Notes: generated by a model not told the origin, from the sequence alone. 64,000 bases of DNA from a virus (IMGVR_UViG_3300028666_000001:128086-192085); one strand, 5' to 3'; shown: positions 1 through 64,000, numbered from the stretch's first letter. Translations and numbers: made by a program.

Positions 1-9512: not shown

Positions 9513-11390
9513 ATGGCCTCAGTAATTTTTAGTAATGCACAAAGAATAATTGCACAAATTTTTGAGTGGTTGCAAACAACTGCTCAAGATAAGGTAGATA
9601 ATCTTATCACAGATACATTTTCGGCTGGGATAGATAATGCTACTACATCAGGTGAGGGATTCCTTGTAGTTCCTGGAACTAATAATACATCTGCAAGCCC
9701 TTCTGTGAATGTTACTCTTGGTGGGATTGCTTATGATCCAATCGGCAATAGAATTTTTATTAGCCCTACCGATGTTACTCTCTATAATGCTGCAAATGCT
9801 ACAGCCACTACGAATGATGGATTAGGTAATCTCCTTCCTACTCCACAATCTTCTGGTGTGATCAATATTCCTTTAACTCAATCTTCACAGAATTATCTTT
9901 GGATAGATTATCTTCCTGCCATTGATACATCTGCTTTTACATTGAATGAAGAAACAAATGCTAAGATTTTCTATAAACAAGTCGATGGCTATACAATTAG
10001 AGTAACAACTATCAATGTACCTCCAGATGCTAATTCTATTTTTCTAGCCTCTGTTAATATGACATTAGGTGGAGCTGTAGCATTTTCGAATATCTCTCAA
10101 GTTGGTCGTATCTACTATCAAATTCTGCCAAAAATTGTCCCAATCATAACCCCATTGGCAGATTTTTCAGATCGTACTCCACAGTATAATCCTGCTACGA
10201 CATATACATTAGAAGCACATATTAAAGCTGTTGGAACTGGTCCAGGTATTAGTCCTTTCAATCCTCATAATACATCATTGGCTGATTTAGGTATTTCTGC
10301 ATTAGATACTGTAGTCGGGCGTAGTCAAATTGAAGGTAATAACAATGTTATTTTGGCTGGAACAGTTGGAAATCCTTTTCCTTCTACTTCTGCTTTTGCA
10401 ACAAGTATTAATATTGTGAATCCTGGCAGTGATACACTTAATGTCTTTCAACTTCTCTCTTCTGAATATGCTATCATTAATGGTGTTGCTTTTAATGTTA
10501 CTGCTGTTTTCGGATTAATTCCTATAAATGCTACAGTAGGTTTTCCAGATTCTTCTGGTACTTACAATGTTTATTGGGACTCCGTTACTAAAGTTTTTGC
10601 AGTAACAACTGCAAGTATTGCTTCAGATGTCACTAAGTTATGGATTGCAACGGTTACATACTCATTCGTTGGGCATGGAGTTTCAGATCATAATGCTCTT
10701 TCTGGATTAATAGATCGTAGGTTAATCGGAGGTGCAACTAACTTATTGCAACGTTGGACTACATTAGGAAGACCAGCAAATCCACTAGTAGGTGAGTTTG
10801 GTTTTAATATTACATTAAATGCATTTGAATTTTGGGATGGAACTGCTTGGCAGCAATCTGTTGTTACTTCCACTAATGGAACTGTTCCAACTGGAGCTAT
10901 GCTTGACTTTGCAGGAACTGTTGCTCCTACAAGTTATCTGTTATGTGATGGATCAGCTGTCAGTAGAACAGTTTATGCCGCTTTATTTTCGGCTATTGGA
11001 ACAACTTGGGGATTCGGAGATGGAAGTACTACGTTTAATGTACCTGATATTCGAAGACGTGCTACTGCAGGTTCAGGTGGTGCTGCCACAGGTGTATTAG
11101 GTAATACTGTCGGAAATGTAGGTGGATCAGAAACACATACATTAACTATTCCAGAAATTCCAGCACATAGTCATGGTATAAGTGATCCTGGACATACTCA
11201 CGTTACAGTCAGAGCAATTGGAGCTTCAAACGGTGGTGGTTCTGCTCTTCTATCACCTCCTCAAGTTAACGTTGGTCCAATTTTCACTGAGGCTTCTGTA
11301 ACTGGTATTTCAGTTCAAAATACTGGTGGTAATGGTCCACATACTATTGTGCAACCAACTGCCATTGTTCTAAAAATTATTAAAATCTAA
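9513..11390 (+). CDS. Tail fibre protein with phage tail collar domain
   Basis: VPTGAMLDFAG..AP..YLLCDGSAVSRT.YAALF.AIGTTWG.GDGSTTFNVPD and GGSETHTLT..E.P.HSH. Confidence 0.9.
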   Translation: MASVIFSNAQRIIAQIFEWLQTTAQDKVDNLITDTFSAGIDNATTSGEGFLVVPGTNNTSASPSVNVTLGGIAYDPIGNRIFISPTDVTLYNAANATATTNDGLGNLLPTPQSSGVINIPLTQSSQNYLWIDYLPAIDTSAFTLNEETNAKIFYKQVDGYTIRVTTINVPPDANSIFLASVNMTLGGAVAFSNISQVGRIYYQILPKIVPIITPLADFSDRTPQYNPATTYTLEAHIKAVGTGPGISPFNPHNTSLADLGISALDTVVGRSQIEGNNNVILAGTVGNPFPSTSAFATSINIVNPGSDTLNVFQLLSSEYAIINGVAFNVTAVFGLIPINATVGFPDSSGTYNVYWDSVTKVFAVTTASIASDVTKLWIATVTYSFVGHGVSDHNALSGLIDRRLIGGATNLLQRWTTLGRPANPLVGEFGFNITLNAFEFWDGTAWQQSVVTSTNGTVPTGAMLDFAGTVAPTSYLLCDGSAVSRTVYAALFSAIGTTWGFGDGSTTFNVPDIRRRATAGSGGAATGVLGNTVGNVGGSETHTLTIPEIPAHSHGISDPGHTHVTVRAIGASNGGGSALLSPPQVNVGPIFTEASVTGISVQNTGGNGPHTIVQPTAIVLKIIKI

Positions 11391-11401
11391 GGAGATAAGC
11401 C

Positions 11402-11659
11402 ATGAGTGATTCAATCGTTAGCTGCAAGTTATATAGGGATATAGATAATTCCATTAAATATTATGAAGTTACTTTTTCATTTGGTGGGTTAGATGTTTTG
11501 TCTGGATGGAATCCTATTTACGTTTATCCACACAGCATGACTAATCCAACAGATTTGGAAGAAGTAAGAACATTAGCTTGTTTGCAAGCCACTGCTACCA
11601 AAGCTTTGTTTTCTTCAGCTGAGGAAATTACAACTATTAATGGACCTGTTTCGCTTTAA
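11402..11659 (+). CDS. Small protein after tail fibre (possible fibre chaperone)
   Basis: AAGGAG SD; position only. Confidence 0.5.
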   Translation: MSDSIVSCKLYRDIDNSIKYYEVTFSFGGLDVLSGWNPIYVYPHSMTNPTDLEEVRTLACLQATATKALFSSAEEITTINGPVSL

Positions 11660-11670
11660 GGAGTAACTTC

Positions 11671-12450
11671 ATGCATAAATATACTTGGAAACCAGATTTA
11701 CCAGATGTTCGTGATATTCATTACGGACCTGTTCACACCTATAGCATTGAAATGTTACCAGCAGCTGTAGATCTGCGCCCAAAATGTTCACCAGTTGAGA
11801 ATCAAGATCAATTGGGATCATGCACAAGTTTTTCTTTAGCTGGGGCTCTTGAATTTTTAGAAGAGCAATCTCTTTCCACAAAAACTGCTTCTGCTGAGAT
11901 TCTTGGCTCTACATTCATGCCATTCTCTCACTTATTCATTTATTTTAATGAGCGTGTGATGGAAGGAACTGTAATGGAAGATGGTGGTGGTCAGATTCGA
12001 GATGGTATTAAAACTTTAGCTACCCTTGGTGGATGTTCTGAGGCTATTTGGCCTTATGATGAATCCAAGGTATTTGATAAGCCCTCTGATGCTGCTTATC
12101 AAGAGGCTCTTCTGCATAAAATCACTACCTATGTACGTTTAGATACGCTTTCTGATATGAAGCATTGCCTTGCAGCTGGTTTTCCTTTCTGCTTTGGATT
12201 TACAGTTTATGATTCATTTGAATCACCAGAAGTTGCAGCAACAGGTATTGTAACAATGCCTAATCCAGTAATGGATAGCTGCGTTGGTGGACATGCTGTA
12301 TTAGCTGTAGGATATGATGATGCTGAGCAAGTAATGATTGTGCGTAATTCCTGGGGTCCTGCTTGGGGTCTAAAGGGTTACTTCAAACTTCCTTATGCTT
12401 ATATCTCTAATCCAGATTTAGCTTCAGACTTTTGGACGATAAGACGATAA
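11671..12450 (+). CDS. Papain-like C1 family cysteine peptidase
   Basis: LP..VDLR, catalytic QDQLGSCT, GGHAVLAVGYDD, RNSWG..WG.KGY. Confidence 0.95.
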   Translation: MHKYTWKPDLPDVRDIHYGPVHTYSIEMLPAAVDLRPKCSPVENQDQLGSCTSFSLAGALEFLEEQSLSTKTASAEILGSTFMPFSHLFIYFNERVMEGTVMEDGGGQIRDGIKTLATLGGCSEAIWPYDESKVFDKPSDAAYQEALLHKITTYVRLDTLSDMKHCLAAGFPFCFGFTVYDSFESPEVAATGIVTMPNPVMDSCVGGHAVLAVGYDDAEQVMIVRNSWGPAWGLKGYFKLPYAYISNPDLASDFWTIRR

Positions 12451-12461
12451 AAGAGGCTTAT

Positions 12462-12950
12462 ATGAATTGGTCAGACATTATTTCACAAGTTACGAATATT
12501 TTTACCCCTGCACAAACTCCAGTAGTACCTTCTTTCGATGGGACACAACTCTCATTGGTTAGAAAGTCTTCTGATCAATTTTGTACACAGGGTGAATTGT
12601 CTATTAATGGACAATTCGTGTGCTTTACTATTGAACTTCCTAAAGTTCATGAAAATGCAGCAAATGTTTGTATCCCATGTGGAACCTATACGGTATCTTT
12701 ATATCAAGGTTCTAGATGGCCCTTTAAAACTCCACTCCTAGATACTTCTGCTATAGGAAGATCTTACATTGAGATTCATCCAAGTAATTTTGCGATTAGA
12801 CCTTCTGATCTCAAAGTATTTCTTGAGGGTTGTATCGCTCCTGGTCTTTCCGAAGGTCAGGATTTTGATAATAGCTCTAAAGATGCTTGGGATCTAATGA
12901 TGTCTAAAATAGATTGGACAAAACCTGTCCGAATTACAATCTCAGAGTAA
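12462..12950 (+). CDS. DUF5675 family protein (L,D-transpeptidase-like; putative lysin)
   Basis: T.G.L......C.T.E.P, CIP.GTY, R..I.IH..N and EGCI.PG motifs. Confidence 0.8.
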   Translation: MNWSDIISQVTNIFTPAQTPVVPSFDGTQLSLVRKSSDQFCTQGELSINGQFVCFTIELPKVHENAANVCIPCGTYTVSLYQGSRWPFKTPLLDTSAIGRSYIEIHPSNFAIRPSDLKVFLEGCIAPGLSEGQDFDNSSKDAWDLMMSKIDWTKPVRITISE

Positions 12951-12972
12951 ACTTACCTACTTCAAAAACCCC

Positions 12973-13001
12973 TTGACATTACAATAGATTCCCTGTATAC
13001 T
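12973..13001 (+). promoter_or_regulatory. sigma70-type promoter
   Basis: TTGACA-17-TATACT. Confidence 0.85.
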
Positions 13002-13010
13002 TAATGTAGA

Positions 13011-13292
13011 ATGATTAAGTGTTATGGATGTTTGTCTAAGCCTATTCATAGGTTCAGTGATTGTTTGAGTGAAACATGCAGTTGTCCATGTGTGCGAGAA
13101 ATTTATTCAGCAGTTACGAATTTACAGATAGAAGACGTTTCTGAAACGAGTCCAAAATTTCTACGAATTGACAATGTGGAAATTAAAGCATTACCAGATT
13201 TGGCAAAAGAAGTGACGGAGTTTAATCATATTAGAAAAGATGAATGGCTTCCTAAAAAGAAAGATAAACGATTCAAACGAAGGAAGAGATAA
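13011..13292 (+). CDS. Small Cys-rich protein
   Basis: CxxC..H..C..CxCxC and basic C-terminus; first gene after promoter. Confidence 0.55.
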   Translation: MIKCYGCLSKPIHRFSDCLSETCSCPCVREIYSAVTNLQIEDVSETSPKFLRIDNVEIKALPDLAKEVTEFNHIRKDEWLPKKKDKRFKRRKR

Positions 13293-13295
13293 GAA

Positions 13296-14060
13296 TTGAT
13301 TACATTAAAATCTGCAGAACATTTAAAGCTTATTAAAAAGGCAGGAGAAATAACGGCTAATACGTTATCTTTTCTGTCTTCTTTTGTTGTTCCAGGTCGA
13401 ACAGGATTAGAAATTGATAAGTTGGCTGATGATTATATCAATGCTCAAGGTGGGACCGCTGCTTGTAAAGGGTATGGAGACTATCCAGCAAGTATTTGTA
13501 TTTCGGTCAATGCAGGAGCTGTTCATTGTATCCCAAATGATACACCCTTCCAGCCTGGAGATGTGGTCAAATTAGACTTGGTAGTAGATTACAATGGTTG
13601 GAAGGCTGATTCAGCTATAACCGTTTTAATACCGCCTGTCAAACCAGAGGTCAGAAAGCTTGCTGAGGATACCTATACAGCAATGCTGGCTGGGATTTCA
13701 GCGTGTATTGAAGGAAAGACGGTCCAGAGTGTCAGTAAGGCTATTTTTGACGCTAGGAGCAATTGTGGCGTTATTAAGGAGTTTACAGGACATGGTATTG
13801 GAAGAGATATCCATGAAGGCCCTCAGATTCCTAATTTTGTGGCAAAAGAGAAGAATTCTTTACTTGTAGCTGGAATGGTTCTTTGTGTTGAGCCAATCTT
13901 CTGTATAGGAGATCCAGCTATCTATCATAAGCAAAAAGAATGGAATACGTGGCTTTTCTCAGGTCAACCAGTAGCTCATTTCGAGCATACTTTACTAGTC
14001 AATCCTGCACCACTACCACCAACGGTTCTAACATTAAGAAATAACGAAAATATCCCTTGA
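13296..14060 (+). CDS. map: Methionine aminopeptidase type I
   Basis: SICISVN..AVHCIP, KLD...ADSA.T, GHGIG..IHE.P, EP, AHFEHT metal ligands. Confidence 0.95.
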   Translation: MITLKSAEHLKLIKKAGEITANTLSFLSSFVVPGRTGLEIDKLADDYINAQGGTAACKGYGDYPASICISVNAGAVHCIPNDTPFQPGDVVKLDLVVDYNGWKADSAITVLIPPVKPEVRKLAEDTYTAMLAGISACIEGKTVQSVSKAIFDARSNCGVIKEFTGHGIGRDIHEGPQIPNFVAKEKNSLLVAGMVLCVEPIFCIGDPAIYHKQKEWNTWLFSGQPVAHFEHTLLVNPAPLPPTVLTLRNNENIP

Positions 14061-14085
14061 CATTGTTACTTACTCCTGTTATACT
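14057..14085 (+). promoter_or_regulatory. sigma70-type promoter, probably leaderless
   Basis: TTGACA-17-TATACT with ATG 5 nt downstream. Confidence 0.9.
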
Positions 14086-14090
14086 AAATT

Positions 14091-14507
14091 ATGAGAAACA
14101 TTCTATTCATTTGTTCGGGTAACACTTGCCGAAGTCCTATGGCAATGGCTGTTGCCAGGACTTACCCTAAAGTGTATGCCTTTTCTAGAGGTCTTTCTGC
14201 TCTAGATGGTACGCATATATCTTCATGTGCTAAAACAGCTCTAGAAATAGCTAAGATTCCAGTGCCTCCTCATAAAGCACGAATGTTGCGGAAAGAGGAT
14301 GTGGCAAGAGCTGATCTTATTTTGGTGATGACTGGAATACACTTAAAAGATATGGGTATCATTTATCCAGAAGCTGCAGGTAAGACATTTATGATTAATC
14401 CTTTGGCTGATATTGCAGATCCTTATGGGATTGAGTTGGAACCTTACATTCAATGCCTTAAGCAGCTTAAAGATTTAGTTGATACTTGGTTGACTGAGAA
14501 AAAATAA
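14091..14507 (+). CDS. Low-molecular-weight protein phosphatase (YwlE-like Arg/Tyr phosphatase)
   Basis: ILFICSGNTCRSPMA P-loop; ADLILVM; DIADPYG. Confidence 0.92.
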   Translation: MRNILFICSGNTCRSPMAMAVARTYPKVYAFSRGLSALDGTHISSCAKTALEIAKIPVPPHKARMLRKEDVARADLILVMTGIHLKDMGIIYPEAAGKTFMINPLADIADPYGIELEPYIQCLKQLKDLVDTWLTEKK

Positions 14508-14510
14508 GCG

Positions 14511-14539
14511 TTGACAAGATAAGAATGTTCTGCTATACT
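14511..14539 (+). promoter_or_regulatory. sigma70-type promoter
   Basis: TTGACA-17-TATACT, followed by GGGAGG SD. Confidence 0.9.
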
Positions 14540-14575
14540 ATTTACAGATAGATAAACCCAGGGAGGGTAAATCAA

Positions 14576-15232
14576 ATGGAAAGACATTTCTTGAAGTGTT
14601 CATACTGTGAAAGACCGATGGCAGTTAATGTTGAAGGCATTGGTGAATTAAAATTTATTCTTGAACAGAAATGTCCCTTGTGTGGAGAGCTTGCTCTTCG
14701 TTACATGGGTCGTGTTCAGAAAACCAATCTTGTTCGTGGTACTGTTAAATCAGCTTGTGACCTTCGCTGCACTAATGCAGTAGGTCCTAAGTGTGATTGC
14801 GTTTGTGCCAATGAAAATCATGGTACACATCGTTTAGTGGTGTTTGATACAGTTGTTGGAAAGCTTGAAGTGGTTGAAAAAGATTTGCTCAATAACAATG
14901 AGGCTTATCTTGCTAGAATTAAACGCATGGCAGAAGCAAAGAATCGAATCAAAGTGAAGGTGATTACGTTCTTGACCTATAAGAATCGCAAGATTCTTAA
15001 TTGGCTTGCAGAGACGAAACAACCTGCGTATCGCTTGGCCTATGAAGAGTACCATGCCTATTCAACGTATCGTAATTTCTTGCAGAAAATTGACAAGATT
15101 GAAGATTTCAAAAGCATTCAGAAGAAGATTAACTCTCTTGCCCATTTGATTCCTCAAATTGGTGATACGCTCCAGTACTTAGAAGCGTTGAGTGCTGCGA
15201 AAGAGGCTGCAGAAGCTCAGGTGGTCGCATGA
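14576..15232 (+). CDS. Zinc-binding hypothetical protein
   Basis: Two CxxC plus CD.RC..A.G..C.C.C...NHG motif. Confidence 0.65.
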   Translation: MERHFLKCSYCERPMAVNVEGIGELKFILEQKCPLCGELALRYMGRVQKTNLVRGTVKSACDLRCTNAVGPKCDCVCANENHGTHRLVVFDTVVGKLEVVEKDLLNNNEAYLARIKRMAEAKNRIKVKVITFLTYKNRKILNWLAETKQPAYRLAYEEYHAYSTYRNFLQKIDKIEDFKSIQKKINSLAHLIPQIGDTLQYLEALSAAKEAAEAQVVA

Positions 15233-15347
15233 ATATCTATGGGACCGAGAAAGGGCCATTTTTCTGGAATAAGAATGCTATAATCATTAAGTTGTGGAAT
15301 AGTCTTACTAAAGCTGATTATGATGTTGTGAGGTTACGGCTAAATTA

Positions 15348-16328
15348 ATGGATAAGATCATTGAAATTAAATTTGGATCTCACTTATATGGTTGTGAGAC
15401 TCCTGAAAGTGACTCTGACTATAAATGTGTCTATTTGCCTGATGCACGAGACATTGTTTTAGGGAAGGTCAAAAAGACTATCTCAATCTCTCGTCCAAAA
15501 CAGCCATTTGAGAAAAATGTTAAGGATGATATTGATATTGAGACATTTAGCTTAGATCAGTATCTAAAACTCTTGTTACAGGGTCAAACGATGGCCTTAG
15601 ATATGTTGTTTGCCCTGCAGCGTCCTGAGATGATCCAAAGATTCAAAGGATCAGAGTTGTTTGACTATATTTCTGATAATCGTTTCTTGCTTTTGAACAA
15701 ACAGGTAAATGCTTTCCTGGGCTATGCAAGGCAGCAAGCTTCGAAGTATGGAGTGAAGGGATTTCGTGTTCATGCTTTAAGAGAAACATTAGAATTCTTT
15801 AAATCTTTTCCTCATGAGATGGATAGAGTTGATGATCATGCTGATGTTGTTCGTAAATTTGTCACTGAGCTTAATAATGAGCATGTGAAGATCGTTGATT
15901 TAGAAGCTCCAGATCATAAGCCGATTCCTCATGTGGAAGTATGCAGCAAATACATTCCTTTTACAGGAACGGTTAAACATGCGAAGACAGGGTTGCAAAA
16001 ACGCTTTGATGCTTATGGGCAACGTGCATTAATGGCAGAACGCAATGAGGGTTGTGACTGGAAAGCCTTAAGTCATGCCGTGAGGGTAAACAGTCAGGCT
16101 AAAGAACTTCTGCAGACTGGATTTATTACATTCCCAAGACCAGATCGGGAATTATTGCTGCAGATCAAACTTGGGCAGTTGCAATATAAAGATGTTGCTG
16201 TTATAATTGAGAAGGGTCTGGAAGATTTAGAGGATGTGAAACTTAAATCTACTCTTCGAGATGAACCTGATTATAAATGGGCTGAAGATTTTGTGTATGA
16301 TGTTTATTCTGGCATTGTAAGAGGCTAA
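15348..16328 (+). CDS. Phage nucleotidyltransferase (Pol-beta superfamily, NrdC.11/YcgL-like)
   Basis: FGSHLYG..TP.SDSD.K, GYARQQASKY, DWKALSHAVR, L.IK.G. Confidence 0.85.
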   Translation: MDKIIEIKFGSHLYGCETPESDSDYKCVYLPDARDIVLGKVKKTISISRPKQPFEKNVKDDIDIETFSLDQYLKLLLQGQTMALDMLFALQRPEMIQRFKGSELFDYISDNRFLLLNKQVNAFLGYARQQASKYGVKGFRVHALRETLEFFKSFPHEMDRVDDHADVVRKFVTELNNEHVKIVDLEAPDHKPIPHVEVCSKYIPFTGTVKHAKTGLQKRFDAYGQRALMAERNEGCDWKALSHAVRVNSQAKELLQTGFITFPRPDRELLLQIKLGQLQYKDVAVIIEKGLEDLEDVKLKSTLRDEPDYKWAEDFVYDVYSGIVRG

Positions 16329-16329
16329 T

Positions 16330-16509
16330 ATGAAACGAAAACGCTATTATGCGATAGAAACATACTCTTGGGATTGTAATAATCATAAGCAGATCATGTG
16401 GAATATCATTGATAGAAATGTGCATTCACTCTCTACCAAAGATCCTCGAATTGGTCAAGCTTGGAGTAAAGAAGCTAAAGATTTGATTATTAAGAAATTA
16501 AATAAGTAG
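16330..16509 (+). CDS. Small hypothetical protein (not in ORF track)
   Basis: ATG 16330 to TAG 16509, 59 aa, fills the gap before the tRNAs. Confidence 0.5.
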   Translation: MKRKRYYAIETYSWDCNNHKQIMWNIIDRNVHSLSTKDPRIGQAWSKEAKDLIIKKLNK

Positions 16510-16519
16510 GAGACTGAGT

Positions 16520-16591
16520 AGCGCATTTGCCTAGTGGGAGGGCAGAAGTCTCATAAGCTTCTATGAGTTGGTTCGACTCCAACATGCGCCA
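16520..16591 (+). tRNA. tRNA-Met(CAT) (Met/fMet/Ile2 identity unresolved)
   Basis: Acceptor AGCGCAT/ATGCGCC with 1:72 mismatch; loop CTCATAA; T-loop GTTCGACTC. Confidence 0.8.
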
Positions 16592-16615
16592 CTGAGTTTC
16601 TACAGTGGGTTGTGT

Positions 16616-16687
16616 GGACTCTTAGCTCATTGGTAGAGCGTTGCCCTGAAGAGGCAAGCGTAGGAGGTTCGATTCCTTCAGGGTCCA
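16616..16687 (+). tRNA. tRNA-Phe(GAA)
   Basis: GGACTCT/AGGGTCC acceptor; TTGCC-CTGAAGA-GGCAA anticodon arm; GGTTCGATTCC. Confidence 0.92.
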
Positions 16688-16709
16688 CAGAACTTATTGG
16701 GGATTTAGT

Positions 16710-16801
16710 CCACCTTTAGCACAATGGTAGTGCGGCAAGCTTATACCTTGCAAGTCCCAGATCGGGGCGTGACGTGGGTTCGATTCCTACAGGGTGGACC
16801 A
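16710..16801 (+). tRNA. tRNA-Ile(TAT) with long variable arm
   Basis: CCACCTT/AGGGTGG-A-CCA; GCAAG-CTTATAC-CTTGC; ~22-nt variable region with GTCCC/GGGGC stem. Confidence 0.88.
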
Positions 16802-16819
16802 AATTTCTGAGAAATTAGT

Positions 16820-16895
16820 GCTGAGGTAGCTCAATGGCTAGAGCAGCTGTTTTGTAAACAGCAGGTTGGAGGTTCGAGTCCTCTCCTCAGCTCCA
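16820..16895 (+). tRNA. tRNA-Thr(TGT)
   Basis: GCTGAGG/CCTCAGC-T-CCA; GCTGT-TTTGTAA-ACAGC. Confidence 0.95.
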
Positions 16896-16902
16896 ATTTC
16901 TT

Positions 16903-17082
16903 ATGAACAAGATACCTTGTAAACATTGTGAGCATTTTGAGAAGGATCATATTCCTCCTGGGTGTTCTGGATGTTATGATGCTGGATGGTATGAACAAAC
17001 ACCAGTTGGTCTAAAAATGTATTGCTATGATTATACACCAATGGATAACTTAGAGTATTTGGAGTTTGCAAGCCGTGAGTGA
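16903..17082 (+). CDS. Small Zn-finger protein with C-terminal DNLEYLE tag (not in ORF track)
   Basis: MNKIPCKHCEHFEKDH..GCSGC...CYDYTPMDNLEYLEFASRE*, translated by hand. Confidence 0.75.
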   Translation: MNKIPCKHCEHFEKDHIPPGCSGCYDAGWYEQTPVGLKMYCYDYTPMDNLEYLEFASRE

Positions 17083-17335
17083 TTATAATATTGGTGAGAA
17101 TCTTAATCCTGTTTTTCCTTGCATTTGTGGGCATTTAATTACAACTCATGGAGAAGAGATGGATGTGCAAAGTTCATGGGAATGGGATGATGATCATAAT
17201 GAAGAAGTTGAGATCCAATCATCTTATCCTCGTGCCGTATGTTATACTTGTGAAGCTGATTGCTATTTTGTAGAGATGACAAATTTAGAGTACTTAGAAT
17301 GGAAAAGCCTATTAAATGATTACCATCAACGTTAA
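17075..17335 (+). CDS. Small Zn-finger protein with C-terminal TNLEYLEWK tag
   Basis: CICGH...H...CYTC..DC.FVEMTNLEYLEWK; GTG start at 17075. Confidence 0.75.
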   Translation: MSDYNIGENLNPVFPCICGHLITTHGEEMDVQSSWEWDDDHNEEVEIQSSYPRAVCYTCEADCYFVEMTNLEYLEWKSLLNDYHQR

Positions 17336-18773
17336 TAATGTGAAGAGTCAGCTTGTGGGGGAACTTGACCCCAAGGTGATATCTGCGTTACGCTCCAAAC
17401 TGTCTGCAGAGATGGTTGGGGCTCTTTTTATGAAGAGATTTAGTAATTATCCTGGAGCAGGTATCAAATATTTCTTTACTCCTAAAACTCAGGTATTTCC
17501 TACTGGTATGATCCATTATGTACGAGATGTCCTGGATAAGTTTGAAATTGAATGGGAGATTGTTGATCATCGGCATCAAGCTGAGCCAGGGATCGAATTA
17601 CCTCTGCATGGTATAACTTTACGTGATTATCAGCAAGAGGCAGTTGATTTGGCTATCCAGAAGCAACGTGGTATCATAAGAGCAGGTACAGGAGCTGGTA
17701 AGTCCTCTATGCTCTCAGGGATTATTGCAAAGCTTAATGTTAAGACCCTTATCTTAATTCATAAGCAGGATATTTTCTATCAATTGATTAATACCTTTGA
17801 ACGTACCCTCAAAGTACCTATAGGTAAGATCGGGGATGGGGAATGTGACTTCCAGAACATTACAGTAGCTATGGTCCAGACGGTTGCCCATGTTTTTGAC
17901 CCAAAGGTTAAAGTCTTGGCTAAGGATAATAAGATTTTGCAGGAGAAAGGAGATTCAATCAGGCAGTTTCTCTCAGAAGTAGAATGTGTCTTGATTGATG
18001 AGGCTCACCATATAGCTGCAGATACCTTTTGGGATGTAATGCAGAATATTCCTAAAGCTACATACCGTATTGGGGTGACAGCTACAGCTTTTAGAGAAGA
18101 CAATATGGATTTAATGCTTGAGGGGGCTTTGGCTAAGAAGTTTGTTGATATCTCTTCTTCAGATTTGATTGATCGTAAATTCCTAGTTCCTCCATCTATA
18201 TTTTTATATCCCATAGCACACCAAAGACGTAAAAAGGGTGACACTTATGGTCAAGTATATAAAGAAGAGATAGTTGAGAACGTTGCTCGTAATCATATTA
18301 TTTGTAATTTAGCACTAAAGGCAAAAGCAGCAGGAAAGGCTGTCTTAATTGCTGTAACCCAGATTGAACATGGGGAAATTTTAGAAAAGCTGTTGCAATC
18401 TGTAGACAAATCTGCTATATTTGTAAATGGACAATCTAAGTCTGATACTCGTAAGAAGATCTTGCAGGAATTGGGCTCAGGTACTGTCAGAATTGTTGTG
18501 GCTACAAATATCTATTCAGAAGGAGTGGATATGCCAGCTTTGGCAGTTTTAATCAATGCAGCAGGTGCAGCATCAGGTATTCATTCATTACAATTGCTTG
18601 GGCGTGTTCTTAGAACAGCTCCAGGTAAGACAAAGGCTTGGGTTGTTGATTTACAGGATGATGGAAAGTTTTTAAATAATCACTCTAAAGAACGGGTCAA
18701 CATTTATTTAACAGAACCTCGTTATCAATTGATTCCCGTCGGGAGTATTCAAGAGGTGGATTTCAATGGTTAA
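17316..18773 (+). CDS. SF2 DEAH helicase (UvsW-like)
   Basis: LRDYQ, TGAGKS, DEAH, TAT, EGVDMP, QLLGRVLR. Confidence 0.92.
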   Translation: MITINVNNVKSQLVGELDPKVISALRSKLSAEMVGALFMKRFSNYPGAGIKYFFTPKTQVFPTGMIHYVRDVLDKFEIEWEIVDHRHQAEPGIELPLHGITLRDYQQEAVDLAIQKQRGIIRAGTGAGKSSMLSGIIAKLNVKTLILIHKQDIFYQLINTFERTLKVPIGKIGDGECDFQNITVAMVQTVAHVFDPKVKVLAKDNKILQEKGDSIRQFLSEVECVLIDEAHHIAADTFWDVMQNIPKATYRIGVTATAFREDNMDLMLEGALAKKFVDISSSDLIDRKFLVPPSIFLYPIAHQRRKKGDTYGQVYKEEIVENVARNHIICNLALKAKAAGKAVLIAVTQIEHGEILEKLLQSVDKSAIFVNGQSKSDTRKKILQELGSGTVRIVVATNIYSEGVDMPALAVLINAAGAASGIHSLQLLGRVLRTAPGKTKAWVVDLQDDGKFLNNHSKERVNIYLTEPRYQLIPVGSIQEVDFNG

Positions 18774-19437
18774 GAAGATAGCTTGCATTTCAGACACACA
18801 TAATCAGCATTATGGGATTCAGATCCCTGAGTGTGATATATTGCTACATGCTGGAGATTTCTCATATATGGGAAAGGCTATAGACATTGTAGAATTGAAT
18901 CATTGGTTTGGAAAGCTTAAAGCCAGTGGTAAGGTGAAGGAAATTGTGGCTATTGCAGGGAACCATGATTGGCTTTGTGAGACTAACCCAAGTCTTGCTG
19001 CATCATTGTTTACTAATTGTATTTATTTGAATGAGCAGCCAGCAGAAGTCATGGGCCTTAAGATTTTTGGTTCACCTATTCAACCTTGGTTTTGCGATTG
19101 GGCATTCAATCGTAGGCGTGGTGATGAGATAGCAAGACATTGGGCCAAAATTCCTGATGATACCCAGGTATTGGTGACACATGGACCACCAATGGGAATT
19201 TTGGATATTGTTAAAGATAATCCATACAATCTTACGAATGGTCCAGATCATCTTGGGTGCTATGATCTTACAAAGCGCATTGGTGAATTAAAGGATTTGA
19301 AACTTCATGTTTTTGGTCATATTCATGATTCAAATGGGGTGTATATTGATCCAGTTACAGGTAAGACATTCGTAAACGCTGCGATTTGTAGCGAGGAATA
19401 TAAGCCTATTCAGCCAGTACATGTAATAGAAATTTAA
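18766..19437 (+). CDS. Calcineurin-like metallophosphoesterase
   Basis: ISDTH, HAGD, AGNHD, THGPP, FGHIH. Confidence 0.92.
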   Translation: MVKKIACISDTHNQHYGIQIPECDILLHAGDFSYMGKAIDIVELNHWFGKLKASGKVKEIVAIAGNHDWLCETNPSLAASLFTNCIYLNEQPAEVMGLKIFGSPIQPWFCDWAFNRRRGDEIARHWAKIPDDTQVLVTHGPPMGILDIVKDNPYNLTNGPDHLGCYDLTKRIGELKDLKLHVFGHIHDSNGVYIDPVTGKTFVNAAICSEEYKPIQPVHVIEI

Positions 19438-19450
19438 ACTAAAATAAGCC

Positions 19451-19479
19451 TTGACATTTTTATCTACTCCTGTTATAAT
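19451..19479 (+). promoter_or_regulatory. sigma70-type promoter
   Basis: TTGACA-17-TATAAT. Confidence 0.92.
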
Positions 19480-19485
19480 AAATCA

Positions 19486-19574
19486 GAGTGGTGTACGGCG
19501 TAATGGAGAACGGTACTCCATCCCAATGAAATGGGTTGCCCTTAGATACGAGTTCGACTCTCCTCACCCTCCCA
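19486..19574 (+). ncRNA. tRNA-like RNA / pseudo-tRNA
   Basis: Starts at predicted TSS; GAG(T)GGTG/CACCCTC stem followed by CCA; GAG-TTCGACT-CTC T-loop; no valid anticodon arm. Confidence 0.5.
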
Positions 19575-19578
19575 AATT

Positions 19579-19706
19579 TGATTAGTAGCTTATAATCTAC
19601 AGATGGCCCAATGATCGGGTGTAATCGCCCACAGTCGGGACTGCTACTGGTGAAAGTGCAGTACGTATAGGTTGTAATATCATCCTAGGACTATACGTGT
19701 CAATCA
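19579..19706 (+). ncRNA. Candidate structured leader RNA
   Basis: Hairpins GTAG/CTAC, GGGTG/CGCCC, ACTGC/GCAGT, ACGTATAG/CTATACGT enclosed by TGATT/AATCA, just upstream of GGGAGG SD. Confidence 0.45.
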
Positions 19707-19725
19707 TATAAGGGAGGTAGTTAAA

Positions 19726-20487
19726 ATGAAAAACTTAGGGTTAGTGGTTGTAGGTCGTGTAATCTTGTATGTAGCGTTGCTTATGCTTGGGCTTGGGCGT
19801 GTGGGTCATTCAGAGGTCACGTTCTCATTTGATGATGGCTCACGTACCCAGATTGAAAATGGGTATCCTGTCCTTTTCAAATTGAACTATCCAGCGACGA
19901 TCTATCTTGTCACTAAACCTTTAGGGCATGATGATTGGTATATGAATTGGGGTGACGTGAAGACTTTGGAACTAGCGGGTTGGGATATTGAAGCCCATAC
20001 TCGTACTCATCCTCATTTGGATAAGCTTACCCATAGGCAGCTAGTTGCTGAACTTGATGGGTGTCGTGCTGATTTGAAATGGCATGGCTATGCTGCTAGG
20101 CATTTTGCTACACCTTTTGGTGATACTGATCCTGCAGTGCAGCGTGAGCTAAAGAAAAGATTTGTGAGTGTTCGTGCTGGAGAAATTATTCTCAATGAAT
20201 TGAATCAGGAAGATACGTTGAATCGTTATCGTCTTTCTGTGTTTCCTTTAACAGAAAGTACAGACTTAGACTTGATGAAGCGTCTAATCGAGCATGGAAC
20301 CTTTGAAAAACGCTGGTTAATATTCATGGTGCATAAAGTGTTACCTGACGGTGATCCTCGACTCAAAAAAGAACCATATAGTGTCAGCGTAAGCAAGTTG
20401 AAAGCTGTTGCTACCTACTGCAATCTTCAAGGTACTAAAGTTGTTACTGTGGATCAGTATTTTAAATCTCATGGATTGGAGAAATAA
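19726..20487 (+). CDS. Secreted/membrane-anchored polysaccharide deacetylase (CE4/NodB-like)
   Basis: N-terminal hydrophobic segment; TFSFDDG, HTRTHPHL, FATPFG, MVH motifs. Confidence 0.9.
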   Translation: MKNLGLVVVGRVILYVALLMLGLGRVGHSEVTFSFDDGSRTQIENGYPVLFKLNYPATIYLVTKPLGHDDWYMNWGDVKTLELAGWDIEAHTRTHPHLDKLTHRQLVAELDGCRADLKWHGYAARHFATPFGDTDPAVQRELKKRFVSVRAGEIILNELNQEDTLNRYRLSVFPLTESTDLDLMKRLIEHGTFEKRWLIFMVHKVLPDGDPRLKKEPYSVSVSKLKAVATYCNLQGTKVVTVDQYFKSHGLEK

Positions 20488-20488
20488 C

Positions 20489-20902
20489 ATGAAGAGATTA
20501 CTTCTAACTGTTGCGTTACTGATAACAGCAGGATCAGCTTATGCAGGTCCATTAGATCTAATCTTCGACGCTCCAGGAGATGTGTGGGGGCGTTATGATG
20601 CAAGTATTACACCTTCCAACTATGCTCATGCTCAAGGTAATATTGAACAGGGCATTAGGTTTGATCACCTTACATGGCTTACATTCTATGGTGGTTTTAC
20701 TTACTGGCAGGAAGTCAGTACTGCTAAAGTTGGCTATTGGCAAGCGGGTGTGAAGAATACTACTTGGCTCCCAGATTGGATCTTTGGTATTGAAGAACAG
20801 GGTTATGTTGTTGCAGATCCTACTTTGCCAAAAGGTGAGCAGCATTTTGTGGTTGCCTATGTTTCTACAAGCTATAGTTGGAATTTGAGAAAATACAAGT
20901 GA
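20489..20902 (+). CDS. Exported protein, possibly a small outer-membrane beta-barrel
   Basis: Signal peptide MKRLLLTVALLITAGSAYA; aromatic-rich amphipathic strands; GGAG SD. Confidence 0.55.
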   Translation: MKRLLLTVALLITAGSAYAGPLDLIFDAPGDVWGRYDASITPSNYAHAQGNIEQGIRFDHLTWLTFYGGFTYWQEVSTAKVGYWQAGVKNTTWLPDWIFGIEEQGYVVADPTLPKGEQHFVVAYVSTSYSWNLRKYK

Positions 20903-21017
20903 TCAATTTTCCAGGAGGTCTTACTCTTTGCTTCCATTTGGCTATTCTTGCCATACGCCATATACGGGATGCATTTTTGTATCTACTTTCAGCAGTGAAT
21001 TTGATCTTTTAAAAGCC

Positions 21018-21046
21018 TTGTAATTGTTAGTTACTCATGGTATACT
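21018..21046 (+). promoter_or_regulatory. sigma70-type promoter, probably leaderless
   Basis: TTGTAA-17-TATACT with TG extension; ATG 5 nt downstream. Confidence 0.8.
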
Positions 21047-21051
21047 AAAAT

Positions 21052-22134
21052 ATGACTAAACGACTTCATGCATTTTTGTTTCCACTCCATAATGAGGAAC
21101 TAGTAATCCATAAAACTATTTTTAGTTTGCGGAAAGCTGGGGTCGCATGGGAAGACATGTATTTTGTAGATGATGGTTCTACTGATAAGACAATTGAGAT
21201 TTTGACTAAAGCAACATTCCCCCATCTTTCAATATACAATACTCTTTGTTTACAACCGAACGTTGGAAAAACTCAGGCTCTCGTTACTGCTTTCAAGCAT
21301 TTTAAATTAGCCGACAAATATGAATGGGTCAATACTTGTGACGGAGATACACTTATAGGCCCTGATTATCTGCAGAAATTGGTTCCCATTTTGAATGATG
21401 CTTCACAGAGTACAGCAGCGATTGCCTCACGAGTTTGTTCAATTAAAAATAGTTGGAATGCCTATACAAGTTATCGAACTTGGGAATATTGGCTGATGCA
21501 GGTTACTTATAAGAGAGCGCAAGGCTATATCAACTGTATAACTGTTCTTCCAGGCTGCGGAACAACTTTTCGTACAAGCGTGTTTGATAAATTGAGCCAG
21601 CACGTTAGACCTGATATGTTAACTGAAGACATGCTATGGACTATACGAATCCATTTAGAGGGCCTTGGCAAGACCTTGTATGCTCATTCCCTGCGGGTCT
21701 ATACACAAGACCCTGATCGTATAAAATCCTACTTTAAACAGAATTGCCGTTGGTTTCAGGGTGGTTGGCAGGTCTATAGGGAACAGAAGATGTGGGAAGT
21801 ATTTAAGAGCAAGATTAATGCTGAAACATCCTTCTTATTTGGGGAAGGGGTATTTTTCAGTGCTCTTTTTACCTTTGCTTGGCTGTGTTTATTCAAAGGA
21901 TGGTTTCCAGCTTTTACACACTATTTCTTTTGGGCTGATTTCCTATTATTTACAGGATTAACCATAATAGGGGCGTTTTGTGAACTAGATGCTAGGTTGA
22001 TTGTTTGGATGCCATTTTTCTATCTTTTGCGTATCCTAAAATGCTTCATATTCTTGCATAGTTTTATAAAGATCGTGATTTTTCAGTCAGACAAGCGAAA
22101 AGCACTCAAATGGAATAAGGTTGCCAGATACTAA
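21052..22134 (+). CDS. Processive GT2 glycosyltransferase (PgaC/IcaA-like)
   Basis: VDDGSTD, N.GK..AL, DGD, TED, QNCRW (QxxRW); C-terminal TM helices. Confidence 0.9.
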   Translation: MTKRLHAFLFPLHNEELVIHKTIFSLRKAGVAWEDMYFVDDGSTDKTIEILTKATFPHLSIYNTLCLQPNVGKTQALVTAFKHFKLADKYEWVNTCDGDTLIGPDYLQKLVPILNDASQSTAAIASRVCSIKNSWNAYTSYRTWEYWLMQVTYKRAQGYINCITVLPGCGTTFRTSVFDKLSQHVRPDMLTEDMLWTIRIHLEGLGKTLYAHSLRVYTQDPDRIKSYFKQNCRWFQGGWQVYREQKMWEVFKSKINAETSFLFGEGVFFSALFTFAWLCLFKGWFPAFTHYFFWADFLLFTGLTIIGAFCELDARLIVWMPFFYLLRILKCFIFLHSFIKIVIFQSDKRKALKWNKVARY

Positions 22135-22142
22135 AATAAGCC

Positions 22143-22171
22143 TTGACATTGTTAAGTACTCATGTTATAAT
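22143..22171 (+). promoter_or_regulatory. sigma70-type promoter
   Basis: TTGACA-17-TATAAT. Confidence 0.92.
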
Positions 22172-22175
22172 AATA

Positions 22176-22251
22176 GTGGGAGTGATCGTGGGTTCGATTC
22201 CCACCTGCTGCCTTCGGGCGGCGGTAGCTTAATGGGCAAAGCAGCTCCCAC
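22176..22251 (+). ncRNA. Circularly permuted tRNA-mimic RNA (YrlA/Y-RNA-like tRNA module)
   Basis: Closing stem GTGGGAGT/GCTCCCAC; T arm GTGGG-TTCGATT-CCCAC; acceptor-like stem CTGCTGCC-TTCG-GGCGGCGG; D arm TA-GCTT-AATGGGCA-AAGC. Confidence 0.8.
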
Positions 22252-22271
22252 AAATTTAAAGGGAGGATTAA

Positions 22272-22514
22272 ATGAAAAGACAACCGTATACCAAAGAAGA
22301 GAAAGATGCGATTGTTGCACAGGGTGAAGTACGGCTTGGAGTGCATAATTTTATTGACTTCGTAATTGAACCAGTTGTAGTTGGTCTACACCCAGAAGAA
22401 TGTCGTTGCACAGCATGTATCCATGCTTATTTAGAGGCTATGGAGAAAAGATCTGCTGAGTATACTGCTCAGCTCGAAGAAAATCAAATTGAGGAGATTA
22501 ACTATGTTGGCTAA
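22272..22514 (+). CDS. Small hypothetical protein (H..C.C..C)
   Basis: GGGAGG SD; directly follows the tRNA-mimic. Confidence 0.65.
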   Translation: MKRQPYTKEEKDAIVAQGEVRLGVHNFIDFVIEPVVVGLHPEECRCTACIHAYLEAMEKRSAEYTAQLEENQIEEINYVG

Positions 22515-22833
22515 AAAATTGTTTACCTTGATTCTTTGCCTTGGAGTTTTAGCCCCTGTATATGCTGCAGAGTCTTACAAAGATCTTTCTCATGAGTACA
22601 ATCTGGTATTTCAAGATTTTCTCAGAAAGAAAATTGTAAAGCTCCCTAAGAAGGCTACTGTTGAAGTTTTTTTAAAAGATGGAACGAGTGTAAAGGGAAC
22701 CTTTGAGGGTTTCTCCAAATATGATGATGGATTTTGGATTCTGCCTCTTGGTAAACGTGGTTTGTTTGCTGATGATGCCTATGATATCAGTGAGATCCAG
22801 GATGTAAGGATTATTATTCTGCGGAGCATCTAA
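22504..22833 (+). CDS. Exported small protein, possibly Sm/LSM-like fold
   Basis: Signal peptide; VEVFLKDGTSVKGTFEG resembles the Sm1 motif. Confidence 0.5.
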   Translation: MLAKKLFTLILCLGVLAPVYAAESYKDLSHEYNLVFQDFLRKKIVKLPKKATVEVFLKDGTSVKGTFEGFSKYDDGFWILPLGKRGLFADDAYDISEIQDVRIIILRSI

Positions 22834-22991
22834 TGAGAAAGGATATTCTCTTAGCTGTACTTTTTCTTGCTCTAGTTGTTGGTGGGGTTGTTACTATTGC
22901 TTCTACTCTAACAAAGGATTTTGTTGCGGCAATTAATCGAGCGCAAGCAGCATATTTTACTGAACTATATAATCTCGTAAAGAACTAAGTT

Positions 22992-23513
22992 ATGAACTAT
23001 GGCGAATTCTTAGCAAAAGCTCTTGATGGTATTTTAATCTCCTATAAAGAGCATGGGAGTTATCAAGGTGATTATGTTGCCATTCTTGAGAAAGATCATG
23101 ATTGGTTGATCTATAAAGGTAAATTTGGTTCGTGTTCTGGTTGTGATTGGCTAGAAGGTCAAAGACTTTATAGTGATGAAGATTATGCAAAACTAGAAGA
23201 GGCAGAATATAGTGAAGGTGAGGCATTAGAAGCTTCTTTTGAAATTACTGAAGAAGCGAAAAAAAAGTTTTTCGGAGATGGAGATAATGAGCTTTTTCTT
23301 AAGATTCCTAAGTCTCAGATGCCTGATACACTTGAAGACTTTAAAGCTTTGTTACCAGTGAATACGAGAACCATTCGTGACTCTGAGTGGAATGATGTAG
23401 ATTGTGATGCAGTAGTGTTTGATCAGATGAAGCAGGAACTTGATTTTGATAATTTAAAGTATTTGGAGAAAAAAGTTGAATGGGAGAGTAAACGTGACAA
23501 AAATCGGGGATAG
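22992..23513 (+). CDS. Hypothetical acidic protein with GSCSGCD motif and C-terminal DNLKYLE tag
   Basis: SYQGD, FGSCSGCD; ends DFDNLKYLEKK. Confidence 0.7.
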   Translation: MNYGEFLAKALDGILISYKEHGSYQGDYVAILEKDHDWLIYKGKFGSCSGCDWLEGQRLYSDEDYAKLEEAEYSEGEALEASFEITEEAKKKFFGDGDNELFLKIPKSQMPDTLEDFKALLPVNTRTIRDSEWNDVDCDAVVFDQMKQELDFDNLKYLEKKVEWESKRDKNRG

Positions 23514-23715
23514 ATTCATAGCGAGAAGTTTGGTTCCAGAGGTTGCACCAATTAACGTTATTTTTATTGGAATGCAAGAGACTGGATTTCCAGAATTCCC
23601 AGACTTTGCCATGTACAACTTAACATCGAATTTGCCAGGACATCCAGTGCATTCTACAGTTAGCCGTGATACACTGGAAGAGAATGGGTATATATTGCCA
23701 ACAGAAGCACCTTAA
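23476..23715 (+). CDS. Hypothetical protein
   Basis: Overlaps upstream gene; start TTG 23476 or GTG 23494. Confidence 0.55.
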   Translation: MNGRVNVTKIGDRFIARSLVPEVAPINVIFIGMQETGFPEFPDFAMYNLTSNLPGHPVHSTVSRDTLEENGYILPTEAP

Positions 23716-23928
23716 AAATTATGAAGATACAGAGTTGTGGTAGTTTCTTAGACGTATCAGTGTCTCATGGTATATTTCATATGGCAGCTCAGGTCAAGTT
23801 GGTTAACCTCTTGATTGGGTATGCTATATTGGGGTTAATCATCCTTGTACGTTGGTACAGGAGAAAATAGATTCGGAGGCTGGTACTTATCCTGGAGCTG
23901 GGCATCTCTTTAAAATACCCACAAATTT

Positions 23929-24273
23929 ATGAAAGTTTATTGCTCCCATATTAATAAGACCTTTACGAAAGGATCGAATTACTACAAATGTCATATTTGC
24001 TTGAATGGTTGGTATGGCAATGATCCGATTCCCTTATTTGAGATTGGTCAAACAGATCCAATGGAAGTTAATCCTAATTATCTTGATGATATACATGGTA
24101 AAGATTTAACTAAGAAGAAGTTTAATCGCTGTCCTGTCTGTAGGGATTTGCTTGAGAAGCGAAAGCATAGACTTTGTAATGTGAAATCCAATTTTAAAAT
24201 ACTTAAAGTAAGACATGCTGAGTTTATTGAGACTGTTATAAAAGTTGTAAAAGGATTTCGAAAAGACATATGA
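23929..24273 (+). CDS. Cys-rich hypothetical protein
   Basis: CxH, CxxC and CxxC..H..C; ATGA overlap with next gene. Confidence 0.55.
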   Translation: MKVYCSHINKTFTKGSNYYKCHICLNGWYGNDPIPLFEIGQTDPMEVNPNYLDDIHGKDLTKKKFNRCPVCRDLLEKRKHRLCNVKSNFKILKVRHAEFIETVIKVVKGFRKDI

Positions 24274-25451
24274 ACTTCCTATACCTTCTAGCAGCTTTAG
24301 GTCATTTCAGTCAGGGGATTGCTTCCCTTGCAGGTCAACCTCTATACTATTACCTAAGAGAGCACCTGGGTATCAGTGTTTCTACTATTATGCTCATTGG
24401 GTCGTTAACCAATCTTCCCTGGATGCTTAAACCTCTCTATGGCTTTGCTAGTGACTTGTGGCCTATCCTTGGGTATCGTCGTAAGAGCTATATCTTTCTC
24501 AGTGCAATTATCAGCAGCGTGATGGCCCTAGTGATTGGTCTTTCACCCATTGTTTCCTTAAGTGTGCTTATTGCTTTCCTTTTGGTCTATGCAATTGGTC
24601 AAGCAGGTGACAATGTAGGAACAAATGGGCTGGTGATTGAACAAGGGGTAAAAGATGGATCAGTAGGTCGGCTGCAATCAGTCCAATGGGCATCAATAGG
24701 CGTTGCAACAGTTCTTACAGGTGTTCTTGGTGGGTATATCAGTGAGAAGTTTGATTACCATTTGGCATATTTGATTATCGCCATTTTTCCTGCTTCAATA
24801 GCTGTATTGGCTTTATCCCTTAAAGAGGATAAAGTCCAATTATCCCAGAAAAGGGATAAACTACATATCAAGGAATTTTTTGTTAAACTTAAAAACAGGC
24901 AGCTGATCTTGTCAGCTGTCTTTTTGTTTTTATTTTGGTTCTCACCTTCCATTGGGACACCATTAATGGATAAGATGCGTGGGACTCTTCACTTCTCTAA
25001 GATTTGGATCGGTTGGCTAGATACCATTGGGTCCATCTTTGGTATCGTTGGAGCATTGCTCTATTTTAAGTATGGTAAGGGTATAAATGTCAAAAAATGG
25101 TTGTATTATAGTGTTCTTTTGAATGCCATATCCACATTTGCTTACCTTTGGCTTACCCCTCATTCCATATTGGTTTATAGCGTTGTTTTTAGTGTGTCTG
25201 GGCAGTTCACTCACCTTTTGATGCTTGGCATGATGGCATACATGTGTCCAGTGGGTACTGAGGCCACTACATTTGCCCTATTAACGGCTATTGTTAACTT
25301 TGGGTCATTCTGTTCGAACCTCGCTGGAGCTAAGCTATTTGCCCTGTTTGGGTACTCAGGATTGGTGATAGTTTCAGGTATGACAACGTTTTTATGTTTA
25401 CCCTTTATACCTTTCCTCCAGGTAAAAAAATCCCTTGAAATTAGTAAATAA
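24270..25451 (+). CDS. MFS transporter, folate-biopterin (FBT/BT1) family
   Basis: PWMLKPLYG..SD..PI.GYRRKSY signature; CP.G.EAT.FALL; many TM segments. Confidence 0.88.
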   Translation: MNFLYLLAALGHFSQGIASLAGQPLYYYLREHLGISVSTIMLIGSLTNLPWMLKPLYGFASDLWPILGYRRKSYIFLSAIISSVMALVIGLSPIVSLSVLIAFLLVYAIGQAGDNVGTNGLVIEQGVKDGSVGRLQSVQWASIGVATVLTGVLGGYISEKFDYHLAYLIIAIFPASIAVLALSLKEDKVQLSQKRDKLHIKEFFVKLKNRQLILSAVFLFLFWFSPSIGTPLMDKMRGTLHFSKIWIGWLDTIGSIFGIVGALLYFKYGKGINVKKWLYYSVLLNAISTFAYLWLTPHSILVYSVVFSVSGQFTHLLMLGMMAYMCPVGTEATTFALLTAIVNFGSFCSNLAGAKLFALFGYSGLVIVSGMTTFLCLPFIPFLQVKKSLEISK

Positions 25452-25463
25452 GTATGATATACT
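25435..25463 (+). promoter_or_regulatory. sigma70-type promoter, probably leaderless
   Basis: TTGAAA-17-TATACT; ATG 5 nt downstream. Confidence 0.8.
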
Positions 25464-25468
25464 GATTT

Positions 25469-27469
25469 ATGAGACTTAAACCTTTTCCACATCAAATTGA
25501 CTTGATTAAGGGGATGACAGATTTTTTATTGCATCCTCAGAGTGTGCCTTTAGTTGTAGATGCAGCTCCTAACAGTGGAAAAACTTATATGTCTGCTGCA
25601 GCAATAGAGAATTATATACATATTTTTCCAAAGGCAAAGGTGCTCGTGTTAACTTATGCTCAAGATATTTTAAGGAAACAATATACTAATATGTGCATAG
25701 ACCAAAAAGTAAAATTTAATTATGTGGTTGTTAAAAATCGTGCTGATTTTGAGAAGGCATATAATTCTATGGAAAGTGGAGTCATTATAACATTACCTCA
25801 GACAATTAAGAATTATAATTTACCTAAATTTGATGTTGTTATTGTAGATGAAGCACACCAATTTTATTTTGCTAAGATGGTACAGGATATCATTAAGAAA
25901 AGTCAGCCTTCTCATCAACTTCTTCTTACTGGAACACCTTATCCTTTTGTAGAAAAAAATCAAGTTACTCCTGGAGCATACAAATTTTTATCACTTGATT
26001 TACTAGATTTAATCGCCCATGGTAGGGTAGCAAAGAATCTCTCTGTTGAGGTAGTCCAAAGTAATGAAAATATTTCGTATAAGGATTACAATGAAGAAGG
26101 TAATTTGAGAGAAGATTTTAAATTTGATAAAGTTGATATTATCAGTAGTCTTCATCAAACTTTAAAATATATTTCTTTAAAAGAGAAAACTCTTGCTGCT
26201 TGTCATAATATTGATCAAGCAAGTATTATTAATGCTGAACTTGTGCGTCTAGGCGTGGATTCTGTTTTGAGTACAAGTGAAAATGATCCAAAATCTAAAA
26301 ATATTGCTAAATTTACTGCAGAATCAGGGGTAAAAGTTTTGTGTGTCGTTTATCGTGGGATCTTAGGGTTTGATCTTCCAGAGATGTGTAATGGACTTGA
26401 CTTTACTGCTTCCCAGAATCCTTCTAGAATTTTTCAACTTTTTTGTCGCAATGTACGTGTGCATCCTACTAATTTAAATGCTTCAAAAGTCTACATTAAA
26501 GTTGTACCAGCTTCTCTGAAAGATTGGTTTATAACAGTAATGGAGGGAACGCTACGTCTTGCTTCTAAGGAGTATTCTCGCATATTTAATGGCAAAAATT
26601 TTATGGATCTCCCTGTATTAGATAGACCTTCTGATGATCGCAAAAGGAATGGAAGTAATGAGAAAACCCCTAGTAATAAAATTAAGCCAAATTATACATT
26701 ATTTAATGGTATGTCATTACTTAATTTCTTTTCAAATATTTCTTCTTCTAATTCATCAACAACAATAGGACAAGTAAGACAGAAGTTATTGGGGATTGCT
26801 TATCTAGATCCTGAAGGAAAACAAAAGGAAATTATTGATTGGATAGAACTTCATCCAATCTTAGAAAATGGAAAAATTGTTGGTTATATGTTTCCAAATG
26901 CTGTCTCAAAAGATCCTATAGAGGCTAAATTAGGAAAATGGTTTAGTAATTATACAGCACATACACATTCGTATGATCCTGATTTTATTGCTTTGATTAA
27001 ATTTAGATTTAATTGGTTATCTCTTCGTGAAAGAAAGACCGAGACAAAAGATGCTATAGATAAATTTTATGCCAAACATGGTTACTTACCTCCAACATCG
27101 AGTAAAGACCCATATATACGTAAGTTGGCTGGGGCATATCAGAATTATACTTTTGAGCGTAGTGAAACGTATGATAAAGATTTTGCAGAAAAACACCTAA
27201 ACTCTATTACATATAGAGAATTTTTTACTACTAAAAAAAATAATAAAATAGCAGAGGAATGTTTGGAATGGAATGTGCAAGAAGGACAACCGCCAGTTTA
27301 TAATACTAAAAATCCCAAGGAAAAATTACTAGCTCGTTTTATAGTATCAGTTAGGATGGGTAAACAACTTTATTTAGATGAAAATCTTAGGCAGCGTATT
27401 AAAGCATTAAAAAATAGACATCAAATTCGAAATGAAAAAAGATTAAAATCGAGTTTGCAAAGTAGTTGA
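25469..27469 (+). CDS. SF2 helicase with C-terminal helicase-associated-like repeats
   Basis: AAPNSGKT, VDEAH, LTGTP, GFDLP, Q..CR..R; three P...K[D/N]P...[K/L]L[G/A] repeats. Confidence 0.8.
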   Translation: MRLKPFPHQIDLIKGMTDFLLHPQSVPLVVDAAPNSGKTYMSAAAIENYIHIFPKAKVLVLTYAQDILRKQYTNMCIDQKVKFNYVVVKNRADFEKAYNSMESGVIITLPQTIKNYNLPKFDVVIVDEAHQFYFAKMVQDIIKKSQPSHQLLLTGTPYPFVEKNQVTPGAYKFLSLDLLDLIAHGRVAKNLSVEVVQSNENISYKDYNEEGNLREDFKFDKVDIISSLHQTLKYISLKEKTLAACHNIDQASIINAELVRLGVDSVLSTSENDPKSKNIAKFTAESGVKVLCVVYRGILGFDLPEMCNGLDFTASQNPSRIFQLFCRNVRVHPTNLNASKVYIKVVPASLKDWFITVMEGTLRLASKEYSRIFNGKNFMDLPVLDRPSDDRKRNGSNEKTPSNKIKPNYTLFNGMSLLNFFSNISSSNSSTTIGQVRQKLLGIAYLDPEGKQKEIIDWIELHPILENGKIVGYMFPNAVSKDPIEAKLGKWFSNYTAHTHSYDPDFIALIKFRFNWLSLRERKTETKDAIDKFYAKHGYLPPTSSKDPYIRKLAGAYQNYTFERSETYDKDFAEKHLNSITYREFFTTKKNNKIAEECLEWNVQEGQPPVYNTKNPKEKLLARFIVSVRMGKQLYLDENLRQRIKALKNRHQIRNEKRLKSSLQSS

Positions 27470-27483
27470 ATTTATGGTATACT
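27455..27483 (+). promoter_or_regulatory. sigma70-type promoter, probably leaderless
   Basis: TTGCAA-17-TATACT with TG extension; ATG 7 nt downstream. Confidence 0.75.
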
Positions 27484-27490
27484 TGAATAT

Positions 27491-28219
27491 ATGATTAAGC
27501 TAAATGGGTATCTTATAACCCCTACAATCTTCCCTGATAAATCCAGTCAAGTTTGGAAGATTCCAACTGAATATTTTAGTTTAGATTCTAATACCATTTT
27601 GTGGGAATTTGAAAATGAGGCTGAATTCTTACATGTCGCTCAGTTGAAATCTTTACTTAATCCAATGGCTACGTGTATTTTAGATCTTCCATATCTTCCT
27701 TATGCACGACAAGATAAAACGGAGAATAACGTATCAACAACAGCATTCTTTCCATTTTCTTATTTATTGAATTGTTTAGGATTTTCAAAGGTGATCGTTA
27801 AAGATCCACATAATATTAATGTAACTAAAGCAAAGATTAAGAATGTTGAAATTATAATGCCAGATCTCATTTCTTTACTTGTCGATTTAAAGGCAGCTCC
27901 AGTTTACCCTGATAAGGGAGCAGCAGTTAGATATGGTGCTGATTCCTTGTCTATTACATGTGATAAAGTTCGTGAGCCTTTGACAGGAAAGATTGAAGGT
28001 ATCACAGTTCATGGGGCAGTTGAACCTAGAACCTATCTTATAATTGATGATATTTGTGATGGTGGTAGGACATTCATTGAAGTAGCAAAGAAATTATATG
28101 AAGCAGGTGCAGCAGAAGTACATTTGTATATTACACATGGAATTTTTTCAAAGGGATTAGAACCACTAAGAGAAGCTGGAATTAAAAGAATCTTTACACG
28201 AAAAGGTGAAGTGAAATGA
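27491..28219 (+). CDS. Ribose-phosphate pyrophosphokinase-like protein (probable Adps of NARP1)
   Basis: FPD, PYLPYARQD, DPH, PDKGA, IIDDICDGGRTF, THGIFSKG. Confidence 0.88.
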   Translation: MIKLNGYLITPTIFPDKSSQVWKIPTEYFSLDSNTILWEFENEAEFLHVAQLKSLLNPMATCILDLPYLPYARQDKTENNVSTTAFFPFSYLLNCLGFSKVIVKDPHNINVTKAKIKNVEIIMPDLISLLVDLKAAPVYPDKGAAVRYGADSLSITCDKVREPLTGKIEGITVHGAVEPRTYLIIDDICDGGRTFIEVAKKLYEAGAAEVHLYITHGIFSKGLEPLREAGIKRIFTRKGEVK

Positions 28220-28623
28220 GATCACCTACTATTATAGAAAATGAGTATTATTGGCGTGGTTTTAAGACATGTTCTAAGTGTGAATATTATAAACCACTTA
28301 AGGCTTTTGGAAAACACCAGGAACAGGTGTATGGACTAACAAATATATGTAAAAATTGTCGTAATGTTAGAGTAGTTAGCCACAGACGAAACTTAACAAT
28401 TGAGGAATTGCAAAATCTATTTAAAGTTCAGAAAGATCTTTGTGCTATTTGTAAAATACATAAATCCTTAAATGCTAAAGGATTAGCTGTTGATCATGAC
28501 CACAAGACAGGTAAGATAAGAGGATTGCTGTGTACAAATTGTAATAATGGGTTGGGACGATTTAAAGAAAATATTGAATTTTTGGAGAAAGCTATTAAAT
28601 ATTTAAAAGGAGAAATAAAATGA
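28216..28623 (+). CDS. Endonuclease VII-like HNH homing endonuclease
   Basis: CAIC...LAVDHDHKTGKIRGLLC..CN..LG. Confidence 0.9.
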   Translation: MRSPTIIENEYYWRGFKTCSKCEYYKPLKAFGKHQEQVYGLTNICKNCRNVRVVSHRRNLTIEELQNLFKVQKDLCAICKIHKSLNAKGLAVDHDHKTGKIRGLLCTNCNNGLGRFKENIEFLEKAIKYLKGEIK

Positions 28624-30086
28624 TAAATCCAATGTTATATTCTGATTTTTATAAAACGGACCATAGAAGGCAATATCCTAAAGGCACAGAGTTTGTTTAT
28701 TCTAATATGACACCTAGGGGAAGTCGTATTCCTGGGATTGATAAGGTTGTTGTATTTGGAATTCAATCTTTTTGCATGGACTACTTGATTAGACGTTTTA
28801 ATGATGGATTTTTCAAACAGCCTAAAGAGCAAGTGTTGAAGCAGTATCAACGTCGAATGGATACTTCCCTTGGGGTTGGAACAATTACCACGGAGCACAT
28901 TGCTGCATTACATGATCTTGGTTATTTGCCTATTAGGATCAAAGCATTACCAGAAGGTACATTGTGCCCAATGAGAGTTCCATTCTTAACGATTGTAAAT
29001 ACATTGCCTCAGTTTTATTGGGTGACTAATTTCCTTGAAACGATCCTTTCCGTATCTATTTGGCATGGAATGACTTCTGCTGCGATTGCTCATCAATATC
29101 GTGTTATGCTAGATAAGTATGCTGCAGAGACATCTGATATTCCTGAGTTTGTTGATTATCAGGGCCATGATTTTTCAATGCGTGGACAAGCATCATTTGA
29201 ATCTTCGCTCGTTAGCGGGGCAGCTCACTTACTTAGTTTTAGGGGTACTGATACTATTCCAGCCATTGATTTTCTAGAGCATTTTTACGGTGCTAACGCT
29301 GATAAAGAATTAATTGGGTGTTCTGTTCCAGCAACTGAGCATTCAATTATGTGTCTTGGTGGTAAAGAGACAGAAGAAGAAACCTATCGTCGTCTTATTA
29401 CAGAAGTCTATCCTAAAGGTATTGTATCCATCGTATCGGATACCTGGGATTACTTCCAGGTCCTAAATGAGACAATCCGTGGTTTGAAAGATGTGATTAT
29501 GGCTCGTGATGGCAAAGTCGTGATCCGCCCAGATAGTGGCAATCCTACGAAGATCATTTGTGGAGATCCTGATGCTCCTGAAGGATCGTTGCAGCGCAAG
29601 GGCACAATTGAGATTCTATGGGAAATCTTTGGTGGGACAGTTAACTCCAAAGGCTTTAAACAGCTTGATCCTCATATTGGTTGTATCTATGGGGATAGCA
29701 TTACCCTAGATCGTTGTCAGGCAATTTGTAATGGCTTAGCTGCTAAAGGCTTTGCTTCTACTAACATGGTTTATGGAATTGGTTCATATACCTATCAGTA
29801 TACGACACGAGATACGTTTGGCTTTGCAATCAAGGCAACGTATGGTATCGTTAATGGTAAGGCTGTAGAGCTATTCAAAGAACCAAAGACAGACAATGGC
29901 ATTAAGAATAGTGCAAAAGGTCTTTTGCGTGTGAATGCAGATTTGACTCTTTCTGAATCTGTCTCACCAGCTGAAGAAAAAGAAGGATTGCTTGAGACTG
30001 TGTTCCTGGAAGGTCGCATGATTAAGACCTATACATTACAAGAAATTCGTAATCGTTTGGCAGGAAACGTCTTAGCAGCTAAATAA
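28620..30086 (+). CDS. Nicotinamide phosphoribosyltransferase-like protein (probable Namat of NARP1)
   Basis: DFYK..H..QYP, HDFSMRG, PATEHS, SIVSDTWD, IRPDSG, IYGDSIT, GIGSYTYQ, K.SAKG. Confidence 0.92.
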   Translation: MINPMLYSDFYKTDHRRQYPKGTEFVYSNMTPRGSRIPGIDKVVVFGIQSFCMDYLIRRFNDGFFKQPKEQVLKQYQRRMDTSLGVGTITTEHIAALHDLGYLPIRIKALPEGTLCPMRVPFLTIVNTLPQFYWVTNFLETILSVSIWHGMTSAAIAHQYRVMLDKYAAETSDIPEFVDYQGHDFSMRGQASFESSLVSGAAHLLSFRGTDTIPAIDFLEHFYGANADKELIGCSVPATEHSIMCLGGKETEEETYRRLITEVYPKGIVSIVSDTWDYFQVLNETIRGLKDVIMARDGKVVIRPDSGNPTKIICGDPDAPEGSLQRKGTIEILWEIFGGTVNSKGFKQLDPHIGCIYGDSITLDRCQAICNGLAAKGFASTNMVYGIGSYTYQYTTRDTFGFAIKATYGIVNGKAVELFKEPKTDNGIKNSAKGLLRVNADLTLSESVSPAEEKEGLLETVFLEGRMIKTYTLQEIRNRLAGNVLAAK

Positions 30087-30246
30087 TGAAATCAAATTCA
30101 GTTATTAACCATACCTTAAAGAAGACATATCCTTCTAAGGCAGTAGCAGATAAAGTAGTTGCTTTTTTAGCTACTAAATTTATCTATGTGCGGTCTTATA
30201 AATGCTTCTGCGAACTATGGCATCTTACTAGTCAAAAGGAAAAATA

Positions 30247-31644
30247 ATGATTGACCAGAAGTTAGAAAATAAATTTCTTGCACGTATATTGAAGGATGTA
30301 AATGCTGCTAATGTAGCCAATCAAAGGCATATTACAGAAGATGTATTTCAATGGGCTGCTTCTGCTAAGCTTTATGCAATTGCTATATGGTATGCACAAA
30401 GTTATGGGACGTGTCTCTCTATCAATGAGTTAGATGGGTTGCTTAAGCAATCTACTACCCTTTCTCCTGAAATGCAGCAATCCATTGTAGTATTATTCAC
30501 TGAATTACAGCTTGAGCCTTTAGATACAGATATTAACTTCCTCTATGATCAGATTCTTACCTATCATAAGCAAAATATGTTGGAGTTTGCTTTAAGGCGA
30601 TCTGCTGAGAAATTCGCTGAGAAAAAGATTGATGAATCTATTACTGTATTAAAGAATGATCTTGCAAAGATCGATAGTAGATTTAGAGTTGATATAGTCC
30701 GAAGTGGACAACTTAATGAATTTGCAGAAGAGATTGATTGGAAATTTGAAGATCGAAAAATTAACCCTAAGAAATATGAGGGGTTAATGACAGGATTCTC
30801 TGGCATGGATTACATAACTGGTGGTTTGGTTAAATCAGGTGTAGCTATTATTATGGCCCCTCCCAAAGGATTTAAATCTGCCCTGGCTATGACTATTTGC
30901 TATAATGCAGCTAAGAACGGTGTTTATTCTTACTATCATGCCAATGAAGGTACGGCAGAATTATTTTATGGAAGATTTGCGGCTATGGAGCTTTGTATCG
31001 AATATAAAAGGATTAAAGATAACACGATGAATTCTATGGAAGAATCACGTTGGAAACAATGGATTCAATCCGTGAAAGATGGAAAACATCAGATTCTAAG
31101 TAAGATCTATTTCGATGAAGTTCCTCCTGCTATCAGTACACCAGAATTGATTGCTGAGAGATTGAAAAAATTGAAAGAAGCAGGTAAAGAGGTTGGATTA
31201 GTCGTTGTAGATCACTTTGGTCGTATGACAACCAGCTCTAAAGAAGCTATGCAGGATTGGCAGATGAAGGGCTATATCGCTCAGCAGATTTGTAGCATAG
31301 CTCTTGATCAACGTGTTCCCTTTATCCTTTTGACGCATGTTAAAACTAGCAGTGCAAAAGAGGGTATTGATAACGCTAAGGATTTTGACGCTTATGACAT
31401 TGAACGTAGTGGTCAACCTTTGAAAGATGTAGATTATGTGTTTTCTTGGAAGATTGAGAATGATACTGATTTTGATCGTAATGGTAAACAGGGATTTGCT
31501 CGTCTTGCTCTTGTGCTTTCAAGGCATTCTGAGACTGGCACTGTTACCTTAAACATTCAAGGTAAATATATGCAAATTCAGGAAATTCAGATCGGTGGTA
31601 CTGCACCAGTACCAGTTGCACTACCTGCACCTACAATTCCATGA
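30247..31644 (+). CDS. DnaB-like replicative helicase
   Basis: TGF..MD..TGG, atypical Walker A APPKGFKS, VVVDH Walker B. Confidence 0.82.
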   Translation: MIDQKLENKFLARILKDVNAANVANQRHITEDVFQWAASAKLYAIAIWYAQSYGTCLSINELDGLLKQSTTLSPEMQQSIVVLFTELQLEPLDTDINFLYDQILTYHKQNMLEFALRRSAEKFAEKKIDESITVLKNDLAKIDSRFRVDIVRSGQLNEFAEEIDWKFEDRKINPKKYEGLMTGFSGMDYITGGLVKSGVAIIMAPPKGFKSALAMTICYNAAKNGVYSYYHANEGTAELFYGRFAAMELCIEYKRIKDNTMNSMEESRWKQWIQSVKDGKHQILSKIYFDEVPPAISTPELIAERLKKLKEAGKEVGLVVVDHFGRMTTSSKEAMQDWQMKGYIAQQICSIALDQRVPFILLTHVKTSSAKEGIDNAKDFDAYDIERSGQPLKDVDYVFSWKIENDTDFDRNGKQGFARLALVLSRHSETGTVTLNIQGKYMQIQEIQIGGTAPVPVALPAPTIP

Positions 31645-32141
31645 AAAGAACCTTTGATATGATGGTGGAATGTCCTCGAAAAAGTAGGAACAAGATTGAG
31701 TGGGATGATAAGGCAAAGGGCTTTCGTTTCAGTAGAATGCTTTTTACTTCTACTCAATATCCAGCAGAATATGGTTTTATCCCAAATTCACTGGCATCTG
31801 ATGGAGATCCAGCAGATATTATGGCTCTTACAGGTGAACCTACCTTTACAGGCTGTATTATTGAGGTAAGGGTGATTGGTATCCTAAGAATGATTGATGG
31901 GGGAGTCGAGGATTATAAGATGTTGGCTGTTCCTGTGCGTGATCCTCATTATAGCCATATAAGAACATTGAAAGATGTTCCTTTAGACCGATTGAATGAA
32001 ATTGAACATTTCTTTAAAGTGTATAAAGATCTTGAGCAGAAGAAAGTAGTAGTAAAGGGTTGGCAGGGCCGTAAGAAAGCACTTTCCTATTTGAAGAAGG
32101 CATTTAAGAGATATGAAACCGAAACGCACCCTAGTCATTAA
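31641..32141 (+). CDS. ppa: Inorganic pyrophosphatase (family I)
   Basis: YP.EYGFIP....DGDPAD, D.G..DYK, EIEHFF..YK.LE. Confidence 0.95.
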   Translation: MKRTFDMMVECPRKSRNKIEWDDKAKGFRFSRMLFTSTQYPAEYGFIPNSLASDGDPADIMALTGEPTFTGCIIEVRVIGILRMIDGGVEDYKMLAVPVRDPHYSHIRTLKDVPLDRLNEIEHFFKVYKDLEQKKVVVKGWQGRKKALSYLKKAFKRYETETHPSH

Positions 32142-32643
32142 CCTTTTCGGAGGTCCAGGAAGTGGGAAATCTACACTTGCTGCAGATCTATTTTCTGAGA
32201 TGAAGAAGCACGATTATCAAGTTGAGATGGTACGTGAATGGGTCAAACTGTGGGCCTGGGAGGGCAAACAGATGGTATACTCTGATCAAGTTATGGTATT
32301 TGGCAATCAAGTTCGAGAAGAAACATCATTGTATAATAAAGTTGATGCTATAATCACTGATTCACCTCTTATTTTGTCTGGATTCTATGAATCTATTAAT
32401 TATAAATCCCATCATCTCGTGCCAGCAGCTAAAAAAATTATGGAACTAGCTGAACAAAATAACGTTGAATACTGGAACATACTTATTAAACGTAATTTTC
32501 CATACGAAGCCAAAGGTAGATTTCAAACTGAAGCAGAAGCTAATATTCTTGAGAGAAAGATGGTTCAGTTTTTAAAATGCTGCAAACTTCCTTATGAAAC
32601 AATGCAAAGTGTAGAAGAAGTGATGTTGGAATTGATCCAATGA
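32113..32643 (+). CDS. NadR/AAA_28-like P-loop kinase
   Basis: INLFGGPGSGKST, ITDSP, GRFQTE.EA. Confidence 0.8.
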   Translation: MKPKRTLVINLFGGPGSGKSTLAADLFSEMKKHDYQVEMVREWVKLWAWEGKQMVYSDQVMVFGNQVREETSLYNKVDAIITDSPLILSGFYESINYKSHHLVPAAKKIMELAEQNNVEYWNILIKRNFPYEAKGRFQTEAEANILERKMVQFLKCCKLPYETMQSVEEVMLELIQ

Positions 32644-33122
32644 AAAAGACAATTAAAGAAGTAGTTGAATCATATGATGTGCGATTGTGGCCTATCGGAG
32701 ATGGCATTCTTCGTGGAGCTTGCCCTATGCATACAAATGTCAATACACCATCTTTTACCGTCTATGAATATACAGATTCTTACTTTTGTTTTGGTGAAGG
32801 TATAGGTGGAGATACAGCAAACTTCATTTCTCATATGGAAGGCATTTCTTATGCAGAAGCAAAGAAAATAGTTGATGGTGAAATTAGTTTCCAGGAAGAT
32901 TTCACCCAAATGCTGGATGCTGCTTCAGTTGTAGAAGAAGTAGATTATGCTAATGAATTGAATTTTTCAGTAAGTAAGTATTGTCGAGATCTTATGATCG
33001 GTGGCGGTCAAGTAGATAACATTCTAAGATTTTTACAGAAAGTTGATAATGAAGTATTGACAAAACCTGTAACAAGAGATATACTTAAGCAAGTAATAGA
33101 AGAGTCTAGGAGACTATCATGA
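32640..33122 (+). CDS. Stand-alone CHC2 zinc-finger (primase zinc-binding domain)
   Basis: CPMH....PSF......FCFG...GGD...F....EG.S..EA. Confidence 0.82.
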   Translation: MKKTIKEVVESYDVRLWPIGDGILRGACPMHTNVNTPSFTVYEYTDSYFCFGEGIGGDTANFISHMEGISYAEAKKIVDGEISFQEDFTQMLDAASVVEEVDYANELNFSVSKYCRDLMIGGGQVDNILRFLQKVDNEVLTKPVTRDILKQVIEESRRLS

Positions 33123-33334
33123 CAGAAGGCATTGCTCAGAAATTTCATATTACAAAACGTTATTCACGTAAGCTAACTCAAAATTTCCAAAGCTGGGAAT
33201 TCTCCTCAGAGCTTAGTGTCGAGGTTGAAGTTAAAACCTCACAAGAGCTTATTGAGGCTAATGACAAGCTTTTTGCTCAGGTGAAATGGCTATGTGAAAA
33301 AGATATTGAAGTAGCATTCCCTACAGGAGAATAA
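33119..33334 (+). CDS. Hypothetical protein
   Basis: Coupled ORF in replication operon. Confidence 0.55.
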   Translation: MTEGIAQKFHITKRYSRKLTQNFQSWEFSSELSVEVEVKTSQELIEANDKLFAQVKWLCEKDIEVAFPTGE

Positions 33335-33335
33335 T

Positions 33336-33851
33336 ATGGCATTAACAGATGAACAGATGGCTGAGAAGTTAGAGACAGTAAAAAAGATCCAGGTATTTCT
33401 TGACCCAGATCCTACTGTAAAGGGATTGATGTCATTAAATTACAAGTTAGCTGAATTACAGCTTGCTAAAGATCATGTGTCAGGTATGATTTTAGAGGCT
33501 ATGAAAAATATGGCAGAACATGAGATCTTAAAAGATGAGTCTCAGAATACGCATGATCGTCAACAAGATCTTTTGATTGCTACGGATGCTTCTATCCAGG
33601 CTCAGAAATCAGCAGAGCAACGTAGTATTCATGCTCGTATGAAGATGCCTCAGATGGTGATGGATCTTCATCATGCTGATATTGCCTCATTAAAGGCATC
33701 ATGGTATTTGAAGTGCTTGCAGCTTGTTGCAAGCAATTTGGAAAGTGCTAATTCGAATCTATCTCGTCAGATTACAGTTATTCAGATGGATCAGAATTTG
33801 CAGGGTAATAATGGTGGTCAACGTAGTGCAACAAAGACATTCAATATCTAA
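33336..33851 (+). CDS. Coiled-coil protein (possible UvsY-like mediator)
   Basis: Helical; upstream of SSB-like and RecA genes. Confidence 0.45.
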   Translation: MALTDEQMAEKLETVKKIQVFLDPDPTVKGLMSLNYKLAELQLAKDHVSGMILEAMKNMAEHEILKDESQNTHDRQQDLLIATDASIQAQKSAEQRSIHARMKMPQMVMDLHHADIASLKASWYLKCLQLVASNLESANSNLSRQITVIQMDQNLQGNNGGQRSATKTFNI

Positions 33852-33866
33852 AGGAGATATAATACA

Positions 33867-34523
33867 ATGGGATTATTCAGAAAACCAACAAAAGAAGACT
33901 TTCCAGAGCTTCCAGATAATTTGTATGTGGCAAGACTGGCAAAGATTGCAAATAAAGTAGGAAAAGAATCGGGCAAGCCTTATACATCGTGGGGATTTGA
34001 ATTGGTTCAACCTCCTTATGTTAAACGTTGGGTTTGGGGTAATACTCAGCCTACGGTTAGCCCAAAAAGTCAAACTGGTAAGTTCCTTACAGTTCTGGGA
34101 GTTGATATTGCTACACTTGACGATAGCTTTAATGAACAATCCTTAATTGGTAAGTACGTTAAAGTCTTGGTTGAGACAAAAGAGAATGAGGATACGGGTG
34201 ATAAGTTCCAGAATGTTACTAAACTGATGGCTCTTACCGATGCTGATGTTCAGCTATTGCAGATTTGGTTAACCCAGGCTAATGTTACTGGTACAATCAA
34301 AGCAGCAGTTCAGAGTCCAACAGCAGCTCCTCAGCCTCAAGTTCTTGCTGCAGCTCCAGTATCATTGCCAACAGCTCCAGCTTCATTTCCTGGAATGGGA
34401 CAACCATCTCCAGTGCCACAGGTTCAAGCACAAGCAGCAGCTTTGCCAACACCTGTTGCTCAACCAGTTCCAGTTGCAGCAGCTTCTGCAGCACCAGCAA
34501 AAAAGAGTGGTTTTCCTTTCTAA
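33867..34523 (+). CDS. Putative ssDNA-binding protein (DUF669-like)
   Basis: OB-like N-terminus, Pro/Ala/Gln linker, terminal FPF. Confidence 0.65.
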   Translation: MGLFRKPTKEDFPELPDNLYVARLAKIANKVGKESGKPYTSWGFELVQPPYVKRWVWGNTQPTVSPKSQTGKFLTVLGVDIATLDDSFNEQSLIGKYVKVLVETKENEDTGDKFQNVTKLMALTDADVQLLQIWLTQANVTGTIKAAVQSPTAAPQPQVLAAAPVSLPTAPASFPGMGQPSPVPQVQAQAAALPTPVAQPVPVAAASAAPAKKSGFPF

Positions 34524-34542
34524 GGAAAACTAAGGAGATAAA

Positions 34543-35550
34543 ATGTCTGATCTAAAAGAGCTTAAAGCATTCTTAGAAAAATGTAGCAAAGTCCATTCAA
34601 CTACTGTAGCCAGAATTAAGGATATGGATGAACGTCCTTCTATCGAGGTTATTCCTTCTGGTAGTTATTCAATTGATGATGCACTAGGGGCTGGTGGATT
34701 CCCTCGTGGTCGTGTGGTTGAAGTGTTTGGGCCAGAATCAGGTGGTAAGACAACTCTTAGTCTATTAGCAGTTGCATCCTGTCAGAAAGCTGGTGGGGTT
34801 GCAGCATTTATTGACGTTGAGAATGCTCTATCTCTTGATTGGGCTAAGAAGCTTGGTGTAGATGTCGATAACCTTGTCTTCAATCAACCAGATAGTGGTG
34901 AACAGGCTCTTGCAGTTGTGCGTGATATGGTTGAGTCTAACTTGATCGATATGATCATTGTAGACAGCGTTGCAGCTCTTACCCCTCAGTCTCAGATTGA
35001 TGGGGAAATTGGTGATCAGACGATGGCGTTACAGGCTCGTATGCTTGGACCAGCAATTCGTTTATTGGTACATTCAGCAGCTAAGTCAAAATGCGTGTTG
35101 ATCTTCATTAACCAGTTGCGTGAAACGATGGCTATGTATGGCCCTAAAGAAGTAACCCCTGGTGGTAAGTCATTAAAATACTACAGCAGCATTCGTCTTG
35201 CTGTTAAGAAAGTCAGTGGATCAGAAATCAAAGTCAAGAAAGGCAATGGAGAAGAAGGAGATACTGGTGAGATTCTTGGGCATCGTGTCAATATCAAAGT
35301 AGTTAAGAATAAGGTTGGTCGTCCTATGTGTGAAGCAGAGTTTGATCTTCGTTTCCTTGAGGGTATTGACCGTTTCAAAGAGTTGATTACTCTGGGTTTA
35401 GCAAAAGATGTAATTAAGCAAAGTGGTCCTATGTATAGTTTTGGACCCCTTAATGTAAAAAGTCTTGAAAAGTTCATCGAAGAAATTAAACCAAATGAAG
35501 CCTTGCAAAAAGAACTTTGGGCTGCTATACTTGCTACTAAGAAGCTCTAA
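34543..35550 (+). CDS. recA: RecA recombinase
   Basis: GGFPRGRVVEVFGPESGGKTT, IVDSVAAL, FINQLR, TPGG.SLKYYSS.R, VKNKV. Confidence 0.97.
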   Translation: MSDLKELKAFLEKCSKVHSTTVARIKDMDERPSIEVIPSGSYSIDDALGAGGFPRGRVVEVFGPESGGKTTLSLLAVASCQKAGGVAAFIDVENALSLDWAKKLGVDVDNLVFNQPDSGEQALAVVRDMVESNLIDMIIVDSVAALTPQSQIDGEIGDQTMALQARMLGPAIRLLVHSAAKSKCVLIFINQLRETMAMYGPKEVTPGGKSLKYYSSIRLAVKKVSGSEIKVKKGNGEEGDTGEILGHRVNIKVVKNKVGRPMCEAEFDLRFLEGIDRFKELITLGLAKDVIKQSGPMYSFGPLNVKSLEKFIEEIKPNEALQKELWAAILATKKL

Positions 35551-36005
35551 TGCCAATAGTTTATAAAAAGGGTTCGCTGTTCGATGCTCCTCCAGGCAGC
35601 ATTCTTGTACATGCTGTTTCTACAAGATCTGTCTGGGGGAGTGGGATTGCGAAACAGTTCAAGGCTAAGTTTCCAGAAAGCTTTAAAATCTATAAAGAAT
35701 TTTGTCAGGAAGAAGGTGCAAAGTTGTTAGGTGTCGTTATCTATTGCCCAGAAGAGAATGGATATTATGTCTATAACCTTGTTACCTCAATTGATTATGG
35801 TGATAAGAAAGATTCACCTGAACAGATATTGGAGCAGACACGATCAGCATTACGCTTTTTGTTAGAAGAGACATCATGGCCCATTCACTCTTGCAAATTC
35901 AATAGTGGATTATTTGGAGTGCCTTGGGAAGAGACAGAGAAAGTTTTAATCAAAGTTATGGAAGAAAAAGGGTATAAGCAAGATTGGACAGTTTGGCAAA
36001 TATAA
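35550..36005 (+). CDS. Macro domain protein (ADP-ribose processing, Poa1p/DarG-like)
   Basis: KGSLFD, LVHAV....WGSGIAKQFK..FP, NSGLFGVPW. Confidence 0.88.
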   Translation: MPIVYKKGSLFDAPPGSILVHAVSTRSVWGSGIAKQFKAKFPESFKIYKEFCQEEGAKLLGVVIYCPEENGYYVYNLVTSIDYGDKKDSPEQILEQTRSALRFLLEETSWPIHSCKFNSGLFGVPWEETEKVLIKVMEEKGYKQDWTVWQI

Positions 36006-36016
36006 GGAGATAAATC

Positions 36017-37327
36017 ATGGCAGACAGCAAGTTAGTTAAAGACATCGTTCATCAGATTGAAAAGATCAGCGAGAAATTGCAGATTGAGCCTTATCAATTG
36101 GGCAAAGCACAGTTCAAAGAATTTTCGAAAATCTCAGAATGGGATCTTCGTAAGGTTGGAGGCTATCAGACGCTTCTAACTACATATTATCCAGTCCCTG
36201 ATAAATCCTTACGGGATATTCAGATTGGTAAGCAGCGCAAGTCTTACTTGTCTAAGCTTGAGAAGCAATATGGAACATGGGATGCGTTTGCTGAGCAGCT
36301 TACAGATTCCTTAGTTAAGCGATTAGAAACAATGAAGGTTGAGCCTAGAGTGCTAAATGAAAAAGCTACTAAAGACTACATTAAGTCAATCTCTAAGCCT
36401 ACACTCCATGATGCATCCCCTCGTTCAGTTGTAGTTGCACTTACAGACCTTCACTTTGGTACGAATGTCGATAAGGCAGAGCTTGGTGGAAAGAATGAGT
36501 TCAATTGGAATGTTGGAGCCCGTCGTTTTGGCTTTATCATTGAACAGCTTCAAACATATAAACTAGAATTGCGTCATTTGCATGAAGAGATCGTTCTTCT
36601 GCTTGGTGGAGACTTAATTGGTGGGATCATTCATAATCAGGAAGGTCCAGACTATGACTTGATCACATTCCAGGTTAATGGGGCTCTTAGCTATTTCATT
36701 CAAGCCTTTGAACACCTTAAAGCCTTCTATCCTAAAGTGCGTGTTGTCTGTCAGCCAGGAAATCATGGTCGTATGATGCATAAACAGTCTAAGGATCGAG
36801 CACTATCCCAGAAGTATGACTCTTATGAAAACATCATCTTCTTTGCTCTTTCTAAGTACTTTCAAGGTGATCCAAAGGTTGAGATCGTAGTTCCTAAAAC
36901 ACCATATGCTGAAGTAACAGTGCAGGGGCATAGAATTTTTATGTCTCATGGTGATAGCGTATTCATTACTGGAAACCCTGGCAAGAGTATCAATACAGAT
37001 AATATTGATAAACAGGTTCAACGTGTGAATGCAGAAGAACGTAATCATGATCGAAAGCCTTTCGAAGTATTCGTATTTGGACATGTACATCAAGCAGCTC
37101 ATTTCCAAGTCTCAAGTGGTGCTCATATTATCATTAATGGTAGTATGATCGGTACAGATTCATTTGCTCAGGGTGTTGGAATTATGAGTAGTAATCCTGT
37201 TCAAGTCATGTGGGAAATGAATTCAAAGTTTGCTGTTGGTGATAGTCGTTGGTTATTCGTTTCTGCAGGAGATGACCAGAAACGTCTTGAACAAATTATT
37301 AAACCATACAATTACGAGTTAGCATAA
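36017..37327 (+). CDS. Metallophosphoesterase with N-terminal extension
   Basis: TDLHFG, GGDLI, PGNHG, SHGD, FGHVH. Confidence 0.85.
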   Translation: MADSKLVKDIVHQIEKISEKLQIEPYQLGKAQFKEFSKISEWDLRKVGGYQTLLTTYYPVPDKSLRDIQIGKQRKSYLSKLEKQYGTWDAFAEQLTDSLVKRLETMKVEPRVLNEKATKDYIKSISKPTLHDASPRSVVVALTDLHFGTNVDKAELGGKNEFNWNVGARRFGFIIEQLQTYKLELRHLHEEIVLLLGGDLIGGIIHNQEGPDYDLITFQVNGALSYFIQAFEHLKAFYPKVRVVCQPGNHGRMMHKQSKDRALSQKYDSYENIIFFALSKYFQGDPKVEIVVPKTPYAEVTVQGHRIFMSHGDSVFITGNPGKSINTDNIDKQVQRVNAEERNHDRKPFEVFVFGHVHQAAHFQVSSGAHIIINGSMIGTDSFAQGVGIMSSNPVQVMWEMNSKFAVGDSRWLFVSAGDDQKRLEQIIKPYNYELA

Positions 37328-37335
37328 GGAGCCAT

Positions 37336-38739
37336 ATGCCACCAAATGAACGTCGAAGACATCCAAAAGAAGACTTTTCTCAATCGAGGTTTGATAGTTT
37401 ACCTCTCTTGTTACTAAAAGATAGTACGGCAAAAGATCATATCGATGTTTTGAAAGAATCTCGTTGGAATAATGATTATAAAAATGAGATGACTAAAGAT
37501 TATCTTGGTGCAGCATCTATTAATGATGTTGTATTTGCTGATCATAAGTGTTCTTTAGCATCAGCCTTGGTATTACGCTATGTTCTACCAGACTTCTTTG
37601 AGAGCAAAGGTCTTAAGATTGATAAGATAGCAGGTGTTGAAGGAGATGGGGATTATCCTGCTTCTTTTAGTGCAATTGAAGTAGCTCCTGGTAAGATGGA
37701 GAATAGGCTCGTTTATGGAGACTACTTCATTTCCAACGGGGATCAGCGTTATATCATTCATCTAGAAGACTCATATCCTGATTCTTTTAGATTTAAAATT
37801 GCAAGTACAAAGACTACTAAACCAGATGCCAATACCTTATCTGAAGAAATGATAAAATATGGTGAGGCGCATAACTTCCTTAAAGGTCAAAAGATTGATC
37901 CTAATTGTAACTTTGTGAAGTTCAATCGTAAATTCACATGGGATGATTTGATTCTTTCTGATAAGATCAAAACTGAGATTCAAATGAACCTTAAAAATCT
38001 CATTGATTATCGTGAGATCTATCGTAAGAATGGTCTACAAGTTAAACGTGGATTGATTCTTGCAGGTGAGCCAGGAACAGGTAAAACAGTATTAGCTAAG
38101 ATTCTTTGTAATCAGATTGATTGGACATTCGTTTGGGTTACATCAAAGAATCTAGAGAATGCTAAACGGGTTGCCCAGATTGTTGAATTGTGCCGTGATC
38201 TTTCACCAGCAGTATTGTTCCTTGAAGATATTGACTTGTTTGGTGGATCACGAGAATCTAACAATAACCCTATGCTTCTAGGGGAATTGCTGAATCAGTT
38301 AGATGGTATTGAAGAGAATACAGATATTATTGTAATCGGCAGTACTAATAACAAAGATGTTTTGGAAAAAGCCTTGGTTTCACGTCCAGGTCGCTTTGAC
38401 AAAGTTATTGACTTTCCTCTTCCAGCATATGAAGAACGTTTAAAGATGCTTAAGGTATTCAGTAATGGATTGCTTGATGAGAAGCTTCCTTGCCTAGAGA
38501 AAATTGCTAGAGAGTATAAAAAGAAAACAGGTGCTCAGATTCGTGAGTTAGTCAATATGGCTATTATCTTTGCCGTAGATGAGAAATCTTATGGAGAAGA
38601 TAAGCAGCTTATTATTACTGAGGATCATTTTACAAAAGCAATGAAAGCAGTAGAAGGTAAAGACTTTAAACAGGTAACTGGATTCTCTGTAGGAGCTTCT
38701 AGTAAACTTGGTAGTAGATTTGATGATTTGGATGACTAA
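37336..38739 (+). CDS. Classic AAA+ ATPase
   Basis: WDDLIL, GEPGTGKT, LFLEDID, LLNQLDG, RPGRFD. Confidence 0.92.
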   Translation: MPPNERRRHPKEDFSQSRFDSLPLLLLKDSTAKDHIDVLKESRWNNDYKNEMTKDYLGAASINDVVFADHKCSLASALVLRYVLPDFFESKGLKIDKIAGVEGDGDYPASFSAIEVAPGKMENRLVYGDYFISNGDQRYIIHLEDSYPDSFRFKIASTKTTKPDANTLSEEMIKYGEAHNFLKGQKIDPNCNFVKFNRKFTWDDLILSDKIKTEIQMNLKNLIDYREIYRKNGLQVKRGLILAGEPGTGKTVLAKILCNQIDWTFVWVTSKNLENAKRVAQIVELCRDLSPAVLFLEDIDLFGGSRESNNNPMLLGELLNQLDGIEENTDIIVIGSTNNKDVLEKALVSRPGRFDKVIDFPLPAYEERLKMLKVFSNGLLDEKLPCLEKIAREYKKKTGAQIRELVNMAIIFAVDEKSYGEDKQLIITEDHFTKAMKAVEGKDFKQVTGFSVGASSKLGSRFDDLDD

Positions 38740-38759
38740 TCGTAAGGAGATAAGATAAA

Positions 38760-39170
38760 ATGGCAAAGACAAAGTATGTAGATGCAAGTCCAGCAGTAGA
38801 ATCATTAGTTTCAAAGATTATGGAAGTTTGGCCTGATCGATTCGCTCATGTTACTCGTTCCGACATCTTGCTTATTATGAAAGATGCTCCAAAGAGTACC
38901 TATAGTGCCAGGACTCGTCTCTTGAATGGTTTCTATCGTATGCTTACCAAAAAGAAAATTATCATTGAGGTCTGGAAGCAAGCATGGGAATTGGATAAGC
39001 CAGCAGAACAAGCTTTAACCTTATATCGTGAGTTGTATCGTATTGATACTAATGAAAAATCGCATGAATATAAGTTGATCAAGCCTGATCTTACAGATTT
39101 TACTAAGATCCTTGATAAAGTTGGATTGCATAAAGAAACAGTTGATGAGTTCTTTGGTAAAGTAATTTAA
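38760..39170 (+). CDS. Phage metallopeptidase-like protein with degenerate active site
   Basis: Layout resembles putative phage metallopeptidases, but has YRELYRI where HExxH is expected. Confidence 0.4.
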   Translation: MAKTKYVDASPAVESLVSKIMEVWPDRFAHVTRSDILLIMKDAPKSTYSARTRLLNGFYRMLTKKKIIIEVWKQAWELDKPAEQALTLYRELYRIDTNEKSHEYKLIKPDLTDFTKILDKVGLHKETVDEFFGKVI

Positions 39171-39178
39171 AAAAAGTC

Positions 39179-39523
39179 ATGATTAAGCAAGTCCTCGTAT
39201 TGCGTAAAGACCTGAACATGAGAAAGGGCAAGATGGTTGCCCAAGGTGCTCATGCTGCAATCGGAGCCTTAGCAAAAGCTAAAGTAGAAGATATAAAGAA
39301 GTGGGAAGAAGATGGATGCACGAAGATTTGTGTATCTGTTCCAGATGAAATAGCTCTATTACAACTTAAGCTAGATGCATGGGTTGCAGGTCTTCCCATT
39401 TATCTAGTTCAAGATGCAGGTAGAACAGAGTTTAATGGCGTAGCTACTTATACAGCTTTAGGTATCGGTCCAGCTTCAGCAGAGTTGATAGATGCACTTA
39501 CTGGAAAATTGTCTTTACTATAA
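39179..39523 (+). CDS. pth2: Peptidyl-tRNA hydrolase type 2
   Basis: KQVLVLRKDLNMRKGKMVAQGAHA, QDAGRTEF, LGIGP, LTGKLSLL. Confidence 0.95.
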   Translation: MIKQVLVLRKDLNMRKGKMVAQGAHAAIGALAKAKVEDIKKWEEDGCTKICVSVPDEIALLQLKLDAWVAGLPIYLVQDAGRTEFNGVATYTALGIGPASAELIDALTGKLSLL

Positions 39524-40647
39524 TGTATATAAGCAAGGTTGTTCTAGAGAATTTTCAAGCATTTGAAAAGGGAGAGTTTATTCTCTCCCCTAATCTTAAT
39601 ATTTTAATCGGTGTATCTAATGTGGGAAAGAGCAGCGTTGCCAGGGCTCTTTCTCTTGTGCTGTTTAACCAGTGGGATAAGAGTTGGTGCAGGTTTGGAG
39701 CTAAATACTGCAGAGTTACTATTGAAACAAATACAGGTATTGAATTAATTCGAGAGAAGGGTGAAAAGGTTAATCGATATATTCTTCGATTGCCTAGCCA
39801 GCCAGAGCAGCTTTTTGAATCCTTTGGTACAACAGTTCCAGAGCAGGTTCAGCAAGCTTTACATATTCATACAGTCCAGGTGGATACAACCGATACCCTT
39901 AATCTTAATTTGGCTGGTCAAATGGATGCATTATTCCTTCTATCACAGACTGGCAGCTATAGAGCTAAGGTACTTGGTAAGTTGTCAGGGGCTACTTATC
40001 TAGATCATGCCATTAGAGAGCTTAATAAAGATAAACGTCAAGTTACAGCAGAGAAGAATTCTAAAGATTTGGAGATAGTCGAGTTGCAGACTCAAGTAGA
40101 TAAGCTTGCTCCTATAGAGGCATATGCTACAGCCATAAGTGCTCTTGAAGAGAGATTAAACTCCTTAATACGCTCCCAAGAGCGTTTAGAGCAGATCAGG
40201 AGCCTATTTGAGCGTGTAAAAGTACTAAAAGAGGCTTGGACCAGGGAAACAGCTAAATCAGACCTTTTAGGCCCTGTTTCCTTACATTTGAATTTAGTCG
40301 AAAAATTGGCTCAAAGAGTAGATAAGAATAGAGCACTTAGTTTATTTTTAAGCAAGAGAGACAACTTGATATTTACTTATACGAAACAATGTAAACTAAA
40401 AGAGCTTTTGACATCTGTGGATTTGTCACCAATATATACCTTACCAGAAAAATTTTCAAAATATCAAAAGATTAGCGAATTAGCTACAAGGGTACGCAAA
40501 AATCAAAGTGAACTTGTAAGTAAAACTGATGAGTTGCAGAGAAATGAACAACAGCATAAAGAGGCTGCAAAGCAATATATGGATATGTTACAAGCGGCTG
40601 GGGTGTGCCCAATTTGTAATAGGACGGTAGATACATGCGTACAATAA
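39523..40647 (+). CDS. Rad50/SbcC N-terminal half (Walker A to zinc hook)
   Basis: LENFQA, GVSNVGKSS, Q-loop, coiled coil, ends at CPIC. Confidence 0.88.
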   Translation: MYISKVVLENFQAFEKGEFILSPNLNILIGVSNVGKSSVARALSLVLFNQWDKSWCRFGAKYCRVTIETNTGIELIREKGEKVNRYILRLPSQPEQLFESFGTTVPEQVQQALHIHTVQVDTTDTLNLNLAGQMDALFLLSQTGSYRAKVLGKLSGATYLDHAIRELNKDKRQVTAEKNSKDLEIVELQTQVDKLAPIEAYATAISALEERLNSLIRSQERLEQIRSLFERVKVLKEAWTRETAKSDLLGPVSLHLNLVEKLAQRVDKNRALSLFLSKRDNLIFTYTKQCKLKELLTSVDLSPIYTLPEKFSKYQKISELATRVRKNQSELVSKTDELQRNEQQHKEAAKQYMDMLQAAGVCPICNRTVDTCVQ

Positions 40648-41006
40648 TAGCAGGTAGTCGAACGATTACAGACCCTAAAGTTGTAGAAGAAGCAGTAGCA
40701 GCTTCTGGTTTTACTATTACAGAGGTTGTTTGTGGTGGAGCAGCTGGTGTAGATACTCTTGGAAAAAATTGGGCTGTAGATCGTGGTATTCCAGTTAAGA
40801 TGTTTCCAGCAGATTGGGAAACACATGGAAAAGCAGCGGGACCAATTCGTAACTCTGAGATGGCTACATATGCTGAACAAGCTATTTGTATTTTTGATGT
40901 TCAAGCTGAGTGTAAAGGCACTAAAGACATGGCTCGAAAAGCAACAGGGAATGGAAAGCATGTTTATAGTCATATGACAAATTTTAAGAGTATCATACTA
41001 GAATGA
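40635..41006 (+). CDS. SLOG family protein (DUF2493/YspA-like)
   Basis: IIAGSR, GGA.GVD.LG, FPADW..HGKAAGPIRN.EMA. Confidence 0.9.
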   Translation: MRTIIAGSRTITDPKVVEEAVAASGFTITEVVCGGAAGVDTLGKNWAVDRGIPVKMFPADWETHGKAAGPIRNSEMATYAEQAICIFDVQAECKGTKDMARKATGNGKHVYSHMTNFKSIILE

Positions 41007-41923
41007 AAATTCTATTCTTTGCAGACATGCACTTAAGATCTATCTCAGATCGTCCAAAATGGCGTATCGATGATCATTATAAAACTCAGTTTACAGAGTT
41101 GAATGAGATTCGGGATATTGCTGTATCAAATAAGATTGATGTTATTGTAAGTCTTGGAGACTTCTTTGATCATACACGAGTATCACATCAGCTCGTTACA
41201 GATGTTTTGAAATGGACTCAAACACTTCCTTGTGCTATCTATAGCATTGTAGGAAATCATGACGTAAATGCCTATGTAACCACTGATAGGAACAATGGCC
41301 TTGGTGTATTATTTGAATCAGGAGCCGTTGGACAGCTTACCGAGCTTGTATGGGATAACCATAAAGTCATTCTTCGTGGGATTGACGTTTATCTAGATCC
41401 TAAACAAGGCAATTACATGTTTGATGAGAAGTATAAGGACTACTGCAAAATTGTTGCAAGTCATAATTTCATTATTCCTCATGAAGTTCCATTTGAGGCC
41501 GTTCTTCCTTCGCAGGTTAATACCAATGCTAATATCGTTGCATTGGGGCACTACCACAAGAGCTTCAATGTGTATGAAAAGAGTACAGCATTTATTAATC
41601 CAGGCAGTATTTCACGTTGGGCTGTAAATGAGCAGCATCAACCTCAAGTATTTATCATTGATACAACGTCAGGTGTTATATCAGCTGTTCCCCTTAAGAC
41701 ATCATTGTTAGCTACTGAGATTTTTGACTTAGCAGGAGCAGCAGAGATGAAATCAACAGAGATGAATCTGCAGACCTTTGTAGATAGTCTTGAGAGTACA
41801 AGCTTTGAAAATGTAGATGTCGAAAATGTCATCTTGACAGAAGGCAATAAACAGGGTATACTTAAGGATATTGTAGACATAGCTTTAGCAAAAGTACAAC
41901 AGGCAAAGGTGGAGTTACAATGA
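41003..41923 (+). CDS. Mre11/SbcD-like nuclease
   Basis: ADMH, GDFFD, GNHD, SH, LGHYH, NPGS..R. Confidence 0.88.
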   Translation: MKILFFADMHLRSISDRPKWRIDDHYKTQFTELNEIRDIAVSNKIDVIVSLGDFFDHTRVSHQLVTDVLKWTQTLPCAIYSIVGNHDVNAYVTTDRNNGLGVLFESGAVGQLTELVWDNHKVILRGIDVYLDPKQGNYMFDEKYKDYCKIVASHNFIIPHEVPFEAVLPSQVNTNANIVALGHYHKSFNVYEKSTAFINPGSISRWAVNEQHQPQVFIIDTTSGVISAVPLKTSLLATEIFDLAGAAEMKSTEMNLQTFVDSLESTSFENVDVENVILTEGNKQGILKDIVDIALAKVQQAKVELQ

Positions 41924-42177
41924 AGCATTTATGTTTTACTGGTTATAAACTTGGTAAAGACGGAAGAAAAATGTTTGAATTATTACTTCCATGGGGTAAG
42001 AAAACCCTTACAAAAGATCCTATTAGAACCTTAAATAAGATTGGGCATTTGTTTTATTTTACTGCTCAACATCTCAAAGAACGTGGTGTTATAAATAATT
42101 TAGAGATGGTTGAATTACTTGGCTGGAGAAAAAAATATGGAAAACTTAAAAAAGCTTGTATATTGGAGTTGAAATGA
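41920..42177 (+). CDS. Hypothetical basic protein
   Basis: ATGA-coupled ORF. Confidence 0.5.
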   Translation: MKHLCFTGYKLGKDGRKMFELLLPWGKKTLTKDPIRTLNKIGHLFYFTAQHLKERGVINNLEMVELLGWRKKYGKLKKACILELK

Positions 42178-42458
42178 TCGATTTAAAGAATGAGCGTGAA
42201 ATTTTACCTTATGACAAAGATAAGAAGCAGATCCTAGACTCTGATAATCATGTTGAGAATGCTTTCTTAGCCGTTGGCTTTGCATCACGATGTTGGACAG
42301 AGAAAGATGGCAAAGGTACATTTGACACACAAAATGCAGTACGGATTGCCAATGAACTTTGCGCCTATATGCGTCTTATATCTCAGCCCATAGACAACCT
42401 TGAATATCTTGAATGGAAGTTAGCCAAAAAAGAAAAGGAGAGTCAAAAATGTCAATAG
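42174..42458 (+). CDS. Small protein with C-terminal DNLEYLEWK tag
   Basis: GGAG SD before ATG 42174; ends QPIDNLEYLEWKLAK. Confidence 0.7.
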   Translation: MIDLKNEREILPYDKDKKQILDSDNHVENAFLAVGFASRCWTEKDGKGTFDTQNAVRIANELCAYMRLISQPIDNLEYLEWKLAKKEKESQKCQ

Positions 42459-42703
42459 AACAAGATTTGTTATCTTTAAAAGCAAAGGGTGAAAAACTCA
42501 ATACATTGCGTATCGAGAATGCTACGAAGCTTCAGGGTTTAGAGCAAGAGAAAGAGAAGCTTGTAGCAGAAGCACAAGCTTTGGGCATTCCTCCAGAAAA
42601 GCTTGAAGAAACACTTAAGGCAGAGGAAGCAGCAATTCAAGAGGAGTCTTCACGATTAAATGATGAGCTAACAAAACTCTTAGGGGAAATTAGTGTCATA
42701 TAA
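42449..42703 (+). CDS. Small coiled-coil protein
   Basis: AAGGAG SD; heptad E/K/L pattern. Confidence 0.65.
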   Translation: MSIEQDLLSLKAKGEKLNTLRIENATKLQGLEQEKEKLVAEAQALGIPPEKLEETLKAEEAAIQEESSRLNDELTKLLGEISVI

Positions 42704-43010
42704 TAGTCCCTGTCGTGCTTGTGACCATAAGCATGATGGTGAAATTTGTAGATGGCAAATTCATAAAACAGGACGAATTGAATTAAAGCCTGTTTATTCA
42801 GATAGTTTATGGGGTGTTGGGCCAGCATTGCATCAGCATGGAAAAGATGAAGATGGTAAAGAAACTACTTTTAAGTTGTATCCTAATACATATAAAGATG
42901 AGACATTTGAATACAAAATAGAATTAGATTGTGGATGTCGATGTTATATCCCTAGTGAGAACCTAGAATTTTTAGAATGGAAATACAATGAGTCTACTAA
43001 ATCAGCTTGA
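42693..43010 (+). CDS. Small Zn-finger protein with C-terminal ENLEFLEWK tag
   Basis: CRACDHKH...C ... CGCRCYIPSENLEFLEWK. Confidence 0.72.
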   Translation: MSYNSPCRACDHKHDGEICRWQIHKTGRIELKPVYSDSLWGVGPALHQHGKDEDGKETTFKLYPNTYKDETFEYKIELDCGCRCYIPSENLEFLEWKYNESTKSA

Positions 43011-43629
43011 TCAATTAAAGAGTAGTTTCCATCGTAAAGCTGGTCAACTCCAGGCTATTAGAGAGCGAATTGTTGTATGCCAGGATAAGGTTATGGAGTT
43101 GACAGCAAAAGAAGATACTACGCTTAAGGCTAGTATTTTTCTTCAATCACTTTCAGATCAGACTCGTTTACAGGTTCTAGACAAGATTTCAGGTATAGTG
43201 ACGGATGCACTGCAGACAGTGAAGGATAAGAATTTAGTGTTTACTATGCAGCTTGTAACCAAGGCTAATCAACCTACCCTGGAAATGGGTATCTTGGATA
43301 AGTTATCAGGTCAAACTTATGACGTACTTACCTCCTTTGGTGGTGGTATCTGCGATATCGTGTCACTGGCATTGCGTGTAGCTCTACTAGTGAAATGGCA
43401 ACCATCTTTGTCTCGTGTACTTATTTTGGATGAAGCTTGTAAGCATGTAGCCCAAAAGGATCAAGAGCTTTTAGCAGTGTTCGTTAGGAAGCTTTCAGAG
43501 GCTCTTAATTTGCAATTGATTTGGATCAGTCATAGTGATATTTTGCAGCAAGCAGCACATAAGATTTTCGAGGTAACTAAACATGACGGACTCTCAACAG
43601 TCGAAGAAAAAAACCCCTCCTCCATTTAA
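42988..43629 (+). CDS. Rad50/SbcC C-terminal half
   Basis: Coiled coil, SFGGG signature, LILDE Walker B, ISH switch. Confidence 0.88.
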   Translation: MSLLNQLDQLKSSFHRKAGQLQAIRERIVVCQDKVMELTAKEDTTLKASIFLQSLSDQTRLQVLDKISGIVTDALQTVKDKNLVFTMQLVTKANQPTLEMGILDKLSGQTYDVLTSFGGGICDIVSLALRVALLVKWQPSLSRVLILDEACKHVAQKDQELLAVFVRKLSEALNLQLIWISHSDILQQAAHKIFEVTKHDGLSTVEEKNPSSI

Positions 43630-44182
43630 TGAGGATTCAGTATTAAGGGGTGCATGGCGCAGGGCTTTTTCACGTTTCCCTATAAAGAAAGAAGTATTGG
43701 AAGAGGCTACACGTCGAGTACCACGTTTTAATAAGGATGGCAGTAGAGCTAAAGTAGACTCAAAAGAAGTCCTTTGTAATGTGTGTAAGCAATGGGTCAA
43801 AGCTTCACTTAATGGTGAAAGTAATGTTGAAGTAGACCATATTATTCCAGTCATTGATGTGACAGATATATCAGGTAAGGTAAAAGATTGGAACCTTTAT
43901 AAGTCACGTTTGGTTTGTGGTAAATCGAACCTCCAATGTATTTGTGGAGCTTGTCATGATCTTAAAACATCAAAAGAACAAGCTGCTAGGCAAGCACTGA
44001 AGGATAAAGCGGGATTAGATGCTATTGAAGAACAGCTTAAATCTGCTTGGACAATTGAGAAAGAAAAAGAACTGAAGAAACAAGTTACTAAATTTCTTGG
44101 AAAGAAAAAGTCTCCAGAGACTAAAGAACGTGCAGCAAAGCTTAAAGCGATTATTATAAATAAGCTTACGAGGGAAGATTAA
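43583..44182 (+). CDS. HNH endonuclease
   Basis: CNVC, VEVDHIIP, NLQCIC..CH..KT. Confidence 0.85.
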   Translation: MTDSQQSKKKTPPPFNEDSVLRGAWRRAFSRFPIKKEVLEEATRRVPRFNKDGSRAKVDSKEVLCNVCKQWVKASLNGESNVEVDHIIPVIDVTDISGKVKDWNLYKSRLVCGKSNLQCICGACHDLKTSKEQAARQALKDKAGLDAIEEQLKSAWTIEKEKELKKQVTKFLGKKKSPETKERAAKLKAIIINKLTRED

Positions 44183-44436
44183 TGGAATTACTTGGTTGGT
44201 TAACTACCATTGCATTTTCCATTTGCTATTGGCCTCAGCTTTATAGAAGCTGGAAACGCAAGAGTGTTGGTGATGTAAGTGTATATGCCTGGATACTTCA
44301 GGCAGTCGGATATGCTATGGGCATTCGTTATGGTTTATACTTGGGTAAAGGGCCTTTGATCTTTGGCTATATCCATGGATTATTTTGTAGCCTATTGTTT
44401 TTATTTTTATATTGGAGATATAAATCAAATGTATAG
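44182..44436 (+). CDS. PQ-loop / SemiSWEET-like membrane protein
   Basis: PQLYRSWKRKSVGDVS; three TM helices; 84 aa. Confidence 0.85.
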   Translation: MELLGWLTTIAFSICYWPQLYRSWKRKSVGDVSVYAWILQAVGYAMGIRYGLYLGKGPLIFGYIHGLFCSLLFLFLYWRYKSNV

Positions 44437-44902
44437 ATTATCTGATGAATTGGCAAAAGAACTAATTGCAAAAATTAAGTCTCCTGAAGTGGAGTCTTCT
44501 GGTAATACTGCTTTTTTACCAAAGAACCTAAATAGTGTAGGGATTGTTGATCCAATTTGTTGTATAGGTTCAGCCTTTCATTATATTATTGAAAGTCCCA
44601 AACCTATTCTCTATCAAAATCTTCCTTTTGTGCCAGCTAGTGTGCAGGGTTATTTCTTATATCGTAAGGAAGAATTACAGCCACTAACAGAGCCATGGGA
44701 AATTAACAGGGTATTTGTTGATCCAACAGCAGAAGATCCTGAAGAAAAGATCGATGTATCCGATGTAGCAATTGTATTACCTAATGATATAGAGAAATTG
44801 ACTATTCCTGTTACACACCATTTAAAGACGATGGAAGAGTTGATTAAAAAAGAACCTCTTATCATAGATTGTCTTAATTGGGAGAAGAAAAATGGAAAAT
44901 AA
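44429..44902 (+). CDS. Hypothetical protein
   Basis: GGAG SD before ATG 44429. Confidence 0.6.
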   Translation: MYRLSDELAKELIAKIKSPEVESSGNTAFLPKNLNSVGIVDPICCIGSAFHYIIESPKPILYQNLPFVPASVQGYFLYRKEELQPLTEPWEINRVFVDPTAEDPEEKIDVSDVAIVLPNDIEKLTIPVTHHLKTMEELIKKEPLIIDCLNWEKKNGK

Positions 44903-45281
44903 AAAGCCTAATAATTTCAAAGAAGCTGCCTTGTCACATATTCCACAAGATATTATTGCCTCTATGACAAAGCATACAGCAGTATCAACAGATGGTTTGA
45001 CAGGTCTTGAAGCAATAGCCAGAAGTGGTGGACCTTCATTACTACCTCAGAAGGTTGATGCTCCAGTTGCTCCTAAACATATTTCATTGGCAATCGATGG
45101 ACATGTTATTAGAGTTGCACTTGATCCGACACAGGGAGCTGTCACTATGCTTTTGTATCTATTAGCTACTGTATGGAGTAAGGATAAGAAGGTTGCCAAA
45201 GTCTTGAAACAGTTCAACTTTCATTTCTTTGATGAGAACAATATACAGCTTTATCCAAAAGTCAAAAATGTTAAAGGGTAA
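44892..45281 (+). CDS. Hypothetical protein
   Basis: Coupled ORF with GGAG SD. Confidence 0.6.
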   Translation: MENKKPNNFKEAALSHIPQDIIASMTKHTAVSTDGLTGLEAIARSGGPSLLPQKVDAPVAPKHISLAIDGHVIRVALDPTQGAVTMLLYLLATVWSKDKKVAKVLKQFNFHFFDENNIQLYPKVKNVKG

Positions 45282-45453
45282 TGCACCTTGCATTTGTGGG
45301 CATAGTAATAGTAACCATACAAGTAAGCATTTTTGGTTAAACAAGGATGTTATAGATGTACGAATGGGCTGTAGTGTAAAACATTGTGATTGTATAGCTT
45401 TTAAACTTGATAATTTGAAGTTCTTAGAACGGGAATATGACTCTAGAAAATAA
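45268..45453 (+). CDS. Small Zn-finger protein with C-terminal DNLKFLE tag
   Basis: CICGH...H...C...CDC..FKLDNLKFLER. Confidence 0.7.
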   Translation: MLKGNAPCICGHSNSNHTSKHFWLNKDVIDVRMGCSVKHCDCIAFKLDNLKFLEREYDSRK

Positions 45454-47992
45454 CTCTTGTACCAAATGTCCTTTAAGCGAGTTGAGAACGTGTGTTCTTA
45501 ATGGTGTTGGCAATCTTCAGACTAAGATTGTCTTTGTAATGGATGCTCCCTCTAGAGAAGATGATTTAGATAAAAGACCCTTTTCAGGTCCTTCCAGTCG
45601 AAAATTAGATAGCATCTTATCTAAGTTCAATATTCATCGAAGTCAAGTATATTTTACCTATGCAACACGATGCAGAGCTAATTTAAGAACAGAGGAAGGA
45701 TTCCGTCCACCTAATTTTGAGGAAATCCAGGCTTGTGCTGAGTATCTTGATAAAGAGATACAAGAGATTAAGCCTCATATCATTGTGCCCATGGGTACAG
45801 AAGCTGTTTCAGCTGTCTTTAATATCAAGAAACCAAAGGTTGGGGAGCTACGTGGTATTGAGGCATGGAGTGATCGATTCAATTGCAAGATTCTACCTAC
45901 TTATAGTACTGGTGCAGTTTTAAGAAATCCAAATTTAGAAGAGGTCATGGTGCAAGATATCCGTCGAGCTATTGAGTCTTCAAAATACCCACAATTAAGC
46001 CAGATCGAAAAAGGGAAATACCTCGTTATTGATAGCATTGAAACTTTTGATGCGTTCTTTGATCGTGTAATGGAGCAGGAAGAAGTATCAGTAGACTTAG
46101 AAACTACAGGTTTTGATTGGCAGAATGATAAGATCATTTGTTGCTCTTTCTCCTGGGCTGCAAATACAGGTGTTTTGCTACCCATCACTAAATGGGTTGG
46201 GGTAGAGCATGAGAAGCTTGTCACTAAGGATAAAAAGGTTAAACGAAAAGGGGTTGTGACAATACAGCAAATTCAGGAAGTTGAAAAGACCCTTGAAGAT
46301 ACCTATCAACCATGGTGGGGTGATAAGCAAGAATATGTCATGAACAAATTCAAAGCTATTATGGAGAGTGACATTAAATTTATAGCTCAGAATGGTAAGT
46401 TCGATTGGAAGTTCCTATTACAAATGGGTTGGAAGCTTAAACCCTTAGCCTTTGATACTCTTTTAATGCATTACTTGCTTAGAGAGACTTCTAAGGGTGA
46501 GCATAACCTGGAAGATATGTCTCTTCAGTACCTTGGTAAAGGTCAGCACAAGAAAGAACTTGATGATTGGTTCAAAGCTAATAAGATGGGTGATGATGAT
46601 AAGAAGAACTATGCAAGAGTACCTACAGATCTTCTATTCTCCTATGGTGCTGCAGATGCTGATGTGACATTGCAGCTTAAGAATATCTTCTTATCACGTA
46701 TTGATGCAGAAGGCATGATGGATTTATTTACTCATTTAGTAATGCCATTAAACTATACCCTTACTACAATGGAGTTTGATGGTTTTCAGATTGATCGTAA
46801 AGCCCTGATTAAAGCAAAGACAGAGCTTGAGAAACAATTGATTGATAAAGAAAAAGAGATCAGAGATATCCTCGTTAAAGAAGGTATTACAGATCCAGTA
46901 GATCTTGATTCTCCTAAGCAATTATCTAAACTCTTATTTGAGACGTTAAAGCTTGAGCCTGTTAAGCAAACAAAGACAGGATATTCAACTGATGAAGAAG
47001 TTATGCTTGTGCTCAAAGACAAGCATCCAGTACCTATGAAGATCGTTGAGTTCCGTGGGATTGCAAAGCTTCTTAGAACCTATGTACTTGGTATTGAAGA
47101 ACGTCTTGATGCCAATGATCGTCTTCATACAAAATTCCTTCAGGAAGGAACAGAGTCTGGTCGATTGTCCAGCCGTGATCCAAACTTCCAAAATTTCCCT
47201 CGTGATTCTAAGTTGATTAAGAACATGTTCGTCGTCGATAAAGGTAATGTATTGATTGAAGCTGATGAAGGCCAGAATGAATTTAGATGGTGGGGGATCT
47301 ATTCTAATGATCCTCAGTTGGTTAAGGATTTGAATGATGGGGTCGATATTCATAGACTAGTTGCTTCATTGGCTAACAAAATTCCTATCAATCAAGTAAC
47401 AGATAAACAACGTCAAGCTGCTAAGTCTATCGTATTCGGGCTCATGTTTAACATGGGTGTTGATAAACTATCTAAAGAACACAATGTTACAGTTCAATAT
47501 GCTGAAGAGGTTAAAGCTATCTTTTTCTCACGTTATCCAGTAGCTAAACAGTGGAAGTATGACATCGTTAAATTTGCACGAAAGAACTATTATGTACAGA
47601 ATCGTTTTGGTCGTGTGCGTCATCTTCTAGCCATTAACAACAAAGATAATAAGGTTGCTTATGCTGATGAGCAGGGAGCAGTAAATTCTCCTATCCAGGG
47701 AGCTGCTTCTGATTATGTGTCCAATGCAGCTAACAGAATTTTTGCAAAGCTCAAAGAGAATGGATTGCATGGTAAGTTGCGTAACCTTATTCATGATGCT
47801 ATTTACGTTGAGGTTCCAAGGTCCGAGATTAAGCAAACTCTTGATATTATGAATGAAGCAATGACAAGACGTATTCTTGGTATCCAGGTTCCATTGATTG
47901 CAGAATTTAAGATTGGTAAACGCTGGGGTCGAATGCATAAATTAAAGAAAAAGACAGTAGATAACATTATTCAAAAACAGGTAGCAATTTAG
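45437..47992 (+). CDS. Family A DNA polymerase with N-terminal UDG-like domain and 3'-5' exonuclease (SPO1-type)
   Basis: C..C.L UDG4 Fe-S motif; VDLETTG, QNGKFD and YGAADAD exo motifs; SGRLSSRDPNFQN, motifs A/B/C. Confidence 0.93.
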   Translation: MTLENNSCTKCPLSELRTCVLNGVGNLQTKIVFVMDAPSREDDLDKRPFSGPSSRKLDSILSKFNIHRSQVYFTYATRCRANLRTEEGFRPPNFEEIQACAEYLDKEIQEIKPHIIVPMGTEAVSAVFNIKKPKVGELRGIEAWSDRFNCKILPTYSTGAVLRNPNLEEVMVQDIRRAIESSKYPQLSQIEKGKYLVIDSIETFDAFFDRVMEQEEVSVDLETTGFDWQNDKIICCSFSWAANTGVLLPITKWVGVEHEKLVTKDKKVKRKGVVTIQQIQEVEKTLEDTYQPWWGDKQEYVMNKFKAIMESDIKFIAQNGKFDWKFLLQMGWKLKPLAFDTLLMHYLLRETSKGEHNLEDMSLQYLGKGQHKKELDDWFKANKMGDDDKKNYARVPTDLLFSYGAADADVTLQLKNIFLSRIDAEGMMDLFTHLVMPLNYTLTTMEFDGFQIDRKALIKAKTELEKQLIDKEKEIRDILVKEGITDPVDLDSPKQLSKLLFETLKLEPVKQTKTGYSTDEEVMLVLKDKHPVPMKIVEFRGIAKLLRTYVLGIEERLDANDRLHTKFLQEGTESGRLSSRDPNFQNFPRDSKLIKNMFVVDKGNVLIEADEGQNEFRWWGIYSNDPQLVKDLNDGVDIHRLVASLANKIPINQVTDKQRQAAKSIVFGLMFNMGVDKLSKEHNVTVQYAEEVKAIFFSRYPVAKQWKYDIVKFARKNYYVQNRFGRVRHLLAINNKDNKVAYADEQGAVNSPIQGAASDYVSNAANRIFAKLKENGLHGKLRNLIHDAIYVEVPRSEIKQTLDIMNEAMTRRILGIQVPLIAEFKIGKRWGRMHKLKKKTVDNIIQKQVAI

Positions 47993-48010
47993 AGCTAATC
48001 ATGTTATACT
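47982..48010 (+). promoter_or_regulatory. Extended -10 promoter (weak -35)
   Basis: TAGCAA-17-TATACT with TG extension; GAGGAG SD downstream. Confidence 0.55.
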
Positions 48011-48029
48011 TTAATCAGAGGAGTTAAAA

Positions 48030-48356
48030 ATGAGAGCAGAAGATTATCAACTTTGGACAGATAAAACAGCACTTTATCCTAGAGATGCAGGAATTGTGTA
48101 TACAACAATTGGTCTTGCTAATGAGGCAGGAGAATGTCTTGGAGTAGTAAAGAAAATGATGCGAGATGATAATAATGTTTTGACTGAAGAGAAACGTACT
48201 AAACTTATTGCTGAGGTAGGTGATGTATGCTGGTATCTCGCACGAGTTTGTACAGAACTTGGTATTTCTATGGAAGATGTGTTTGATCTTAATGTTGCAA
48301 AGCTTGAAGATCGTTTATCTCGTAACGTTATTAAAGGATCAGGAGATAATCGATAA
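48030..48356 (+). CDS. MazG-like nucleotide pyrophosphohydrolase
   Basis: GLANEAGE...VKK..RD, EVGDVCWY, N..KL..R. Confidence 0.92.
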   Translation: MRAEDYQLWTDKTALYPRDAGIVYTTIGLANEAGECLGVVKKMMRDDNNVLTEEKRTKLIAEVGDVCWYLARVCTELGISMEDVFDLNVAKLEDRLSRNVIKGSGDNR

Positions 48357-48850
48357 TGAGTGGTTTTAAAATTTGTACTAAATGTTTAGTACAGAAAGAT
48401 CTTTCTAATTTTGATCCTCGCCCCAACCGCCCTAGCAAATATGATTCACATTGCAAAGAATGTAAATATAAAGTAAAGATACAATGGGAAAAAGATAACA
48501 AAGATCATGTTTCTAAAAGACGTACAAAGTTAAGAAAAGAAAAACCTAATATTTATATAGCTATGGATCAGCGTAGGCATGATAAACGTAGAGATTTTAT
48601 AAACAAATTAAAAGATGTACCCTGTATGGATTGCAATGGAAGATTTTTACCTTTTGTGATGCATTTTGATCATAGAGATCCTAAAACTAAGATTGAAAGT
48701 ATTTCTCGAATGCATTCATGTTCTTTAGAAATGATAAAAAATGAAATAGCTAAGTGCGATATTGTTTGTGCTAATTGTCATGCTGTTAGAACATATAATC
48801 AAATGCAGAATGGTTTACTTCCAAAATTTAAAATTAGAGGGGCAAATTAA
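48356..48850 (+). CDS. HNH endonuclease
   Basis: CTKC, CKEC, PCMDC, FDHRDP, EIAKC..VCANCH. Confidence 0.85.
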   Translation: MSGFKICTKCLVQKDLSNFDPRPNRPSKYDSHCKECKYKVKIQWEKDNKDHVSKRRTKLRKEKPNIYIAMDQRRHDKRRDFINKLKDVPCMDCNGRFLPFVMHFDHRDPKTKIESISRMHSCSLEMIKNEIAKCDIVCANCHAVRTYNQMQNGLLPKFKIRGAN

Positions 48851-49378
48851 ATGCTTGATGTTGTTGTTTATTTGTCATGCCGAATGACTGGTAGATCTAA
48901 AGCTACTATGGTCAAGGAAGCTAAGGATGCTGTCACTATTCTTAATAAATATGGTATTACTTGTATCTCTCCAGTTCTTGAGGAGAATATAGATCCAGAC
49001 CATGAGATTTTAGAGGATTTAACAGAACTTGAATTAGCTAAAGAGTGGAAGAAAGATAAAGATTTTGTAAAAAAGTGCCATGTAGTTTTAGATTTAGCTG
49101 CTGCATCCCCTCTTCGCTCTGAAGGTGCTACGCATGAATATTTATATGCGAGGTACGCACTTTTTAAGCCAGTAGTGAGGCTCTTCCCTAAAGGATTAGG
49201 CGTATCTATCGCACGTCTTGAGAATGGATATATTGTACAAACATTAGATGAGGCTGGTATTGCTATTGTTAATAAATGGGGAACGAGATCAAGGCGTATT
49301 CTATGGCGTATAGAAGAACGTATTTTTTGGAAATGGTTAAAGCTTTTGCCGTTGCAGTTCTTTGGACTTTTTAGATAA
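48851..49378 (+). CDS. Nucleoside 2-deoxyribosyltransferase-like protein
   Basis: VYLS..MTG, D...V..C, S.GA..E..YA. Confidence 0.65.
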   Translation: MLDVVVYLSCRMTGRSKATMVKEAKDAVTILNKYGITCISPVLEENIDPDHEILEDLTELELAKEWKKDKDFVKKCHVVLDLAAASPLRSEGATHEYLYARYALFKPVVRLFPKGLGVSIARLENGYIVQTLDEAGIAIVNKWGTRSRRILWRIEERIFWKWLKLLPLQFFGLFR

Positions 49379-49392
49379 TTAGAGAGGATAAT

Positions 49393-49620
49393 ATGTCAGT
49401 ACCAGCACTTTATGATGTTTGTATTTGTAACCATGAGAGTATGAGCCACGTTAAAGGCACAACAAAGTGTTTTATAAATGTTCCAGTAGGTAGACAAGGT
49501 TTTAGGGGTGGTTTTCCCCTTAATTGGGAAACTGAGAAGTGTAATTGCAAAAAATTTAAATTTAGTCAGAAGAATACTGCGAATCCTAAACCTTCAATTC
49601 AGGGAGACTTAGATGAATAA
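49393..49620 (+). CDS. Small Zn-finger protein (CxCxH..H..C..CxC..F)
   Basis: CICNHESMSH...C...CNCKKF. Confidence 0.6.
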   Translation: MSVPALYDVCICNHESMSHVKGTTKCFINVPVGRQGFRGGFPLNWETEKCNCKKFKFSQKNTANPKPSIQGDLDE

Positions 49621-49906
49621 CATTGAGGCATTTGAAGCAGAAGCTAGGAAACTACTAGAAGAAGCTATCACATTATTGGTTAACAAGCGCAAGGATTATG
49701 GTCCTAATGCTCTAAAAGGTGGGCAGCATGGTATTGCTATTCGCCTGTCAGATAAGCAAGCTCGTCTTGAGAATCTAATGGGTATTACTGATGGTACATT
49801 TAAGCCCAGGGAAGCTATTGTTGGTGATGAGAAGATTGAGGATACAGTGCGTGATATTTTAAATTACGCAATTTTATTCTTAATGGAAGGGAGAAAAGGG
49901 AAATGA
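49613..49906 (+). CDS. DUF1599 / nucleotide-modification-associated domain protein
   Basis: K.KDYG, IRLSDK..RL.NL, E.IEDT..DI.NYA. Confidence 0.8.
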   Translation: MNNIEAFEAEARKLLEEAITLLVNKRKDYGPNALKGGQHGIAIRLSDKQARLENLMGITDGTFKPREAIVGDEKIEDTVRDILNYAILFLMEGRKGK

Positions 49907-50985
49907 CTTATTCATACACATACACCACTGTAACACCAGTTCAATATCCATGCTTTGATGATGTTTTGCTTGAATGCTTATTTTCAAATGTACGTAGTAG
50001 ACAGGATGTTGATCCTTCCATTGATTTCTTAGGACTTAAGCTCTCTTTGCCTGTTACTAATTCTAATATGGACACTGTATCCAGCCCTGGGCTGAGCAAG
50101 GTCTTACATGAATATGGTACGATAAGTTCAATTCATAGATTCTGTACAATTGAAGAAAATGTAAAGACTTTTAAGGCATCTATTCATAATGGGATTACAC
50201 CTATTGTATCAATTGGTGTAGGTAATGAAGAACTTAAACGTGCAGTTGCATTACATGCAGCAGGTGCTAGGATCTTCTTACTTGACGTAGCTCATGCAGC
50301 AAATATTTTAGTTGTAGAAGCATACAATTTGTTATGTAATAATGTAGCTCCTGCTCAATTCATAGTTGGTAATTTTGGGACTAGCAAAGAGGTTGCAGAG
50401 TTTTTAAGTAAAGCGGATCGAAAGCCTGAAGCAATTTGTGTTGGTATTGGTGGGGGTAGCATGTGCCTAACCAGAGTTGTTACAGGGGTTGGAATTCCTA
50501 CTCTTGCATCTATATTAGACTGTGCAGAGATCTGTGATAATGAAGGTATGAAGATGATGGTTAATGGGGGCCTTCGTAATAGTGGGGATATTGTAAAAGC
50601 TCTAGCAGCAGGAGCAGACTTGATTATGCTTGGATCTATGTTTGCAGGTACTGATGAAGCTAGTGGACAAGTATGTGGTACAGAGTTATGTGGAATTGAA
50701 GAGCATGATGGTTATGATGATTTACATAAAGAATATCGTGGATCAGCTTCTTCTCCATCTTATGAGGCTCAAGGTAAGATTGCAACATGGAGAGCACCAG
50801 AAGGTGATTCTACTTGGGTTTCACCTAAAGGGCCAGCAGTAAATGTTTTGAATACTATCAATGGCGGGATTAGAAGTGCTTATAGTTATTTAAATTCTTT
50901 CAATATCCATGAGCTAAGAGCTAATGCGAAATTTAACTATGTAACGTCCAATACTGTACAGGAGAATAAAGCTCATGGCAAATAA
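49903..50985 (+). CDS. IMP dehydrogenase / GMP reductase family (no CBS domain)
   Basis: FDDVLL, SNMDTV, IHRF, DVAH, GIGGGSMC.TR, GG.R.SGDIVKALAAGA, YRGSAS. Confidence 0.9.
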   Translation: MTYSYTYTTVTPVQYPCFDDVLLECLFSNVRSRQDVDPSIDFLGLKLSLPVTNSNMDTVSSPGLSKVLHEYGTISSIHRFCTIEENVKTFKASIHNGITPIVSIGVGNEELKRAVALHAAGARIFLLDVAHAANILVVEAYNLLCNNVAPAQFIVGNFGTSKEVAEFLSKADRKPEAICVGIGGGSMCLTRVVTGVGIPTLASILDCAEICDNEGMKMMVNGGLRNSGDIVKALAAGADLIMLGSMFAGTDEASGQVCGTELCGIEEHDGYDDLHKEYRGSASSPSYEAQGKIATWRAPEGDSTWVSPKGPAVNVLNTINGGIRSAYSYLNSFNIHELRANAKFNYVTSNTVQENKAHGK

Positions 50986-51328
50986 GAAAGTCGTGAAAGC
51001 AAAAGTCTACAGTACCATACCCTCAGTAAAAGCTAAGTATTGGCCTAAGTTTGCTGCACTCATGTCTCAGCAGTTTAACCATGGTGGGCATGAGAAGTAT
51101 AAGCTTCAAGGTTTTGAGGATCGAGAAGCAACGGATATTATCTCTTCAGTCTTTGGTGGAGAGAGTGAGTTCGATTGGATTCTTGGTACAATGACAAAGT
51201 ATATTTTTAGATTCAAGAATTTGCACCGTGAAAAAGATCTCTTGAAGGTTGCTACCTATTGCTATATCCTTTGGCTTAAGCAAGGCAATCATCTAAAAGA
51301 GTTGCATGATACGGATACAAAACGATGA
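50975..51328 (+). CDS. DUF3310/gp1.7-like protein
   Basis: G...KYI.R......DL.K...Y motif. Confidence 0.5.
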   Translation: MANKKVVKAKVYSTIPSVKAKYWPKFAALMSQQFNHGGHEKYKLQGFEDREATDIISSVFGGESEFDWILGTMTKYIFRFKNLHREKDLLKVATYCYILWLKQGNHLKELHDTDTKR

Positions 51329-51455
51329 CTTGGACAGGTATACTTTGTATTATAGTTTCAAGTGCTATTCTAGCATGTGCTGCTGCATGGCTTGAGGATC
51401 ATTTTAAATGTAATTGTTGTGGCAAGCTTTTAAAAGATCACCCACAGGACCCAGA

Positions 51456-52109
51456 ATGATAACAACAGCTCTCCCATCGTATAAGTATCTCATCGAGCAG
51501 CGTAAACTCAATGAAGATACCATACGTACCTTTAACCTTGGGTATGTCTCTGAAACTGGTGAGACATATATAGTAGCTGATTTTACTGGTAAGTTGCCAG
51601 CTATGGACAAAAGGTTCTATCATTCAACGATGTTCCCTATCTTTGATATGTACGGGGTATGTGTTGGAGTGTCAGTTCGCCCATTAGGGCCTACACAAAC
51701 AAAGTATATAAATACTGCTTATGATAAGTCAGAACACTTATATGGACTGTCTATTACACAAGCTAAGTGTCTACAAGAGCAGACAGTCTATGTAGTAGAG
51801 GGTAACATAAGTCTGCTGCAGATGTATCAAGCAGGTATCAAGAATTGTGTAGCTATGCTAGGTTCTAAGTTGTCAGTACGTCAGGTTTGTCTCCTTAGTC
51901 GCTTTGTAAAGAAGATTGTGTTAGTTCCAGATTCAGATAAAGCAGGTATGAAGTTAATAGAAAAAGTGAAAGAGAATATTCCAGTTAAGCTTTACGATGC
52001 TGATGTAAAATTTACATATATCCAGTTACCTACAGGCCAAGATCCCGATGATTATTTTAAAACGAATTCAAAGCAAGATTTTCTAAACCTTCAACAACAG
52101 GAGTTATAA
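51456..52109 (+). CDS. DnaG-type primase catalytic core (Toprim), without zinc finger
   Basis: YL..R, F.LGY, MFPI, KYIN, K...LYG, VVEG, D.D.AG, LP.G.DPDD. Confidence 0.9.
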   Translation: MITTALPSYKYLIEQRKLNEDTIRTFNLGYVSETGETYIVADFTGKLPAMDKRFYHSTMFPIFDMYGVCVGVSVRPLGPTQTKYINTAYDKSEHLYGLSITQAKCLQEQTVYVVEGNISLLQMYQAGIKNCVAMLGSKLSVRQVCLLSRFVKKIVLVPDSDKAGMKLIEKVKENIPVKLYDADVKFTYIQLPTGQDPDDYFKTNSKQDFLNLQQQEL

Positions 52110-52112
52110 TAT

Positions 52113-52679
52113 ATGAGTGATAAAGCATGGTTCGTAATTTCAACACAAGGAATTGGATCTAGAGGAGTTTTTCAGATTCAATCTGTCCTGGATATCCTTG
52201 AATATGAGGGTTTACTTTGGACACCCACAGTTAAGGTTCCTATGACAACTACATTTGGTAAGCTGAAGAGTACAGACAAAACTTTATTTCCAAGCTATGT
52301 CTTTATTAATACCGCTATTAATGATAGTAAACTCGAACAAGCTTTGATTGAAGCTAAGATTGGGCGTTTTCTTAAGTTGCCTGGAGAGACGATGCCTACT
52401 AAGATTTCAGAAGAAGACATTGAGCATATTAAATCCTTAGAAGATAATAATGCAACACCTGTACCAGAAGAGATTATTGCTATCGACGTAGGTAATTTAG
52501 TCGAGATATGCGTAGGACCCCTAATTGGGTTTAAAGGTATTGTTGTTAAGATATCTGGTCATAGTGCGTCAATCGATACACTTATCTTTGGTCGCTCAAC
52601 ACCAGTAAGCGTTAATATTGCACATTTATCGAAATTGACGGAGACTAATCCCAATGAAGAAAAAAAACCAGAAGCGTAA
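52113..52679 (+). CDS. NusG-family transcription elongation/antitermination factor
   Basis: LFPSYVFI NGN motif; KOW G..V.I..GP..GF.G; IFGRSTPV. Confidence 0.88.
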   Translation: MSDKAWFVISTQGIGSRGVFQIQSVLDILEYEGLLWTPTVKVPMTTTFGKLKSTDKTLFPSYVFINTAINDSKLEQALIEAKIGRFLKLPGETMPTKISEEDIEHIKSLEDNNATPVPEEIIAIDVGNLVEICVGPLIGFKGIVVKISGHSASIDTLIFGRSTPVSVNIAHLSKLTETNPNEEKKPEA

Positions 52680-53094
52680 AAAAGAGATAGAAAATATCCA
52701 TGGTGAGCCAGGAACACCACGGTATGCTGATTTCATTGAAATAAGTATGACTCATGAGGATCTTGAAAAGGTTGCTCATGATAATTACGTAGTATTGGAT
52801 CAACTTGCTAATCCAGTCTTGCGAAAGCGTACTGTTCGAAGACAGGAAAAGCTATTAAGAAAATTATTTAAAGCTGCATCTCAAGTATTGACAGATGCAC
52901 AATTTCAAATATTTACAATGCGTTATATCTATCAAATGCCAGAAGATGAAATTTCTCAGCAAGTTGGTTGTGTTCAGAATTATGTTTCTCGTTCTTTAAA
53001 AGCTTGTATTCTAAAGATTCAGAAACGATTACGTGTCGCTGCCAATCTAAAAGGATTTGCAAAGGATCGTAAGAATAAAGATGACCAGAGGTAA
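52654..53094 (+). CDS. Sigma70 region-4-like HTH protein
   Basis: LT..Q..IF.MRY......EI....G..Q..VSR. Confidence 0.75.
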   Translation: MKKKNQKRKKEIENIHGEPGTPRYADFIEISMTHEDLEKVAHDNYVVLDQLANPVLRKRTVRRQEKLLRKLFKAASQVLTDAQFQIFTMRYIYQMPEDEISQQVGCVQNYVSRSLKACILKIQKRLRVAANLKGFAKDRKNKDDQR

Positions 53095-53227
53095 TTGGCC
53101 TTGCAGATATTGCAAACATACTCCTTTGGAATGCGCTTGCTATAGAGCTGATTCAAAATGTAAATGTCCCTGGTATGAGCCTATGACAAATCTTGAATAT
53201 TTGGAGCTGAAACTTGAAACGAAGTAG
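53081..53227 (+). CDS. Small Zn-finger protein with C-terminal TNLEYLE tag (not in ORF track)
   Basis: MTRGNWPCRYCKH...CAC...CKCPWYEPMTNLEYLELKLETK*, translated by hand. Confidence 0.72.
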   Translation: MTRGNWPCRYCKHTPLECACYRADSKCKCPWYEPMTNLEYLELKLETK

Positions 53228-53786
53228 TATTTACTTACGAAATAAACTTTCTGAACGAGAGTTAGAATTACTAAAGAAAGATCTTATAGATCATTCTGTT
53301 TTGGTTGCTCTTAAAATTAAAAATATAGGTTTCCCAAAAGAGCAGATTGAAATTGTAGTTACTAATGCAATTGAGCGAGTCCTTTTTACCTATAAGTTTG
53401 GTAATGGTGGCAGCTTAGGTAATTTGGTAAAGATCCAGGTAATGGCTGATTTGAGGCTTGAATTTGAAAAAGCCTACCCAGATAAGGTTTCTAAGATAAT
53501 ATGGCCTGATTTGGCTGAAAAGAAGCCTTTTGACCGCCTTGTAGAGGTCCTTCAAAAGGTTAAAGCCCTACCTAAGACAGTTGTAGATGATATTTTTGAA
53601 GCAGCAAATGAGATGTTAAATGGAAGACAACAGAAATTGTTGCTGACAGTATATACTACCCCCTCTATTACATATGCTGAGGTTTGTAGGCAATTTGGAG
53701 CTAGAGGCGTAATGACATATAGAGAGATTAAGATAATTTATTCTCAAATTTTACACACATTAAAATTCTTGGAGATTGACCTATGA
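53214..53786 (+). CDS. Possible divergent sigma-factor-like protein
   Basis: Helical; C-terminal L..RQ..L...T..E....G HTH-like segment. Confidence 0.45.
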   Translation: MKRSSIYLRNKLSERELELLKKDLIDHSVLVALKIKNIGFPKEQIEIVVTNAIERVLFTYKFGNGGSLGNLVKIQVMADLRLEFEKAYPDKVSKIIWPDLAEKKPFDRLVEVLQKVKALPKTVVDDIFEAANEMLNGRQQKLLLTVYTTPSITYAEVCRQFGARGVMTYREIKIIYSQILHTLKFLEIDL

Positions 53787-54520
53787 ATGATGAAATCCAG
53801 CCCCAACCAACACCAGAGCAACCTATACAACCTAAAATCAATAAGAAGGTACAGAATCGTAGAGTATTAGAAAAACTTCCTGCTGAAATTCGGGGAGAGA
53901 TGGATGATTATATACGTGCTCAGAATCCAGGAGCAGCCCGTAAATATATGCAGGAGAAGTATGGAGAGCAATTCCCTGCATTAAAAGATCTTGGTAGAGC
54001 AGCTTTTTATTTATATGCAAAAAAGTACAATGTAAAGCTTATGAAAGAAATTGCTTTACAAACAGAGGTTGCTAATACCCCTCCTGAGCTTTTACGGGTT
54101 ATTGAGAATATTGCAGACACATCTATTAGCATTGATGATAAGAAAGCTGCACTTACCTCATTGTATAATGATTGTGCTGCTACCAGTAAGAAATTGGAAG
54201 CTACACAGACTAATTTCCTTGATCCTCAGATACAAATGGTCATATTACAGAACAGAAAACAGATGTGTACGATCATTGAAAAGCTATCTGTATTAAGCGA
54301 ACAGCTATCAAAAGATTCGGATAAGAATTGGTTGGCTGAAGCTGAGGAAATTATGCAGGTTTTTATATCGGCTGTTGTTAATTCCTATAAAATTGTGCAT
54401 CAGGATCAATCTTTATTCTCAAAATTCATGGCTGACTATTTAGATCGAATTACAGGTCTAATGGCAGCTTATAGAGCAACAAAAGAAACGCTTAAAAAAG
54501 AGCCAGTTAAGATCTCTTAA
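53783..54520 (+). CDS. Hypothetical helical protein
   Basis: ATGA-coupled, 245 aa. Confidence 0.6.
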   Translation: MNDEIQPQPTPEQPIQPKINKKVQNRRVLEKLPAEIRGEMDDYIRAQNPGAARKYMQEKYGEQFPALKDLGRAAFYLYAKKYNVKLMKEIALQTEVANTPPELLRVIENIADTSISIDDKKAALTSLYNDCAATSKKLEATQTNFLDPQIQMVILQNRKQMCTIIEKLSVLSEQLSKDSDKNWLAEAEEIMQVFISAVVNSYKIVHQDQSLFSKFMADYLDRITGLMAAYRATKETLKKEPVKIS

Positions 54521-54535
54521 CATCCAAAATAGCCC

Positions 54536-54564
54536 TTGACATTCTTATCTACTCCTGCTATACT
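54536..54564 (+). promoter_or_regulatory. sigma70-type promoter, probably leaderless
   Basis: TTGACA-17-TATACT; ATG 5 nt downstream. Confidence 0.9.
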
Positions 54565-54569
54565 TAAGC

Positions 54570-63351: not shown

Positions 63352-63537
63352 ATGGCTAAGTACAATTTTACAGAAGCTCAATCAAAGCCAGGGTTAACGG
63401 CTGATGGTAAGAAGTGGTATCAGAATTGCTATGTTTGCAATAAGCAGATTAATTTTTTAACTGCTGGCAAAGAGAGTTGGCTTTCAGTAACTCCCTATGT
63501 GCGACATAAAAAATGTGATCCAACGGTATTGAAGTAA
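63352..63537 (+). CDS. Small Cys/His protein
   Basis: CYVC...H..C; SD-supported ATG. Confidence 0.55.
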   Translation: MAKYNFTEAQSKPGLTADGKKWYQNCYVCNKQINFLTAGKESWLSVTPYVRHKKCDPTVLK

Positions 63538-63548
63538 AGGAGGAAATT

Positions 63549-64000
63549 ATGAAGCAATACCATAAGATATCCTTAATAGGTTTGGCACTCTGTATGTTTT
63601 CAAGACCATTGAGTGGTGGTATATTGTCACATCTTACAGCTGAAGATGCTGCTGCTAAAACAGAATTGCAATACTATAAGCAAGCTGCAGCTCTAAATGA
63701 TTTGCTATTTAGAGAAGGTACACCTGTTCATATGAACGTGGTTATAACCATGCTCAAAGAGATAGATAAGAATCTGGCAGCATTCTATCCTAATGGTCCT
63801 TTTACTAGGACAGATTTCGTAGCTCTAGCCTGGATTGAGTCTGAGTTCAAGCAGTATGAAGGTGGGACTCATGGAGAACGTGGTATCTTCCAGATCATGC
63901 CAGATGAGTTTAGGGACTTTGATATTCATAAGAATTACTATAATGTAGACGTTAACACCTTGATGGCCTTTCGAGTACTGCAATCCAAGTACAAGCAATA
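63549..64000 (+). CDS. Lytic transglycosylase (SLT) domain protein, 3'-truncated by the window edge
   Basis: AAGGAGG SD; N-terminal hydrophobic segment; ALAWIES...GERGIFQIMP. Confidence 0.8.
   Translation, partial: MKQYHKISLIGLALCMFSRPLSGGILSHLTAEDAAAKTELQYYKQAAALNDLLFREGTPVHMNVVITMLKEIDKNLAAFYPNGPFTRTDFVALAWIESEFKQYEGGTHGERGIFQIMPDEFRDFDIHKNYYNVDVNTLMAFRVLQSKYKQ

What the first reader, a model, noticed from the sequence alone, without database searches (positions are those of the whole stretch)
22176..22251. Promoter-driven circularly permuted tRNA mimic with no anticodon
Seen: starting ~5 nt after a perfect TTGACA-17-TATAAT promoter, the order is closing stem, T arm (TTCGATT), acceptor-like stem sealed by a C-UUCG-G tetraloop, D arm (TAGCTTAATGGGCAAAGC), closing stem. 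The RNA ends lie where the anticodon arm should be, so it cannot be charged or decode. Established: this topology matches the tRNA-like module of bacterial YrlA Y RNAs. However, the long Ro-binding stem is missing and no Ro/TROVE gene is in the window. Inference: a minimal tRNA-elbow decoy (for tRNA-targeting defence nucleases, T-box sensors or modification enzymes), or a 5'-stabilising/regulatory leader for ORF 22272.
Basis: partly seen in the sequence, partly recalled or inferred. Interest (0 to 1): 0.8.

Follow-up and report, generated by a model that had tools for sequence, protein, structure and literature searches.

The report
Anticodon-less inside-out tRNA mimic, no Ro
A 192-kb phage starts one of its strongest transcripts with a 76-base RNA that is a whole tRNA body written in rotated order, with no anticodon loop and no free acceptor end. 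It matches the tRNA-like half of bacterial Y RNAs but lacks their Ro60-docking stem, and the phage has no Ro60 gene, so it is a rare stand-alone version whose job is still a guess.

Summary
Window 22176-22251(+) folds as closing stem, T arm, capped 8-bp acceptor-like hairpin, D arm, closing stem (z -3.66). It starts 4 nt after a perfect extended TTGACA-17-TATAAT promoter.

It is a real, selected RNA. Two related phage contigs carry homologues, also 5 nt after a promoter of the same family. In the 3-sequence alignment, 10 of 25 pairs show double compensatory changes, and a 9-nt tail CACAAAUUU is invariant. Rotating it back and adding any anticodon loop makes ARAGORN call a tRNA.

It matches only the tRNA-like half of YrlA (31 bits against a cut-off of 69). 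There is no long terminal stem and no GNCGAA site. The complete genome has no TROVE, DUF2828/DUF7788 or RtcB. As a control, seven other phage records with long-stem permuted mimics all encode TROVE.

Downstream sequence differs in each phage (a small ORF; a leader plus a deacetylase gene; about 530 nt without ORFs). So it is a portable module at the transcript's 5' end, not a regulator of ORF 22272.

Function is inferred. Most likely it is a nuclease-resistant tRNA-shaped 5' end that tRNA enzymes recognise. A released elbow decoy is the main rival. It is a new variant of a known kind, seen in only three related phages. This scan has noted Ro-linked and DUF7873-linked permuted tRNA mimics on other DNA, but not this stemless form.

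The parts
22143..22171 (+). Sigma-A/sigma-70-type promoter: -35 TTGACA (22143-22148), 17-nt spacer with TG at 22163-22164, -10 TATAAT (22166-22171)
   Evidence: 12 of 12 consensus matches. One of 3 perfect sites in 192 kb. Member of a family of about 24 conserved phage promoters with shared flanks. Transcription itself is not shown.
22176..22183 (+). Closing stem, 5' strand (GTGGGAGT). It corresponds to the 3' strand of a tRNA anticodon stem. The predicted transcript start (22176-22178) lies inside it.
   Evidence: Folds. 5 of 8 pairs show double compensatory changes across three phages. The distance from the -10 is 4-5 nt in all three.
22184..22187 (+). Variable-loop-like linker (GATC)
   Evidence: Unpaired in folds. 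Its sequence differs in the homologues.
22188..22204 (+). T arm: GTGGG-TTCGATT-CCCAC, with the T54 T55 C56 R57 A58 consensus
   Evidence: The stem covaries at 2 of 5 pairs in G024.
22205..22224 (+). Acceptor-like stem of 8 bp closed by the tetraloop C(UUCG)G. There is no free 3' end, discriminator base or CCA.
   Evidence: In G003 it is 7 bp of different sequence with an AUUU loop. In G024 it is an irregular capped arm.
22225..22243 (+). U8-A9-like TA, D arm GCTT-AATGGGCA-AAGC (A14, G18 G19, A21 equivalents), and A26-like A
   Evidence: The D stem is kept in all three with one compensatory pair. G003 has a 23-nt insertion in the D loop.
22244..22251 (+). Closing stem, 3' strand (GCTCCCAC). It corresponds to the 5' strand of a tRNA anticodon stem.
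22249..22257 (+). Tail CACAAATTT, invariant in the three homologues. It marks the 3' boundary of the shared module and is a candidate processing or standby site (inference).
   Evidence: Similar C-AAATTT tails follow the second tRNA-like RNA at 19486-19574 and its L147 homologue.
22261..22514 (+). Shine-Dalgarno GGGAGG (22261-22266) and ORF80 (22272-22514). They would be co-transcribed with the module, since no terminator lies between.
   Evidence: ORF80 is poorly conserved and has no Pfam or PHROG hit.

Best explanation
Shown:
- The element is a conserved, non-coding tRNA body in rotated order. It has every arm of a tRNA except the anticodon loop, and its acceptor stem is sealed by a loop.
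- It sits so that a strong host-type promoter should start the RNA within the first 1-3 nt of the closing helix.
- It has the architecture of the effector (tRNA-like) half of YrlA Y RNAs, but lacks the Ro60-binding half.
- The phage has no Ro60-type gene.
- It is a portable module, found in front of different downstream sequences in three related phages.

Inferred mechanism:
- The RNA folds into an L-shaped tRNA look-alike whose 5' triphosphate end is buried in the helix.
- This gives the transcript a compact, nuclease-resistant, tRNA-shaped 5' end. Such an end would be shielded from 5'-end-dependent decay in Bacillota (RppH and RNase J1 need unpaired 5' nucleotides).
- No helix is long enough to be an RNase III substrate.
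- Enzymes that read the tRNA elbow are expected to recognise it: T-loop and D-loop modification enzymes, and possibly RNase P at the capped 7-8-bp acceptor stem, as happens with Mycobacterium smegmatis YrlA.
- The invariant CACAAAUUU tail may be where the module is cut from, or joined functionally to, what follows.
For: Fold and tRNA likeness:
- The fold is well supported.
- YrlA aligns over the tRNA-like part only.
- After in-silico re-rotation with any of three anticodon loops, in both stem-length variants, ARAGORN calls a tRNA in 6 of 6 cases.

Selection for structure:
- Homologues exist in G003 (54.5 bits with model R1, 79 with R2) and G024 (27 bits with R1, 76 with R2).
- 10 of 25 pairs carry double compensatory changes, spread over all helices. 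94.6% of cells are paired, 0 of 500 shuffles reach the observed score, and slid controls give 37-50% pairing.
- Indels and stop codons exclude a coding reading.

Position at the transcript start:
- The -10 hexamer lies 4-5 nt from the closing stem in all three phages, although the promoter spacers differ.
- Most other promoters of this family give leaderless or very short-leader messages.

Portability:
- Downstream lies ORF80 here, a structured leader plus a deacetylase gene in G003, and about 530 nt without ORFs and then the ORF114 homologue in G024.
- No terminator lies between the module and ORF80.

No Ro system:
- PF05731, PF01139, PF11443 and PF25043 are all negative in the complete genome.
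- tblastn with P100 gp165, gp160 and gp155 is negative.
- There is no long-range stem and no GNCGAA or ACAGCAA motif.

Precedents in print:
- Chen et al. 2014 (PMC4201824) propose that the very stable tRNA fold protects Y RNAs from nucleases. [quoted passage not shown]
- Listeria phage CKA15 makes very abundant non-coding RNAs from near-consensus sigma-A promoters (PMC12282133).
Against: - There is no transcript, end-mapping, modification or half-life datum for any member.
- A plain hairpin would protect a 5' end just as well. The strict retention of the T-loop and D-loop consensus and of the tail suggests a specific binding partner, which fits a trans-acting role as well or better.
- In G024 the module precedes about 530 nt without an ORF.
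- In a looser analogue (G025) a similar RNA heads a tRNA operon. This looks more like a stable-RNA gene than an mRNA cap.
- The family has only three members in one phage lineage. The covariation counts are therefore small and were made on an alignment fitted to the model.
Confidence: 0.4

Rival explanations
1. Trans-acting elbow decoy or adaptor. The module is released from the primary transcript, for example at the CACAAAUUU tail. It accumulates as a small RNA of about 80 nt that binds a tRNA-elbow-recognising factor. Candidates are the still unknown effector of YrlA, RNase P, RNase Z, a modification enzyme, or a tRNA-directed defence protein. The RNA would titrate or redirect that factor during infection, without Ro60.
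For: - The elbow nucleotides and the T and D stems are the most conserved parts, while the capped arm and closing stem drift. Wang et al. (10.1101/312249) use the same pattern to argue that YrlA's effector binds the elbow.
- A perfect-consensus promoter suits an abundant stable RNA.
- The tail is invariant although other unpaired parts vary.
- In G024 and G025 it is followed by non-coding sequence or a tRNA, not directly by an ORF.
- CKA15 is a precedent for very abundant phage non-coding RNAs (PMC12282133).
Against: - There is no terminator and no demonstrated processing site. In this window the Shine-Dalgarno sequence starts 9 nt after the stem.
- No partner protein gene is conserved next to it.
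- Decoy targets that read the anticodon (PrrC-type nucleases, T-boxes) cannot be served.
Confidence: 0.3
2. Gene-specific cis-regulator. The closing stem's 3' strand (CUCCC) could alternatively pair with the Shine-Dalgarno GGGAG 10 nt downstream. Folding or unfolding of the tRNA-like domain would then switch translation of ORF80.
For: CUCCCAC (22245-22251) is complementary to GGGAG in the Shine-Dalgarno sequence (22261-22265). G003 also has repeated CUCCUC/GAGGAG strands downstream.
Against: - The module precedes unrelated downstream sequences in the three phages, at 20, about 110 and about 530 nt from the next start codon.
- Purine-rich strands are common near ribosome-binding sites.
- No ligand or sensor is evident.
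Confidence: 0.07
3. A degenerate Y RNA that still works with a Ro60/Rsr protein supplied by the host, or by a phage protein too divergent to detect.
For: YrlA is the only Rfam family that aligns. PF05731 also fails to detect the HHpred-level Rsr-like protein of P100-type phages, so a negative HMM search is not absolute.
Against: - The Ro-binding half is absent. There is no long 5'/3' stem and no GNCGAAN0-1G, and the promoter leaves no room for a 5' strand.
- The complete genome lacks TROVE, DUF2828 and DUF7788, and has no tblastn match to P100 gp165.
- Seven of seven sufficiently complete phage records with long-stem permuted mimics do encode TROVE. The detection method therefore works where the system exists.
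Confidence: 0.05
4. A functionless relic: the junction of two tandem tRNA genes after deletions, which happens to lie behind a promoter.
For: Junctions between neighbouring tRNA genes are the commonest source of the T-arm-then-D-arm pattern in phage DNA.
Against: - All four helices are maintained by compensatory changes across three phages.
- The acceptor stem is sealed by a stable tetraloop with no spacer, discriminator or CCA.
- The position relative to the -10 and the 9-nt tail are conserved.
- The module has moved between loci as a unit.
Confidence: 0.05

Closest known systems
YrlA (Y RNA-like A; Rfam RF02553; Chen et al. [quoted passage not shown] 2018, 10.1101/312249)
   Same: Circularly permuted tRNA-like domain with a T arm, a capped acceptor-like stem and a D arm, the ends leaving through the anticodon-stem position. 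It keeps the conserved elbow nucleotides and has no chargeable end. It is the only Rfam family that aligns.
   Different: No Ro60-binding helix and no GNCGAAN0-1G motif. The score is 31 bits against a cut-off of 69. No Ro60/TROVE gene lies within 4 kb or anywhere in the complete phage genome. The RNA begins at the closing stem directly behind a promoter and runs on into downstream sequence.
Phage Y RNAs beside phage Ro60 genes (22 phages in Chen et al. 2014; Thermus phage Ro60, PMC12135203; examples seen here: L042, L044, L045, L060, L080, L101, L105)
   Same: Phage-encoded permuted tRNA mimics. They score 30-48 bits with the model built from this element.
   Different: Those have long terminal stems and usually an extra anticodon-like hairpin. 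Their records encode TROVE in 7 of 7 cases. This element has neither.
Twin permuted tRNA-mimic RNA next to DUF7873
   Same: Permuted tRNA look-alikes in phages and bacteria that are independent of Ro.
   Different: That RNA is about 370 nt with two modules and follows a conserved 245-aa protein. Here there is one 76-nt module per genome and no conserved neighbouring protein. DUF7873 itself was not searched for.
tRNA scaffolds and tRNA-like processing modules (engineered tRNA scaffold of Ponchon and Dardel 2007; mascRNA of MALAT1). Cited from my own knowledge, not read here.
   Same: A tRNA-shaped domain attached to another RNA gives stability or directs processing by tRNA enzymes.
   Different: In those, the chain ends are at the acceptor stem. 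Here the acceptor is sealed and the rest of the transcript leaves from the anticodon-stem position.
Permuted tRNA genes of Cyanidioschyzon-type algae, and two-piece (permuted) tmRNA
   Same: Rotated gene order of tRNA parts.
   Different: Those mature into RNAs with an anticodon loop or a chargeable CCA end. This element has neither, and its tmRNA matches cover the T arm only.

Membership tests
YrlA / bacterial Y RNA (RF02553) | tRNA-like domain: T arm, capped acceptor-like stem and D arm in permuted order | tested here: met
   The covariance-model alignment covers these parts. Fold. Re-rotated sequence called a tRNA by ARAGORN.
YrlA / bacterial Y RNA (RF02553) | Score at or above Rfam's gathering threshold (69 bits) | tested here: not met
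   31.2 bits here. 18 bits for the G024 homologue.
YrlA / bacterial Y RNA (RF02553) | Long helix formed by the 5' and 3' ends, carrying the Ro60/Rsr site (GNCGAAN0-1G near the 5' end) | tested here: not met
   The promoter abuts the closing stem. No long-range stem forms in 251 nt. No GNCGAA within 125 nt.
YrlA / bacterial Y RNA (RF02553) | Encoded within about 4 kb of a Ro60/TROVE gene on the same strand | tested here: not met
   PF05731 is absent from the complete 192-kb genome. It is also absent from G003 and G024. DUF2828 and DUF7788 are absent. No match to P100 gp165.
YrlA / bacterial Y RNA (RF02553) | Bound by Rsr; modified by TruB and DusA | not testable with these tools
   Needs immunoprecipitation and modification mapping.
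Canonical tRNA (RF00005) | Acceptor stem formed by free 5' and 3' ends; anticodon arm with a 7-nt loop | tested here: not met
   Not called by ARAGORN or RF00005. The acceptor is sealed by UUCG and there is no anticodon loop.
Two-piece / permuted tmRNA | Chargeable CCA acceptor end and a tag reading frame | tested here: not met
   Only T-arm-level matches of 12-14 bits. ARAGORN finds no tmRNA.
DUF7873-associated twin tRNA-mimic RNA (scan-internal class) | Two permuted modules in one RNA of about 370 nt, following a DUF7873 gene | tested here: not met
   There is a single module in the genome by R1 and R2. Neighbouring proteins have no such domain. A genome-wide DUF7873 search was not run because I did not have the accession.
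5'-terminal mRNA stabiliser of Bacillota (works-like claim, not a sequence family) | Stable structure within a few nt of the 5' end of the transcript, which prolongs mRNA half-life | tested here: inconclusive
   The predicted start falls in the first 1-3 nt of the closing helix in three phages. The transcription start and the half-life are not measurable here.

The most novel reading that the evidence does not exclude
Some phages have freed the tRNA-like effector half of a Y RNA from Ro60. They make it as an autonomous, highly expressed elbow mimic that starts exactly at +1. It captures a host factor that binds the tRNA elbow (the still unidentified YrlA effector, RNase P or Z, or a tRNA-directed immunity protein). 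This would be a new class of RNA-based host takeover or counter-defence. Because it is a minimal natural ligand, it could also serve as a handle for identifying the long-sought YrlA effector.
Probability: 0.2. Interest if true: 0.8.

Novelty: new variant of a known kind. Interest (0 to 1): 0.5.

Why it matters
[quoted passage not shown] This element is that domain alone. It has no Ro60 handle, sits in a complete genome without Ro60, lies behind a consensus promoter, and is kept by selection in three related phages.

If it acts in trans, it is a minimal natural bait for whatever reads the Y RNA elbow. If it acts in cis, it is a natural counterpart of the engineered tRNA scaffold: a way to give a message a tRNA-like, nuclease-proof 5' end.

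Either way it widens the known uses of tRNA mimicry in phages. Its weight is limited by its rarity (three contigs of one lineage) and by the lack of any expression data.

Tried and rejected
Searches for homologues that found nothing new:
- Megablast of 3 kb around the element against GenBank phages gave no match.
- tblastn of ORF80 against phages and a peptide scan of viral contigs gave no match.
- Pattern scans of viral contigs gave mostly junctions between neighbouring tRNA genes, plus long-stem Y RNAs. They found no further member except G003.
- The metagenome scan and the genome-collection scan gave only tRNA junctions or weak hits.
- Only the promoter-plus-T-loop pattern found the third member, G024.

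Relatives that lack the element:
- Ten more distant relatives, including a complete 210-kb genome, lack it.
- Listeria phage P100 has no such element.

Origin:
- None of the phage's seven tRNAs matches its arms, so an origin from the phage's own tRNAs is not supported.

Alignment:
- The MAFFT alignment of the two first copies misplaced the stems. I replaced it with model-based alignments.

ORF114 as a protein partner:
- One homologue is labelled Hfq by JGI. The family has a signal peptide ahead of a small barrel domain, and it also occurs in relatives without the RNA. I rejected it as a partner.

Readings considered and rejected:
- An attP or integration remnant. The permuted order, the sealed acceptor and the lack of sign of lysogeny (direct terminal repeats; distant kinship to Herelleviridae-type helicases) argue against it.
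- RNase Z or RNase P docking on the closing-stem limb by pseudo-symmetry. The geometry does not support it.

Full report
**1. The observation**

RNAfold gives one dominant structure:
- an 8-bp closing stem (GUGGGAGU/GCUCCCAC)
- a 4-nt linker
- a T arm, GUGGG-UUCGAUU-CCCAC
- an 8-bp hairpin closed by C(UUCG)G
- UA
- a D arm, GCUU-AAUGGGCA-AAGC
- one A

The energy is -37.1 kcal/mol and the z-score is -3.66; 1 of 200 shuffles folds as well.

The nucleotides that build the tRNA elbow are all present in tRNA register. These are the equivalents of U8, A14, G18 G19, A21, T54 T55 C56 R57 A58 and the G53-C61 pair.

To test tRNA likeness directly, I rotated the sequence back in silico. I used the acceptor 5' strand first, 5 bp of the closing stem as the anticodon stem, and an arbitrary 7-nt loop. 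ARAGORN called a tRNA in all six variants. As written in the genome, neither ARAGORN nor the Rfam tRNA model calls the element.

**2. The promoter**

TTGACA-17-TATAAT with an upstream TG lies at 22143-22171. Only three such perfect sites exist in the 192,085-bp genome. The site belongs to a family of about 24 promoters with shared flanks (aaaata..cc TTGACA ... TGnTATAcT) spread over the phage, so it is very unlikely to be a chance match.

With the usual 7-nt distance from the -10, the start falls on the first to third nucleotide of the closing stem. Most other promoters of this family, here and in relatives, are followed within 5-10 nt by a start codon (leaderless messages) or by a short leader with a Shine-Dalgarno sequence. 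Long structured leaders are therefore the exception.

**3. The genome**

The window is the last third of an IMG/VR virus record of 192 kb. The record has direct terminal repeats and is rated complete. Its helicase is about 30% identical to those of Bacillus and Staphylococcus Herelleviridae. I take the host to be a member of the Bacillota, but that is not shown.

**4. Homologues and selection**

Relatives found through the helicase showed a homologue in G003 (L148:12123-12220). It lies 5 nt after a promoter of the same family, but at another locus, upstream of the deacetylase/GT2 module.

A scan for a consensus promoter followed within 12-26 nt by a T loop found a third, more divergent member in G024 (G024:36832-36924). 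G024 is a relative by protein similarity. This member also lies 5 nt after the -10. It is followed by about 530 nt without ORFs and then the homologue of ORF114.

In the model-based three-way alignment:
- 94.6% of cells are paired.
- 10 of 25 pairs have changes on both sides that keep the pair, spread over all four tRNA-like helices.
- No shuffle out of 500 reaches the observed covariation.
- Sliding the partners by 1-3 columns drops pairing to 37-50%.

Two caveats apply. There are only three sequences, and the alignment was fitted to the model.

The unpaired linker, the capping loop and the 5' flank all differ between members. A 9-nt tail, CACAAAUUU, is nevertheless identical in all three. 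G003 carries a 23-nt insertion in the D loop. No reading frame is shared.

Models R1 and R2 find no other copy in these genomes. They find none in 13 further related records, including a complete 210-kb relative. The metagenome and genome collections gave nothing with the patterns I could use.

A looser analogue (30 bits) in an unrelated contig, G025, sits 10 nt after a consensus promoter and is followed by a normal tRNA.

**5. What it is not**

Rfam's YrlA model is the only family that aligns (31.2 bits, gathering score 69). The alignment is carried by the tRNA-like half.

YrlA is defined by three things (Chen et al. 2014, PMC4201824):
- the tRNA-like domain
- a long helix formed by the 5' and 3' ends, carrying the GNCGAAN0-1G Rsr site
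- a position within about 4 kb of a Ro60 gene

The second and third features were tested and are not met:
- The promoter abuts the closing stem.
- No long-range stem forms in 251 nt.
- No GNCGAA motif, and no ACAGCAA motif (a sequence shared by the terminal stems of many long-stem phage mimics), lies within 125 nt.
- The complete genome has no TROVE and no RtcB.

The paper on Listeria phage CKA15 (PMC12282133) reports an Rsr-like protein seen only by HHpred. I therefore checked its likely P100 counterpart, gp165, chosen for its similar size and its position next to the tRNA genes. It carries DUF2828 and DUF7788 and is invisible to PF05731. My genome has neither domain and no tblastn match to gp165, to the RtcB-like gp160 or to the RNA ligase gp155.

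As a positive control, I looked at the many other permuted tRNA mimics that my scans turned up in phage contigs. They have long terminal stems and usually an extra anticodon-like hairpin. All seven records that are reasonably complete encode TROVE. None of the permuted mimics in the 14 loci scanned, including five of those seven records, reaches Rfam's YrlA threshold.

So Ro-linked phage Y RNAs are common and detectable. This element is a different, stemless form without Ro.

**6. Context and portability**

The block shared by the three phages runs from the first base of the closing stem to the tail. The flanks are unrelated.

In G003 and L147, orthologous promoters downstream of the phosphoesterase gene are followed by two different RNAs:
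- in G003, by this element
- in L147, by a second RNA with some tRNA-like features (an acceptor-like terminal stem and a T-arm-like hairpin) and normal chain topology

My window has that second RNA at 19486-19574. It is also conserved, with compensatory changes, matches no Rfam family, starts at the transcript start and ends in C-AAAUUU.

In other relatives the promoter upstream of the ORF80/ORF114 region gives a leaderless message with no such RNA.

This argues against a regulator dedicated to ORF 22272. It favours an interchangeable module defined by the RNA itself. No protein gene is a conserved neighbour. ORF114 is downstream in two of the three phages. However, it is an exported small barrel protein, and it is also present in relatives without the RNA.

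**7. How it probably works**

Shown: the fold, the selection for it, the position relative to the promoter, the portability and the lack of a Ro system. Everything beyond that is inference.

I rank first a tRNA-shaped 5' terminal domain (confidence about 0.4). My reasons:
- The 5' end is buried in a helix. From established knowledge of Bacillus mRNA decay, this blocks RppH and RNase J1.
- The four short helices avoid RNase III.
- The compact tRNA fold is what Chen et al. themselves proposed protects Y RNAs from nucleases.
- The elbow would also make it a substrate for T-loop and D-loop modification enzymes.
- The 7-8-bp capped acceptor stem could be cut by RNase P. This is documented for M. 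smegmatis YrlA, whose 7-bp capped stem is cut and then receives CCA.

The main rival (about 0.3) is a released small RNA that binds an elbow-reading factor in trans. Three things fit it at least as well: the strict conservation of the elbow and of the tail, the consensus promoter, and the non-coding sequence that follows in G024 and G025.

Ranked low:
- Decoys for anticodon nucleases or T-boxes are unlikely, because both read the anticodon.
- A switch that hides the Shine-Dalgarno sequence. The downstream sequence varies too much.
- A host-Ro-dependent Y RNA. The Ro-binding half is missing.
- A dead tRNA junction. The compensatory changes and the conserved positions argue against it.

**8. Novelty**

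Permuted tRNA mimicry and its presence in phages are known (YrlA; 22 phages in Chen et al. 2014). Earlier notes of this scan describe Ro-linked and DUF7873-linked versions on other DNA; I did not check those notes.

I found no description of a single, stemless module that abuts a promoter in a Ro-less phage (paper searches). I class it as a new variant of a known kind.

Interest is moderate. It is a clean natural experiment on the Y RNA tRNA-like domain. It is also confined to three contigs of one lineage and has no expression data.

Noticed in passing
window 19486-19574 (promoter 19451-19479); L147:12127-12215: A second RNA with some tRNA-like features (acceptor-like terminal stem, T-arm-like hairpin) and normal chain topology starts at another perfect promoter. 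It has a bulged acceptor-like stem, two internal hairpins and a GAG-TTCGACT-CTC arm. It is conserved in a relative with 3 compensatory pairs and matches no Rfam family. It occupies the same slot that the permuted element occupies in G003, and it also ends in C-AAATTT.
   Followed up: partly
G000:C1:37825-38600 (outside the window; L199:1326-2100): The third perfect TTGACA-17-TATAAT promoter of the genome is followed by about 450-700 nt without a convincing ORF. This stretch contains two T-arm-like hairpins (CCAGTTCGATTCTGG and GCTGGTTCAAGTCCAGC) and has no Rfam match. It is a candidate large non-coding RNA.
   Followed up: partly
window 14057, 25435, 54536 and others; L147, L148, L149: This phage lineage has a family of about 24 near-identical strong promoters. 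Many place an ATG 5-8 nt after the -10 hexamer, which suggests wide use of leaderless messages.
   Followed up: partly
L262:1594-2121 (G024:36925-37452): About 530 nt of ORF-free, GC-richer sequence lies between the G024 copy of the element and the ORF114 homologue. It could be a long structured leader or a separate non-coding RNA. It has no Rfam match.
   Followed up: partly
window 22489-22833 (ORF114): A small protein conserved across the lineage, with a signal peptide followed by an Sm/SH3-like barrel motif. One metagenomic homologue is labelled Hfq by JGI, which is probably a mislabel for an exported protein.
   Followed up: partly
L042, L044, L045, L060, L080, L101, L105 and others (viral contigs): Many phage contigs carry long-stem permuted tRNA mimics with an extra anticodon-like hairpin, and their records encode TROVE. 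None of those in the 14 loci scanned (L045, L060, L080, L101, L105 among them) reaches Rfam's YrlA gathering score, so RF02553 seems to under-detect phage Y RNAs.
   Followed up: partly
L029:8971-9618 and 9651-9724: A ROOL RNA (298 bits) is followed about 30 nt downstream by a permuted tRNA-like element, inside a phage tRNA array.
   Followed up: no
L263:1501-1614 (-) and 1310-1385 (-) (G025): In an unrelated phage contig, a consensus promoter drives a permuted tRNA-like RNA that has a 47-nt insertion in its capped arm. A normal tRNA follows about 110 nt downstream. This is a possible independent case of a stemless permuted mimic at the head of a tRNA operon.
   Followed up: partly
L207 (Listeria phage P100, 114000-124800): P100 gp165 ('RNA-binding protein') carries DUF2828 and DUF7788. 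It sits downstream of the tRNA array, with an RtcB-like ligase, an RNA ligase and phosphoesterases nearby. This is an RNA-repair-type neighbourhood that my phage lacks.
   Followed up: partly
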